Positions 1 to 51,902 of a stretch of 51,902 bases of DNA are shown here, piece by piece. The position numbers were made by a program, and so were the translations under genes. Origin of the DNA: Treponema sp. (lineage in GTDB: Bacteria > Spirochaetota > Spirochaetia > Treponematales > Breznakiellaceae); assembly GCA_031286095.1 (NCBI GenBank), contig JAITUY010000203.1, positions 1-51,902 on the forward strand. The letters are read 5' to 3'. Each line of letters opens with the position of its first letter. Positions within the stretch are counted from its first letter, which is position 1. The notes under the pieces are model-generated. The model had not been told where the DNA came from. It saw only the letters and a list, made by a program, of their open reading frames with translations, and ran no database searches.

Positions 1-121
1 ACAAGTCTTGCGGTTTTTCAGGCTATAAGCCTGCGAACGCGGACTTTAGTCCGAAAGTTCGACAAAACCGCGTTTTTTATATGAAGTTGTTCAGAAACTG
101 AAGTTTCCAAACAACTCTATT
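1..121. repeat. Dispersed multi-hairpin intergenic element, copy A (5'-truncated by window edge)
   Basis: Positions 1-120 match 10966-11085 with two substitutions (positions 72 and 109); internal hairpins CAGGCT-ata-AGCCTG and CGGAC-ttta-GTCCG and terminal palindrome GTTGTTCAGAAAC...GTTTCCAAACAAC. Confidence 0.93.
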
Positions 122-287
122 TATAGAAAACAATTCCTTAAAGAGAGTATCTTCGGAGATTGTCGTCCGGCTGTCTTTTGCAATAACAATTTTTTTCTCT
201 GCCATATCAGCCATTTATTTTACTTACTTTTTTAAATAAAAGATAGTGTTCAATAATTACATAATAAACTTAATTTATTTACGTTTT

Positions 288-1634
288 TTACTCCCCAAAA
301 TCCAATTCCACTACACCCGCTGGTCTTATTATAAGTTCTGTTACCGAGCCTGCGCCAAATACTTCTTCGATATATGAACGATAAACATTGAGCATATTCG
401 ATGGAATGTAAGCCTGAATGGTTCCGGCGAAACCGCCGCCATGAACTCTGCAGGCTCCTTGCAATTTGTGACTGCGGAAAAAGTTTTTGGTAAGAGCCAG
501 AGCGGCGCTTATAGCCTGAGTTTCATGATGGGAAGGCGGGTATGTATTTTGTAAAAGCTCCCATGAAGAATTACCCGATTCATTAACCATGTCCAGATAT
601 AATTTTAATGCCTGTTGTTTCTTCGTGTTTGTAGCCGCACTTTCCATTTCTACAAGAGCAAAAGTCATGGTGTCTACACGTTCGTTTTCATCAAAAAAAT
701 GGAGAGATCGCAAAAGAGCGCGGTCTCCCAGTGTTTTACGTACTTCTGAAGCGCGGTACAGAATAGTTTCCTTTTCCAACTCGCCAAGTACGGACTTGCC
801 GAAAAGCGCCGCTGTCGCATTCATCTCCGCGGGAATTGACGCGTAATCGACTGTAAGATTTGCGTGACTGCCGCCAGTGTTTACTACGCAAAGAGTGTAA
901 CCGCAAGCGGCAAGATCAAAAGAGATCGGCTTTATTTCAGGATGTACTTCATTAAAAAAATCGATAGCGGCCGCGCCGCCTGTAGCGCAGATTATTTGAT
1001 CCATTAATCCGCACGGTTTTCCAAAATAGACGTTTTCGGCAGTTTTGCCGATCTGTGCTATTTCTAAAGGACTGCGTTTTCCATCGCCGTAAAGGGAATC
1101 GAAAACGCGGCATAAAAGCATTTCCAGCGCCGCCGATGATGAAAGCCCCGAACCGGGTAATACGCCTGATTCCGCATTGGCTGAAAATCCTCCGGTAACG
1201 CCGGTTCCTGCGGCAATTCCCCTTATAATAGCCGAGGTTGTTCCTCGTTCTTCCGGCTTCGGTTTTAAATCAGGCGCGCCAGACGTGTCTGTTAGTTTTA
1301 CTTTTTCATCAGGAAAATTGGTTGAACGGAAGAATACGGTATTATCGTTTCGTTTTTGCACAACGGCTACATTGTCCAAATGAATAGACGCGGCTAACAC
1401 TTTTCCTCTGTTATGATCGGTATGATTTCCAGCCAGCTCTGTTCTTCCCGGAGCGCTGAACATCCGCAAATTTTCATTCTCAGAAAATTTGTCCGTACCG
1501 CTTTTTGATATTTCTGTTATCAAAGATTTATAACGTCTTCGGGCGGCTTCAACTTCAGATGAACCATAAAGCCAGGAAAATATTTCCGCGGCGCGCTTCG
1601 AATCAATTTTTATTAATAGTTCTTTTATATTCAT
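288..1634 (-). CDS. galK: Galactokinase (GHMP kinase)
   Basis: Motifs APGRTELAGNHTDHNRG, PGSGLSSSAA, CGLMDQ and RVHGGGFAG are typical of galactokinases. Confidence 0.9.
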   Translation of the reverse strand: MNIKELLIKIDSKRAAEIFSWLYGSSEVEAARRRYKSLITEISKSGTDKFSENENLRMFSAPGRTELAGNHTDHNRGKVLAASIHLDNVAVVQKRNDNTVFFRSTNFPDEKVKLTDTSGAPDLKPKPEERGTTSAIIRGIAAGTGVTGGFSANAESGVLPGSGLSSSAALEMLLCRVFDSLYGDGKRSPLEIAQIGKTAENVYFGKPCGLMDQIICATGGAAAIDFFNEVHPEIKPISFDLAACGYTLCVVNTGGSHANLTVDYASIPAEMNATAALFGKSVLGELEKETILYRASEVRKTLGDRALLRSLHFFDENERVDTMTFALVEMESAATNTKKQQALKLYLDMVNESGNSSWELLQNTYPPSHHETQAISAALALTKNFFRSHKLQGACRVHGGGFAGTIQAYIPSNMLNVYRSYIEEVFGAGSVTELIIRPAGVVELDFGE

Positions 1635-2191
1635 TTTTGGTTTCTAAAAATTATCAAGTAGTCAATAAAAGATACTATGGAAATAATGACCGAAATAATA
1701 AAAATGATAAGAGTTCCTGTTTTGAAATACGGGAGCAGTTGTTTAAAGACGGCAAGACGGTGAAGGCTGTCCGTTAGCAGGGCGGAACCTCCGGCAAAAA
1801 TGTAAAAGACTGTTTTTACTTTTCCGCTTATGCGTGCCCCAAGGGTAACGCCTTTTTTCAGCATTAAATTACGGATAAAGAGAATACTGAATTCGCGGTA
1901 AATGACCAGTAAAAAAAGAACAGCCGGAAAAATACCATCGACTACAAAACAGAAGAAACAGGTAAGTTGCATGAAAGTATCGGCAAAGGGATCGAAAAGT
2001 TTGCCAAAATCGCTTACTTCGTTTTGTTTGCGGGCTACCATGCCATCAAGCATATCGGTTAATTCGGAAACAATGAAAATGAACCAGAGTACGGGAACTG
2101 TCCACGCCTCTTTACCGGGTAATAAAAAGATAATAAAAAACACAGGCGCAAGAATAATCCGGGATAGCGTAATTTTATTTGCAAGGTTCAT
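1631..2191 (-). CDS. pgsA: CDP-diacylglycerol--glycerol-3-phosphate 3-phosphatidyltransferase
   Basis: N-terminal MNLANKITLSR and CDP-alcohol phosphotransferase motif DMLDGMVAR...FGKLFDPFAD; hydrophobic; 4-bp overlap with galK. Confidence 0.9.
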   Translation of the reverse strand: MNLANKITLSRIILAPVFFIIFLLPGKEAWTVPVLWFIFIVSELTDMLDGMVARKQNEVSDFGKLFDPFADTFMQLTCFFCFVVDGIFPAVLFLLVIYREFSILFIRNLMLKKGVTLGARISGKVKTVFYIFAGGSALLTDSLHRLAVFKQLLPYFKTGTLIIFIISVIISIVSFIDYLIIFRNQK

Positions 2192-2234
2192 ATATGAATA
2201 TTGTATTCTAATCTTGAATATGTCAATATTAAGT

Positions 2235-2831
2235 ATGGACGAAAAACAACTGGTTTGGAATGAAAAAGGGCGAAAGAAAGTTTTTGATTGTAATGTGTTT
2301 TCCGTTTGGGAATCTTACTGTAGCCCTCCTGGTAGCCAGCTGGGCAACTCGCCGGAAGACAGCGGCGGCGGTAAACTGCATACTTTTACCGTTTTGGACG
2401 CCAGAGACTGGGTCATGGTTATACCTATTATTGGAAGCTCTGATGGGGAAAAATTTATCATGGTGTGGCAGTGGCGGCATGGCGCAAAAAGTTTAAGCCT
2501 TGAATTTCCAGGGGGAGTTTTTGAACCGGGCGAAAAACCGGAAGAGGCCGCTGTCCGTGAATTGCTGGAAGAGACGGGGTACAAGCCTGAAAAACTTACT
2601 AAGCTTGGAGATTTTAATCCCAATCCGGCGATTATGACAAACAAAATACATTTTTTCCTTGCTGAAAATCTTTGTAGTGAGGGAAGACAGTCTTTAGATG
2701 ATGATGAATATGTTGATGTTGCTCTGATTGATACCAAAGAGGTATTTCAGGGTATAGGAAAGGAACCTTACATTCACGCGCTAACAGGGACAGCCTTGTC
2801 TCTGTATAACGCACGAATGCATAAGTTCTAG
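2235..2831 (+). CDS. NUDIX hydrolase (ADP-ribose pyrophosphatase-like)
   Basis: Nudix box GGVFEPGEKPEEAAVRELLEETG plus QWRHG and LDDDE. Start placed at ATG 2235 (2220 possible); the track's 1902 start overlaps pgsA on the opposite strand. Confidence 0.85.
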   Translation: MDEKQLVWNEKGRKKVFDCNVFSVWESYCSPPGSQLGNSPEDSGGGKLHTFTVLDARDWVMVIPIIGSSDGEKFIMVWQWRHGAKSLSLEFPGGVFEPGEKPEEAAVRELLEETGYKPEKLTKLGDFNPNPAIMTNKIHFFLAENLCSEGRQSLDDDEYVDVALIDTKEVFQGIGKEPYIHALTGTALSLYNARMHKF

Positions 2832-3595
2832 GGACGCCACATACCTTCGCGTGCTTCGCCCTTTATGCTTGGAATATCAATTACCATACCTGGTTCAATC
2901 AAGTCCGGATTATTCGGGTCGGACAGTTTTGATTTATTGGCATTATAGAGCAGTCTCCACTTTGTAGGGTCTCCGTAAACCCATGAGTAGCCTGAAATGT
3001 TCCACAGGCAGTCTCTTTCTTTTGCCCATGTTCTGACAGTGTACTGTTTTGGAAGCCCGGTAGTAGACGTACTTATGTTAGTTCTGCCTTTTTCCAGCGC
3101 CGCAAAAATATTTATGGATTTTGTCGCCGAAGAAATCGCTTCGCTCCAGTTCTCGGCGGAATGGAATTCCACGCCGCTTTCGTAATAAAATTTTCCTTCT
3201 TTGTAATCAATCGGGTAGCGGCGTTCTATATTGTTTTTGTCCGCCCACTCAAGAAGGCGCTTTGCTTCCGCTATCAATTGAACAGAAACAAATTCGTCTG
3301 AAAGCTGAGCAAAACGAATTGCTTCCTGGGCAAAACCGGTGGAAGCGTCATAGTCGCCGATCTCATAGGTGTCATGAGCCAGTTTTGTCAGCCGCATACT
3401 TTCAACGAAGAATTCATTGTTAAGTATACCTTCTGGAATAAATGTTTCTTCGCCCTCTACAGTTACCGCAAAGTAGGGAACGGAGTAAAAAAGCGGCAGT
3501 GTCAGCTCCAACTCAAAAGTTTCCTGCTGAGCAAAGATTGCCTGACTTGTGAAGATCATACAAATTAACAGTATAAAAGTAATTTTGCGGTTCAT
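2828..3595 (-). CDS. Exported protein with C-terminal LysM-type peptidoglycan-binding domain
   Basis: Signal-peptide-like N-terminus; C-terminal YTVR...DCLWNISG..VYGDPTKWRLLYNANK...NPDLIEPG LysM-like pattern. Confidence 0.8.
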   Translation of the reverse strand: MNRKITFILLICMIFTSQAIFAQQETFELELTLPLFYSVPYFAVTVEGEETFIPEGILNNEFFVESMRLTKLAHDTYEIGDYDASTGFAQEAIRFAQLSDEFVSVQLIAEAKRLLEWADKNNIERRYPIDYKEGKFYYESGVEFHSAENWSEAISSATKSINIFAALEKGRTNISTSTTGLPKQYTVRTWAKERDCLWNISGYSWVYGDPTKWRLLYNANKSKLSDPNNPDLIEPGMVIDIPSIKGEAREGMWRP

Positions 3596-4659
3596 TTTGA
3601 ACCTCCTTCAATTATTTTTTCAGCCTCAATGGCTGTTTCAGAACTTTCTTCAACTTTTTCTTCGGCTTGTCTTATTGTTTCCATGGCTAAAAGGCGTTTT
3701 TCTTCGGTCTGTTGTCCTGCAATAACAAAAAGCGCTTCCGCTTCGACATACTGTTTTCCTGCGGCAGAATAGTTTTCGTTTTTATAGCTGTCTTCGGCGG
3801 TGTTAAATACCGTATCGGCTTCGCGGAAACTGTCCCGAACGGCAATATTAACTTTGTTTGCAATGGCAATCTCTCTTTCGGAAGTGGCGGAAGCCCGGCG
3901 TTCGGCGGCATAGGCAATCCAGCCGTTTGTAAGCACAATGTTAAAACGAAGCAGGGCTTCTTCTGCGTTTTCGATCGCGCCTTTTTTATTTCCGGCATCG
4001 TACGAAGTTACCGCCGTTTGGGAAATCTCATCTGCTTTTTCAAAATTTTCAGGATCGTACTTGATAAAATCGCGATCGGTAATTTCTTGTCTTGCTAAAA
4101 GGATTTTTGCTCCCAAAAGCAGAGTTTCATATTCATCTAACGCCTCCGCAATGGTCTCTTTTGCGGCATAGTAATCTTTCGCTTCGTATTGGTCTTTTGC
4201 AGTAAGAGCAATTTTATCCGCTTTTTCTACATATTGGGGAAACAATGCTGAAAACTTTGACCTTACCAGTTCCTCTCTTATGGCAAGAATTTCGTCTTCC
4301 CTTGCCTGAGCGTAAAGCGGAATTGTCATATCAAAAAGCTCGCTGTATCTGTCCGCCACTTTGTTTAACGCGGCCACAGCCGTTTTAACTTCATCCTGAT
4401 TTGAAACCGGCATTTTTTTGGCTGTTGCGTACTGGGCTTCAACATCTTCCCATTCGCTTGGAAAATATGAAGGAACCTCAAAATCCATGGCGCTTTTTCT
4501 GATTTTTTCTATACGGGAATTGACGGTTGCTATTTCTGCCGGAGTAGCCTGTTGTTGCGCTTTAGGCGCCGGTGTGGGTGCGGGTGCGGATTTACAGGAA
4601 ATAACTGTTAATGAGAATATAATTAACGCGAGAAAACACATGAAAATCTTTTTTTTCAT
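3592..4659 (-). CDS. Putative lipoprotein, alpha-helical repeat protein
   Basis: MKKK, hydrophobic stretch and VISC lipobox-like cysteine; Ala/Glu-rich helical body; 4-bp overlap with the LysM gene. Confidence 0.72.
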   Translation of the reverse strand: MKKKIFMCFLALIIFSLTVISCKSAPAPTPAPKAQQQATPAEIATVNSRIEKIRKSAMDFEVPSYFPSEWEDVEAQYATAKKMPVSNQDEVKTAVAALNKVADRYSELFDMTIPLYAQAREDEILAIREELVRSKFSALFPQYVEKADKIALTAKDQYEAKDYYAAKETIAEALDEYETLLLGAKILLARQEITDRDFIKYDPENFEKADEISQTAVTSYDAGNKKGAIENAEEALLRFNIVLTNGWIAYAAERRASATSEREIAIANKVNIAVRDSFREADTVFNTAEDSYKNENYSAAGKQYVEAEALFVIAGQQTEEKRLLAMETIRQAEEKVEESSETAIEAEKIIEGGSK

Positions 4660-4729
4660 AAAATAACTCCTTAATCAGCATAGTATACCCCTGATTGGTT
4701 CTTTTTTCAAGATAGTTTATAAGGTAAAT

Positions 4730-6394
4730 ATGGAAAAAAAAGTTGAAGATGCGGGGAATGTTGGTTCGTCTTTACCGGCGGACTCTTTTGTACGACAAGA
4801 TTCGGCTCTGTCCCTGTCGGCAGGGTCTCTCGTACGGCAAGGTTCTGCTCTGTCCCTGCTTACGCTGTTTTCACGTATTCTCGGTCTTTTAAGGGAAATG
4901 ACCAAGGCGAGTTTTCTTGGGACAAGCGCGCTTTCGGACGCCTTTTCTGTCGCTTTTTTACTGCCAAATCTGTTCCGACGCCTTTTTGCAGAAGGCTCCA
5001 TTTCGGTTGCTTTTATTCCTACTTTTAAAGAATACTTGCTGGGAAATGACAGGGAAAAAACTAGGGAATTCCTTTCCTGTATTTTCACTTTTTTGACGTT
5101 TTTTGTAACTTTAATGGTTGTTATTGGAATTCTTATCTCCCCGTTGCTTATAAGTCTTTTGAAAATGAAAGAGTTTGATGAAACTGTCCTTCTTTCAAGA
5201 ATTATGTTTCCTTTTCTTGGGTTTATGTCGCTGGCGGCGCTGTTTCAGGGGGTGCTGAATAGTCTGCATATTTTTACCCCGTCGGGGCTTGCGCCAATTC
5301 TGCTGAACATTGTTACGATTCTTTGCACTTACGCTCTGAGTCCTTTTACCCAAAACCCCGCCCGGGCAATGGCGACCGGCGTTCTTTTGGGAGGGTTTTT
5401 GAGCGCGGCGATTCAGTTTCCTTTTGTGATAAAACGGGGACAGAGCTTCGTTTTTACAGGTTTGAAAAGAGCTATAAACAACCCTGGTACGCGTAAAGTT
5501 CTTATGCTTATAAGCCCAACGATAGTCGGAATGGCGGCTTATCAGCTTAATGATCTTGTTTCCACAGTTCTGGCCGGGCGTGCTGGCGAGGGTATTGTCT
5601 CTAGTCTTCAGTATTCGCTTAGGCTTCAGGAGTTGATACTTGGCGTTTTTGCGGTTTCTATAGGGACAGTGCTACTCCCAAATCTTGCCGAGTACGCTAA
5701 AACATCGCAATGGGATGTTTTTAACAAACGGCTCGTATCCGCGATGAACATTATCGCTCTGATTACTATTCCTATTACTGTTTTTTCGCTTTTTGAGGGA
5801 CAGAGCTTGATACGTCTTCTCTTTCAAAACCGTAGTTTCGACGAAACCTCGGTTAGCTTGACATTGTCGGCCTTCACGTTCCATATGCCTGGTTTGTTTT
5901 TTATCGCGCTTAACCGTATTCTAGCCCCCGCTTTTTACGCACAGAGCGATACCAAGTCCCCCACCTTGGCAGGTATTATTTCTTTTGCGGCTAATATTTG
6001 TCTTGCGGCTATACTTGCCGGGCCGTTGCGAGGCGCAGGGATTGCTTTGGCTCTGTCCCTCGCCAGCGCTGTTAATACCGTTTTGCTTCTTGCTTTCCTT
6101 AAAAAGAACCCCAATGTTGCCATTGGTCATGCCTTCGGTTCCGCTATCGTCTATATTGTAAAATTATTGATTATTTCGGGATTGGCGATAGTTCCCGTCT
6201 ATTTTTTATCTCCTTTGTTAAAGGCTTTTTTTGCAGGTAATGGGCGGTATATCTCTTATGGCGTACCGCTAATTATTAACTCGTTTGTTTATATTCTGCT
6301 TGGAGTTGCGATGCTTGCCGTTGCAAAGGACAGGCATATTCTTGCTTTAGTTGCTATGTTGAAAAGAAGGGATAGAAATGGAGACAGAGCTTAA
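4730..6394 (+). CDS. murJ: Lipid II flippase MurJ (MviN) with duplicated N-terminal segment
   Basis: SRILGLLRE, AF..PNLFRRLFAEG and AFYAQSDTKSP motifs; many transmembrane segments. Confidence 0.93.
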   Translation: MEKKVEDAGNVGSSLPADSFVRQDSALSLSAGSLVRQGSALSLLTLFSRILGLLREMTKASFLGTSALSDAFSVAFLLPNLFRRLFAEGSISVAFIPTFKEYLLGNDREKTREFLSCIFTFLTFFVTLMVVIGILISPLLISLLKMKEFDETVLLSRIMFPFLGFMSLAALFQGVLNSLHIFTPSGLAPILLNIVTILCTYALSPFTQNPARAMATGVLLGGFLSAAIQFPFVIKRGQSFVFTGLKRAINNPGTRKVLMLISPTIVGMAAYQLNDLVSTVLAGRAGEGIVSSLQYSLRLQELILGVFAVSIGTVLLPNLAEYAKTSQWDVFNKRLVSAMNIIALITIPITVFSLFEGQSLIRLLFQNRSFDETSVSLTLSAFTFHMPGLFFIALNRILAPAFYAQSDTKSPTLAGIISFAANICLAAILAGPLRGAGIALALSLASAVNTVLLLAFLKKNPNVAIGHAFGSAIVYIVKLLIISGLAIVPVYFLSPLLKAFFAGNGRYISYGVPLIINSFVYILLGVAMLAVAKDRHILALVAMLKRRDRNGDRA

Positions 6395-7718
6395 AAAAAA
6401 ACGCAACTTTCCCGCTGTAGTTCTTGCTGGACGTCCCAATGTGGGAAAATCGACGCTCTTTAACCGCCTTCTGCGTAAACGCAGGGCGATTACAGACCCA
6501 ACGCCTGGTGTTACACGCGATCCTGTATCAGCCGAGTGTTTTATCGCGGGAAAACCTCTCATGTTGATTGATACAGGTGGTTTCAAATTGGCTGATTGCG
6601 AAGGCATAGACAAACTAGTGGTAAAAAAAACCCTTGAAACAATAAAAAAAGCAAACCTTATTGTTTTACTGCTCGATGTTGGGGATATAACAAGTGAGGA
6701 CGAAGAATTTATAGACATTTTACGTCCATACAGGGAAAAACTTGTTGTGGCAGTCAACAAAACCGAAGGCGGCAGAGGGCAAGCCGATGCGTGGAATGTT
6801 TTAAAGTTTGGATTTGACAAGGTTTTTATGATTTCAGCTGAACATGGCGACAATATCGGCGAGCTTGAACAGGAGATTATCAGACGGCTGGATTTTTCTG
6901 GGGTTGAAGACGCTCCTGAGGGACAGAGCTCAAATATACGCATCGCCTTGATGGGAAAACCAAACACAGGTAAATCAACGCTTTCCAACCGTCTTACATC
7001 GTCAAACTCGTCTATTGTAAGCGAAATACCAGGCACTACCAGAGACACGGTTGAGGGGAATTTTCGTTGGAAAGGGCGGGATTTTATGATTCTGGACACT
7101 GCCGGCATACGGCGTAAATCGAAAGTTACGGAAAATATCGAATACTATTCGGTTAACCGCGCCATTAAAGCGATTGATTCGGCGGATATTGTCGTTTTGA
7201 TGATCGATGCGGCGGAGGGACTTACTGATCAGGATAAAAAGATAGCGGCTCTAGCCCATGACAAGGGCAGAGGGATCATAATGACTCTTAACAAGTGGGA
7301 CACCATGCCTCAGAACAAAAATACGTTTAAGGACATATCAAGCAGAATACATTTCCTCTTTGGTCAGATGGAATACGCGCCCATTGTCCCTGTCAGCGCG
7401 AAGGACGGAAACGGCGTTGATAAACTTTTGAGTACCGTGATAAAAATGTATGATCAGCTTAGTCAGAATATAACAACTGCCCGTCTTAATCAGGCGCTCG
7501 AACAGTGGCTAACAGAACATCCTCCGCCAATCGGTCCGCATACGCGCTTTAAACTTAAATACATTGTACAAAAATCAGCCAACCCCGTGCATTTTATCAT
7601 CTTTGCATCCCGTCCGCATGCAGTTAGTGATGCGTATATTTCATATTTGCGTAACAAGATACGCAAGGACTTGGGTTTTTCTCTTGTTCCTGTTCTTGTC
7701 GAGGTAAAGGGGTCTTAG
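6378..7718 (+). CDS. der: Ribosome biogenesis GTPase Der (EngA)
   Basis: Two G domains (GRPNVGKSTLFN...DTGG...NKTE; GKPNTGKSTL...DTAG...NKWD) plus a KH-like C-terminal domain. Confidence 0.96.
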   Translation: METELKKKRNFPAVVLAGRPNVGKSTLFNRLLRKRRAITDPTPGVTRDPVSAECFIAGKPLMLIDTGGFKLADCEGIDKLVVKKTLETIKKANLIVLLLDVGDITSEDEEFIDILRPYREKLVVAVNKTEGGRGQADAWNVLKFGFDKVFMISAEHGDNIGELEQEIIRRLDFSGVEDAPEGQSSNIRIALMGKPNTGKSTLSNRLTSSNSSIVSEIPGTTRDTVEGNFRWKGRDFMILDTAGIRRKSKVTENIEYYSVNRAIKAIDSADIVVLMIDAAEGLTDQDKKIAALAHDKGRGIIMTLNKWDTMPQNKNTFKDISSRIHFLFGQMEYAPIVPVSAKDGNGVDKLLSTVIKMYDQLSQNITTARLNQALEQWLTEHPPPIGPHTRFKLKYIVQKSANPVHFIIFASRPHAVSDAYISYLRNKIRKDLGFSLVPVLVEVKGS

Positions 7719-8224
7719 TAACGTATGTGTTCTGGACAATACCGCAAAATCAGATCATCCGGCGGATCGGTAACGGTTTTTATCCCGTGATGATGATGCC
7801 ACAATCCGCCGAATCTCCACTTCCATGAGAAGTCAACCAATTGCGCATTAACCGGATTGTCATCAATATAGATAAACACCCGCAGAAAATCTACTATTCC
7901 TTCGATAATTCGGGAATAGAACCGTTCACCCCATACATGTCCCTTTAAATTATGCCTTCGATTCCATGTCATAGCGAATACGCTGAGAATCCACTGCATA
8001 ATCCGGGATAGGGATTCGTTTTTTCCAGGTTTAATCAACAGGTGAATATGGTTGTTCATAATGCAGAAGTTTCTGAGCTGAAAACGGTATCGCTTTTTTG
8101 CACGCTCAATGACATTTAGCATGAGCGTTTTCTCTTCTTCCAGCAATAGAGCCATTTCACCTCGGTTAATCCTGGCGGAAACATGATACTCAGCTCCCTC
8201 AAGGAGCTTCCTACAAACACGCAT
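7715..8224 (-). CDS. HUH Y1 tyrosine transposase, RAYT/IS200-like, stand-alone
   Basis: YHVSARINRG N-terminus, CIMNNHIHLL (HUH), GHVWGERFYS and catalytic YIDDNPVNAQLV, the layout of REP-associated tyrosine transposases; no tnpB nearby. Confidence 0.9.
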   Translation of the reverse strand: MRVCRKLLEGAEYHVSARINRGEMALLLEEEKTLMLNVIERAKKRYRFQLRNFCIMNNHIHLLIKPGKNESLSRIMQWILSVFAMTWNRRHNLKGHVWGERFYSRIIEGIVDFLRVFIYIDDNPVNAQLVDFSWKWRFGGLWHHHHGIKTVTDPPDDLILRYCPEHIRY

Positions 8225-8327
8225 AATAATATATATGTACGTATATGAATGGCGCTTTACTTTAAGGGGATTTTTTTGACATTTTTTTAGATTTTAGCTC
8301 TGTCCCTGTTATTTTGCTTATATTTTC

Positions 8328-8373
8328 GCTCTGTCCCCACAAAAACTCAATTTAAACCCACTGGGGACAGAGC
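8328..8373. repeat. REP-like hairpin upstream of the Y1 transposase
   Basis: GCTCTGTCCCCA (8328-8339) pairs perfectly with TGGGGACAGAGC (8362-8373) around a 22-nt loop; an extra direct copy of the left arm lies at 8297-8306. Confidence 0.88.
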
Positions 8374-8424
8374 CACTTTATTTAACCTCTTGTTTCTAGT
8401 TTCTATTTCTGTAATGCTATACTA

Positions 8425-9291
8425 ATGAAAGCTTATCTTGATATTGTGCATAAAGTTCTTGAAAATGGGTTTCATAAGGCAAACCGCACCGGTATTGATG
8501 CCTTGACTATCGCCGGAGCAATGTTTGAGCATGATATGGTGGATGGTTTTCCGCTTTTAACTACAAAAAAAGTTCCCTTGCGCCTTGTCGCTTCTGAACT
8601 TGAGTTTTTTATCCGCGGTATAACCGATAAAGAATGGCTAAAGGAGCAAAATAACCACATTTGGGATGAATGGTGCAGTCCGTCTGTAGTTCCATACGCT
8701 ACCGATGAGCAAACCAAGGCTAAAATGACTGCCGAGCGTGAATTGGGTCCTATTTACGGCTGGCAGTGGCGCAATTTTGGCGCGAAATATATGTCTTTTG
8801 ATAATCCTCCTAAGGGACAGAGCTTAGATCAACTTAAGCAGATGGTTCAAACCTTAAAAACCGATCCTGATAACAGGCGCATGATTGTAAGCGCATGGAA
8901 TCCAATCGATCTTCCGCGAATGGCTCTGCCCCCATGCCATTACGCTTTTCAGGTTACGGTAATAGGTGGCAAGTTGAATCTGCTCTGGAATCAACGTTCG
9001 GTCGACGTTGCGCTAGGACTGCCGTTTAATATTGCAAGTTACGGCTTGCTTCTGCACTTGCTTGCGAAAGAGGCAGGTCTTAGCGAAGGCAGGCTTATCG
9101 GGTTTTTGGGTGATGTTCATATTTATGTGAACCATGTCGAGGCTATCCAAGGACAATGCGGTCGCTCTCCAAAGATGTTGTCACGCGTTAAAACACCAAA
9201 CTTTTCTTCCATTTTTGACTGGCATTACGGCGATACGGTTATAGAAGGCTACGATCCCTACCCTGCGATAAAATTCGAGATAGCGGTTTAG
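8425..9291 (+). CDS. thyA: Thymidylate synthase
   Basis: RTG, FPLLTTKK, IWDEW, LGPIYGWQWR, MALPPCH, QRSVD..LGLPFNIASY and DVHIY motifs. Confidence 0.97.
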   Translation: MKAYLDIVHKVLENGFHKANRTGIDALTIAGAMFEHDMVDGFPLLTTKKVPLRLVASELEFFIRGITDKEWLKEQNNHIWDEWCSPSVVPYATDEQTKAKMTAERELGPIYGWQWRNFGAKYMSFDNPPKGQSLDQLKQMVQTLKTDPDNRRMIVSAWNPIDLPRMALPPCHYAFQVTVIGGKLNLLWNQRSVDVALGLPFNIASYGLLLHLLAKEAGLSEGRLIGFLGDVHIYVNHVEAIQGQCGRSPKMLSRVKTPNFSSIFDWHYGDTVIEGYDPYPAIKFEIAV

Positions 9292-9293
9292 TT

Positions 9294-9941
9294 ATGCGGG
9301 AGATTATCATAATCGCCGCGATGTCGGAAAACAGGGTTATTGGTAAAAACAATGTTATGCCGTGGTCCATAAGAGAAGAGATGGCGCATTTTACAAAATT
9401 GACAAAAGGCTGGCCCTGTATCATGGGCAGGAAAACATGGGAATCTCTGAAAAAAAAGCCTTTGCCGGGACGGCTGAATGTCGTTATTTCGGGAAAATTG
9501 ATGAAAGAGAGGCAGTTTCACCCACGTATGAATAGCTCTGTCCCCGAAGGAAAAGCTCCGTCCTCAAGTGGCAACTCTGTTTCCAAGCGACAACTTTGCT
9601 CCCAAGCGATAACTATGTCCCCGGTCAACGGCTCTGTCCCCGTAGGAGAAGCTCTGTCCCCCGAGCAACTTTCTCCAAACCTGAAAATATTCCCCTCCCT
9701 GTCCACCGCCATTGAACACTGCGCTGGTTACGAGAAAGTTTTTATATGTGGCGGAGAATCAATTTACAGACAGGCTCTTTCGCTGGCGGACAAGATTGAG
9801 TTGTCCGTAATTCACCGTCAATACGACGGCGATACATATTTCCCGGAAATTGACAACGCTTGCTGGAAAATAAGCAACACGAAAGATTTTGACGATTTTT
9901 CATTTATCACTTACACTAGAATTAAACAGGAGCAGTTATGA
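9294..9941 (+). CDS. folA: Dihydrofolate reductase with an internal repeat-derived insertion of about 50 aa
   Basis: ENRVIGKNNVMPW, IMGRKTWES, PLPGRLNVVIS, FICGGESIY and GDTYFP motifs; directly follows thyA; 215 aa versus about 160 aa for typical DHFR. Confidence 0.93.
   Translation: MREIIIIAAMSENRVIGKNNVMPWSIREEMAHFTKLTKGWPCIMGRKTWESLKKKPLPGRLNVVISGKLMKERQFHPRMNSSVPEGKAPSSSGNSVSKRQLCSQAITMSPVNGSVPVGEALSPEQLSPNLKIFPSLSTAIEHCAGYEKVFICGGESIYRQALSLADKIELSVIHRQYDGDTYFPEIDNACWKISNTKDFDDFSFITYTRIKQEQL
9535..9677 (+). repeat. Degenerate 19-20 bp tandem array inside folA
   Basis: Unit cores start at 9535 GCTCTGTCCC, 9555 GCTCCGTCCT, 9574 ACTCTGTTTC, 9593 ACTTTGCTCC, 9612 ACTATGTCCC, 9631 GCTCTGTCCC and 9651 GCTCTGTCCC. 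Confidence 0.85.
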
Positions 9942-10852
9942 AAGGACCAATTTTGGCAGTGCTTGCCGCAGGAATGGGAAGCCGTTACGGCGGCCTTAAA
10001 CAGATGGACATTATAGGAAAGAACGGTGAAGTACTGCTTGATTATTCGGTATACGACGCGGTTAAATCCGGTTTTGAAAAAGTTGTTTTTATAATCCGCA
10101 GGGACATAGAAAAAGATTTTAGCGGAATTGTACTTGCGCGGATGGGTTCTAAAGTAAAATATGAATTGGCTTTTCAGGAGGCGGACAGTTTGATACCTCC
10201 CGATATTTTTCGCGCCGCTCAAGAGGCGGGAAGAACCAAGCCATGGGGAACAGGTCACGCCCTGCTTTGCGCCACGGATAAAATTGACGCGCCATTCACG
10301 GTGATAAACGCCGATGATTTCTACGGAAGAGAGGCCTTTGCTGTTATGTGCAGGCATCTCAATTCTTCCGGCGAGGCCGCTATAGTGCCGTACCGCCTTG
10401 AAAAAACGCTTAGTCACCAGGGAACGGTTGCGCGCGGCGTCTGCAGTGTTGCGGACGGCTACCTTTCCGGTGTTGAGGAACTTACCGCTATTGAAAAAAA
10501 AGACGGGCGGATCATAAATACCGCCCCCGGCGGCGTAATCCGCGAACTTCTTCCAGAAACGCCCGTGTCGATGAATTTCTGGGGTTTTCAGCCGGAAATA
10601 CTTCCTGAATTTAAAAAATATTTTGATGATTATCTAAAGGAATTTTCTGCGGACGTGAAAGGGCAGATAAAAAGCGAATGTTTTATCCCCAAAGCGGCGG
10701 ATTATTTTATAAACCGTGGGATAATTAAGATAAAAGCGTTATCCGCCAATTCTGACTGGTTTGGTGTAACTTACAAAGAAGACAAGGAGGCGGCAATTAA
10801 AAAAATTGGAGAGCTAACCTCCGAGGGCGTATATCCGCCTAAACTTTGGTAA
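9938..10852 (+). CDS. Sugar-phosphate nucleotidyltransferase family protein
   Basis: LAAGMGSRYGGLKQ signature, RTKPWGTGHA, INADDFYG, SMNFWGF and WFGVTY. Confidence 0.85.
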   Translation: MKGPILAVLAAGMGSRYGGLKQMDIIGKNGEVLLDYSVYDAVKSGFEKVVFIIRRDIEKDFSGIVLARMGSKVKYELAFQEADSLIPPDIFRAAQEAGRTKPWGTGHALLCATDKIDAPFTVINADDFYGREAFAVMCRHLNSSGEAAIVPYRLEKTLSHQGTVARGVCSVADGYLSGVEELTAIEKKDGRIINTAPGGVIRELLPETPVSMNFWGFQPEILPEFKKYFDDYLKEFSADVKGQIKSECFIPKAADYFINRGIIKIKALSANSDWFGVTYKEDKEAAIKKIGELTSEGVYPPKLW

Positions 10853-10918
10853 ATAGCGTTTGCCTGAAGAACGATAGCCCGTATGGAAACCTATTACTTT
10901 TATTTTGTAATCAAATAA

Positions 10919-11086
10919 TGGACTTATTCGACAACTGCGAACCTTCGGTTCGAGTTGGTTGCCTCACAAGTCTTGCGGTTTTTCAGGCTATAAGCCTGCG
11001 AACGCGGACTTTAGTCCGAAAGTTCGACAAAACCGCATTTTTTATATGAAGTTGTTCAGAAACTGAAGTTTCCGAACAACTCTATT
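10919..11086. repeat. Dispersed multi-hairpin intergenic element, copy B (apparently complete, ~167 bp)
   Basis: Matches 1-120 and 51790-51902; imperfect terminal inverted repeats; several nested stems; lies between convergent genes. Confidence 0.93.
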
Positions 11087-11092
11087 CTTTTT

Positions 11093-12052
11093 TTACCAAC
11101 TAAACCTTAATGCCATTCTTGCCCCTAAATATAGTTTATTGTTATCATTTATTGAATATTTAACTATATTGAAAAAAAGAAGCCCTATATCGCTACCACT
11201 GTTATATTCCCAAGTTAATGTTGGACTGAGCAAAATACTTAAATTTGGAGTAATATTATATCCAAAATAAGGTATTATACTTAAATAATTAATAAAATCA
11301 TCTATTATCTTATTATGTGAGACAATTTCTGGGTTAAAATAAAATTTATTACCTAAATCAAAAATAGCCCCGAAACCGCCGCCAAAAACAACTTGCTGTT
11401 TTATGCCGTTTATAAATGGGTTATATCCAACAATAAATGATGTATAAAACATTTTAACTCCAATTTTAAACGATATGTTAAAAGGAACTATTTCAGAAAC
11501 ACCAAATTCTATTGCTTTATATCCACCATTGCGTACTATTGATAAAAAACCAATGGGAATACCATTTTCAATGACATCAGTATAATTTATAAACCCTAAT
11601 TGCAAACCATTTAATGATTTCGGTGTTGTATTTATAAAGCCAAATTGGATTCCGCATATATCTCCGATTGAGGTATTTACAAATCCTAACTGCAAACCAT
11701 TTAATGATTTCGGTGTTGTATTTATAAAGCCAAATTGGACTCCGCGTATATCTCCGATTGAGGTATTTACAAATCCCATTTGAAGACCTGTTAGGCTTCC
11801 TCCTATTGTATTAACAAAACCAAACTGTACAGTAGAAAAATCTTTTTGGTTCCAATTCACAAATCCAATTTGCGGTAAATTATGACTACCGCCAGCAATA
11901 TTTATAAATCCAATTAATGGAAATGTAAATTGTTCATTAACTATATTAAAGAATAGCGTATATACGCTAGTCTCTTTATTATCCTCTGCAAAATTCAATG
12001 TTGTTATTGTAAAAGACAATAAAATTGTTATAATAAGCTTTTTAATTTTCAC
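11093..12052 (-). CDS. AT-rich exported protein with 15-aa G(L/V)Q(L/F)GF(V/I)N repeats and a probable C-terminal beta-barrel
   Basis: GTG start after AGAAGGA; signal peptide ending NFA; tandem GxQxGFxN repeats like spirochaetal LA_2272-type surface repeats; C-terminus ALRFSW ends in an aromatic residue. Confidence 0.7.
   Translation of the reverse strand: MKIKKLIITILLSFTITTLNFAEDNKETSVYTLFFNIVNEQFTFPLIGFINIAGGSHNLPQIGFVNWNQKDFSTVQFGFVNTIGGSLTGLQMGFVNTSIGDIRGVQFGFINTTPKSLNGLQLGFVNTSIGDICGIQFGFINTTPKSLNGLQLGFINYTDVIENGIPIGFLSIVRNGGYKAIEFGVSEIVPFNISFKIGVKMFYTSFIVGYNPFINGIKQQVVFGGGFGAIFDLGNKFYFNPEIVSHNKIIDDFINYLSIIPYFGYNITPNLSILLSPTLTWEYNSGSDIGLLFFNIVKYSINDNNKLYLGARMALRFSW
11601..11776. repeat. 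90-bp tandem duplication within the repeat-protein gene
   Basis: 11601-11686 versus 11691-11776 differ at two positions (11650/11740 and 11656/11746). Confidence 0.9.
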
Positions 12053-12143
12053 TAATACATCCTTCTGTGATATATATCTGATATTTTAACTTATATAAAG
12101 TAAATTTTCAAATAATCTTTGTTCCAATTTTGCTCAACTCCAA

Positions 12144-12569
12144 TTAAGCGCCGGTTCCGTACCTTGACGACGTAAGATCGTCAATCTCCGCCATTTGGTA
12201 ATCCAGCATTTCCTTGCGGTGTTCTTTTTCGCGTTTTTCTTTAAGTTTTTCAAGCGTTTTGAGTTCTTTGGACGCTTCAAGATAAAGGGCGCGTTTTTCC
12301 TCAACTGCAATTTCTGCCTGAGCCGCCTTTTCCATCAGCCGCTCGGCTGACTGATCCAGCCTTAAAATATAATTATCCCACGCGCCAATCTCCTTTGTGG
12401 TGCTGAATCTTTGCTCTGCGGCATTCTGACGTTTAACAGCGGTTAATTTAATCTCATTCTCTACCATATTAAGGTTACTGATAGCCTGTCCAAGTTCTAT
12501 TTTACATTCTTCTTCCCTGAATTTCCTTAATTGAAGAACTTTCTGAAGGCTAAAACTAAATTTTTTCAT
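12144..12569 (-). CDS. fliJ: Flagellar export protein FliJ
   Basis: MKKFSFSLQKVLQLR N-terminus, coiled coil, EIDD near the C-terminus; immediately downstream of fliI. Confidence 0.88.
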   Translation of the reverse strand: MKKFSFSLQKVLQLRKFREEECKIELGQAISNLNMVENEIKLTAVKRQNAAEQRFSTTKEIGAWDNYILRLDQSAERLMEKAAQAEIAVEEKRALYLEASKELKTLEKLKEKREKEHRKEMLDYQMAEIDDLTSSRYGTGA

Positions 12570-14119
12570 CCGTTATCCAATTTTAGATTATCCAACTTGG
12601 GATTATCTAATCCCTGATTATCTAATCCCAAACTGCCCATACCAGGTATCGAAGAAAAAAGGGCGGCAACACTGTTAAGCGCCTTGGCGGTATCTTCCAC
12701 AGAAGTTGTATTTGCAATCTGCTGTTTTTCTTTTCCAGCGCGTGCGGGACGGCTGTTTACAAAAGGTTTCGCATTTTTATCTGTCATTTCTACGGAAGGA
12801 ATTTCTATGCCTGTTATTTCCGACATTGCGGTAAGAGTATCTTCCAATGACGATGGTTCATCTATCTCCTGAACAAGAAATTCTTCTATTGAATTATGTT
12901 TGGCTATCGCTTCATCTATAGCGGGATTGGAACCGTTGCGGTACGCGCCTACATTGATAAGGTCTTCCGCTCCCGCATAAACAGCCATTTTTTTACGAAT
13001 TTCACCAGCCGCACTGTTGGCCGACTGTCCTGATACGGAAGATGCGAGACGGGAAACGCTCTGCAGTACGTCAATCGCCGGATAATGATAGCCCTGCGCA
13101 AGCTGCCGCGAAAGAACAATGTGCCCGTCCAGAATACCGCGAACAGTATCCGAGACAGGTTCGTCCATGTCGTCTCCATCTACAAGGACTGTGTAAAAGC
13201 CAGTTATACTGCCCTTTTCCGAAGTACCGGACCTTTCAAGAAGTTTCGGCATGGAATCAAACATGCTTGGAGGATAGCCCCTCGTCGCAGGAGGCTCGCC
13301 GGACGCAAGACCGATTTCCCTCATTGCGCGCGCATAGCGCGTAACAGAATCAAATAGCAACATTACGTCAAGTCCCTGATCACGAAAAAATTCCGCCACA
13401 GCGGTTGCAACATAAGCCCCGCGAAGACGGGCAAGGGGCGGTGAATTGGAAGGAGTTACTATTAATACGCTTCGCGCAAGTCCTTCAGAACCTAAATCTT
13501 TTTCTATAAAGTCGTTTACTTCCCGTCCGCGCTCGCCTATCAGAGCTACAACATTAACATCGGCGGATGTGTTACGCGCAATCATACCAAGAAGCGTAGA
13601 TTTACCGACGCCCGAACCTGAAAAAATACCAAGACGCTGGCCTTTGCCAACAGCAAGAAGACCGTCAATCGCCCTTACGCCTGTGGTAACCCGTTCTGTG
13701 ACCCGCCTCCTTGTTAAAGGATCGGGCGGATTTGTAAGAGCAGGATACATACAAACGGCGTCAATATCTCCCTTACCGTCAATCGGCGTCCCAAGAGCGT
13801 CCAGTACCCTGCCCAAAAGTTTATTTGATACAGGCACTTCAAGTCGGGAACCAAGAGCGACAACTCTGTCGCCTACTTCCAGTCCTTCTGTTCCCTCAAA
13901 CGCCATAAGCTGAACTATCTCGTCTTTAAGACCGACAACTTCGGCCCTTATTTGAGCGTTGCCGCGAGCGGCGATAATTCTGCAAACCTCGCCTATAATA
14001 GCCTGCGGTCCGTGGCTCTCTATCAATAAACCCTGAACATTAATTATTTTTCCAGTACATTTTATCGGATCGGTACGTTGAGCGGATTCAATATATTTTT
14101 CAAAAATTACAGTTTCCAC
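12566..14119 (-). CDS. fliI: Flagellar export ATPase FliI with C-terminal extension
   Basis: GQRLGIFSGSGVGKSTLLG Walker A, LIGERGREV, GEPPATRGYP and LDGHIVLSR. Start placed at GTG 14119 behind GGGGAGGGG (track start 14149). Confidence 0.95.
   Translation of the reverse strand: METVIFEKYIESAQRTDPIKCTGKIINVQGLLIESHGPQAIIGEVCRIIAARGNAQIRAEVVGLKDEIVQLMAFEGTEGLEVGDRVVALGSRLEVPVSNKLLGRVLDALGTPIDGKGDIDAVCMYPALTNPPDPLTRRRVTERVTTGVRAIDGLLAVGKGQRLGIFSGSGVGKSTLLGMIARNTSADVNVVALIGERGREVNDFIEKDLGSEGLARSVLIVTPSNSPPLARLRGAYVATAVAEFFRDQGLDVMLLFDSVTRYARAMREIGLASGEPPATRGYPPSMFDSMPKLLERSGTSEKGSITGFYTVLVDGDDMDEPVSDTVRGILDGHIVLSRQLAQGYHYPAIDVLQSVSRLASSVSGQSANSAAGEIRKKMAVYAGAEDLINVGAYRNGSNPAIDEAIAKHNSIEEFLVQEIDEPSSLEDTLTAMSEITGIEIPSVEMTDKNAKPFVNSRPARAGKEKQQIANTTSVEDTAKALNSVAALFSSIPGMGSLGLDNQGLDNPKLDNLKLDNG
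12573..12632 (-). repeat. 4 x 15 bp tandem repeat encoding xLDNx at the FliI C-terminus
   Basis: Plus-strand units ttatccaattttaga, ttatccaacttggga, ttatctaatccctga, ttatctaatcccaaa; peptide GLDNQGLDNPKLDNLKLDNG. Confidence 0.85.
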
Positions 14120-14172
14120 AGCCCCTCCCCTTTTAAGGCTGATACTCACGTTTTTAATGTGAGAAAAAATTT

Positions 14173-15309
14173 CTATGTTATTTTAAGTTTCTTGTCTGTT
14201 TCCCTTCTTCCTTTTGTGCCCATAGTCGCAAGAGCGGCTAACGCGGCAGATGCCGTAAGCGCCGCATTCGCGGCTGGAGACACTTCTTCTTCTTTTTCTT
14301 CGTTATTTCTTTTTATATTGTTAATCAGGTTTGTAGAAGCCGCCAGTTCCGTCTCAAGATTCGGAGTACGGTTAATTGCCTGCGATGAATGTTTTATCGG
14401 AGACAATTCGAGTATCTTTCTTTCCAGTTCCGAAAGCTGGCTGGAAATACGCGCGTCAATTTCACCAAAATCAGTTTCTATTATGCATCCGCCTTTATCA
14501 ACGGTTGTGTCTTCCAGTATTTGAATATCATTAACGCCTTCGACAAGTTTTATAAATTCCTGCTTGTGCTTCGTCGCAAGCTGTAAATCTTCCATATTGA
14601 CTCTGATTCTGCAAGAGCCTTTTGATTTAACCTTTCGCAAAGCTTGTGTTACATTAGAAATAATTACGTTTTCCTGATTCTCTGAAAGAACCTTTATGAC
14701 TTTACGAGAAATAAGCAAAACAAGATCAATTATTTCCTGTTCTGTTTCGGCAAGAATTTCCCCCCTCTTGTTTTGAGCGCGCTCAAGCATTACCTGCGTC
14801 CGTGAAATAAGCCTTTCTACTTCCGCCTTACCTTCGGCAAAGCCGGCTTCCTTGCCATCTTCCCTGCCCTTGTCCTGCGCCGCTTTAACTTCGCCGTCAA
14901 GTGTTTTTCTTACCTCGTCTTCCATCTCCTGTGATTTTTTCTTTGCGTCTTCGATGATTTTTTGCGCATCACTTTCAGCCTGCTGTTTTATTTGTTCTGC
15001 TTCGCCTGTCTTGCTTTGTATTTCCATTTGCGCCGTATCCTGCGCGTCCTGAATAATCTTTTCCGCCTGCGCTCTCGCATCGGAGATCATTCTTCCCTTT
15101 TCTTCTTCCCATTGAACCTTAAACATCTCGGCTTCACGCCGAAGATCGTCCGCTGTAGGTCCGGTATATTCTTCCACAACGTCTTCAATATCCTCAACTT
15201 CTTCCTGCGGAGCCAAATGCGCAAGATCGGCAAAAGACGTCGGAGAACTAATAAGCATTTTTTCCGGAAGAGCGACTAGCTCCTCCGGTCTGAATACGGC
15301 CTTCAGCAT
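14173..15309 (-). CDS. fliH: Flagellar assembly protein FliH with C-terminal extension
   Basis: AxxxGxxxG repeats (AQDKGREDGKEAGFAEG), GGCIIETDFGEIDARI; lies between fliG and fliI. Confidence 0.92.
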   Translation of the reverse strand: MLKAVFRPEELVALPEKMLISSPTSFADLAHLAPQEEVEDIEDVVEEYTGPTADDLRREAEMFKVQWEEEKGRMISDARAQAEKIIQDAQDTAQMEIQSKTGEAEQIKQQAESDAQKIIEDAKKKSQEMEDEVRKTLDGEVKAAQDKGREDGKEAGFAEGKAEVERLISRTQVMLERAQNKRGEILAETEQEIIDLVLLISRKVIKVLSENQENVIISNVTQALRKVKSKGSCRIRVNMEDLQLATKHKQEFIKLVEGVNDIQILEDTTVDKGGCIIETDFGEIDARISSQLSELERKILELSPIKHSSQAINRTPNLETELAASTNLINNIKRNNEEKEEEVSPAANAALTASAALAALATMGTKGRRETDKKLKIT

Positions 15310-15338
15310 AAATTACCCTCTTTAAAAAAATCACTTAT

Positions 15339-15467
15339 GGCTGTTTACGGCGTTCCACCGCATGTGGAATGTCAGGCGGCTATGCCGCCCCCGTAAACAT
15401 CTGCGTTAAGCGGCATTCTAATGCCGCTTAACGCGGTTGTATGCGCCGTTTTAATGGCGCATATAAC
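15339..15467. other. Highly structured fliG-fliH intergenic element (candidate ncRNA, REP or MITE)
   Basis: Branched stem TGTTTACGG/CCGTAAACA enclosing two hairpins; perfect 15-bp inverted repeat at 15403-15434; 15-bp inverted repeat with two G-T pairs at 15436-15467. Confidence 0.7.
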
Positions 15468-16525
15468 TAGACTACCAGCTCGTCTTCTCCGGCGCGCGCG
15501 ACAACGATTTCGCCGGTATCTTCCAAGTGGCGGATAATGGATACAATCTTCTGCTGTGATTCTTCTACGTCTTTCAAACGTACGGGACCCATGTATTCCA
15601 TATCTTCCTTGAGCATGCTCGCCGCACGTTTGGACATATTCTTGAATATCTTGTCCTGCACTTCCGAATCGACGGATTTGAGCGCCTTTGCGAGTTCCTG
15701 CGAGTCCACTTCGCGCATAACTTTCTGAATGGCGCGGTCGTCGAGCATAACGATGTCTTCGAACACGAACATTCTCTTTTTGATCTCTTCGGCAAGCTCG
15801 GGGTCTTCGTCTTCAAGAGCCTCAATAATCTGTTTTTCAGACGCGCGGTCTACAAGGTTAAGAATTTCTACGATGCTTTCTACGCCACCCGCCGCCGTAT
15901 AGTCTTCGCTGGACAGCGAAGAAAGTTTCTTTTCAAGTACGCGCTCAACTTCGCGCAATACTTCTGGACTTGTTCTGTCCATTGTGGCAATACGCCGCGC
16001 GACGTCGCTTTGAACTTCATGCGGCAGGTTTTGCAGAATAATCGAAGCCTTTGCGGGTTCCAGATAAGCTAGAATAAGCGCAATTGTCTGCGGGTGTTCC
16101 TGCTGAATAAAGTTCAGAAGGTGCGCCGGATCAGTTCTGCGGATAAAGTCGAAAGGCCGCACCTGAAGGCTAGAAGTAAGACGGTTTATAATGTCGATAG
16201 CCTTCTGGCTTCCAAGTGATTTTTCCAGCAGTTCCCTGGCGTAGTCGATACCGCCTGTGGAGATAAACTGGTTCGCCATCATCAGTTCCTGGAATTCCTG
16301 TAAAATGGCGTCCTTCTGTTCCGCGTCAATCGTCTCAAGACGCGCTATCTCGAAAGTTAGTGTTTCAATTTCATCTTCACGCAGATATTTAAATATCTCC
16401 GCTGAAATTTCCGATCCTATAGTTACAAGGAAAATAGCCGCCTTCTGGCGTCCGGTATATTCTTTTACCCCTTTCTTTTTGCTTGAGCTGGCGGTTGAAC
16501 CGGGTGTTAATGTTGTTTTTCCCAT
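15467..16525 (-). CDS. fliG: Flagellar motor switch protein FliG
   Basis: GRQKAAI, GGIDYARELL, EHPQTIALIL, GGVESIVEILN, MFVFED and NMSKRAA. Confidence 0.97.
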   Translation of the reverse strand: MGKTTLTPGSTASSSKKKGVKEYTGRQKAAIFLVTIGSEISAEIFKYLREDEIETLTFEIARLETIDAEQKDAILQEFQELMMANQFISTGGIDYARELLEKSLGSQKAIDIINRLTSSLQVRPFDFIRRTDPAHLLNFIQQEHPQTIALILAYLEPAKASIILQNLPHEVQSDVARRIATMDRTSPEVLREVERVLEKKLSSLSSEDYTAAGGVESIVEILNLVDRASEKQIIEALEDEDPELAEEIKKRMFVFEDIVMLDDRAIQKVMREVDSQELAKALKSVDSEVQDKIFKNMSKRAASMLKEDMEYMGPVRLKDVEESQQKIVSIIRHLEDTGEIVVARAGEDELVV

Positions 16526-16528
16526 CTT

Positions 16529-18238
16529 TTATTCCTCCAATAGCCAGGTTCTGATAAGCTGAGCCGCATCATCAGGATGCTCTTTCGCCATATTGATGAC
16601 GCTTTCCATAAGTTCCATCCTGTTGCGTTCTTCCAGCGAAATGGAAACTTCCATTCCTTCCTGTTCCGCGGCGGCCATTGCGCTTTCCCGCAACATCTGC
16701 TCTCTGCGCGCCCGCTCTTCTTCCGCAAGCCTCCTGCGCCTCTCCATCTCGCGGGAGATCATCCTGAATAATATAAACCCGAATAACAATAATGTCAAAC
16801 CTGAAAGGAAAACGATAACCGTAGTTTGTATCTGTTTCTTCCTGAAATACGCGGCGTCTTCCAGTTTAAATTCTTCCGTTCTGTCAAAGGCGATATTGGT
16901 TACTGTAACAGAATCTCCTCTTGCGGAATTATAACCGATAGCATCGCGGATTATTCTTTCAGCCTTGCGCAGATCATCATCAGGAACCGGAATGTATTCG
17001 CGTTCCAGAGTGTTATCCGGCAGTACTACCAAACTCCCTTTTTCATCGTGTTTAAGTTTCCATGTTCCGTCTATATTGACGGAAACCGTAACACGCTCCA
17101 TCTGCTTCGGACTTCTTTCTTCTTTAGTTTTCGTCTCATTTATATCTTCGTTATGCGTTCTTGTAGTCTGCGTCATCTCGCCGTACAGGTTGCTCATATC
17201 CTTAAAAGCCGGAGGCGTCTGCCCTTCGACGCCGCTTGGTCCTTCGGGGTTCTGACCCGTCCCTTTCCATGTAGTTTCTGAAACGCTTTCCGAGCGCAAG
17301 ACGGATTCACGCCTAACTGAATCATCATAAGGAAGTCCTGGCGTCGGCGGCTTAATTATAACGGGAAAATATTCCGTTGTATCAACGGATTTTTTAGACA
17401 TATCTTTATCTATTTTTATGTTAAGGTCCCTGACGCGGTTTGAGGTAAAAGTGCTTTGAAGCTGGCTAAGTATGCGAGTGCGGTATATTTTTTCGTCGTC
17501 TTGAACGATTTTACTTTCGCGCACAATATTGGAAAGCCTATCCGATTCCGCCATTCCTTCAAAATCGTTAATCACATTCGCGTAATTATCGGTTATGGCG
17601 ATATTTTCATCTTTCAGCCCTTCTATAGCAAGTTTAAGGAGTTTTTGTATACCCTCAATTTTTTTTCTGTTTTTTGTAATATCGCTTCCAGGCGTAGGGA
17701 AAATGACTACGCTGGCGCTTACAGGATTCTGCTCGCTCTGAAAAAGCTCTTTTGCCGGCCATACTATACTGACCCTTGTATTATCCACGCCCTCAATAGA
17801 TTTAATATGCTCGACAATCATCTGCTGTTGGGCGCGTTGAAGATTTATCTTGCGCTCAAGATCGGTAATTGTCCAGCGCTCTTTGTCAAATATCTTCCAT
17901 GGGTCTATATTTGAGGGAATAAGGTCTTCCCTGATCAATATAGTCCTCATGCGGCGCGCCGTCGTCTGGTCCGCGACCTGCACAATGCCGTTTGGGGTAA
18001 CAGTTACGTTTACTCCCTCCTCATTAAGCCTGACAAGGATTCTGTCAAGAACCTCTTCATCTCTGATTGGAGCGTCAATTACAGACGCCATAACGGGAGT
18101 TGCCGAAACTCTAAAGAGCATAACAATCCCCACGACTACGGCGACAATGACGGCGAGAAAAATTACCCTTTGCCGCATAGACCAATCCGCCCAGAAACCG
18201 GCGGCTTTAGCCAAGATTTTTTTTAGAAATTCATTCAT
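16529..18238 (-). CDS. fliF: Flagellar M-ring protein FliF
   Basis: Two transmembrane segments, ASV motif, AIGYNSARGDSVTV and C-terminal PDDAAQLIRTWL; between fliE and fliG. Confidence 0.93.
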   Translation of the reverse strand: MNEFLKKILAKAAGFWADWSMRQRVIFLAVIVAVVVGIVMLFRVSATPVMASVIDAPIRDEEVLDRILVRLNEEGVNVTVTPNGIVQVADQTTARRMRTILIREDLIPSNIDPWKIFDKERWTITDLERKINLQRAQQQMIVEHIKSIEGVDNTRVSIVWPAKELFQSEQNPVSASVVIFPTPGSDITKNRKKIEGIQKLLKLAIEGLKDENIAITDNYANVINDFEGMAESDRLSNIVRESKIVQDDEKIYRTRILSQLQSTFTSNRVRDLNIKIDKDMSKKSVDTTEYFPVIIKPPTPGLPYDDSVRRESVLRSESVSETTWKGTGQNPEGPSGVEGQTPPAFKDMSNLYGEMTQTTRTHNEDINETKTKEERSPKQMERVTVSVNIDGTWKLKHDEKGSLVVLPDNTLEREYIPVPDDDLRKAERIIRDAIGYNSARGDSVTVTNIAFDRTEEFKLEDAAYFRKKQIQTTVIVFLSGLTLLLFGFILFRMISREMERRRRLAEEERARREQMLRESAMAAAEQEGMEVSISLEERNRMELMESVINMAKEHPDDAAQLIRTWLLEE

Positions 18239-18259
18239 ATCCCCTCCCCAGGTATATTT

Positions 18260-18655
18260 TTATCTTGTATTAATTAAGTCTCTCCAGCCCTGAACCAGAC
18301 GGCTTAAAACATTTCGCGTAATGTTAAGCGCCATGCCAGCCTCTGCCTGAGCGATAGTTATATCATGAATATCAACCGAATCGGGATTGATAATCGCCTC
18401 TTTTTCAAGCTGATCTACAAATTGATTAGCGCCTGAAACTTTATCCAGCGCCTGTAGCATTGATTGTTCAAAAGTACCCGCTCTTGTTACATGCTCCGCG
18501 CTTATTTTTTTCTCCAGCGCGAGTACTTTATTCCCGCTTCCGAAATACGGACTGTCCGGCGGTAGCATGTGCTTTGGATGAGTAAGCGCCATTCCAGCCG
18601 CATAATTTTTTGCTCCAGCCGCGCTTATATAAGCCTCGTTACCAAATATTTTCAT
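18260..18655 (-). CDS. fliE: Flagellar hook-basal body protein FliE
   Basis: C-terminal DIHDITIAQAEA...; position between flgC and fliF. Confidence 0.87.
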   Translation of the reverse strand: MKIFGNEAYISAAGAKNYAAGMALTHPKHMLPPDSPYFGSGNKVLALEKKISAEHVTRAGTFEQSMLQALDKVSGANQFVDQLEKEAIINPDSVDIHDITIAQAEAGMALNITRNVLSRLVQGWRDLINTR

Positions 18656-18677
18656 AATCCCCTCCCCTGTCTATTTT

Positions 18678-19139
18678 CTATCTTGAACCTATGTCCAAGG
18701 CGCGTAAAAACATCGCCTTTGATCCTTCTATTATAGCCGCATTCGCCTCGTAAGAGCGGGACGCGGAAATCATGTCTACCATTTCGGTAACAATATCCAC
18801 ATTAGGAAGCTCTACATAACCTTTCTCCGGTCCGGATTTTATCGCGTCAGGGTGCGTAGGGTCCCAGCGAAGTGGATTCTTCGATGCATAATCCTTTTGA
18901 ATTTCCGATACGCGCACGCCGCGTCCAATCCCGTTGTCCATTGACTCGGGCAAGTAAGGAGAACGCCAGTACGGGCTGTCCACACGCGGGCGCATAATAA
19001 CTCTGCTCCGCCTGAAAGGACCGCCTTCATTTGTCCGTGTGGTATTGACGTTCGCCATGTTATCCGCAATTACATCAAGCCTTACCCTGTCGGCGCTTAA
19101 TCCTGTTGCGGCTGTATTAATCGAATTGAATATTCCCAC
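18678..19139 (-). CDS. flgC: Flagellar basal-body rod protein FlgC
   Basis: IADNMANVNTTR, DPTHPDA and PNVDIVTEMVDMISASRSYEAN. Confidence 0.96.
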   Translation of the reverse strand: MGIFNSINTAATGLSADRVRLDVIADNMANVNTTRTNEGGPFRRSRVIMRPRVDSPYWRSPYLPESMDNGIGRGVRVSEIQKDYASKNPLRWDPTHPDAIKSGPEKGYVELPNVDIVTEMVDMISASRSYEANAAIIEGSKAMFLRALDIGSR

Positions 19140-19143
19140 TTAT

Positions 19144-19557
19144 TTACCCTCTTAACACCTGATTTATCTGGCTGAATTCAAAAGCCGCCGACTGCGCCAA
19201 AAGCGTATATGTCATCTGATTCTGAGTGGCAAGCATGAATTCCTGTTCGGGATCGACATTGTTCCCGTTGTTGTTATATGTGCTGGTATAATCAAGCACC
19301 CTGCGTATCTGCACGTCTCTGTAATCCCTTTCCTTCCAGTTGGGGATATGTTTAGGATTTGTCAGCGTCAGTTCCAAGGCCGGTTTGTCCCTTTCGGAAT
19401 TAAGCGCCTTCTTCAATTCGCTTTCAAAATTAACGTTAGACCTTTTAAAGTTGGGAACAGTCGCGTTGGCGACATTATTGGCAATTACCTGACGGCGTAC
19501 GACATTTGCGTCCATCGCGCGGTGCAGTAAATCGACTGTTTTGGCAAAAGTATTCAT
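19144..19557 (-). CDS. flgB: Flagellar basal-body rod protein FlgB
   Basis: RQVIANNVANATVPNFK and NGNNVD motifs. Confidence 0.95.
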   Translation of the reverse strand: MNTFAKTVDLLHRAMDANVVRRQVIANNVANATVPNFKRSNVNFESELKKALNSERDKPALELTLTNPKHIPNWKERDYRDVQIRRVLDYTSTYNNNGNNVDPEQEFMLATQNQMTYTLLAQSAAFEFSQINQVLRG

Positions 19558-19576
19558 TAAACTTCCTCCCTTTCTA

Positions 19577-19604
19577 ACATCGGCAAAAGCCCAATCCCTC
19601 TTTA
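19577..19604 (-). promoter_or_regulatory. Putative sigma-28 (FliA) promoter of the flgB operon
   Basis: Minus strand TAAA-N16-GCCGATGT upstream of the flgB ribosome-binding site GGGAGG; the -35 overlaps the hslU stop codon. Consensus is TAAA-N15/16-GCCGATAA. Confidence 0.7.
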
Positions 19605-21137
19605 TAGAATATACCTGCCAAGGTCCTGATCCTTGACGATTTCAGCCAGTTTCTGGTTGACATAATCAACGGTTATGTCAATGGTAGCCGGAGTTATGTC
19701 GGATGCCTCAAAAGACAGTTCTTCCAGCAGGGCTTCCATTATTGTATGAAGCCGCCTGGCCCCTATGTTTTCCAGTTTTGAGTTTACGTCCGCGGCAAGG
19801 GCGGCAAGATGTTCAACGGCTTCAGGCTCAAAGTTGATTTTTACGTCTTCCGTGGCAAGCAGTTCCGTATACTGTCTTATAAGGGCGTTTTTTGGCTCGG
19901 TAAGTATTCGTAAAAAGTCGTCCTTGCCGAGTGAATCCAGTTCCACCCGCAATGGGAAACGTCCCTGCAATTCGGGGATAAGGTCGGAAGGCTTGCTTAC
20001 GTTGAACGCTCCCGCGGCTATAAAGAGGATATGGTCGGTATTGACCGGTCCCCATTTTGTGTTTACTGTAGCGCCTTCCACAATAGGAAGAATGTCGCGC
20101 TGTACGCCTTCGCGGGAAACATCGGGCCCGCCTCCCCTGTCGCCCTTTACGGCGATTTTGTCAATTTCATCAATAAAGATTATGCCCGTCTCCTCCACCC
20201 TCTGGCGGGCTTCGTCGCTCACACGGTCGCGATCTACAAGTTTTTCAGCTTCTTCGGCTTTTAGTATTTCCCTCGCCCTCGCTACGGTAACTACTTTCTT
20301 CTTCTTGCCGCCGCCGAAGAATCCTGCAATTCCCGAAAGACTGCTTTCAAGCTCTTCCATGCTTGTGCCCATCATTTCTATTGCCGGAAACTGCGGGTTC
20401 TGGTTTACCATAAGTTCCACAGGTCTGTCTTCCAGTTTTCCATCACGGAGCATAATTCTGAATTTTTCCCTTGTGGCTTTAAATTTTTCATCTTCGCCTT
20501 CGTTTAAGGGTTCTTCTTTTTCAGAAGCGTTTTTATCTTCTTCATTTTCGTCGTTTTTATTGGCTATAAAGGGAATCCCAACCTGCAATGTCGTCCCGAT
20601 AATGCTTCCGTTTGAATTTTCAGGATTTATAGAAAAAGAACCCATCGGCCTTACGACCGGTTTCATCTTTTTCTCTTTAGTTTTTTTTGAATTAGACGGA
20701 AGCAGTAAATCGAGTAACGCTTCTTCCGCGCGTTTTTCCGCCTCCTGCGTAACGGATTCCTGCATTTCCTGTTTTACCATTTGAAAACCAGCCGCCATAA
20801 GATCGCGTATCATGGATTCAACGTCTCTGCCCACATAGCCTACTTCGGTATATTTTGTCGCCTCCACTTTTAAAAACGGGGAACCCGCAAGTTTAGCGAG
20901 GCGGCGCGCGATTTCAGTCTTTCCTACGCCCGTAGGACCTATCATAAGGATATTTTTGGGCGCTATATCTTCGCGTAATTCAGGCTCAAGTTTCAGCCGC
21001 CTGATACGATTTCTTAACGCTACGGCTACAGCGCGTTTCGCTTTTTTCTGACCTACGATATATTTATCCAGCTCAAAAACAATTTCTTTCGGAGTCAGCC
21101 TGTTTACTTTTTCGTCAACCTGTTTGTTATCTGTCAT
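19602..21137 (-). CDS. hslU: ATP-dependent protease ATPase subunit HslU
   Basis: PKNILMIGPTGVGKTEIARRLA, GIIFIDEIDKI, VSREGVQRD and ENIGARRL. Start placed at ATG 21137, coupled to the hslV stop (TAATG). Confidence 0.96.
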   Translation of the reverse strand: MTDNKQVDEKVNRLTPKEIVFELDKYIVGQKKAKRAVAVALRNRIRRLKLEPELREDIAPKNILMIGPTGVGKTEIARRLAKLAGSPFLKVEATKYTEVGYVGRDVESMIRDLMAAGFQMVKQEMQESVTQEAEKRAEEALLDLLLPSNSKKTKEKKMKPVVRPMGSFSINPENSNGSIIGTTLQVGIPFIANKNDENEEDKNASEKEEPLNEGEDEKFKATREKFRIMLRDGKLEDRPVELMVNQNPQFPAIEMMGTSMEELESSLSGIAGFFGGGKKKKVVTVARAREILKAEEAEKLVDRDRVSDEARQRVEETGIIFIDEIDKIAVKGDRGGGPDVSREGVQRDILPIVEGATVNTKWGPVNTDHILFIAAGAFNVSKPSDLIPELQGRFPLRVELDSLGKDDFLRILTEPKNALIRQYTELLATEDVKINFEPEAVEHLAALAADVNSKLENIGARRLHTIMEALLEELSFEASDITPATIDITVDYVNQKLAEIVKDQDLGRYIL

Positions 21138-21682
21138 TAATTTAATTCCTCTAATGTTATTTGAACATTCGTATAAATACAAATGTTACCCGCTATTTTT
21201 AAGCTTTTTTCCGCTATTTCAGCCGCGGAAAATTTGCCGCTTTCCAGAAAAGCGAGAGCCGCGGCATAGGCGTAATTGCCGCCCGAACCTATTGCAAGCG
21301 CGTCTTCTGCGGGTTCGATCACATCCCCCGTGCCGGAAATAAGCAAAGTCTTTGTTATATCCGCCACCAATAGCAGGGCTTCAAGCCGCCTTAACGTTCT
21401 GTCCATACGCCAGTCCTTCGCCAGTTCTACCGCCGCTCTTAAAAGATCGCCTGAGTATTCTTTTAGTTTTGCCTCGAAACGGTCAAAAAGAGTGAACGCA
21501 TCGGCGGTTGCTCCCGCAAATCCGCAAAGTACTTTTCCATCCATAAGTCTTCGCACTTTGCGGGCGTTGTTCTTCATAACGGTTTCGCCCATCGTTACCT
21601 GTCCATCGCCCGCCATAGCGACTTTCCCGTCTTTCCTTACGGCTATTACCGTCGTCGAGCGTATATCCGGTCTATATCGCAT
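21137..21682 (-). CDS. hslV: ATP-dependent protease peptidase subunit HslV
   Basis: TTVIAVR catalytic Thr region, [15 protein letters not shown] and AIGSGG. Confidence 0.96.
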
Positions 21683-22598
21683 TTTTTTCTCCTTTTTTCT
21701 TCGCTCCGTGCGGATGCGCTTTCGCGTACACTTTCTTTAGATTTTCCAAATTTACATGCGTATAACGCTGTGTTGTGGAAAGGCTTGAATGTCCAAGCAT
21801 CTCCTGAACAATGCGCACATCACATCCTGAATTTACAAGGTGAGTCGCAAAACTATGCCTTAGCGCGTGAGGGTGAATATTTTTTCCAATTCCAGATTGT
21901 TGCGCGTAACGTGAGATTATCCATCGTACTCCCGGAACGGAAATAGGCTGTCCTTTCCTGCTGATAAACAGCGAACCTTTTTTTCCGTTTATTCCAAACA
22001 TGGCAAGCCGCGCCATACGCGCGGGCAGATATTCCGCTATGGCGGCTTTCGCCTCGTCTGAGAAAAACACGTATCTTTCTTTGCCGCCCTTTCCGGTTAT
22101 TCGCGCCTCGTCAAGCGATGAGGAAATATTTTCCATGCAAAGGGAGACAAGTTCCGAAATTCGCAAACCGGCCGAGTACATGGTTAAAATCAGCGCCTTG
22201 TCCCTTTCCGGCCAGAGAATGCCGGCGGTTTCAGGCAGGGAGGCAAAGGACGCCATTTCTTTTTCCCAAAGCACGCTAGGCAGTTTAACAGGCGTCTTAA
22301 CGTTTCTTAACGCCGTGCATGGATTGTCCGCCCTTTTGTTAAAACGCGCCTGCCAGCGGTAAAAGCCGCGTATCGAAGAAAGACAGCGATTTACGCTTGC
22401 CGCGGAAATGCTTTCCGCCGTTAAGTCGGCGATAAATTTTTGAATTTCATAAGGGGATGCTTTTTCCGCTTCTATTCCGCTAACAGAACAGTAATTCGCA
22501 TAACGAGAAAGATCGCATGAGTACGCCTCAAGCGTTCTTTCCGAACAACCGCGCACGGATTTAAGATATGATAAATATTCTTCAATTATCGTTTCCAT
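21672..22598 (-). CDS. xerC: Tyrosine recombinase, XerC-like
   Basis: [29 protein letters not shown] and [14 protein letters not shown]; start placed at ATG 22598 after GAGGA. The xerC versus xerD naming is tentative. Confidence 0.8.
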
Positions 22599-22599
22599 T

Positions 22600-24753
22600 T
22601 TATTCCTCATCTTCCGCGCTGTGCAGATAATCGCAATCGGGATTTATGCACAATTTATGGGCTCCGTTTTTCTTGTCGTACTTTTCAACAAGGAAAAACC
22701 CGCATTTCGGACAACTTTGATTCAGCGGCTTAAAATGGCTGATAAAATCGCAATCGGGATAATTTGTACAGCCGTAGAACTCTTTGTTTTTACCTTTTGT
22801 TTTGCGGGCGACTATCTCGCCGTCGCATTTAGGGCATTTGGCAAGCGGCACAGATTTGGTGTTTCTGCACTCGGGAAAACCAGAACAGGCAAGGAAGAAT
22901 CCGAAACGCCCCAGTTTTTTTAACATGGGCTTGCCGCATTTTTCGCAAACGTGATCTGTCGGTTCGTCCAGAATTCCCTTAAACGATTCGATGTTTTTTA
23001 TAACATCGTCAACTGTCGTTTTAAAGGGATACCAGAATTCCTTGATCATTTCAGGCCAGCTGACTTTGTTTTCTTCAACTGCGTCAAGTTTTGTCTCCAT
23101 AGAGGCCGTAAAATCAGCGTCCACATATAACGGAAAATGTTCCGTTAATACGTCGCTTATCAATTTTCCAAGAATCGTAGGCACAAGCTGTTTATTGGAG
23201 CGCGTAACATAATAACGATCTAGCAAAACTGAAATAATCGAAGCGTAGGTCGACGGCCGCCCTATGCCTTTTTCTTCAAGCGTGCGCACAATGGAAGCGT
23301 CTGAATAACGCGAAGGTCCCTGTGTAAAGTGCTGTTCATTTTTGAATTTATCTACTTTTAATTTATCGTCCTTCTTAAGAGACGGGCAGGAACCTGTATC
23401 TTCTTCTTTAGAAGACAGAAGTTTTATCGCTTTGTAAAAACCTTTTTCGATCAGTTTTGTCCCGCTGACGCGAAAAAGTCCTTCCTCGTTACCTGCAACA
23501 ACTTTAATATCCACACTTACAGTTCTGCTTTTCGCGTTGTTCATCTGACTGGAAACAAATCTTTCCCAGATAATCGAATACAAACGGAACTGATCCTTTG
23601 TTAAAGTTTCTTTTAATGAATCGGGCGTATATTCGGTATACGTTGGTCTTATTGCCTCGTGCGCGTCCTGCGCGTTTTTGCCAACAGCGTACTCAACGGG
23701 CTTTTCAGGCAGTTCATTGGGATAATTTTTCTCCAGCCACGCGCGCACGTCTTCCAGCGCCGTTTGTGAAATACGGACGCTGTCTGTACGCATATAGGTA
23801 ATTAAACCTACGCGCGATGCGCCGATAGTTACGCCTTCGTAAAGCTGTTGCGCCACCTGCATTGTTTTACGCGATGTAAAACCAAGTTTGTTGGCGGCGG
23901 TTTGTTGAAGTTGCGATGTTGTAAAAGGCGCTTTAGGGCGGATAGTTTTGTCGGTTTCCCGCACGTCTGACACTACAAAATCGTTATCCTTTATTTTTTC
24001 GATTATTGCTTTTACTTCCGCCTCGTTTTTCAAAACAGGTTTGTTGTTATTCCAAAGTACAAGCTGGGCGGAATAAACTGTTTTACCCGATCTAAATTCT
24101 GCTTCCAGCGTCCAATATTCATCGGGAATAAAATTTTCAACTTCTTTTTCGCGTTCGCAAATCAGCCTGAGCGCCACGGACTGAACGCGCCCGGCGGAAA
24201 GACCGTTCTTCACTTTTTTCCACAAAAGAGGCGAAAGGCTGTAACCTACAAGCCTGTCCAGTACCCTGCGGGCTTTTTGCGCGGCGACTTTTGATTCATC
24301 AATTGTCCTCGGATTTAAAACGGCGTCTTTTACGGCCTGTGGAGTTATTTCATTAAAACTTATGCGCTCTATCGGGACTAACGCGGTTTTGGCGGTAATA
24401 GCGTTCCGCAGATGCCACGCGATCGCCTCGCCTTCGCGGTCATTATCGCACGCAAGCAGAACTTTGCCTGCTTTTTTCGCGTCTGTCTGCAGTTCTTTAA
24501 GAATTTTCGCCCTGCCGCGCACGGTGATATACTCAGGCTCAAAGTTATGCTCAATATCAATTCCGGTGCGCGATTTCGGCAAATCGATCAAATGCCCCAT
24601 AGACGCTTTTACATTGTAGGCTGATCCAAGATATTTCTCTATGGTTTTCACCTTGCCTGGAGATTCCACGATCACAAGAGTTTGTTTTTCCGCTTTCTCC
24701 TTCGCTTTTTTCGTAACCTTACTTTGTTTCTTTTCCTTTGTTTCAGCCGCCAT
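22600..24753 (-). CDS. topA: DNA topoisomerase I
   Basis: LVIVESPGK, DNDREGE, SAGRVQS, LITYMRTDS and C-terminal zinc ribbons. Confidence 0.97.
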   Translation of the reverse strand: MAAETKEKKQSKVTKKAKEKAEKQTLVIVESPGKVKTIEKYLGSAYNVKASMGHLIDLPKSRTGIDIEHNFEPEYITVRGRAKILKELQTDAKKAGKVLLACDNDREGEAIAWHLRNAITAKTALVPIERISFNEITPQAVKDAVLNPRTIDESKVAAQKARRVLDRLVGYSLSPLLWKKVKNGLSAGRVQSVALRLICEREKEVENFIPDEYWTLEAEFRSGKTVYSAQLVLWNNNKPVLKNEAEVKAIIEKIKDNDFVVSDVRETDKTIRPKAPFTTSQLQQTAANKLGFTSRKTMQVAQQLYEGVTIGASRVGLITYMRTDSVRISQTALEDVRAWLEKNYPNELPEKPVEYAVGKNAQDAHEAIRPTYTEYTPDSLKETLTKDQFRLYSIIWERFVSSQMNNAKSRTVSVDIKVVAGNEEGLFRVSGTKLIEKGFYKAIKLLSSKEEDTGSCPSLKKDDKLKVDKFKNEQHFTQGPSRYSDASIVRTLEEKGIGRPSTYASIISVLLDRYYVTRSNKQLVPTILGKLISDVLTEHFPLYVDADFTASMETKLDAVEENKVSWPEMIKEFWYPFKTTVDDVIKNIESFKGILDEPTDHVCEKCGKPMLKKLGRFGFFLACSGFPECRNTKSVPLAKCPKCDGEIVARKTKGKNKEFYGCTNYPDCDFISHFKPLNQSCPKCGFFLVEKYDKKNGAHKLCINPDCDYLHSAEDEE

Positions 24754-24762
24754 ATTACATCC

Positions 24763-25749
24763 TTATATATTGATTTCCAGAAAATCCGCCATAGACGCAG
24801 AAAGTTCCATTCCTGTCGAATCCCACACTGCACGATCGGCAGTATCCATGTTATCTGTAAACTCTATATTCCATTTTTCTAATATGTCGCCAACCGTATA
24901 AATTACTTCCGCCCCGTCAACTGCGAGATTTATCGTTCCCATTTTATCGTGTAACGATCCGTATTGACGTTCCTGAAGCCCGCTTGAGGCAACCCAAAGG
25001 TCCTTCCCCTGCTCAAGGGCAAACGCCGCCGTAATAAGCGCGCCAGATTTTTTCGGCGCTTCCACGATTATAACGCCCCGCGACAAGGCGGCGATAATCC
25101 TGTTTCTCGCCGGAAAATTCCATTTACTAGGCGGCGTCCCGGGGGGATATTCAGATAATAGCGCGCCGCCTGAATCGAGTATACGCTTCGCAACCGGTCT
25201 GTTTGAAGACGGGTAAATTTCATCTACGCCTGAGCCAAGCACCGCGTAACCGGGAACTCCGCCCGCGAGGTTCCCCCTGTGCGACATCGCGTCAATGCCA
25301 AGGGCAAGTCCCGAAACTACAGAAAGACCCGCCCTTCCCGCGCCGTAAGACAGCGTATAAGCCTGATTCGCCGCTTCCGGGCTTGGTCTTCGCGTGCCTA
25401 CCATGCCGAGCAGTGATTTATCCGGATCGGGAAGACAGCCCCTGTAATAAATAACAGCGGGAGGATCGTACATTTCCCTTAACAGCGGCGGGTACGCGGC
25501 GTTGCTCCACGACACCCAATTTATCGATCTGTTTTTGTGAACCGTCTCTATCCTTTCCGCCTGCGCGCGAACTTCGTTAATATCCCAAAAATTATTGATT
25601 TTCCTGCCCAAAAAATGTTCCATATCTTCCCGTGTTTGAAGAAGAAGATCGTCCTCACATTCAAAAACCTGCAACATATTTAATTTTTCCGCAGGCATTA
25701 AACGGGGTAAAAGAGAAATATATAAATCCAGCATTCCTCGTTTATTCAT
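24763..25749 (-). CDS. dprA: DNA-processing protein DprA (Smf)
   Basis: YPPLLREMYDPP, VGTR, VSGLALGID, FPARNRIIA and SGALITA. Confidence 0.93.
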   Translation of the reverse strand: MNKRGMLDLYISLLPRLMPAEKLNMLQVFECEDDLLLQTREDMEHFLGRKINNFWDINEVRAQAERIETVHKNRSINWVSWSNAAYPPLLREMYDPPAVIYYRGCLPDPDKSLLGMVGTRRPSPEAANQAYTLSYGAGRAGLSVVSGLALGIDAMSHRGNLAGGVPGYAVLGSGVDEIYPSSNRPVAKRILDSGGALLSEYPPGTPPSKWNFPARNRIIAALSRGVIIVEAPKKSGALITAAFALEQGKDLWVASSGLQERQYGSLHDKMGTINLAVDGAEVIYTVGDILEKWNIEFTDNMDTADRAVWDSTGMELSASMADFLEINI

Positions 25750-26491
25750 ACATCATCCTCTGGACAATTTCTATATTATTATAGGCTTCCGCCTGTATAT
25801 CCTTGTTTTTTGAACGGGAAATAATCTTTTCGTAAGTTTCAACCGCCTGCGTGTAGCTTCCCGTTACAGCATACGCCCGCGCCAGAATAAACATAGCCTG
25901 AATATCGGAAGACATTATTGACAAATAACGCTCAAGGTGCGGTATCGCTTCCGCCGGACGGTCAAGTTCAAACACATACAATACCGAAAGACCGTACATG
26001 GGTTTTGCGTAAGTTACATCAAGCTCCAAAGCGCGTTTATACGAGTTTTCAGAAAGTTTAAAATAATGGTCCCTTTCTTTTTCAGCGCCTGCGGAAAAAC
26101 CTACAATAGATTTCGCCACTTTGCCGGCGCTGACGCCTGCAAGATTATAAAGAACCGGGTCTTCGGGGATAAAATAAATAGCGCGTTCAAGAGCCTTAAG
26201 CGCATCATTGTACATTCCCTTGTCGACAAGTCTTACGGCTAGAATTTTCCAGTATGCTCCAGTCTGCGCTCCTTCCCTCACATTCCGTTCAATCTGATCT
26301 TCGTATAACGCAATTGCCTGCCTTAAACCTTCTATTGTTTCGGGCGGACCGCCTTTCGGGCTTAATTCGGCAATGTGGCGCGCAAGTTCCTTGTTCGCCG
26401 TTCTTCCCTTCAACTGATACAGAGAGTAAATCAAGAAACTTACAGCGGCAATAACGAATATGCCTAATACTATTTCTTTAAATTGTTTCAT
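25742..26491 (-). CDS. Membrane-anchored TPR protein
   Basis: N-terminal hydrophobic anchor and TPR-like helical repeats; same position as a conserved spirochaete gene between ftsZ and dprA. Confidence 0.78.
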   Translation of the reverse strand: MKQFKEIVLGIFVIAAVSFLIYSLYQLKGRTANKELARHIAELSPKGGPPETIEGLRQAIALYEDQIERNVREGAQTGAYWKILAVRLVDKGMYNDALKALERAIYFIPEDPVLYNLAGVSAGKVAKSIVGFSAGAEKERDHYFKLSENSYKRALELDVTYAKPMYGLSVLYVFELDRPAEAIPHLERYLSIMSSDIQAMFILARAYAVTGSYTQAVETYEKIISRSKNKDIQAEAYNNIEIVQRMMYE

Positions 26492-26503
26492 GTCATTCCC
26501 TCT

Positions 26504-27406
26504 TTATTTCGCCGTTCTTAACCGCGGCAAAAAGCGCCGGTGGTTTTCACGAAGAACCCCTACGTCCACATGCGTGTAAATTTGCGTCGTAGAAAGATCA
26601 GCGTGCCCTAAAAGCGCCTGTACTGTCCTTAAATCGGCCCCGCCTTTTAAAAGCCCTGTCGCAAAACTGTGCCGCAATGTGTGCAAGTGGGACGATGTTC
26701 CCGCAATAGCCGCCGATTTCGCGTAATTTTTCCAGATGCCTTTTCTTGAAAGCCTTTTTCCGTTTCTCCCGATAAAAAGAGCGTTGCTCTTCTTTGCCTT
26801 GCCCGCCAGTTTCGGGCGCACGTCCCGCAAATACTCCGTCAATTTTTCCGCCGCCGATGCTCCAAAAAGAGTTATACGCTCTTTGTTGCCTTTCCCTTTT
26901 ACTTTTGCCGTCCCGCTATCGATATCAATGTCCTTAATATTCAACCCCACCGCTTCTGAAACCCTTAATCCGGCGGAATAAATCAGCTCAAAAAGACATT
27001 TGTCGCGCATACCCAAAGGAGTGCTTGTATCTACTTTAGACAGTAGTTCTTCGACAATTTTTATGTCCATTACTTCAGGAAGACGCGCTTTCCGTTTTGG
27101 GCTTTCCAAAAGAAAAGCCGGATTATCCTTAACAAGCCCCTCGTCCATCGCAAATCTGAAAAACGATCTTAATGCGGAAACAGCTTTTGCCGCCGTCCGA
27201 GGATCGATTTTATCATTATTGCGCCGCATTGTAAGATACGCCGAAAGAAAAACTGCGTCAACACCGTCAAGGGGTTTTTGTTCCGCTGAAAGGAAATCAA
27301 GGAAACGGCGAATTTCAAGGCGGTAACATTCCCTTGTTAAGAGAGAGCGCCTTTCTACCGCGACAAGCCGTGAACAAAATTTGGCAAGTAAATCGTTTTT
27401 TTCCAA
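26504..27406 (-). CDS. xerD: Tyrosine recombinase, XerD-like
   Basis: YSAGLRVSE, GKGNKER, HTLRHSFAT and GADLRTVQALLGHADLSTTQIYTHV; TTG start. Confidence 0.82.
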   Translation of the reverse strand: MEKNDLLAKFCSRLVAVERRSLLTRECYRLEIRRFLDFLSAEQKPLDGVDAVFLSAYLTMRRNNDKIDPRTAAKAVSALRSFFRFAMDEGLVKDNPAFLLESPKRKARLPEVMDIKIVEELLSKVDTSTPLGMRDKCLFELIYSAGLRVSEAVGLNIKDIDIDSGTAKVKGKGNKERITLFGASAAEKLTEYLRDVRPKLAGKAKKSNALFIGRNGKRLSRKGIWKNYAKSAAIAGTSSHLHTLRHSFATGLLKGGADLRTVQALLGHADLSTTQIYTHVDVGVLRENHRRFLPRLRTAK

Positions 27407-27407
27407 A

Positions 27408-28670
27408 TTAACCTTCCTGCGCCTTATTCATTTCTAACATTTCTTCAGTATTATAATGATGATTTCTTATTACAGCTGGAACATCCAAATCGTCATGATA
27501 ATCTTTTGCCGGTAAATAAGGCAAATATTCTTTTCGTTTGGATTGTTCGTGCTTCTGGACATATTTTGTAAAATCAAACAGTTCCGTATCTATAGATTTT
27601 TTACCTGCGAGGGGTTTTGCCTCATTGCCGCGGGCATTGTCAAAACCTGTGGCAATTACCGTTATCTGAATACCGTCTTCCAGCGACGGATCGATATGCA
27701 GACCATGTATAATAAGCGCATCCGGGTCGCATTTGTCTTTAATGTCTTTTAGTATATTATTAATTTCCACCATCTTAATATCATTTGAAGCCCTGATATT
27801 TACAAGAATGCCTGTGGCCCCTTCTATGCTGGTATCCTCAAGGAGAGGATTGTCTACAGCGTTAGAAACCGCTTCCATAGCGCGGTTTTCGCCTTTTCCA
27901 AAACCAATTCCAAGAATAGCCTGCCCCTTTCCTCTCATAATTGTTTCCACATCGGCGAAATCGACGTTTTGAAATCCAATTTGAGTAATCAGCTCCGCTA
28001 TCCCCTGCACTCCCAAACACAAAACTTTGTCGGCTAACACATAAGCGTCGTTCCATGAAGTGTTATTGTCTATTATTTTAAAAAGATGCTGGTTAGGGAT
28101 TACTATAAGCGAATCGACTTCATTGGATAATTTCGCAATTCCTTCCTGAGCGAGTTTTTTCTTATAGCGGCCTTCATACTCAAACGGGGTGGTAACAATC
28201 GCTACAGTAAGCGCCCCCTGACTCTTCGCTACTTTTGCAATAACATGGGCGGAACCTGTTCCTGTTCCGCCGCCCATTCCTGCGGCAAGAAAAACCATAT
28301 CCGCGCCCGATAAAGCGGCGGCAATCGCGTCCTGATCCTCCAGCGCGGCTTTTTCTCCTATTTCCGGTTTACCCCCGGCTCCGCGTCCGCCCGTAACCTT
28401 AACGCCAATCTGCACCTTTACCGGAGCCTTGCTCTTTTGGTTAAGGTCCTGAATATCAGTGTTAATTGAAATATACTCCACGCCGGATAGTCCGCTTTCG
28501 ATTATACGGTTTAACGCATTCGCTCCGCCGCCTCCGGTTGAAACAACCTTTATAACCGCCGGCAAAATTACGTTGTGCGAATTAATTTTGCTTTCCGTTA
28601 ATTCTTCCGTATTATCCAAATGCCTGAATTGGATAACCTGCGCCTTTTCATGTACCGCTAAAACGTTCAT
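27408..28670 (-). CDS. ftsZ: Cell division protein FtsZ
   Basis: GGGGANA, NTD, GMGGGTGTG, NVDFAD and C-terminal LDVPAVIR. Confidence 0.97.
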   Translation of the reverse strand: MNVLAVHEKAQVIQFRHLDNTEELTESKINSHNVILPAVIKVVSTGGGGANALNRIIESGLSGVEYISINTDIQDLNQKSKAPVKVQIGVKVTGGRGAGGKPEIGEKAALEDQDAIAAALSGADMVFLAAGMGGGTGTGSAHVIAKVAKSQGALTVAIVTTPFEYEGRYKKKLAQEGIAKLSNEVDSLIVIPNQHLFKIIDNNTSWNDAYVLADKVLCLGVQGIAELITQIGFQNVDFADVETIMRGKGQAILGIGFGKGENRAMEAVSNAVDNPLLEDTSIEGATGILVNIRASNDIKMVEINNILKDIKDKCDPDALIIHGLHIDPSLEDGIQITVIATGFDNARGNEAKPLAGKKSIDTELFDFTKYVQKHEQSKRKEYLPYLPAKDYHDDLDVPAVIRNHHYNTEEMLEMNKAQEG

Positions 28671-28718
28671 TATTTCCCCTCCATAATATTTATTTTATTA
28701 ATCAATAATGATTATTGA

Positions 28719-29984
28719 TTAAAAAAATTCCTCTTTTAGCCACGCCTTAAATTTTTCTATAAGCGCGGAACTTTTCTTTTCCCCCTGCCCCGAACCGGAG
28801 ACGCTTTCAGCGTCAAAGCCGGAGCGTTTTGCCCCTTCCAGCGCAAGACCTACGACGGTAGCGTACGCCGGAGTACGGTATTCTTCAACTAACCCTCCCA
28901 AATCCTCCGCAGGTATCGGGGTTCCAAGACGCGATGGCAGTTTTAAAACACTGTTTGCAAGTTCCACTACGCCGTGCAAAAGCGCCCCGCCGCCTGTCAG
29001 TATTACGCCTCCGCCAAGAGGGCGCGAAAGGTTTAAAGTATCAAGATGCTGTTTTACCATTTTAAATATTTCTTCCACTCTTGGCTTTATGATTGTAAGT
29101 ATTTGAGAACGCGGAATTGACATGGGCGGTCTTCCGCCTACACCCGGGACAATTACAACTTCGTCTTCATCCAAAAACGATTCCCAGCAACAGCCAGCGT
29201 CTATTTTTATTTTTTCCGCGTTATCAAAAGAAATATTTTTAATTATTGATATATCGCTTGTAACCTGCGTTCCACCGGCCGGAATGGTATATGTCGAATA
29301 CGGAGTGCCGTCGGCATAAACGAGAATATCGGTTGTTCCCGCGCCAAGATCAATTAATACAGCGCCCAAGTCCATTTCTTCCTGCGTGAGAACTGCGCGC
29401 CCGGCGGCAAGAGTCTGTAGAACAAGCTCGTTCACCCTGAATCCGGCGCGGTTAACGCATTTAATTAAATTTTGCGCGCCCGTAACCGCGCAAGTAATGA
29501 TATGCACCTCACATTCAAGGCGGATACCAAGCATATCAAGCGGATTTCTTATTCCTTTTTGATCATCTACTTTGTAATTTTGAGGGATAACTTCCAGTAT
29601 TTGCCTGTCGGTGGGTATCACAACGGCTTTTGCCGCTTCTATCACGCGATCAACATCTTCCTGGCTTATTTCCCTTTCTTTTGTGTCGCGTCTTTTTCCA
29701 GATACGCCTACTACTCCGCGCGAATTAAGTCCGCTTATGTGGTTTCCGCCGATTCCTGCCCAGCAATCTTCTACCTGAATACCAGCCATCATTTCCGCGT
29801 CTTCTATCGCCGAGGCGACCGCGCGAAGAGTGGCTTCTATATTAACGACAACGCCTTTTCTTAAACCAGTGGAAGGCTTAAGCCCCGCGCCGATTATTTT
29901 TAACAATCCGTCATCATCGCGTTCGCAAATAAGAACACGGATAAAAGCCGAACCGATGTCTAAAGCGACAACAATATTATTCAT
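28719..29984 (-). CDS. ftsA: Cell division protein FtsA
   Basis: ALDIGS, GLRKGVVVNI, IDLGAGTTD, LTGGGA and amphipathic C-terminus KAWLKEEFF. Confidence 0.96.
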   Translation of the reverse strand: MNNIVVALDIGSAFIRVLICERDDDGLLKIIGAGLKPSTGLRKGVVVNIEATLRAVASAIEDAEMMAGIQVEDCWAGIGGNHISGLNSRGVVGVSGKRRDTKEREISQEDVDRVIEAAKAVVIPTDRQILEVIPQNYKVDDQKGIRNPLDMLGIRLECEVHIITCAVTGAQNLIKCVNRAGFRVNELVLQTLAAGRAVLTQEEMDLGAVLIDLGAGTTDILVYADGTPYSTYTIPAGGTQVTSDISIIKNISFDNAEKIKIDAGCCWESFLDEDEVVIVPGVGGRPPMSIPRSQILTIIKPRVEEIFKMVKQHLDTLNLSRPLGGGVILTGGGALLHGVVELANSVLKLPSRLGTPIPAEDLGGLVEEYRTPAYATVVGLALEGAKRSGFDAESVSGSGQGEKKSSALIEKFKAWLKEEFF

Positions 29985-30799
29985 CAGGAATTCTCCTTTA
30001 TTTTATACGAACCTATGCCGGACCTAAAATCTATCTCCCGCGGCTTTTGTGAAGCTTGCTCAAAAACATTAAGCATAAGAAGCATATAACGCAGGATTTC
30101 TTCCGTTAAATTATTTTCTATCCTTACTTTTATTGAACTGTGTACGGGATAAAGAACAAGATCGTACCCTTCCCATGATTTTTGCTCAATACGAATTTCA
30201 GAAATCGCCGAAAGAAGCTCAGGAGAACCGCCGGCAATAGCGGAAATTTTTTCAGTCAGCGGCACAAGACTGGCAGGAAGTTGCATATACATCTGAGGAT
30301 TTTCAATACCCGAAATAACCGGAAGCCCCGCGGCATCTCCCGAAAGAGAATTCCCTATTTTAAAAAACACCCCCTGACTGTCAATAAAAAGCGGAACCTG
30401 TTTGCCGTTGATATTGGCAAGCGTTACCGCGGCGGCTTTGCGCGGTACAAGCGAGATTGTCAATTTATCTGGAAAACGTTTTGTTACTTTAACAGATGAG
30501 ACAAGTATAAGAGATGAAAGTTTTTTCTGAATTTCAGCTACATTAGTAGACACAAATGACGATGTATCATCAATAGCGGCAGTTTTAAGCACATCTGCGC
30601 GGTTTAATCCGGCAAATGTTTGAACCTCTATCGTAGAGAACGGGATAAACGGACTAATTACAAAAAGCCAGACTAATTCCGCGGAAAAAACAATTCCGGC
30701 GATAATTAAAAGCCGTTTAAGCCCTTTTTCTATTTTTCTTGAAGACTTTGAATTTGTTTCCGTCTTTGCGGACGGCGCGTATGAAAAGTTAGCCGTCAT
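29984..30799 (-). CDS. ftsQ: Cell division protein FtsQ/DivIB
   Basis: Single transmembrane segment, POTRA-like region (VKVTKRFPDKL) and C-terminal IDFR; between ftsW and ftsA. Start placed at ATG 30799 after GGGAG (track 30820). Confidence 0.85.
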   Translation of the reverse strand: MTANFSYAPSAKTETNSKSSRKIEKGLKRLLIIAGIVFSAELVWLFVISPFIPFSTIEVQTFAGLNRADVLKTAAIDDTSSFVSTNVAEIQKKLSSLILVSSVKVTKRFPDKLTISLVPRKAAAVTLANINGKQVPLFIDSQGVFFKIGNSLSGDAAGLPVISGIENPQMYMQLPASLVPLTEKISAIAGGSPELLSAISEIRIEQKSWEGYDLVLYPVHSSIKVRIENNLTEEILRYMLLMLNVFEQASQKPREIDFRSGIGSYKIKENS

Positions 30800-31940
30800 T
30801 TTCGTCTCCCGTAAAATCATAAGAGAGCGCGCCTTTCCTTGCGATATTGGCGATCATTCCCGCGCAAATAAGAGTAGTCGCAAGGGACGAACCGCCTGCG
30901 GAAAAAAACGGAAGCGGAATTCCCGTTGCCGGAAGCGCCCCGGAAACTACGGCGACATTGGACAGCGCCTGCGTTATAATCATCGTAGTCATAGAAGCGG
31001 AAAGAAGCCGCCCAAAAACAGTCTTCGCCCTTAACGCCGCCCTGTAGCCTAAAACGGCAAAAACCGCAAACAGCGCAAAAAATAAAAGTATGCCGATAAA
31101 CCCCGTCTCCTCGACATAAGAGCTAAAAATAAAATCTGAATGAATTTCTGGTATGCTGGCTATCTTGCGCGTTCCCTCTCCTATACCTTTTCCCCAAAAA
31201 CCGCCTGAAACAATCGCGTCCCTGCTCGCGCTAACCTGAAAACCAGCGCCAAGCGGGTCCCATTCAGGTCTTATAAAACTTACAAGCCGCCTGACACGGT
31301 GTTCTTTTGTAAATACTAAAAGCGCGGATACAGGAATTATCATGGCAACGGCGGCGAAAAAATAGCGGAAACGCATACCCGCCAAAAAGAACAAAACCAT
31401 TGCGTTAAACACAATAAAGACCGCCGTAGAAAAATTGTTCTGCATATAAATAAGACCGAAGAAAAGCCCCGTAACAATTACAGGGGGCAGTATGCCTGAA
31501 TAAAACTTATCAAGGTTGTTAGCTTTTTTGTCCATTATGTGCGCCAGATACAACGGAAGAACAACTTTTACCATTTCCGAAGGCTGGTAGGAAAGAGGCC
31601 CTATCTCGATCCAGCGTGATGCGCCATAGCGTTCCACGCCGATACCGGGAATTCTTGTCAAAAAACATAGAAAAGCGGAAAAACATACCAATGGCAGTAT
31701 AAATTTTCTGATTTTATCAAGATCGATAATAGAAAAAATGAAAAATAAAACTATTCCAACCACACCGAAAATAATCTGCCTGATTATAAAATAATTACCG
31801 TCCTTAAAAAAACGCAGGGCAAAAGCGTAAGAAGATGAATAAAGCGTAACAAGACCCGTGCCGAACATGATTATTACGCAGATAAAGAAAATATGTAAAG
31901 CATTTTTGTTAAGAACGTTTTCGGAGTCCAGTTGATACAT
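30789..31940 (-). CDS. ftsW: Peptidoglycan polymerase FtsW
   Basis: GASRWI, QPSE, PEIHSDFIFS and PATGIPLPFFSAGGSS SEDS motifs. Confidence 0.94.
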   Translation of the reverse strand: MYQLDSENVLNKNALHIFFICVIIMFGTGLVTLYSSSYAFALRFFKDGNYFIIRQIIFGVVGIVLFFIFSIIDLDKIRKFILPLVCFSAFLCFLTRIPGIGVERYGASRWIEIGPLSYQPSEMVKVVLPLYLAHIMDKKANNLDKFYSGILPPVIVTGLFFGLIYMQNNFSTAVFIVFNAMVLFFLAGMRFRYFFAAVAMIIPVSALLVFTKEHRVRRLVSFIRPEWDPLGAGFQVSASRDAIVSGGFWGKGIGEGTRKIASIPEIHSDFIFSSYVEETGFIGILLFFALFAVFAVLGYRAALRAKTVFGRLLSASMTTMIITQALSNVAVVSGALPATGIPLPFFSAGGSSLATTLICAGMIANIARKGALSYDFTGDENDG

Positions 31941-31949
31941 TTTTCCTCC

Positions 31950-33029
31950 CTATTGTATCTTTAACGTAGAAAGCGCAATAATGGCGAACAATCCGCCGAT
32001 AATCCAAAACCTTATAACAGTCTTTACTTCCGGCCAGCCTGATAATTCATAGTGATGATGTATCGGAGCCATTTTAAAAACTCTTTTTCCGCGAAGTTTA
32101 AAAGAAACAACCTGTATAACAACGGACGCTATTTCAATTATAAAAAGTCCGCCGATTATAAGTATTAAAAGTTCTTTTTTGGTAATAAGCGATATTACCG
32201 CGATTACTCCGCCAAGCGACAAACTCCCGACATCGCCCATAAACACTTCCGCAGGGTGGGCATTATACCACAAGAACCCGACGCAGGCTCCGGCGGCGGC
32301 AAGGCAAAATACTGTAAGCTCTCCCGCTCCGGGAATGTATGGAATGCCCAAATATTCCGAATAGTCAATGCGTCCCGTGATATATGTAAGAACCGCAAGA
32401 GTAAGAAAAACAATAATCAAAAGACCGGCAAGAAGCCCGTCCAGTCCATCGGAAAAATTAACCGCGTTTGATTCCCCAACAACCAAAAGAATAGCGAACG
32501 GAATCCACACCCACCCCATGTCTAAAACCGGATTCTTGAAAAACGGAACGTACAAAAGGGTCGTGTTTTCATCGCCTGTAAAATAAATGACAAGAACAAC
32601 CGCTGTCGCCGCGGCGAACTGAAATACAAGTTTCGCCCAAGCGGGAAGCCCTGCGGAATTATGCTTTGAAATTTTTAAAAAATCATCGGCAAAACCAATC
32701 GCGCCGAACGCGATAAAAGCGCATATCGTAATCCAGACAGCCCTGTTATGCAAATCTCCCCAGAATAACATCGCTATTACGACGGAAAGAATAATAAATA
32801 TGCCGCCCATAGTCGGCGTCCCAGACTTTTGCAGATGAGTCTGCGGACCGTCTTCCCTGATTGACTGTCCTATTTTTAATTTGCGGATAAGCTCAATAAT
32901 TTTTCCGCCAAATATATAACAGATAAGCAGTGTGGTAACGGCGGCAAAAGCGCCCCGAAAGGTGATGTATACAAAAACATATAACGGCGTAAAGTATTTA
33001 AAAAATGGATAAATTAATTCAAGAAACAT
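31950..33029 (-). CDS. mraY: Phospho-N-acetylmuramoyl-pentapeptide transferase
   Basis: KSGTPTMGG, NAVNFSDGLDGL, FMGDVGSL and MAPIHHHYE. Confidence 0.97.
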   Translation of the reverse strand: MFLELIYPFFKYFTPLYVFVYITFRGAFAAVTTLLICYIFGGKIIELIRKLKIGQSIREDGPQTHLQKSGTPTMGGIFIILSVVIAMLFWGDLHNRAVWITICAFIAFGAIGFADDFLKISKHNSAGLPAWAKLVFQFAAATAVVLVIYFTGDENTTLLYVPFFKNPVLDMGWVWIPFAILLVVGESNAVNFSDGLDGLLAGLLIIVFLTLAVLTYITGRIDYSEYLGIPYIPGAGELTVFCLAAAGACVGFLWYNAHPAEVFMGDVGSLSLGGVIAVISLITKKELLILIIGGLFIIEIASVVIQVVSFKLRGKRVFKMAPIHHHYELSGWPEVKTVIRFWIIGGLFAIIALSTLKIQ

Positions 33030-33159
33030 ACAGCCCCCTAAAGGAATTTATGATTAATGCCGAAATACCCGATAGAGGGAGTCTTATTATGTTAAATGCA
33101 AACGAAAACCGTACGGCGGCGTATTGGGACAACCGGCCGCCCGCAGAATCAGTGTCCAT
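33019..33159 (-). pseudogene. 46-codon ORF at the murF position, probable deletion remnant
   Basis: ATG at 33159 after GGGAAAGGGG overlaps the ftsL 3' end; reads MDTDSAGG...RGLYVS and stops at a TGA just inside the mraY 5' end; too short for the ORF track. Confidence 0.5.
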
Positions 33160-33442
33160 GCCCCTTTCCCTCCACAATTTTTACCTGTAATAAATACTCA
33201 GGCCGTATTTTACGCAATTCAAGCTGGTTTACCGCGATATATTCAATCCTGTAAGGAGACGAATATTCGGTAATACCCGCAATAAGCTTTTTATTGCTTT
33301 CTATCCATTCCGCCTGCGTCTGTTCAAGGCGGGTTAATTCCCTGCTAAGATTTTGGTATCTGTTAGACTGCCACGCTATCAAAGCGAGCAAAAGGGGAAG
33401 GGTTACAGCCACTAAATAAAGAACAAAGTGTTTTTTCATCAC
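33149..33442 (-). CDS. ftsL: Cell division protein FtsL
   Basis: Small bitopic protein (TM then coiled coil, SSPYRIEYIA..LEL) directly after rsmH. Confidence 0.85.
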   Translation of the reverse strand: MMKKHFVLYLVAVTLPLLLALIAWQSNRYQNLSRELTRLEQTQAEWIESNKKLIAGITEYSSPYRIEYIAVNQLELRKIRPEYLLQVKIVEGKGHGH

Positions 33443-34392
33443 AACGCATCCTCGTCTAAAACTTTTTCCACTACGCGCAGTCTGGCGCTTCGGGAAGGAG
33501 GATTCCGCTCAACCTCTTCTTTTTCGGGTACAATTCCCTTCTTTGTAAGCACATTGATTGAGCGGCGTCCCTCACATCTACATATCGGCGCTTGTGCGGG
33601 GCATGTACAGTCTTTATTCATCTCTTTGAAGAATTGTTTGATAATTCTGTCCTCCAATGAATGAAAACTGATAACCCCGAGCCTTCCCCCAGGCTCGAGT
33701 ACCCTAAGCGCGGCCTCAAGGAGAGCGGGAAGCCGTGAAAGCTCCCCATTTACCGCGATTCGCAGAGCTTGAAAAGTTCTGGTCGCGGGGTGGATCGGCC
33801 CGTGCCTGTATGACGCTGGTACAGCCCTTTCTACCAGGTCGGCAAGAGCAGATGTTGTAGTTATATTTCCTTTTTGGCGCTGATTTACTACGAGAGAGGC
33901 GATACGGCGGGAAAACCTTTCCCCTGCGTTGTTATAAAGAAGATTCGCCAGCTCCCGTTCCGGCAGTTTCGACAGCAGATCAGCCGCCGTTACTCCGCCC
34001 GATGTGTCCAGTCTCATATCCAGATACTCGTCCTTTTCAAAACTAAAACCTTTGCCGCTATTTTTGTAATGATACGCGCTTACACCCAAATCAAATAAAA
34101 TAGTGTCCGGCCTTTTTAATTCGGACGGATATTCGGCAAAAAAGTCATGAGACCAGCCGTTATAAAAATGAACGCGGTCTTTAAATTCTTCAAGCCTTTT
34201 TTCGGCAATGGCAAGAATTTCCTTGTCCGCGTCAATACATACCATTTTTAATCCCTGAAACCGGGAAAGGAAACAGTAACTATGGCCTCCTTCCCCGGTA
34301 TTTCCGTCGAGCATCAGCTCGTCATTTCCCCGCGGAGCGAGCAAATCAAGAGTTTCTTCCAGCAAAACCGGCGTATGAAAAAACTCCGTCAT
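33439..34392 (-). CDS. rsmH: 16S rRNA m4C1402 methyltransferase RsmH (MraW)
   Basis: HTPVLLEE, GEGGHS, DLGVS, LDMR, HPATRTFQALRIAVNGEL and ISFHSLEDR. Confidence 0.97.
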   Translation of the reverse strand: MTEFFHTPVLLEETLDLLAPRGNDELMLDGNTGEGGHSYCFLSRFQGLKMVCIDADKEILAIAEKRLEEFKDRVHFYNGWSHDFFAEYPSELKRPDTILFDLGVSAYHYKNSGKGFSFEKDEYLDMRLDTSGGVTAADLLSKLPERELANLLYNNAGERFSRRIASLVVNQRQKGNITTTSALADLVERAVPASYRHGPIHPATRTFQALRIAVNGELSRLPALLEAALRVLEPGGRLGVISFHSLEDRIIKQFFKEMNKDCTCPAQAPICRCEGRRSINVLTKKGIVPEKEEVERNPPSRSARLRVVEKVLDEDAL

Positions 34393-34862
34393 TGCTGAAC
34401 CCCGCTTTTGCTGTTTTTTAACTTACTGCCAATTTCTTCGGAAACAGAGATAAAATCTTCCTTGCTTTCAGAAAAATATTTGTTGTATTCTTCTTTATCC
34501 CAAATCTCAATATAATCACCCTGACCAAGCACCAAACAGTCTTTGTTTAATCCCGCAAAATCACGGTAAACCTGAGGAATAGGAATTCTCCCCGCTTTAT
34601 CAATTTCCACAGGCTGAGAATTAAAAAGCCGCCTGCGTAAGGCGCGGTCTCTCTTTGATAAAATACTTGTATTTTCGCTTAATTCAGCCAGCATTTCCTG
34701 ATATATATTTGCGGGAAAAAGCCACAAACACATATCGTCATAATTACAGGGGTTAAGAGTAAGTTTCTCGTCACCTAACACTCTGCGCAAATTGGCGGGC
34801 AGGCTGATGCGCCCCTTTTCGTCCAGAGTAACCTCAAATTGTCCTGTCAGCCTTTCTACCAC
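34389..34862 (-). CDS. mraZ: Transcriptional regulator MraZ
   Basis: Two DxKGR/DxAGR motifs (LDEKGRISLP, IDKAGRIPIP) and IEIW; first gene of the dcw cluster. Confidence 0.94.
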   Translation of the reverse strand: MVERLTGQFEVTLDEKGRISLPANLRRVLGDEKLTLNPCNYDDMCLWLFPANIYQEMLAELSENTSILSKRDRALRRRLFNSQPVEIDKAGRIPIPQVYRDFAGLNKDCLVLGQGDYIEIWDKEEYNKYFSESKEDFISVSEEIGSKLKNSKSGVQQ

Positions 34863-34894
34863 TTTTTCCTACTTTCTCCCACTTATTCCCATTT
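34855..34894 (-). promoter_or_regulatory. Putative MraZ-binding direct repeats
   Basis: Minus strand AAATGGGAAT-AAGTGGGAGA-AAGTAGGAAA-AAGTGGTAGA: four (G)TGGG-like boxes at 10-bp period, matching known MraZ operator architecture; the last overlaps the GTG start. Confidence 0.75.
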
Positions 34895-34901
34895 ACTTAT
34901 C

Positions 34902-34929
34902 ATTTTAGATGAAATTTGGCATGCGTCAA
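34902..34929 (-). promoter_or_regulatory. Putative sigma-70 promoter of the mraZ/dcw operon
   Basis: Minus strand TTGACG-N16-TAAAAT immediately upstream of the MraZ boxes. Confidence 0.6.
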
Positions 34930-35043
34930 CCACTATTCATAATATTTTTTCTTAAATTTCAATTTTTTTTTCAAAAATACTATACATAAATGTAGTAAAT
35001 AGGGATAATTGCGCCAAATTAACGCTTCCTGTATGATTTTTCC

Positions 35044-35283
35044 ATGTTTATAAGCGAATATTTTATCGTTTTTCCAGAGGGCGACGTTCAGGAAATACAG
35101 GGACGACTGCCCTTTAACTCCCTTGTTGACATGAACGGCAACGTACTGGGTCTGCCCCTGCCGACAAACAAGATGATTGTCTTTAAGGTCGCGGGGATAA
35201 AAACCGATGAAAAAAAGGGAACGAGCGAAACATATCACTTTCTGGAACTGTTAAGCGCAGAGGAATTAATTGAGTACACTTAA
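35044..35283 (+). CDS. Small hypothetical protein
   Basis: 79-aa ORF with protein-like composition, divergent from mraZ and overlapping the next gene's start. Confidence 0.65.
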   Translation: MFISEYFIVFPEGDVQEIQGRLPFNSLVDMNGNVLGLPLPTNKMIVFKVAGIKTDEKKGTSETYHFLELLSAEELIEYT

Positions 35284-36037
35284 ACATACTGTCCGCAAAC
35301 GCCCCGTTAAACGTCCAATCAAACAAGCCGTCCGTAAGAAATCCGCACCAAAAAAGATCGGGATAATGAACGAAAGCAGTCTTCACCATGAACTTAAATT
35401 ACGTTATACGGGAAAAGGTGGAAAAACCGAAGTTACGGCTGGGGAATACATAGCGGACGGAAGAAGAAAAGACGGCGAATATATCGAAATTCAAACGGGC
35501 AGTTTTGCCCCGTTAAAAGACAAGGTAAAAAAGCTTTCCGCAAACGGCCGTGTCAGGGTTATACACCCAGTCGCGGTAACAAAAACAATTGAGGTTTATA
35601 AGCCGAACAAGCGCAAGCCCTACGGGGCGCTACTATACCGCAAAAAAAGCCCGCTTAAAGGCTCGCAGTGGAACATTTTTGACGCCCTCACGCACGCCCC
35701 TCTTTTGCCTTTAATACGCAGATTAACTGTGGAAGTCGCTCTTGTAGACATTCTGGAAAAACGCATAAAAGACGGAAAAGGCTCTCGGCGCAGAAAAGGA
35801 ATAAGTCTTTACGACAAGGAACTTACCGCGTTGCACGAGAGCCTCATTTTTAAAAAACCCGCTGATTATCTGCGCTTTGTACCTTTTAAAAAAAATGAAG
35901 AATTTACAGTTTTGTCCCATGCTGAAAAAGCAGGCATAAAAAGGGAATTGTCCCAAAAGGCGCTGTATGTGCTTGCGAAAATGAATTTAATTAAACGGAT
36001 AGGGAAAAACGGAAACGCATGGGTTTATGCGCGTTAA
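35270..36037 (+). CDS. Basic hypothetical protein with a PD-(D/E)xK-like nuclease motif
   Basis: ESSLH...E...YIAD...IEIQT spacing resembles restriction-endonuclease-like folds; Lys/Arg-rich; possible C-terminal winged helix. Confidence 0.6.
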   Translation: MSTLKHTVRKRPVKRPIKQAVRKKSAPKKIGIMNESSLHHELKLRYTGKGGKTEVTAGEYIADGRRKDGEYIEIQTGSFAPLKDKVKKLSANGRVRVIHPVAVTKTIEVYKPNKRKPYGALLYRKKSPLKGSQWNIFDALTHAPLLPLIRRLTVEVALVDILEKRIKDGKGSRRRKGISLYDKELTALHESLIFKKPADYLRFVPFKKNEEFTVLSHAEKAGIKRELSQKALYVLAKMNLIKRIGKNGNAWVYAR

Positions 36038-36182
36038 TCAACCAACCCCGCCGCAGAGCGGACGGGGTATGGTTGTTTTGGTAAGGTATTTGTCTCAGGG
36101 TACATACCCACATACCTTGTCAGCGGTACATTTTTTGAAACGCCCCAGATGGGCGGGGTATGTACCCTTCGTATACAATCAA
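36036..36182 (+). mobile_element. Putative miniature non-autonomous IS200/IS605-type element
   Basis: Two related GC-rich hairpins both followed by CGGGGTATG (36063-36071, 36154-36162); no ORF; 3' side ends in TCAA (36179-36182). Confidence 0.5.
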
Positions 36183-36243
36183 GATCAAATAATTTTACCA
36201 TTCACGGGGCTGTCCGAACAAGTTTTTAAAACTTTTCAGACAC

Positions 36244-36281
36244 TAGAGTTGTTCGGAAACTTCAATTTCTGAACAACTCTA
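36244..36281. repeat. Solo 38-bp palindrome, inverted copy of the 3' module of the 167-bp element
   Basis: TAGAGTTGTTC-ggaaacttcaatttct-GAACAACTCTA; its reverse complement matches AGTTGTTCAGAAACTGAAGTTTCCGAACAACTCTA at about 11050-11084 with one mismatch. Confidence 0.88.
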
Positions 36282-36286
36282 TTAAA

Positions 36287-37912
36287 TTAACCAAGGTATT
36301 TTTTGATTACCGCATATATATTTTTCGGAACAATCGGTTTTACGACATAGTCGGTCATACCCGCCGACAGGTACTTTTCAATGTCTTCTTTAAAAGCGTC
36401 CGCCGTCATCGCAATAATGGGGATAGTCTTCGCCAGCGGCAAATCAAGAGAGCGTATAGCCCGCGACGCAGTATCTCCGTCCATTTCGGGCATGTGAATG
36501 TCCGTAAGAATCAAGTTGTATTTGCCGGGATTCTCCGAAAACATATAAACAGCCTCTTTCCCGTTTTCAGCAAAATCAATTGAAATTCCGGTCTTTAACA
36601 GATATTTGGCAAGGATTTCTCTGTTAAATTCCATATCTTCCGCCGCCAATATGGTATACCCCTTAAAATCATAATTGGCAGACTTTGTTCCTGCAGTTGA
36701 ACTTTTACCGGCGTTTTCCTGTCCCTTTTTCACTTTTATTGTAAATATAAATTTCGCCCCATGCTCCAGCTCCGACTCAATCCATATTCTCCCCTGCATG
36801 AGTTCCACAATTCGTTTGGAAATGGCAAGTCCAAGCCCCGTACCGCCGAATTGTTTTGTAATACTGCTGTCCGCCTGATTGTAAGACGTGAAAAGTTTTT
36901 TTTTCTGTTCCGGCGAAATCCCAATACCGTTATCCGCAACTTCTATTCTTAAGGTAATCTCATCATTTGCAGACGATTTATCGTCTGATGACGGCGCAGA
37001 GTCCAGCTTTTCAGCGTTTAATTCAACCTTGCCGCCGTTCGGCGTGAATTTTATCGCGTTGGTAAGCAAATTTGTAATAACCTGCGACAACCGCAATTCA
37101 TCGCCGACTATAAACTGCGGAATATTCTGGTTAATATTAACAACAGTATCCTGGTTTTTCTCTTTGGCGCGGAAACTTATTACATCAACAATGTCCCCAA
37201 TCATTTTTCCAAAATCCAGTTCGGCAACTGAAAGCTCAAGTTTATTCGCTTCAATCTTTGACATATCAAGAATATCGTTGATTACACCCAGCACATGCTT
37301 TGACGCGCTACCCGCCTTTTCAAGATATTTCTTTATCTTTTGAATGTCGTCTTCTTCCGCCGCAATATTTATCATTCCTATAACGGCATTTAACGGGGAG
37401 CGTATTTCATGGCTCATGTGGGACAAAAACTCGCCCTTGGCGCGGGATGCATTCTGCGCCTCCAGTTCCGCCGCTTCGCGCAGTACAACCTCTTTTGTTT
37501 TTAACTCAAGCATGCTCTTAATTTGTTTTTCATGTTCTATTAAAGTCAGATATGTTTTTATCCTTTGGTGCAATAACGGGGCGACAAAAGGCTTATGAAT
37601 ATAATCAACGGCCCCAATTGCCAAACCCTCTATTTCGCTGTGCGCATCGCTTCTGGAAGTAAGGAACATGATTGGTATTTCCGTGTATTTACCGGAGTCT
37701 TTTAGCTTCCTTGCCGCTGAATACCCGTTCATTTCAGGCATTTCTATGTCCAAAAGAATTAAGTCGGGCTGGATATGCTCCAATAATTTAAACATATTCA
37801 GCGCGGAAGGGCTGGAATATACCTCATACGCGCTTTTCAAGATATTTTTGAGTACATTTAAATTTTCAGGATTATCATCAACAACAATAATCTTTTTTTT
37901 CTCGTCCGCCAT
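36287..37912 (-). CDS. Cytoplasmic hybrid histidine kinase (REC-HisKA-HATPase-REC)
   Basis: LILLDIEMP; FLSHMSHEIRSPLN; NLLTNAIKFT, DNGIG, GGTGLGLAIS; second receiver LILTDIHMP. Confidence 0.93.
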   Translation of the reverse strand: MADEKKKIIVVDDNPENLNVLKNILKSAYEVYSSPSALNMFKLLEHIQPDLILLDIEMPEMNGYSAARKLKDSGKYTEIPIMFLTSRSDAHSEIEGLAIGAVDYIHKPFVAPLLHQRIKTYLTLIEHEKQIKSMLELKTKEVVLREAAELEAQNASRAKGEFLSHMSHEIRSPLNAVIGMINIAAEEDDIQKIKKYLEKAGSASKHVLGVINDILDMSKIEANKLELSVAELDFGKMIGDIVDVISFRAKEKNQDTVVNINQNIPQFIVGDELRLSQVITNLLTNAIKFTPNGGKVELNAEKLDSAPSSDDKSSANDEITLRIEVADNGIGISPEQKKKLFTSYNQADSSITKQFGGTGLGLAISKRIVELMQGRIWIESELEHGAKFIFTIKVKKGQENAGKSSTAGTKSANYDFKGYTILAAEDMEFNREILAKYLLKTGISIDFAENGKEAVYMFSENPGKYNLILTDIHMPEMDGDTASRAIRSLDLPLAKTIPIIAMTADAFKEDIEKYLSAGMTDYVVKPIVPKNIYAVIKKYLG

Positions 37913-37935
37913 TTACTCAATTCCTTTCTTAACAA

Positions 37936-38307
37936 TTATAACATATGTTTTTCTATGCGCTCTAGCAAATGTTGAGTAACGAAGGGTTTGTAGATATAAT
38001 CAACAGCGCCAAGACTTAAGCCCTCCTTTTCACTTTGTTCATCGTTCATTGAGGTAAGGAATATGACGGGTATTTCACGGTATTTTTCCGCGCTTTTAAG
38101 TTTCTTTATCGCTGAATACCCTGTCATCTCCGGCATTTCTACGTCCAAAAGAATTAGACCCGGTTTAACATGTTCCAATAAATCAAACATCTCCGGCGCG
38201 GAAGGGCTGGGATATACCGCATATATGCCTTTAAGAGTATTTTTAAGAACATTGAGATTTTCAGGATTATCATCAACAACAATAATCTTTTTTTTCTCGT
38301 CCGCCAT
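37936..38307 (-). CDS. Single-domain response regulator
   Basis: VVDD, LILLDVEMP, FLTS and YKP; paralogous to the N-terminal receiver of 36287-37912. Confidence 0.92.
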   Translation of the reverse strand: MADEKKKIIVVDDNPENLNVLKNTLKGIYAVYPSPSAPEMFDLLEHVKPGLILLDVEMPEMTGYSAIKKLKSAEKYREIPVIFLTSMNDEQSEKEGLSLGAVDYIYKPFVTQHLLERIEKHML

Positions 38308-41300
38308 TTAGCTAATCCCTTCCCCTGCCAGACGCTGTGCGGCCTCGCCCATCTTGGATATGTCTATCTTTTCCCTTAACCATGCAATCAATTCGCCGCT
38401 CTCTTCGTAATCGGAGCTTTCCAGTTCTGACATAACTTGATCAACGCCGTCCATGTCGTAACTTTCACAGTATTTCTTTAACTGCGACAGAAGTTCCCTG
38501 TCAGGAGCTTTCAGAAGCGGCTTTTCCCTGTTAGCGTCATACTGATTCAGCCATGCTTTAATATTGGCTACAATGATTTCCGTATCGGCGATAAGTTTGC
38601 CGTTATGCTCCAAAACACTCTTCAAGTCGCCGGCGCGGGACTTTGTTTCCATATCCTGCGCGGAAAACCTTATTTCTTCCGCGCCTATGCCCGCGCTTGT
38701 GCCTTTTAACCCGTGTACTGTAACAACATAAGAGGGTAAGGTTTCCCCGGAGACAGTCCGCATTTTTTCCAAAACTTTCGGCGTGTTGTAAACATAAGAA
38801 CGCAGAAGAGGCAGATACACATCCATTTCGCCCGCGTAAAGTGAAAGCCCTTTTTGCGTATCCACTCCCGGTATCTTTATTATCATATTTTCATCTTCGG
38901 AAATCCCTTCAGACGGCGCGCTGGAAATAAGCGTATTATCATGGGTATCGTCACGCACCCATTTTCTGATAACGGAATCCAACTCTATTATGTCAATGGG
39001 TTTTGATATAAAAGCCTGAAAACCGTGAGCGAAAAACATCTGTTCCGTTCCCTGTATCGCGTTTGCAGTCAAGGCGATTATCGGTATATTCTTCGCGTAT
39101 TCCGTGCCTAACGCCCGAATCGCATCCGCCGCTTCTATACCGTCCATTCCCGGCATCATGTGGTCCATAAATATGGCGTCGTAAACCGGAGTCCCCGCCC
39201 GTATTCTTTCAATTGAGGCCTGCCCGCTGTTTAAGCAGTCAACCTGCATTTTATATTTGCGTAAAAGACCGGACGCCACGTCCAGATTTGTCTGCATATC
39301 GTCCACCACCAGCACCTTGGCGTAACTCAAATTGATCCGCACCAGTTTTTTGGTAACAATTCGTTTGTTGTCGGCGTAACAGAAATGGCGCAGTTTACCC
39401 GCTATGTCCGCTCCGATAGGCGTATCGTTTACGAAGCCTTGTCTTATACGGACCCGGAACGTGGTTCCTCTTCCGTACTGGCTTTCCGCGTTGATTTCTC
39501 CGTTCATCATCTCCGTAAGCCTTTTAGTAATGGGCAAACCCAATCCTGTTCCTTCGATGTTGCGGTTTGCCTTTTCATTTATCTGATAATAATCAAGGAA
39601 CAGCTTTTTCAGATCATTTTCGCGTATGCCGATGCCTGTATCGCTCACGGTAATTTCCATCCAAACAGAATCGTCTTCGCGCGTACAACGCACTTTTAAA
39701 TTGATGCTTCCCTCGCGTGTGTATTTTACGGAGTTGGTAAGCAGATTTGTAAATATCTGTTTTACGCGCAGATCATCGCCGTACAGTTTATTGGGCAGAG
39801 TGTCTTCTATATCAAGATGGAATATTATGGGTTTTTCCCCAAGACGCGTAATAACCATAGTAATAATGTCGTTCAGTAAACTGGACGTGTAATATTCAAC
39901 AGACGATAAATCCAGCTTGCCCGACTCAATTTTTGAAAAGTCCAGAATATCGTTTACTATGCTTAAAAGCGTATTACCCGCGCTACTTATCTTTATAAGG
40001 TTACTCGTAACATGTTCATTCATGTTATCGTCTTCAAGTATCAAGTCGGTAAGCCCTATAACCACGTTAAGAGGCGTTCTAAGTTCATGGCTCATATTGG
40101 CAAGGAAAGTGGACTTTGCGCGCGAAGCGGCCATGACCTCCTCTTCCATTTCTTTACGCTTGGTGATGTTGCGTATAATGGCGATTATTCCTACGACAAC
40201 GCCGTTCTGCCTGATCGGGGCTTTAACTGTTTCAAAAACCCCCTCTTCTCCGGTAACAGGCGAGCGGACTTTTTCTTCAAGGGTAAATATACGGTTTTCC
40301 TCTATTACAGCCAGTTCTATATTATGAATCCTTTCCACCTGCTCGTGATTCAGCCATGAGCCGTCTCTGTCAGCCTTGCCAATAAGCTCTGCCTCGCTGA
40401 CGCCGATAAATTTTTCAAACGCCTTATTGCATTGCGTGTATTTTAAATCGGTGTCTTTGCAAAACATAAGATCAGGAATTGAAGCGAGAGTTACTTGAAG
40501 CTGTGAAGTCTTGAACGCAAGGTCCCTCTCTATTTCTTTGCGCATGGTTATGTCGCGCCCTATGCCTATAATTCCGGTTACCTCTCCGTCCTGAATAAGA
40601 GGAGACTTAACCGTTTCAAAAAGCCGCGTAACGCCGTCAAAGCATTTAATGTTTTCCTCAACTACCATTTGAATGCGTTCGTTTATAACTTTGCGGTCAA
40701 CCTCTCTAATGCCTTTCACCATTTCGGCGGTAAATCCAAAAACTTCCTCATCGTTCTTTCCTATTATGTCCTCTTCTTTTTTACCTAATAATTCCGCCAT
40801 TATACCGTTGCACAAAGTGTAATTAGAATCTAAATCTTTGCAAAATACGCCGTCTGGAAGCGAAGTTATCATTGTTTTAAGCATTGAAGTCTGAACTGCC
40901 AGTTCTTTTTCCATCATTTTGCGCTGGCTTATGTCGCGTATAATGGCGATTAGCCCTACGACAACGCCGTTCTGCCTGATCGGGGCTTTAACCGTTTCAA
41001 AAACCCCCTCTTTTCCGGTAACAGGCGAGCGGACTTTTTCTTCAAAGGTAAGTATCCTGTTCTGGCTTATCACTATCTGTTCATTATTATGAATACTCTC
41101 CTCATATTCGGCGGAAAACCACGATTCGTCCTCGTTAGTCTTGCCAATAAGCTGTTTTTCTTTTATGCCCATGTATTGTTCAAAAGAATTATTGCATTGC
41201 GTGTACTTTAAATCGGTATCCTTGCAAAATATAAGATCAGGAATTGAATCAATCATGGCCTCCAGCTTGGATGTCTCGAACACAAGATCGCTTGTCCGCC

Positions 41301-43020
41301 GCTTTACCATTTGTTCCAGCGCCCTGCCGGCGTAACGGCTTCTTATCAAAAGAACCGTTACAAGTGAAAGTGTGATAAAAGACAAAATTACCGCGCCGAT
41401 TAACCATGGACGTTGCGCCCGCGCTATTTTACTCCTGTAATCAAATGTCTTGTATATCCACTGGTTTGAAATGTTATTTATATCTATAACTTGTATAGCT
41501 TTATCTATAATTGATTTAAGAATAGCCTCGTCCTTGTTATAAGCAAAAAAAGAATCATAAGTATAGTTAAACACCAAATTTAACTTATAACTCGCGTCTT
41601 CATAGTAATTTGTGTAAATAAGCAGTCTTCGCTTACCCGCAAAAAGCACGTCAAATTCACCGTTCTTAAGCGCCTCCCATGCTTTTTCCTGAGTTCTATA
41701 TTCGACAAAATTCTGGTGGGAAGGAAACTCATTTTTAAACAATTCAGAATATATGGTGTGTTCACGAAGACCTATTTTTAAATGAAAAACGTCGTTTATA
41801 TTGATATTGCGGAAATCAGCTCTGGATATAAACACAAAGTTGTCGTTTAAAATCGGAATATCCGACCATATAAAACGGTCTTCATATTCTTTTGTTTTAA
41901 ACAATTCGGGCATAAAAAGTATCTCGCCGCTTTCAAGTTTGCTTATTACGTCAAGCAGGCTTGTTTCAGGCCCGTTGCCAATTTCAAATTTAAGCCCAGT
42001 AAGCTTCCCGATTTCATCCAGAGCCTCAAAAAATATTCCCTGCCATTCGCCAACATTGGTATTCCAAAAAGTAACAGGATAATTGCTGAATTCCGCCCCG
42101 ACCGGTATAACAGGGTGGTTTTTTATGTATGAGTGTTCTTCTTCGGTTAACAGCGTATACATTCTGTTTTCCATGTATTCCTGCCACCCTTTTTTTTGCA
42201 GTGATGTTAAATACTCAAGGGTACGGGCGTCCATAATTTTTTCCAGAACGGAGATTATCGGCTTTAGTTCTTCCTTCTGCGTTGCAAGACAGGAAGCGCG
42301 GAAAATCATAGGGAAAAACATCTCCCCTGCAACGTTGCTGTATGCGTTAAAAAAACCGTCAGCGGTATCCAGTCCGAAAAACGCATCAACCTTGCCGCTG
42401 TCAAGCAGTTTGTACGCTTCTTTATGGCTGTAAACAGTAATAATTTCAAAATCGTAACCCGTATTTTTGTTAATGTCGTCTGACACAACCGCCCCTTTTA
42501 AAAACGCAAAGCGAGGCTGGCGCGACCGCAGGATTCCTTCGATAGGAATACTGCCCTTGATCCTGTAAGATTTTATAGAGCGGTTTATAGTGGGCCTGCT
42601 CATATAGTAACCTGCCAGATTTTCGGGAGTGGACATTATTTCTCCGGTAAAATCTATATCGCCGGACTCCAGCCCGTTAAGCAAACCACCCCATTCATAG
42701 TACACGGGTTTGAATTGCATTCTAAACAATCCTGAAAGCCATTCGCAAAACATAACAGCGTACCCTTCAATCTCGCCGTCCTTCCCAGGATACGCCTCGG
42801 TGGTAAGGTTTACTCCGTAAGTAAGAAAGCCGTATTTCTTCTGAAGATGCTCAATGGCTTCTATTTCGCTTTCAGTTATGCCGGGTATATCCCTGAATGT
42901 TATATCCTCTATCGCCAAGTCAGATTGTTCTTTAGAAGTTTTTTCACAGGCTGAAAATATGGTTAAAACAAACGCTAAAAAATGCGCCAAATAAATAATG
43001 TGTTTGCTGTTTTTTACCAT
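38308..43020 (-). CDS. Large hybrid sensor kinase: 2 solute-binding domains, TM, 3 PAS, HisKA, HATPase, REC, Hpt
   Basis: Start placed at ATG 43020 (track 43068) with FSAC lipobox-like signal; two family-3 SBP-like domains; TM PWLIGAVIL...; three PDxxFCKD PAS repeats; ANMSHELRTPLN; AIFMDHMMP; HGLKGTS. Confidence 0.9.
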   Translation of the reverse strand: MVKNSKHIIYLAHFLAFVLTIFSACEKTSKEQSDLAIEDITFRDIPGITESEIEAIEHLQKKYGFLTYGVNLTTEAYPGKDGEIEGYAVMFCEWLSGLFRMQFKPVYYEWGGLLNGLESGDIDFTGEIMSTPENLAGYYMSRPTINRSIKSYRIKGSIPIEGILRSRQPRFAFLKGAVVSDDINKNTGYDFEIITVYSHKEAYKLLDSGKVDAFFGLDTADGFFNAYSNVAGEMFFPMIFRASCLATQKEELKPIISVLEKIMDARTLEYLTSLQKKGWQEYMENRMYTLLTEEEHSYIKNHPVIPVGAEFSNYPVTFWNTNVGEWQGIFFEALDEIGKLTGLKFEIGNGPETSLLDVISKLESGEILFMPELFKTKEYEDRFIWSDIPILNDNFVFISRADFRNININDVFHLKIGLREHTIYSELFKNEFPSHQNFVEYRTQEKAWEALKNGEFDVLFAGKRRLLIYTNYYEDASYKLNLVFNYTYDSFFAYNKDEAILKSIIDKAIQVIDINNISNQWIYKTFDYRSKIARAQRPWLIGAVILSFITLSLVTVLLIRSRYAGRALEQMVKRRTSDLVFETSKLEAMIDSIPDLIFCKDTDLKYTQCNNSFEQYMGIKEKQLIGKTNEDESWFSAEYEESIHNNEQIVISQNRILTFEEKVRSPVTGKEGVFETVKAPIRQNGVVVGLIAIIRDISQRKMMEKELAVQTSMLKTMITSLPDGVFCKDLDSNYTLCNGIMAELLGKKEEDIIGKNDEEVFGFTAEMVKGIREVDRKVINERIQMVVEENIKCFDGVTRLFETVKSPLIQDGEVTGIIGIGRDITMRKEIERDLAFKTSQLQVTLASIPDLMFCKDTDLKYTQCNKAFEKFIGVSEAELIGKADRDGSWLNHEQVERIHNIELAVIEENRIFTLEEKVRSPVTGEEGVFETVKAPIRQNGVVVGIIAIIRNITKRKEMEEEVMAASRAKSTFLANMSHELRTPLNVVIGLTDLILEDDNMNEHVTSNLIKISSAGNTLLSIVNDILDFSKIESGKLDLSSVEYYTSSLLNDIITMVITRLGEKPIIFHLDIEDTLPNKLYGDDLRVKQIFTNLLTNSVKYTREGSINLKVRCTREDDSVWMEITVSDTGIGIRENDLKKLFLDYYQINEKANRNIEGTGLGLPITKRLTEMMNGEINAESQYGRGTTFRVRIRQGFVNDTPIGADIAGKLRHFCYADNKRIVTKKLVRINLSYAKVLVVDDMQTNLDVASGLLRKYKMQVDCLNSGQASIERIRAGTPVYDAIFMDHMMPGMDGIEAADAIRALGTEYAKNIPIIALTANAIQGTEQMFFAHGFQAFISKPIDIIELDSVIRKWVRDDTHDNTLISSAPSEGISEDENMIIKIPGVDTQKGLSLYAGEMDVYLPLLRSYVYNTPKVLEKMRTVSGETLPSYVVTVHGLKGTSAGIGAEEIRFSAQDMETKSRAGDLKSVLEHNGKLIADTEIIVANIKAWLNQYDANREKPLLKAPDRELLSQLKKYCESYDMDGVDQVMSELESSDYEESGELIAWLREKIDISKMGEAAQRLAGEGIS

Positions 43021-43076
43021 AATGTTCTCTAACGTTCTCTCTTTTTTAGCGAATTTATTTGTAAACAAGGCTGTTT

Positions 43077-43427
43077 CTAACGGTTTTTTAACCAGTTTTG
43101 TAAATTACCCATTAACTCTTCCATGTACTTTATAAAAGGTCCATTATCGGCCAGTACCCCTTGCAAATCGCCGTTTCTGGACATTGTTTCAAGTTTCAAA
43201 GCGGCTTTCCTTGCGTCTTCGGCGCAAATATTCGCGCAAGTGCCTTTTAATCCATGTATAATGTTGGCATAGTCCGCCAATTTTTCCTCTGATACTTCTG
43301 CAATCTTGCTCAAAACATTGGGCGCTTTATCCATAAAAATACGCAAGATAGAAATATAAAGCTCTTCATCGCCTTCAAATAAATCATTAAAAATACTTTC
43401 GTCCACTCCGGGTATATTCAGCGCCAT
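43077..43427 (-). CDS. Stand-alone Hpt phosphotransfer protein
   Basis: IHGLKGTCANICA motif; similar to the Hpt domain of the adjacent kinase (IPGVD...HGLKGT). Confidence 0.88.
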   Translation of the reverse strand: MALNIPGVDESIFNDLFEGDEELYISILRIFMDKAPNVLSKIAEVSEEKLADYANIIHGLKGTCANICAEDARKAALKLETMSRNGDLQGVLADNGPFIKYMEELMGNLQNWLKNR

Positions 43428-43519
43428 ACTTTCCCCCTTTTATCATCAGTTGACATAAAAAGTTATATTAGTTTATTATAATATAACAATGCATTATCTG
43501 CAAGAAAAAGAGTAACAAA

Positions 43520-43885
43520 ATGAAGAAAAAAATCATTGTGATTGACGATGAAGAAACAGTCCTTGCCATGACAAGGACAGCATTAGGAGCCGATTATGAG
43601 CTTACAACTGCCAATTCAGGACAAGAAGCCTTAAATTTGTTTTCTCATGGTTATATTCCCCATTTAGTTTTACTAGATTTAAATATGCCTGAAATGAACG
43701 GCTGGGACACTTTTTCAGGAATAAGAGATATAAGCAAATTAAACGATACTCCGGTAGCGATTTATTCGACATCGGAAGACCCGGACGATAAAACCCGCGC
43801 GCAGAAAATGGGAGCGGCTGACTTTATACATAAACCAGCCAAAAAAGCAGACCTGCTCGCCAAAGTAGCAATCTTGATAAATTAA
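43520..43885 (+). CDS. Single-domain response regulator
   Basis: VIDD, LVLLDLNMPEMNG and FIHKP; divergent from the Hpt gene. Confidence 0.9.
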   Translation: MKKKIIVIDDEETVLAMTRTALGADYELTTANSGQEALNLFSHGYIPHLVLLDLNMPEMNGWDTFSGIRDISKLNDTPVAIYSTSEDPDDKTRAQKMGAADFIHKPAKKADLLAKVAILIN

Positions 43886-44038
43886 GAGCATTACAACATA
43901 ATCCCCCTGTTCTGTGCAAAAAAGGCGGTTTCCCCCAGTAAAAATGCTAAAAATATATGTTAAACTACTAGACAAAAAAACTACAATAAAATATAATATG
44001 ACTTTAGGAAAGGAAAGTATTTTCCTGAGGGGTGCGTT

Positions 44039-45310
44039 ATGTCAGAAGTTCTGTCAATTATTTTAGGGGGAGGAAAAGGAACCCGTTTATTTCCTTTAAC
44101 CCAGTTTCGTTCAAAGCCGGCAGTACCTTTCGGCGGGAAATTCCGTTTAATTGACATACCCATTTCCAACTGTATAAACGCGAATTTACGCCAAATTTAT
44201 GTCGTAACCCAATTTAATTCCGCATCCCTTCATCTGCATATAGGTCAGACATATGTCTTTGACCCTTTTACAAAAGGCTTTGTCGAAATTCTTGCCGCGG
44301 AGCAGACTCTTGAACATTCGGGCTGGTACGAAGGCACTGCCGACGCAATCCGCAAAAACCTTCCGCACTTTAGAACGCAAAACCCCTCATATTATGTTAT
44401 CCTTTCCGGCGACCAGCTTTACAGAATGAATTTAGAGGAGCTTTTGCAAAAACATATTGATTCAGGCGCTTCCATTACAATCGCTTGCACAGGAGTTACA
44501 AGGGAAAACGCAAGCGGTCTTGGTATTCTTAAAGTTGACAAATCTAATCAAATTACCGAGTTTCTGGAAAAACCTGGCCCCGTAAAGGATATTTCCGATT
44601 TTAAAGCGCCTTCTGAATTGCTTACGGAAAAAAATAGGGATGACTGCTATCTTGGTTCTATGGGCATTTATGTTTTTAACGCAAAAACAATGGAAGAATG
44701 TCTAGCGAACGAGCTTACCGATTTTGGAAAAGAGATTATCCCGTCGGCAATCAGCAGGTTAAAAGTAAACGCCTATCTTTTCGACGGTTACTGGGAAGAT
44801 ATAGGAACTATAAAAAATTTTTATGATACAAACCTTGAACTTACAACGTTAAGGCCGCGTTTTGACTTTTATGACGAACCAAGACCAATCTATACCCACA
44901 TGAGGAACCTTCCGCCTTCCAAAATGAACTTTTCAAACATGAACCAGTCTATTGCCGCTGAAGGGTGTATTATTACCAATGCCAACATCACCAATTCAAT
45001 TGTCGGTATACGTACCATTATAGAAACAGGTTCCAGCCTAAACGGCGTCGTATGCATGGGGGCGGACTTTTACGAGACGGAAGCCCAAAAAATGAAAAAC
45101 GCCGAATCAAGAATTCCCAATGTGGGAATCGGGCGCGGGGCGATTATCAAAGGCGCGATAATAGACAAAAACGTATGCGTCGGCGAAGGTTGCCGTATCG
45201 GCGTAGACGACATAAAACGCGCGGACGGCAATTACGGACATTACCATATCGTGGACGGAATAATCGTTATTCCAAAGAACACTATTCTGTATCCGGGAAC
45301 AGTTATTTGA
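44039..45310 (+). CDS. glgC: Glucose-1-phosphate adenylyltransferase
   Basis: ILGGGKGTRLFPLT, KPAVPFGG, WYEGTADA, LSGDQLY, FLEKP, SMGIYVF, DFGKEII and YWEDIGT. Confidence 0.97.
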   Translation: MSEVLSIILGGGKGTRLFPLTQFRSKPAVPFGGKFRLIDIPISNCINANLRQIYVVTQFNSASLHLHIGQTYVFDPFTKGFVEILAAEQTLEHSGWYEGTADAIRKNLPHFRTQNPSYYVILSGDQLYRMNLEELLQKHIDSGASITIACTGVTRENASGLGILKVDKSNQITEFLEKPGPVKDISDFKAPSELLTEKNRDDCYLGSMGIYVFNAKTMEECLANELTDFGKEIIPSAISRLKVNAYLFDGYWEDIGTIKNFYDTNLELTTLRPRFDFYDEPRPIYTHMRNLPPSKMNFSNMNQSIAAEGCIITNANITNSIVGIRTIIETGSSLNGVVCMGADFYETEAQKMKNAESRIPNVGIGRGAIIKGAIIDKNVCVGEGCRIGVDDIKRADGNYGHYHIVDGIIVIPKNTILYPGTVI

Positions 45311-46197
45311 TACGTCTCCGTGTCTTTGCAGTAAGTTTTATATTTTTTACTTTTTTTACATGCACAAAAAACTACCCTCAATCTGCGCCGAAACCAGATG
45401 TCAATCAAAAAGAAGACGGTAACAATACGTTTTTTTTAAATGTGTTAAACAAGGCTCTATTACCAGAAAATATATCCGCTAACATTCTTAAAGCTGTAAA
45501 CGAAAATCCCTCTTTTGTTTCCGGGATTACGCTTATTTTGCGGACAGACCCGTACTTATGGAAACTTGTAGACAAAAATAACAGTCTTGGCGAATCATAC
45601 GCGCCGGACGATCTTGTTGAATTAAAAAAAGGCTCGTATCTTGTAAACAGAAAAGATTTGACGCTCCGAAAAACAGCCGCGGATTCGCTTGAGGAAATGG
45701 CGCAGGCCGCAAAAAAAGAAGAGGTAACCCTTACGGCGTCGTCCGCTTACCGTTCATACTCGTATCAGGCGCAGGTTTATGACAGAAACGTAAGAGAAAT
45801 GGGAAAAGAGTCTGCGGACAGGGAATCCGCCCGTCCTGGGTTCAGCCAGCACCAGTTAGGTCTTGTCGTAGACTTCGGCTCAATTTCCGACGCATTTACC
45901 GGAACCAAAGAAGAAGTCTGGCTTTCCCGCAACGCGTGGCGCTACGGCTGGTCGCTCTCTTTCCCCGAAGGCATGGAAAGCATAACAGGCTACAGGTGGG
46001 AAAGCTGGCATTACCGCTATGTGGGCGCTGAACTGGCTAAATTTATTAATGATTATTTTAACGGAATACAGCAATACGCTCTTCAATTTTTAAAAGCGTA
46101 CTCAGAGAACAAACTAGTACAGCTACAAAATATTCACAATAACTTATTACCAGACATCCCCACGCAGAGGGCGCGGAGACGCAGAGGATCAGGGTGA
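45307..46197 (+). CDS. M15B-family (VanY-like) D-alanyl-D-alanine carboxypeptidase, probable lipoprotein
   Basis: SAYRSY, SARPGFSQHQLG..D and ESWHYRYVG zinc-peptidase motifs. Start placed at TTG 45307 overlapping the glgC stop, giving a signal peptide ending FFTC. Confidence 0.87.
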   Translation: MIRLRVFAVSFIFFTFFTCTKNYPQSAPKPDVNQKEDGNNTFFLNVLNKALLPENISANILKAVNENPSFVSGITLILRTDPYLWKLVDKNNSLGESYAPDDLVELKKGSYLVNRKDLTLRKTAADSLEEMAQAAKKEEVTLTASSAYRSYSYQAQVYDRNVREMGKESADRESARPGFSQHQLGLVVDFGSISDAFTGTKEEVWLSRNAWRYGWSLSFPEGMESITGYRWESWHYRYVGAELAKFINDYFNGIQQYALQFLKAYSENKLVQLQNIHNNLLPDIPTQRARRRRGSG

Positions 46198-46311
46198 TAA
46201 CTAACTTGTATCCCTTTCATGTTGTTTTTCATTAATAAAAAAAAGCATAGCGGAAAACGCGCAATTAGGTAACAAAGCGCAGTTCTCCGCGCCTTTGCGG
46301 TCCTCTGCGTG
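46161..46311. repeat. Inverted pair of short tandem CGCAGAG-type repeats
   Basis: CACGCAGAGGGCGCGGAGACGCAGAGGA (46161-46188) faces TTCTCCGCGCCTTTGCGGTCCTCTGCGTG (46283-46311); the outer 10 bp are perfect inverted repeats. Confidence 0.78.
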
Positions 46312-46337
46312 ATAAAACGTGAGACTTGCCTGAATGG

Positions 46338-48047
46338 TTATTCCTTAATCTTACCTAATTCGCGCTGGACTTCTTCGGCGGTTGCGCACTCCAGAACCTT
46401 ATCCGCTATTTCACTCGCCCTCTTTACGGTAATGGAACAAAGCGCGCGCTTAACGGACGCGACAGAGCCGGCTCCCATGCTGAGTTTCCGCATGCCAAGC
46501 CCGGCAAGAACGGAAGCGGAAAGCGGATCGCCCGCAAGTTCCCCGCAGATAGAGACGGACTTTCCGTGTTTTGTAAAAGCGCCTGTTACCTCTTTTATCA
46601 GTTTGAACATCGCGGGATGATAACTTTGATAATAAGGCTCCACCTCGCTGTTCATTCTATCCGCCGCGCACATGTACTGGCACAGATCATTCGAGCCGAT
46701 ACTTGCAAAATCAACTTCCTGCGCGGCATAATCCGCCAAAAGCGCAATGGAAGGTATTTCTATCATGATACCTGTTTTAAACTGCCCGGCAGGTTTTCCT
46801 TCTTTTTCAAGTTCTTCCTTAACGGACACGACAGTCTCTTTCGCTCTGCGTATGTCGTCGATGGAATTCACCATCGGGAACATAAGCCACATATTTCCGT
46901 AAACACTGGCGCGCAAAACCGCCCTAATCTGCGTTCTAAAAATATCAGGGTTACTAAAACAAAAACGCAGGGCGCGGTTTCCCAAAAAAGGATTTTCCTC
47001 CCGCGCAAAATTCAAATTTGAAAGTTGTTTGTCCCCGCCTATGTCAAGAGTACGCAGAATAACAGGGCGTTCCCCAAAACATTCCAGAACTTTCTTGTAA
47101 GCGTGAAACTGCTCTTCTTCATCAGGCAAGGCGTCCCTGCCAAGATAAAGAAACTCGGTTCTGAAAAGCCCTACAGCGTCCACATATGATGAAGGCGCAA
47201 GTTCACCGGCGGAAACGCCGGAAACATTAAGACCTATGTCGATTTTTTCCCCGTCCAGCGTACGCGCCGGTTTTAAAAGATATTTTTCGGCATCCTCTTT
47301 ATCTTTGCGGAAAGCATCGTACTTTTGTTCATATTCGGCGGCAATTTCATCTTCAGGATCAAGAATCACTTTGCCTTCATCGGCGTTTATAACCGCAAGC
47401 TGTCCGTGCTTTACCGCTTCCAAAAGCCCGTGAATGCCAAACACCGTTGGAATCCCGTAACTTTTCGCAATAATTGCGGTGTGGGAAGTTAGCCCGCCTT
47501 TTTCCGTAATCAGCGCCAGCGCCTTGTTCCTGTCCAAAGAAGCCGTATCGGAAGGCATTAAATCCTGCGCGGCAATGATAACAGGCTCTGACAGTGAAGA
47601 AAGCCCTTCGTCCTTATTGCCGTACCACAGCCGCAATAACAAAGTACGCACATCATCAAAGTCCGCGGCGCGTTCGGCAATCAGCGGATCGGCGGCCTTT
47701 TGCAGTACCAAAAGAACAGTTTCATAAACCTGATAAATCGCCCAATCGCCGGACCATCTTTCGTTTAATATTCTGGACGGAATTTCTTCGTTAATGACAA
47801 CATCTTCGATTATTTCCTGATGAGCGATAAAAATTTCCGCTTTTTGAGGATCGTGTTCTTGCATTAAGATTTTTAGTTCTTCAAGCTCGTCAAACGCTGA
47901 TTTTTTTACCGCAAGATAACGGTCAAGGTGGGATTGCTCTTTTCCTTTGGGGACATAACTCTCCTTAGGAATAAAACCAGCTTTTTTATAAACATGAACC
48001 CTGCCCACCGCTATTCCGGGGGCGGCCATTTTTCCGCTTAAAACCAT
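46338..48047 (-). CDS. ptsI: PEP-protein phosphotransferase (PTS enzyme I)
   Basis: GGLTSHTAII phospho-His, GLFRTEFL, RTLDIGGDK, ENPFLGNRA, SIGSNDL and ICGE. Confidence 0.96.
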   Translation of the reverse strand: MVLSGKMAAPGIAVGRVHVYKKAGFIPKESYVPKGKEQSHLDRYLAVKKSAFDELEELKILMQEHDPQKAEIFIAHQEIIEDVVINEEIPSRILNERWSGDWAIYQVYETVLLVLQKAADPLIAERAADFDDVRTLLLRLWYGNKDEGLSSLSEPVIIAAQDLMPSDTASLDRNKALALITEKGGLTSHTAIIAKSYGIPTVFGIHGLLEAVKHGQLAVINADEGKVILDPEDEIAAEYEQKYDAFRKDKEDAEKYLLKPARTLDGEKIDIGLNVSGVSAGELAPSSYVDAVGLFRTEFLYLGRDALPDEEEQFHAYKKVLECFGERPVILRTLDIGGDKQLSNLNFAREENPFLGNRALRFCFSNPDIFRTQIRAVLRASVYGNMWLMFPMVNSIDDIRRAKETVVSVKEELEKEGKPAGQFKTGIMIEIPSIALLADYAAQEVDFASIGSNDLCQYMCAADRMNSEVEPYYQSYHPAMFKLIKEVTGAFTKHGKSVSICGELAGDPLSASVLAGLGMRKLSMGAGSVASVKRALCSITVKRASEIADKVLECATAEEVQRELGKIKE

Positions 48048-48053
48048 AAGGAT

Positions 48054-48082
48054 AAAAAAACGGCTGTCCTGCGCGGACAGCC
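48054..48082 (-). terminator. Rho-independent terminator after the flaA pair
   Basis: Minus strand GGCTGTCC-gcgca-GGACAGCC followed by GTTTTTTT, 12 nt after the flaA stop. Confidence 0.8.
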
Positions 48083-48094
48083 ATTGTCTATCGC

Positions 48095-48820
48095 TTACCA
48101 GCCGTCGACCATGTCGTCTTCGTCGCGGTTACTTTCGGCAAAGAGGTCTGTTACTGCGCGGAGATCGTCAAAGTAAATATAATAACTGCCATAGGCCTCC
48201 ATTGGATCGCAGTCAATTCTGAAACCCATAATCTTAAGACCCATTTGATTATTATAATGATAATTTCTCTGAACAACGCCGCTAAAACCATCGTCGGACT
48301 GCGGCGGAATCGCAACAGTTAATTTCTTCCAGCCAATAAAGTTGAGTTTTCCAACAAAGAACTCATAATGGTGACCAAAGAAATCCTGTAACAGAAGAAC
48401 AAGCTCGTGGTTAAAGTTACGGCCGGCAACCCATACCGAAACGGTTTTTGTTATTCCCTCGATTGGAATGGGACGGGTCGGATAAATTGTAAAACTGCTA
48501 TAGCCTCTGCGGAGGAAATCTATCCTTGTTCCAAGAACATACTTGTCCGGAATATCCAAGCCCTCTTCCTCAGGAATCGGCTCTTTGGCAGAAGGAGCGC
48601 CTGAAAAAAGCCTTGTTGTCGTATAACCTTCGTCGCCCGACATTGTAGAACGCCAAAAGCCGTCATGCTCGAATTTGTCAACAGATACCTCTTTTAACAT
48701 CTGCTGAGCGGTGTCAATTCCAAGCCTTTCCGGATCGGGGGAACCAACTTCCTTTTGCTGTTGGGCATAAAGGAAGCCAGCAATTAAAAGGAAAAATGCT
48801 ATAATTAAAAACTTCTTCAT
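48095..48820 (-). CDS. flaA: Flagellar filament outer layer (sheath) protein, FlaA family
   Basis: Signal peptide; PIPIEGITKTVSVWVAGRN, GKLNFIGWKKL and YIYFDDL are spirochaetal FlaA motifs. Confidence 0.9.
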   Translation of the reverse strand: MKKFLIIAFFLLIAGFLYAQQQKEVGSPDPERLGIDTAQQMLKEVSVDKFEHDGFWRSTMSGDEGYTTTRLFSGAPSAKEPIPEEEGLDIPDKYVLGTRIDFLRRGYSSFTIYPTRPIPIEGITKTVSVWVAGRNFNHELVLLLQDFFGHHYEFFVGKLNFIGWKKLTVAIPPQSDDGFSGVVQRNYHYNNQMGLKIMGFRIDCDPMEAYGSYYIYFDDLRAVTDLFAESNRDEDDMVDGW

Positions 48821-48831
48821 CTTATATCTCC

Positions 48832-49605
48832 TTACTTGTCTTTGCCGCTGTCATTGTTTGCCCAAAGTTTTTGCACTTGATCCGGATCAGCCAAATCATT
48901 TCCGTCGAACAGAGGATCAAACATATCTGTTAATATTTTAAACTGTTTGAAATAAATATAGAAATCATCGACTCTTTCTACAGGCTGTGTCCATATTCTG
49001 AATTTTACAAAACGAAGACCCGCGTAAGCCGGTATAGTACGCCTTGACTGGATAATGTGTCTTGGAAGGTTAACTTGAAGATTTCTCCAGCCAATGTATG
49101 AAATATCTCCGAGTTTGATGCCATGCACAACTCCTCTGTAATCGCGCACATAAATTTCGATGTAATACCTTAAGTTTGCTCCCCATACCCACATATCAAA
49201 ATTACGCACTCTTCCGGGAATTGGAATTTCAAATGGCTCTTCTTTATCATCGTCCGCTAACACAGGATAAATATCTATCCAGTTATATCCCGTACGGTTA
49301 AATTTTCCGTGAATACCAAAGCTCTTCAAAGGCGGCGCGTCCCCTGATCTGTTGTAACCGAAAACTGCAACCGGCCACGCGTCAACATAAGTTAGAAGCG
49401 GGTAAGTCGTATCGTCAGTCTTGGTGATAAATTTGCTGGCGTCGGCTTTCCAAACATATTTGGAATCGCTGTCGCCGTTAAAAGATTCCAAAATCCTTGA
49501 TTCAAAACTGTTTGTGATTTCGTCGGCGCTTAACCCAGGACAAACCACTATACATGCCCAGATAATCAGGCAGATAAATTTAAAACTACCTTTTTTCATC
49601 CTCAT
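48832..49605 (-). CDS. flaA: Flagellar filament outer layer (sheath) protein, FlaA family
   Basis: Signal peptide; IPIPGRVRNFDMWVWGAN, RDYRG, LGDISYIGWRNL and FYIYF. Confidence 0.9.
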   Translation of the reverse strand: MRMKKGSFKFICLIIWACIVVCPGLSADEITNSFESRILESFNGDSDSKYVWKADASKFITKTDDTTYPLLTYVDAWPVAVFGYNRSGDAPPLKSFGIHGKFNRTGYNWIDIYPVLADDDKEEPFEIPIPGRVRNFDMWVWGANLRYYIEIYVRDYRGVVHGIKLGDISYIGWRNLQVNLPRHIIQSRRTIPAYAGLRFVKFRIWTQPVERVDDFYIYFKQFKILTDMFDPLFDGNDLADPDQVQKLWANNDSGKDK

Positions 49606-49633
49606 TTGCTCCTTATTTTAGATACTTGTATTA

Positions 49634-49662
49634 ATTATATGGGTTTGTTTAATTTTTGTCAA
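49634..49662 (-). promoter_or_regulatory. Consensus sigma-70 promoter of the flaA pair
   Basis: Minus strand TTGACA (49657-49662), 17-nt spacer, TATAAT (49634-49639), then AAGGAG before the ATG. Confidence 0.85.
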
Positions 49663-49691
49663 ACCGTCAAGCGCATTTTTATTGATATTTC

Positions 49692-50588
49692 TCAAATTTT
49701 TCTTAATTTGTGTACAATACCCCTTTTTATCCCTTTTCCGCCCATAATCATGATTTTTGACGGAATTTGACCTTTTATCATGCCGGACTTGACCATTCTG
49801 ACTACGGGAACCGTTTGAACCCATGGGGAATCGTTAAAAACAATGATTATGTCCTTCGGTATCAGTTCCGGGTTGATCCATGTAAAGAAAATAACCGGAA
49901 TATCAGCGTATTTATCCAGATAATCGGCTCCAATTCCAGCCAAAACTACGCAGGAAAAGCCCTGATTACTGGTAAATTGGGAATACGAGGTAAAAAAAGA
50001 GGTCTGCAGGGGCTTTCCCGCGTCATTCAGCGCCTTTGAAACTGCCTCTTTTGCCTGCGTTTGGACTCCGGATTCTAATAATACCGCTATTCTTTCATTT
50101 TTTCCATCGTCAAGTATAGCAGAGGCCAGACCTGCACGGTAAAAATCGGATGAGATGTCCGTTTTATAGATAAAATAATCTTCAGTATTATCTCCTATCG
50201 CAAAAGCGGACGGATTTTCCTCTCCGGCATATCTGCCTTCCATTAATACAACCGGAATGCCGGATTTTTTTTCCCTGTAACTGCGCGCTACCTGAACATA
50301 CCTAACCGGGAATATTACGCAAAATGGTTTTGATGAAGCGCCCTCAATTGCAGTCAGAACAATATCATTTCCGGCGTCGTCGGCTATCGCGACAGACTTT
50401 ACCCTGCGGAACAAAACAAGGGACGAATGAGCCGTTTCCAGCCGCAGACGTTTTGCGCCGTAAAGTTCCGCAAAGGAGACTTCGGTAACAAGCAGAACTG
50501 GCGGGCGGGCGAGAAAGGCTATCAATATTACAAGAGCAAAAGATACCAAAGACGCGGCAATAATTACTGTTTTACAGCGAAGTTTCAT
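49692..50588 (-). CDS. Hypothetical membrane-anchored protein
   Basis: 298-aa ORF with an N-terminal hydrophobic anchor; no family recognised. Confidence 0.7.
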   Translation of the reverse strand: MKLRCKTVIIAASLVSFALVILIAFLARPPVLLVTEVSFAELYGAKRLRLETAHSSLVLFRRVKSVAIADDAGNDIVLTAIEGASSKPFCVIFPVRYVQVARSYREKKSGIPVVLMEGRYAGEENPSAFAIGDNTEDYFIYKTDISSDFYRAGLASAILDDGKNERIAVLLESGVQTQAKEAVSKALNDAGKPLQTSFFTSYSQFTSNQGFSCVVLAGIGADYLDKYADIPVIFFTWINPELIPKDIIIVFNDSPWVQTVPVVRMVKSGMIKGQIPSKIMIMGGKGIKRGIVHKLRKI

Positions 50589-50710
50589 ATTATATGGATT
50601 TATTATACTATAGGGAAAGAGTTTTTACCACGAACTTTTTTCTAATATCGTGCCGTTGTTCGTATTGGTTAGCGAGGTTGCGGTAAAAATATCCATCTCA
50701 TTCAAGACGC

Positions 50711-50739
50711 TTGACCAATATTGATTGAAAGAATATATT
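50711..50739 (+). promoter_or_regulatory. Putative sigma-70 promoter of fba
   Basis: TTGACC-N17-TATATT upstream of the AAGGAG ribosome-binding site. Confidence 0.62.
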
Positions 50740-50767
50740 ATAAAAAATACTTTTAAAAGGAGAAAAT

Positions 50768-51766
50768 ATGACAAGTTACAAAGATTTAGGCCTTGTAAAC
50801 ACAAAGGACCTTTTTAAGAAAGCGGTATCGGGAGGGTATGCCCTTCCTGCTTATAACTTTAACAATATGGAACAGATGCAGGCGATCATTCAGGCGTGCG
50901 TGGAAACCAAGTCTCCTGTTATCCTGCAAGTTTCCGCGGGAGCGCGAAAATACGCCAACCAGAACATTCTGAAAAACATGGCGCGCGGCGCGGTCGAATA
51001 CGCCCACGAGCTTGGATATGACATTCCCATCGTTCTTCACCTTGATCACGGAGACAGTTTTGAAATTTGCAAGGACTGTATCGAAACGGGTTTTTCATCA
51101 GTAATGATAGACGGGTCGCATTTTTCCTACGACGAAAATGTCGCCCTTACAAAAAAAGTCTGCGATTTCGCGCACAGCCAGAAAGATTACGTTACCGTCG
51201 AAGGGGAGCTTGGCGTTCTGGCGGGAGTGGAAGATGATGTTTCTTCCGAACACAGCCATTACACACAGCCTTCCGAAGTTATTGATTTTGTGAATAAGAC
51301 AAAAGTTGACTCGCTCGCCATTTCTATCGGCACAAGCCACGGGCGCGCGAAGTTTAAACCTGAACAATGCACAAGGGACGCTAACGGAATACTTATTCCG
51401 CCCCCTCTGCGCTTCGATATTCTTGAAGAAATAGAAAAGCAGATACCGGGCTTCCCGATTGTTCTGCACGGTTCTTCTTCCGTACCTGTCGAATATGTGC
51501 AGATGATCGAAAAATACGGCGGCAAACTGACGGACTCCGTAGGTATTCCCGAAGAACAACTGCGCAAGGCGGCAAAAAGCGCCGTATGCAAAATCAACAT
51601 TGACTCAGACGGGCGGCTTGCTATGACGGCTATAATCCGCAAAGTGCTGGTTGAACACCCGGAAGAGTTTGATCCGCGCAAATTAATCGGCCCGGCGAGA
51701 GACGAGCTGAAAAAATTGTACGCGCACAAGAACAAGAACGTGTTAGGATCGGCGGGACAAGCGTAA
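50768..51766 (+). CDS. fba: Fructose-1,6-bisphosphate aldolase, class II
   Basis: LHLDHG, GFSSVMIDGS, VEGELG, LAISIGTSHG, IVLHGSS and KINIDSD. Confidence 0.96.
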   Translation: MTSYKDLGLVNTKDLFKKAVSGGYALPAYNFNNMEQMQAIIQACVETKSPVILQVSAGARKYANQNILKNMARGAVEYAHELGYDIPIVLHLDHGDSFEICKDCIETGFSSVMIDGSHFSYDENVALTKKVCDFAHSQKDYVTVEGELGVLAGVEDDVSSEHSHYTQPSEVIDFVNKTKVDSLAISIGTSHGRAKFKPEQCTRDANGILIPPPLRFDILEEIEKQIPGFPIVLHGSSSVPVEYVQMIEKYGGKLTDSVGIPEEQLRKAAKSAVCKINIDSDGRLAMTAIIRKVLVEHPEEFDPRKLIGPARDELKKLYAHKNKNVLGSAGQA

Positions 51767-51789
51767 CACCGCTACGCCGGTTTATATAT

Positions 51790-51902
51790 TGGACTTGTTC
51801 GACAACTGCGAACCTTCGGTTCGAGTTGGTTGTCTCATGTCAGCTACGCTGACCAGTCTTGCGGTTTTTCAGGCTATAAGCCTGCGAACGCGGACTTTAG
51901 TC
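51790..51902. repeat. Dispersed multi-hairpin intergenic element, copy C (3'-truncated by window edge)
   Basis: Matches copy B from 10919 onward, with an extra 15-nt hairpin GTCAGC-tac-GCTGAC at 51839-51853. Confidence 0.93.

What the first reader, a model, noticed from the sequence alone, without database searches (positions are those of the whole stretch)
4805..9660. A RAYT-like HUH transposase surrounded by copies of one 10-bp motif written into neighbouring housekeeping genes
Seen: 13 exact copies of GCTCTGTCCC/GGGACAGAGC within 4.86 kb around the Y1 transposase gene (forward 4805, 4847, 6050, 8297, 8328, 9535, 9631, 9651; reverse 5437, 5797, 6920, 8364, 8814), plus one-mismatch copies at 5663, 6381 and 8923. 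I found no exact copy in the other ~47 kb by eye; a given 10-mer is expected about 0.1 times in 52 kb on both strands at equal base frequencies. Ten copies are inside intact ORFs (murJ 5, der 1, thyA 1, folA 3) and the motif has no stop codon in any of its six frames. Established: RAYT/TnpA-REP enzymes are HUH single-strand nucleases flanked by cognate REP palindromes, and classical REPs are extragenic and spread genome-wide. Inference: this is a different, local and intragenic behaviour. Either the enzyme deposits or converts its recognition motif in cis within a few kb of its own gene, or a dense array of binding sites is selected around it. Either would be a local gene-editing or nucleoprotein-organising system that I cannot match to a described mechanism.
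Basis: partly seen in the sequence, partly recalled or inferred. Interest (0 to 1): 0.92.

Follow-up and report, generated by a model that had tools for sequence, protein, structure and literature searches.

The report
Transposase stamps motif into neighbouring genes
A single-strand-DNA transposase gene in a gut spirochaete is ringed by 13 exact copies of a 10-base motif, ten of them inside intact housekeeping genes, and most relatives show the same ring, so the enzyme likely rewrites nearby near-matches into exact copies of its own end sequence, a kind of local DNA editing that still needs a bench test.

Summary
Observation confirmed: 13 exact copies (0.04 expected), ten inside murJ, der, thyA and folA. 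The gene is a class-2 Y1/HUH transposase, closest to TIRYT/TIRtrons. In relatives with several copies of the element, the motif is its terminal inverted repeat and fits the published GGGGWSAS consensus. The ring is family-wide: 57 of 63 homologous loci carry distal copies (386 against 3 for the reversed motif), density falls with distance, and neighbours differ. At conserved codons the copies are in-place substitutions: agreement between genomes stops at 10-12 bases, and carriers sit in separate clades. In loops they are short tandem duplications. Motif variant tracks protein residue 99, which aligns with a guide-binding residue of E. coli TnpA-REP. The ring is not strictly local: 50 more copies lie elsewhere in this genome. 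Best reading (0.55): the cis-preferring enzyme converts near-matches into exact motifs, and selection filters the result. Selection or drive like that on DNA-uptake sequences (0.25) is not excluded; no enzyme activity was tested. Nine literature searches found no account of the in-gene ring. The scan noted the same phenomenon before in other genomes. New variant of a known kind.

The parts
7715..8224 (-). Y1/HUH transposase-like gene, 169 aa; N58-H59-I60-H61 (HuH) and Y119-I-D-D-N123-P124; its stop overlaps the der stop; the only Y1 gene found in the genome
   Evidence: ORF; PF01797 E 1.5e-14; NF047646 75.8 bits, cut-off 80; single copy; model pLDDT 91, best fold match 4ER8 TM 0.74; dN/dS about 0.05-0.10 against L002 and L003
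8297..8337 (+). Two direct intergenic copies (8297, 8328) upstream of the Y1 gene, in the orientation of the element's left terminal repeat
   Evidence: proximal upstream copies have this orientation in 102 of 112 cases across homologues; left end of dispersed copies
8328..8373 (.). Inverted pair 8328/8364: 12-bp stem with 22-nt loop, the only significant hairpin among the sites folded
   Evidence: -12.2 kcal/mol, z -6.4; five other stretches z between -1.35 and +0.94
4730..6394 (+). murJ with five copies. 4847, 5437, 5797 and 6050 are in-place substitutions at conserved codons (ALS, GQS, GQS, ALS). 4805 looks like a 42-bp tandem duplicate of the 4847 unit in the N-terminal extension. One-mismatch copy at 5663
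   Evidence: the duplication is read from the sequence
6378..7718 (+). der with one copy at 6920 in the variable stretch between the two GTPase domains; one-mismatch copy at its start (6381)
   Evidence: 4 of 10 bases differ from the nearest relative, no gap
8425..9291 (+). thyA with one copy at 8814, turning the usual G-x-G-x-D-Q-L into G-Q-S-L-D-Q-L; one-mismatch copy at 8923
   Evidence: exact copy in 2 of 30 orthologues
9294..9941 (+). folA (215 aa) with three copies (9535, 9631, 9651) inside an in-frame loop insertion of degenerate roughly 19-20-bp units
   Evidence: the longest loop among 28 orthologues; the next longest, in G021, is also motif-rich; 9535 and 9631 share a flank

Best explanation
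The motif (A)GCTCTGTCCC(C/T) marks the two ends of the Y1 element in relatives and rings the gene here, and the enzyme, likely acting mostly near its own gene, would nick and rejoin single-stranded DNA at near-matches so that they likely become exact copies, with selection likely keeping those the host protein tolerates. Shown: local enrichment across the family, element ends at the motif, in-place substitution with between-genome agreement limited to 10-12 bases, short tandem duplications in loops, very strong conservation of existing copies, and covariation of motif base 5 with residue 99. Inferred: direct binding of a linear (non-hairpin) motif, cis preference, and cleavage plus strand transfer with short-patch repair as the writing step. 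A specific untested idea: on the strand RGGGAC-RGAG the last four bases stand where E. coli has the GTAG guide, so the AG of the guide would select C|T cuts. The same reaction would also restore copies that have mutated, which would explain gain and upkeep with one process. In this window the element has no right end, so it is likely immobile while the gene stays under purifying selection.
For: Family-wide ring: the top de novo 10-mer belongs to this motif family in 42 of 57 loci of 10 kb or more. 57 of 63 loci with at least 6 kb of distal flank have distal copies and 37 have three or more separate sites; 386 copies against 3 for the reversed motif. Density decays with distance. The 81 loci fall into 46 neighbourhood groups. 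In a complete genome 16 of 44 copies lie within 14.8 kb of the gene. Element ends: five dispersed copies in one genome (87-93% alike) share sequence only from a left motif to a right motif, as far as their contigs reach, and 3 of the 4 with enough flank have no distal copy. Substitution: the 3 of 30 murJ genes with the cognate Y1 beside them carry exact copies at 11 of 12 site-by-genome positions; 23 of the other 27 carry none at those sites. Carriers agree fully inside the 10-mer and only partly in the flanks. G028 is nested (support 100) among motif-less relatives that encode G-E-x; it encodes G-Q-S, 5 of 10 bases from its nearest relative in flanks 83% alike. In G044, der changes S-[EDK]-[IV]-P (14 other orthologues) to S-S-V-P by a 6-base difference. 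Specificity: residue 99 is G with base T in 42 loci and Y with base C in 33; neither G-C nor Y-T occurs in 81. Residues 99 and 103 rank first and second for base 5 and align with E. coli Q95 and W99, which hold the outer guide bases (PMC3479197). Eleven more distant Y1 loci of the genus have 0 copies of this motif, and 8 of them have a different 10-13-mer of their own.
Against: No activity was measured. The all-or-none spectrum (exact 305 vs 0.8 expected, one mismatch 99 vs 23.8, two mismatches 313 vs 291) falls about 92-fold from 0 to 1 mismatch, the same as DNA-uptake sequences (82-92-fold, PMC1939737), so it does not single out writing. Motif sites are no more different from motif-less orthologues than those are from each other. 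Sites with 4-5 differences (8 of 103) are not above the binomial expectation (6.5). The test for copying from the element's own end was inconclusive: 1 of 28 flank positions, p 0.003 uncorrected and open to a G+C effect. Five genus genomes have raised counts but no cognate Y1 was found (completeness 83-94%). L007 sits by the same neighbour gene as long-resident loci yet has one distal site. One genome has 270 copies genome-wide and only about 8-fold local excess. The residue-base covariation rests mostly on two clades. No known Y1 reaction replaces 10-12 bases without a length change (none in the papers read).
Confidence: 0.55

Rival explanations
1. Selection or molecular drive on binding sites. 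Copies arise by ordinary mutation and are favoured and kept because a local array of sites for the protein is useful to the host or the element, as DNA-uptake sequences accumulate in permissive codons.
For: The mismatch spectrum resembles that of uptake sequences. Copies are much better conserved than their blocks (74 of 103 identical vs 20 expected). They sit at permissive sites and are absent from the highly conserved neighbour gene in 5 of 5 loci. The gene is under purifying selection. Uptake sequences show the same traits (PMC2397512).
Against: Two-mismatch intermediates are not enriched, so there is no visible ramp to climb. Gains of 5-6 bases occur at single sites. Distal copies have no orientation bias (121:115 upstream, 102:99 downstream). 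No function is known that would select each site only within a few kb of the gene, and rings persist where no cognate gene is found.
Confidence: 0.25
2. Footprints of local hopping. The whole element, or a mini-element bounded by the motif, jumps short distances and leaves one end behind when it is lost.
For: The element is mobile in some genomes and ends at the motif. The gene lies at different positions around murJ in three genomes. The C260 array lies beside the gene that neighbours Y1 in 8 of 14 close loci (control 4 of 300).
Against: 507 of 560 copies share no flank with any other copy of their locus. At conserved codons there is no length change. Insertion into murJ, der or thyA would probably be lethal before a clean loss (inference from their housekeeping roles).
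Confidence: 0.12
3. An ordinary REP/REPIN-type repeat family that happens to be densest near its transposase gene.
For: Best structural match is E. coli TnpA-REP. There is a genome-wide excess. One inverted pair forms a hairpin beside the gene. Intragenic REP insertions are known (PMC3733652).
Against: Bare 12-mer with no GTAG-tagged stem. Close pairs are direct 134 times and inverted 32 times. 320 of 437 distal copies lie in long ORFs, as substitutions rather than insertions at conserved codons.
Confidence: 0.06
4. Chance, codon bias or an assembly artefact.
For: Several sites are one or two bases from the motif in relatives because of the encoded peptide (ALS, GQS).
Against: 0.04 expected. 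0 of 23-25 orthologues without a ring carry it at most sites. It recurs in independent assemblies, including a complete genome. Long contigs of run X1, which may be the source sample, match the stretch without differences.
Confidence: 0.02

Closest known systems
TIRtron / TIRYT (PMC3733652), equated with TnpA-Y1 subclass 2.1 = RAYT group 1 (PMC6006769, PMC5581495)
   Same: Y1 gene flanked by inverted repeats with a GGGGWSAS core (here RGGGACAG), no GTAG hairpin REPs, moderately repeated families, single or grouped copies, Y---NP signature.
   Different: The passages read describe flanking repeats and dispersed families, not a distance-decaying ring of bare 12-mers substituted into host codons. 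The protein is short (169 aa against a subclass median of 238), has no C-terminal HTH and has GG where the subclass has SS. No biochemistry for this group was found in the papers read.
REPtron: E. coli TnpA-REP with REP/BIME (PDB 4ER8; PMC3479197, PMC8266576)
   Same: Same fold (TM 0.74) and catalytic motifs; single copy under purifying selection; motif covaries with residues aligned to guide-binding Q95 and W99.
   Different: REPs are GTAG-tagged hairpins, mostly extragenic and in inverted doublets, spread genome-wide. Here the motif is linear, mostly in ORFs, mostly single or direct, and concentrated near the gene.
DNA uptake sequences of Neisseria and Pasteurellaceae (PMC2397512, PMC1939737)
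   Same: A 10-mer held exact inside permissive codons of core genes, a similar drop from exact to one-mismatch copies, and new copies too divergent for point mutation, with an unexplained origin.
   Different: Uptake sequences are genome-wide and tied to transformation. This motif is tied to a transposase gene and peaks within about 5-8 kb of it.
IS200/IS605 TnpA
   Same: HUH/Y1 fold (TM about 0.5); some relatives occur as dispersed multi-copy elements.
   Different: Y---NP rather than Y---Q; ends are inverted linear motifs, not subterminal hairpins; no tnpB-sized ORF beside the gene; single copy here.

Membership tests
TnpA-Y1 class 2 (RAYT-like) | HuH motif and Y---NP catalytic motif | tested here: met
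   N-H-I-H 58-61 and YIDDNP 119-124; H61, Y119, N123 and P124 invariant in 36 aligned homologues; signature from PMC6006769
TnpA-Y1 class 2 (RAYT-like) | TnpA-REP fold | tested here: met
   Foldseek best hit 4er8_A, E 5e-9, TM 0.74; the only PDB sequence hit
TnpA-Y1 class 2 (RAYT-like) | Passes the NCBIfam RAYT model NF047646 | tested here: not met
   75.8 bits against a cut-off of 80
TIRtron / TIRYT | Gene flanked by terminal inverted repeats | tested here: inconclusive
   Met in relatives (L022, L026, L028, L031); in the window only the left-end copies exist and the gene abuts der
TIRtron / TIRYT | Repeat core fits GGGGWSAS | tested here: met
   GGGGACAG in 6 of 13 window copies, AGGGACAG in 7; consensus from PMC3733652. 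The CCTCC variants of distant relatives depart at one position
TnpA-Y1 subclass 2.1 | C-terminal extension with SS motif and HTH-like domain | tested here: not met
   169 aa, Pfam finds only Y1_Tnp; the ten commonest tail hexamers carry GG, or NG in one case, and none SS; 81 homologues are 105-209 aa. PMC6006769 says subgroup 2.1.2 is heterogeneous for the distal domain
TnpA-Y1 subclass 2.1 | Placement in the subclass by tree or subclass profile | not tested
   Reference sequences and profiles were not in hand; the two supplement files held as text name no spirochaete
REPtron (RAYT groups 2/3) | GTAG-tagged hairpin REP | tested here: not met
   Consensus is limited to about 12 bases; single copies do not fold significantly
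REPtron (RAYT groups 2/3) | Repeats extragenic and in inverted doublets | tested here: not met
   320 of 437 distal copies in ORFs; close pairs 134 direct, 32 inverted
REPtron (RAYT groups 2/3) | Single-strand cleavage and strand transfer directed by the repeat | not testable with these tools
   Needs purified protein
IS200/IS605 | Y---Q motif, multi-copy, subterminal hairpins | tested here: not met
   Y---NP; one copy; NF033573 30 bits against a cut-off of 55
DNA uptake sequence | Even genome-wide distribution | tested here: not met
   150- to 340-fold local excess
DNA uptake sequence | Biases DNA uptake in natural transformation | not testable with these tools
   No competence data for this organism

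The most novel reading that the evidence does not exclude
A widespread clade of small HUH enzymes are cis-acting sequence writers. Each overwrites near-matches within several kb of its own gene with an exact 10-12-base signature, without RNA, without a hairpin and without changing length, even inside essential genes, and keeps repairing them. The signature can be retuned by residues in the guide pocket (99, 103). This would be a new route of site-directed mutation in bacteria and a candidate answer to how short repeats first arise.
Probability: 0.45. Interest if true: 0.9.

Novelty: new variant of a known kind. Interest (0 to 1): 0.72.

Why it matters
RAYT-like genes occur in about a quarter of bacterial species and their benefit to the host is unresolved (PMC5581495). 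For the largest group (subclass 2.1/TIRYT) no REPs were found (PMC6006769), and the papers read report no biochemistry for it. This locus family supplies a defined 12-base substrate, a predicted specificity switch and a measurable genomic output, so that group becomes testable. If the enzyme writes the motif, it is a natural short-patch DNA editor that changes amino acids in housekeeping proteins and lengthens their loops. It would also bear on the open question of how exact short motifs such as uptake sequences arise at dissimilar sites (PMC2397512).

Tried and rejected
Public runs: no RNA holder listed. Only contigs were available, so laying X1-X3 showed no usable variant or joint at the motif sites, which is no evidence either way. 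Templated-copying test: inconclusive. An excess-divergence profile around motif sites showed no excess. Ancestral states were not reconstructed, so gain against ancient retention at the shared murJ sites rests on the tree pattern and on pairwise differences; only G028 is a clear gain. Search for Y1 remnants near the orphan rings: none by profile in G028, G044 and G039 or by tblastx/blastn in these and G029; incomplete assemblies leave absence open. Rfam over 1-13000: no match. Plasmid collection: 17 records, all under 40% identity among the 15 listed, not followed up. Search of the Quentin supplement for spirochaetes: none in the 2 files held. The careful Y1 tree did not finish; the quick tree was used. 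Rejected: chance or codon bias, classical REP hairpins, IS200/IS605 membership, strict locality. Literature searches gave no description of the in-gene ring. The library lacks most subscription papers, and I did not see Figure 9 or the TIRYT alignment supplement of PMC3733652, which may bear on membership.
Full report
Observation. The 13 exact copies, their strands and the three nearby one-mismatch copies are as reported; shuffles give 0.04 exact copies. Ten lie in open frames of murJ, der, thyA and folA, and the motif has no stop codon in any frame. The genome (2.77 Mb, 88% complete) holds 63 copies: 13 here, two tandem arrays of 14, and 22 scattered, against about 3.8 expected. Local density is 150- to 340-fold that of the rest. 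Relatives' titles and the run label point to a termite-gut spirochaete.

The protein. The gene at 7715-8224 is the only Y1 gene found in the genome. It has N-H-I-H and YIDDNP, just misses the curated RAYT cut-off, folds like E. coli TnpA-REP (TM 0.74) and is under purifying selection (dN 0.085 and 0.147, dS 1.6 and 1.5 against L002 and L003). It lacks the SS motif and HTH tail typical of subclass 2.1.

The ring is family-wide. I fetched the best 80 of 153 confirmed homologous loci. Without naming a motif, the 10-mer at the most separate sites belongs to the NCTCYGTCCC family in 42 of 57 loci of 10 kb or more; in 68 control windows of this genome only one reached 8 separate sites, and that was another repeat. 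Taking the best of eight variants per locus, 57 of 63 loci with at least 6 kb of distal flank (the window included) have distal copies, 37 have three or more separate sites and 6 have none; 386 copies against 3 for the reversed motif. Density is 31 per 10 kb in the 500 bases upstream, about 4-10 at 1-5 kb and 1-5 at 8-10 kb. The 81 loci fall into 46 neighbourhood groups; near relatives are not independent. In a complete genome (L059/G001) 16 of 44 copies lie within 14.8 kb of the gene, and in G004 31 of 50 lie on the gene's contig. Against strict locality, G048 has 270 copies genome-wide and 10 in the 20-kb locus. The consensus spans about 12 bases, (A)GCTCTGTCCC(C/T). Of distal copies, 320 of 437 are in long ORFs (87% cover), in both orientations equally and in all six frames; proximal upstream copies are oriented 102 to 10.

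What the motif is. One genome has five dispersed copies of the element at 87-93% identity. Where contigs reach, they share sequence only from a left GGGACAGAGC to a right motif copy, ending at the inverted GCTCTGTCCC in three. So the motif is the element's terminal inverted repeat. It fits the GGGGWSAS core published for TIRtrons (PMC3733652; passages and section 16). Three of the four copies with enough flank have no distal site and one has two, which suggests rings build up after arrival; L007 is a counter-example. In the window the right end is missing. The C260 array lies beside groEL (label recognised from sequence, not from a call), the neighbour of Y1 in 8 of 14 close loci (4 of 300 random proteins hit these loci), so it is probably a remnant of an earlier adjacency.

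How copies sit in genes. Among 40 genomes of the genus, the cognate Y1 was found in 3, each within about 1.5 kb of murJ but at a different position. These have 51-63 copies genome-wide. Five without a detected cognate gene have 19-44, and the other 32 have 0-11. I aligned 30 murJ genes of the 34 genomes with a match. At four conserved sites the three Y1-adjacent genomes carry 11 of 12 possible exact copies; G039, G044, G028 and G032 carry 3, 4, 2 and 1; 23 carry none. There is no gap at these sites. Carriers agree completely inside the 10-mer but only partly in the flanks, although synonymous sites between them are near saturation. On a tree with motif codons masked, G028 sits (support 100) among motif-less relatives and G021 sits in a clade (98) with 12 motif-less genomes. 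Nine relatives around G028 encode G-E-x where it encodes G-Q-S. In G044 a copy replaces 6 of 10 bases in der's S-[EDK]-[IV]-P-G-T-T-R. G032, the nearest relative of this genome, has no Y1 found (77% complete) and near-copies with 1, 2, 1, 0 and 2 mismatches, as expected from decay after loss, though not proof of it. A second route is short tandem duplication in loops and termini (folA, the murJ ends, the arrays); it accounts for about 53 of 560 copies, while 507 share no flank. The three orphan-ring genomes were grouped by the feature counted, so only the Y1-adjacent comparison is free of circularity.

Upkeep. Of 118 sites with an aligned partner at 79-99.5% identity, 15 had gaps and were set aside. 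Of 103, 74 are identical (20 expected), 16 differ at 1-2 bases (62 expected) and 13 at 3-5 (21 expected); shared sites are counted from both sides. Within 6 kb, exact copies are 381-fold enriched, one-mismatch 4.2-fold and two-mismatch 1.08-fold. groEL holds none in 5 of 5 adjacent loci, so selection filters the sites.

Link to the protein. Residue 99 is G with base-5 T in 42 loci and Y with C in 33, with no G-C or Y-T among 81. This is mostly two clades, but three T-bearing loci fall inside the Y clade, and L055 and L074 among them carry N and Q instead of Y. Residues 99 and 103 align with E. coli Q95 and W99, named in PMC3479197 as holding the outer guide bases while A3 and G4 select C|T (passages and section 17). 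Eleven of 17 more distant Y1 loci in the genus were examined: none has this motif and 8 have their own 10-13-mer.

Mechanism. I favour cis-preferring writing with selective filtering (0.55): one process would explain gain at near-matches, multi-base differences, upkeep while the gene is present and decay with distance. It is inferred, not shown. Results against it: the mismatch spectrum matches uptake sequences (PMC1939737, passages); there is no excess divergence at motif sites; 4-5-base differences are not above expectation; the templating test was inconclusive; and rings occur without a detected gene. Selection or drive (0.25), local-hopping footprints (0.12), an ordinary REP family (0.06) and chance (0.02) are the rivals.

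Comparison and novelty. It works like a TIRtron whose end motif has spread locally. It is not a REPtron or an IS200/IS605 element by the features tested, and membership of subclass 2.1 is unsettled. Papers seen: PMC5581495 (parts 2-3 of 6 and passages); PMC6006769 (abstract, sections 11, 12, first part of 15, supplement search); PMC3733652 (passages, section 16); PMC3479197 (passages, section 17); PMC8266576 (abstract, first part of the discussion); PMC2397512 and PMC1939737 (passages). Intragenic REP insertions are in print; a distance-decaying ring of substituted motifs was not found in searches. Earlier unchecked notes of this scan describe the same thing in other spirochaetes, a Bdellovibrio relative and a myxobacterium; I had reached the TIRYT reading before seeing them and do not count them as support. 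Verdict: real, general, new variant of a known kind; interest 0.72.

Noticed in passing
window 10911-11098, also 1-121 and 51786-51902: An unrelated repeat of about 180 bp with imperfect inverted ends (MITE-like): 395 BLAST pieces in the genome, 80 of 150 bp or more; very high depth in run X1; no Rfam match.
   Followed up: partly
G000 C214:6129-6631 and C260:3059-3543: Tandem arrays of 14 motif copies each, units of about 38 bp and 19/38 bp; C260 lies upstream of groEL, C214 runs from the end of a long ORF into the intergenic region.
   Followed up: partly
G000 C22:21004-21607, C72:2376-2644, C125:5368-5656, C145:16215-16236: Small in-gene clusters far from Y1: 4 copies in an ispE-like gene, 2 each in two tRNA-dihydrouridine-synthase-like genes, 2 in a coaE-like gene (labels recognised from sequence, not from a call). 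They may mark earlier Y1 positions or action in trans.
   Followed up: partly
L171-L181 (distant Y1 genes of the genus): Other Y1 subfamilies carry near-palindromic 12-13-mers (GGTGCCAGGCAC, GGTGACAGTCAC, GGTGTCAATCAC, GGTATCAATTAC), some in 37-bp tandem arrays; several share an upstream CCATATATA element, and some have a C-terminal extension of about 110 aa.
   Followed up: partly
L170:6173-6305 (G021 murJ end): murJ gains a C-terminal extension that repeats its own internal FEGQS motif site, a local duplication centred on the motif.
   Followed up: no
window 2236-7718 compared with L148 and L156: The nudix-lysM-lipoprotein-murJ-der block (first labels recognised from sequence) is inverted relative to G012 and G014, and the Y1 gene lies at one breakpoint; G032 shares the inversion.
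   Followed up: no
L029: An 82%-identical Y1 with 14 motif copies on a 4-kb contig titled as Fibrobacteria: cross-phylum transfer or a binning error.
   Followed up: no
G037, many contigs: About 30 matches of a more distant, shorter Y1 family, many at contig ends: probably an active IS200-like element.
   Followed up: no
window 11093-12052 (-): A 319-aa ORF with repeated GxQxGFVN units and no Pfam match.
   Followed up: no

Follow-up and report, generated by a model that had tools for sequence, protein, structure and literature searches.

A tandem array in the folA gene of a Treponema species and a motif clustered around a neighboring RAYT-like transposase gene

The closest described counterparts of the locus analyzed here are systems in which a short DNA repeat is found with a RAYT-type transposase, or in which a short word recurs within coding sequence. 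The locus lies in a window (the whole stretch of DNA that was analyzed) of 51,902 nucleotides from a Treponema sp. genome. The nearest of the described systems are the TIRtrons and their TIRYT transposases. As far as the main text of each paper describes them, the motif consensus is GGGGWSAS (Di Nocera, De Gregorio and Rocco 2013, PMC3733652), and a C-terminal HTH or DnaA_C-like extension is a feature of TIRYT subclass 2.1 (Quentin et al. 2018, PMC6006769). On the same accounts, TIRtrons resemble the window in having a RAYT-like Y1 transposase, no GTAG REP, and motif copies arranged as dimers and clusters, and the reverse-strand form of the window motif, GGGGACAG, which is read in 6 of the 13 exact window copies and 40 of the 63 copies in the genome, fits the published consensus. 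They differ in that long terminal inverted repeats are present on both sides, whereas the window has only a 12-bp pair upstream of the transposase gene, the nearest exact copy downstream of it lying 0.8 kb off, inside der. They differ also in their HTH or DnaA_C-like tail, whereas the window protein is 169 aa long and has none, as evidenced by a Pfam result that comprises Y1_Tnp only. The window is set further apart from the TIRtrons described in that text by a 12-base linear word found within ∼5–8 kb of the gene, mostly in coding sequence, and by in-frame arrays in housekeeping genes. We do not file the system as a TIRtron/TIRYT because both the two-sided long terminal inverted repeats and the HTH tail are missing.

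The REPtrons combine a RAYT/TnpA-REP enzyme with REP/REPIN sequences (PMC5581495, PMC8266576; the E. coli TnpA-REP is PDB 4ER8). As presented in the body of those papers, they share with the window a single-copy HUH/Tyr enzyme under purifying selection, an inverted pair beside the gene, and a cognate repeat that varies from one enzyme clade to another. Their repeat, however, is a GTAG-tagged hairpin that is mainly extragenic and genome-wide, whereas the window word is linear, mostly within coding sequence, and local. The DNA uptake sequences of Pasteurellaceae and Neisseria, in the account that the text of Findlay and Redfield (2009, PMC2817400) gives, are likewise ∼10-base words in coding sequence that fall on tolerant residues and yield recurring tripeptides; the window word, too, is held in coding sequence without indels and with its silent sites conserved, as uptake sequences are. 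Uptake sequences are genome-wide and tied to natural competence, in contrast to the window word, which forms a halo around one gene and builds tandem arrays. Finally, the Rickettsia RPE and intragenic REP elements, as treated in the main text of PMC3733652, also place repeat-derived, in-frame inserts in loops of housekeeping proteins, but RPE are palindromic mobile units of fixed length, whereas the inserts described below are variable in number, non-palindromic, and read in all three frames.

A literature search with thin coverage of subscription journals, and with the figures and supplements of the TIRYT and subclass papers outside its range, turned up no account of local motif halos within coding sequence or of DHFR arrays of this kind. 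What is new here is a variable in-frame array in DHFR together with a concerted switch of the motif. We consider the transposase-centered halo to be the more interesting object, the DHFR insert being one product of it. The features of the locus, in the coordinates of the window, are as follows.

4730..6394, + strand: murJ, with five exact motif copies (4805, 4847, 5437, 5797, 6050)
6378..7718, + strand: der (EngA GTPase), with one exact motif copy (6920–6929) in a variable linker
7715..8224, − strand: single-copy gene for a RAYT/TIRYT-like Y1 HUH tyrosine transposase of 169 aa, in which H59-x-H61 and Y119 are invariant
8297..8373, no strand assigned: three motif copies upstream of the RAYT gene, of which 8328–8339 and 8362–8373 form a 12-bp inverted pair
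8425..9291, + strand: thyA, with an exact motif copy (8814–8823)
9294..9941, + strand: folA, dihydrofolate reductase (DHFR), 215 aa, the sole DHFR_1 match in an 88%-complete genome
9498..9671, + strand: low-confidence, likely disordered DHFR loop, residues 69–126, between the RLNVVIS and KIFPSL strands
9535..9660, + strand: seven-unit tandem motif array in folA with a 19–20 bp period, units 1, 6, and 7 exact and units 2–5 decayed

The array in folA and the loop that holds it

The original prediction for this stretch described seven repeat units in folA at spacings of 20, 19, 19, 19, 19, and 20 bp, with the first and the last two units exact and the inner ones decayed. Our analysis agrees on each of these points. 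The units start at 9535, 9555, 9574, 9593, 9612, 9631, and 9651, and they carry 0, 2, 3, 4, 2, 0, and 0 mismatches to the unit motif GCTCTGTCCC, the fuller form of which is AGCTCTGTCCCY. Tandem Repeats Finder catches the inner part of the array (9572–9622, period 19, 2.7 copies). The reading frame is open throughout the gene, the motif is read in all frames, and the peptides that had been quoted for the units are present in the translation.

The protein is predicted to retain an intact two-part DHFR fold with an acidic active-site residue. Its DHFR_1 match (PF00186, E 1.7e-45) is split over two stretches; the AlphaFold model has a normal DHFR core, with pLDDT <50 for residues 69–126, and the top Foldseek matches of that model are DHFRs. 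Glu29 aligns with the position that we take to be Asp27, the catalytic acid, of the E. coli enzyme. The loop measures 83 aa in the window versus 28–55 aa in 20 same-genus orthologs, a set drawn from 24 genomes of which 22 have a match, with one locus that has no ORF and one loop that could not be parsed left aside. The site had been described at the outset as a variable surface loop, and our analysis agrees that it is a tolerant one. DHFR is needed alongside thyA by established pathway logic. The window DHFR is probably needed in this way, because the genome, at 88% completeness, yields no other DHFR_1 match and no thyX.

In surveying these sequences we also noticed that Asn occupies the catalytic-acid position in 10 of 22 DHFR sequences, in genes that look intact beside thyA (folA of loci L003, L009, L012, L013, L016–L020, and L022); the same is seen in L108, L123, L124, and L264. 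In L009, L016, L019, and L020 the folA loop carries other short repeat words, of CTCTGCG and CACGGAG type, which we presume to be linked to GxxExxY genes. The DHFR loop appears to take up local repeats generally.

Two plainer accounts of the insert had been anticipated, and neither holds. An assembly artifact is ruled out by an independent assembly of the probable source run (a termite gut metagenome), one contig of which covers 9108–10009 with 0 differences and a flat depth of 22. A conserved protein domain, shared with DHFRs that lack the motif, is ruled out as well, the insert being absent from 20 of 20 parsed same-genus loops. No indel or unit-number variants are listed at the array among contigs, which drop rare variants. 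Almost none of the stretch is present in two other sequencing runs, and no RNA datasets containing it are listed.

The array had further been likened to a tiny repeat-spacer array with differing spacers, and here our data point elsewhere. Spacers 2–4 are alike at 6–8 of 9 bases between them, and spacers 1 and 6 at 7 of 9; by shuffling, this similarity has p = 0.007 over all pairs and p = 0.0009 over the three best. The spacers are thus diverged duplicates, and the array arose by duplication and not by spacer capture. Inner units 3–5 have a common first-base change, which is present too in the middle unit of the L105 array, so units already decayed were duplicated, and this in turn would favor slippage as the route of expansion. 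The array shows no fold as single-stranded DNA (z +0.6 and +0.7), and the repeat is not palindromic.

A motif word centered on the transposase gene

What the original prediction overlooked is that the motif is the word of a halo centered on the neighboring RAYT-like transposase gene. The motif is not private to folA. The earlier proposal that the repeat is a DNA-level product rather than a selected peptide is borne out. Exact matches to the 10-mer number 13 in the window versus 0.04 in shuffles, and all 13 copies fall between 4805 and 9660 (4.8–9.7 kb), the remaining 46.9 kb of the contig outside the halo holding none. Among the genes, murJ has 5 exact copies, der 1, thyA 1, and folA 3. From the only Y1 transposase gene found in the 88%-complete genome, the copies reach out 2.9 kb in one direction and 1.9 kb in the other, and the 12-bp inverted pair upstream of that gene makes a stem in single-stranded DNA (z −3.7). 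A pool of 1477 copies from related loci, which are not independent of each other, gives the linear 12-mer AGCTCTGTCCCY as the word, and the flanks of these pooled copies hold no information beyond the 12 bases. Examined for helical phasing, the spacing of copies peaks at 19–21 and 30–33 bp overall and, for intergenic pairs alone, in one broad peak near 31 bp; same-orientation spacings <18 bp are scarce (16 of 428 within 120 bp). A synonymous-opportunity test, which is partly circular and carries no weight in our reading, gives 10 of 14 near the RAYT gene versus 32 of 293 elsewhere.

The transposase itself matches PF01797 (E 1.5e-14) and NF047646 (75.8 bits, just below the cut-off of 80), and its profile match to PDB 4ER8, the E. 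coli TnpA-REP, has an E value of 3e-6. H59, H61, and Y119 are unchanged in 20 of 20 aligned transposases. The gene is under purifying selection, with dN/dS values of 0.05–0.11 in six pairs, the seventh pair being saturated. A RAYT match is present in 17 of 40 genomes of the genus, and among the 160 related loci that we fetched, whose titled genome records are nearly all from spirochaetes, groEL adjoins RAYT in 18 and murJ adjoins it in many.

Across the genome the exact motif occurs 63 times in clusters, with 41 copies on three contigs, and motif clusters are found also on contigs without RAYT (C214, C22, and C72). On the first of these, 14 exact copies form a tandem array of 37–39 bp period at the 3′ end of a gene (G000:C214:6129–6631). 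Four copies lie in one ORF at G000:C22:21004–21607, which by eye we take to be ispE-like, and two lie in an ORF at G000:C72:2376–2644, the G007 ortholog of which (L267) has four; no RAYT is near either. An array of ∼19-bp period upstream of groEL (G000:C260:3059–3543) contains 14 exact copies among decayed units. This half-decayed array is likely a relic of the former neighborhood of the RAYT gene, because the groEL found there adjoins RAYT in relatives. Two further candidates, C103:30400–30808 and C109:7880–8006, were rejected as motif arrays, since they are 18-bp hexapeptide-like coding repeats at contig ends whose match to the motif is coincidental.

Halos, loop arrays and a switched word in relatives

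The halo recurs in relatives of the window. G046, whose RAYT is 84% identical, has 13 copies in the 10 kb around RAYT, and G007, whose RAYT is 76% identical, has 26 copies in 13 kb, with no copies in the other 36 kb of the same contig or at the thyA-folA locus, which is distant. Ninety-two of the 160 loci are at least 8 kb long, and in 82 of the 92 the motif is present within 300 bp upstream of the RAYT gene; under the pattern used, it is absent there in the other ten. Five or more further copies are seen in 53 of these 82 loci and fewer than five in 29. The pooled further copies, from loci that are not independent, number 869 versus ∼48 expected, with 536 in long ORFs. Copy density declines from ∼1 per kb to 0.25 per kb at 9–10 kb, and in distant spirochaetes the halos cover whichever genes flank RAYT. 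No Y1_Tnp match was found in the genomes G014 (97% complete) and G005 (77%), and copies at the same sites are few or decayed in both, which suggests that copies may decay where RAYT is not found, a reading weakened by the incompleteness of both assemblies. The more distant RAYTs of the genus have different clustered words of their own, with 6–17 copies per locus. Loci with other RAYT words (e.g., GGTGTCAATCAC, GGTGACAGTCAC, and GGTATCAATTAC) are L063, L065, L066, L068, L069, L072, and L078.

The folA loop contains 1 unit in G005, 2 in G014 and L124, 3 in L105, 5 in L106 and G046, 6 in L108, 7 in the window, and 12 in L123, and it is longer by ∼50 aa in the window and by ∼75 aa in L123. Every motif-bearing folA examined stays open and in frame. 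The expectation that the reading frame limits the number of units is thereby borne out in the eight motif-bearing loops other than that of the window, which span 1–12 units. The unit period in these loops is 19–20 bp, except in G046 (25–31 bp) and at one 29-bp step in L123, and the 19–20 bp period recurs in C260 and in the G007 and G046 clusters. Arrays of at least three units are found only where RAYT is on the same contig or in G046, the contig of which is motif-rich and the genome of which has this RAYT. The loop of L124 is built from the variant word of that locus. The MurJ proteins of G046 and of L121 have loop arrays like those of folA. In-frame MurJ loop inserts of four to five motif copies are seen at L061:6173–6305 and L121:1509–1626.

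Within genes, the copies are conserved at the level of DNA. At fourfold sites, the pairwise identity among 13 murJ orthologs is 0.92 within four copies (8 sites) versus 0.39 outside them (163 sites). Many coding copies lie at gap-free alignment columns, and this includes four of the five murJ copies, at which the motif is common to other RAYT-adjacent orthologs. The shared murJ sites are probably inherited, and they are therefore not independent gains. In thyA, the motif copy at 8814–8823 encodes Ser at a position that is Gly in 19 of 19 orthologs lacking a RAYT nearby; among the RAYT-adjacent orthologs, Ser is found in 5 of 7, and the other two have Asn and Gly. In der, SEIP is changed to SSVP in 4 of 14 orthologs, and in thyA, KEQN is changed to RGQS in 1 of 22. 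These der and thyA copies differ by 5–6 changes affecting conserved residues, and none of the orthologs examined shows an intermediate. A selfish-looking DNA word is thus seen to shape proteins, through a Gly-to-Ser change in thymidylate synthase and the recoding of MurJ and Der.

The concerted switch is seen in L124, where 31 of 36 copies have the one-base variant GCTCTGACCC, three orthologous murJ sites included; at these three sites the switch is silent twice and converts Ser to Thr once. At two of the five copies that keep the old word, the change would replace Ser by Thr, and the old word is kept at a murJ site that has Ser in all 17 aligned sequences. L120 contains the variant word only (4 copies), and L121 contains both variants mixed. 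Among the aligned transposases no residue tracks the motif variant cleanly; Gly at position 100 is common to both switched loci but is found also in two unswitched loci, and the mixed locus has Glu there. The system offers one small protein, a linear word of 12 bases, and a naturally occurring pair of specificities (the window word versus the L124/L120 variant), and binding, cleavage, and spread of the motif are therefore directly testable.

How the array may have arisen

Our preferred reading, to which we give a probability of roughly 55%, is that the DHFR insert consists of tandem copies of the RAYT halo word, brought about by a cis-acting, RAYT-dependent bias together with slippage and a filter on reading frame. 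The RAYT-like enzyme would probably bind the 10–12-base word and, by analogy with TnpA-REP, may nick it and transfer strands, acting in cis near its own gene. Inheritance would then be biased toward word-bearing DNA, a drive like that of DNA uptake sequences. Replication slippage would have multiplied the word inside the tolerant DHFR loop, and selection would likely have retained only those array lengths that stay in frame. The observations on which this reading is built are the clustering around the gene, the conservation of silent bases, the switch, the decay without RAYT, the in-frame variation, and the duplicated decayed units.

Alternatively, the HUH enzyme may cut single-stranded DNA and rejoin it, pasting the word, or the word with ∼9 flanking bases, nearby in one step, so that the tandem units and the multi-base replacements are direct products. 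Such writing easily explains the concerted switch, and TnpA-REP proteins cleave and strand-transfer single-stranded DNA, according to the text of PMC8266576. The multi-base, non-synonymous copies in der and thyA would, for want of intermediates, sit better with one-step writing than with our preferred reading. In two close pairs, 3 of 10 motif bases differ together with only 1–2 of 48 flanking bases, and the recurrence of the 19–20 bp period in separate places (the folA loops, C260, and the G007 and G046 clusters) also suits it. The cis-acting bias has to contend, in addition, with the motif clusters on RAYT-less contigs and with the presence of both variants in L121. Between close orthologs, however, single-base differences in the motif predominate, accounting for 5 of the 9 closest pairs. 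In a block-arrival test of 33 closest have/lack pairs, which include a few array sites and give the test low power, the closest-class mismatches number 5, 1, and 3 versus a binomial expectation of 4.3, 2.7, and 1.3. We favor the cis-acting bias over direct writing because these mismatch counts fit stepwise divergence. The flanks without information beyond 12 bases, the duplicated decayed units of the window array, and the 25–31 bp period in the G046 folA loop speak against direct writing as well, and we judge it possible but rather doubtful. We put forward with equal caution the idea that this RAYT clade is a local cis writer, which would paste or repair the 12-base word within several kb, rewrite codons of essential genes, grow frame-cycling arrays, and re-edit its neighborhood upon a one-base shift in specificity. 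If the enzyme does write the word directly, it would represent a new kind of local mutator.

It is unlikely that the copies constitute an array selected by the host, with a domesticated DNA-binding factor whose sites are kept for a chromosome-organizing or regulatory role and a DHFR run that is a by-product of slippage. The single copy and low dN/dS of the gene, its position beside groEL or murJ, and the rarity of short same-orientation spacings would fit such a role. The halos, however, fall on any RAYT-flanking genes in distant spirochaetes, the copies override conserved residues, the catalytic HUH and Tyr residues are invariant, and only 17 of 40 genomes of the genus have a RAYT match. A variable-number repeat generated by slippage alone in a tolerant loop, independent of the transposase, is largely refuted and very improbable. 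It would account for the variable loop length, for the other short repeats in relatives that lack this RAYT in the vicinity, and for the duplication of decayed units, but the unit is identical to the halo word, arrays with at least three units keep to RAYT-bearing contigs or the motif-rich contig of G046, and the L124 loop uses the L124 variant. A miniature CRISPR-like array recording foreign or local sequence, which the regular spacing and superficially different spacers might suggest, can be dismissed, as the spacers resemble each other, neither a palindrome in the repeat nor a fold of the array is seen, and a search with the 9-base spacers gave 3–56 occurrences in the genome versus 12–22 expected, matches that are meaningless because 9-mers hit the genome at chance level. 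Six flanking proteins were scanned, and none of them is Cas.

The order and orientation of groEL, RAYT, murJ, der, and thyA-folA vary among loci (L104, L105, L106, L108, L109, L114, L116, and L124), and it is only in the window, L104, and L105 that RAYT is flanked by der and thyA; local rearrangement of this gene order by the RAYT enzyme is possible. In L125, L145, L151, and L152 the motif core is found within the coding sequence of RAYT itself, at ∼+295, near the HVWG segment. Elsewhere in the window, a 319-aa ORF on the − strand (11093–12052) carries coding repeats of 45/90 bp, which give a peptide of Q-x-G-x-x-N type and are unrelated to the motif.
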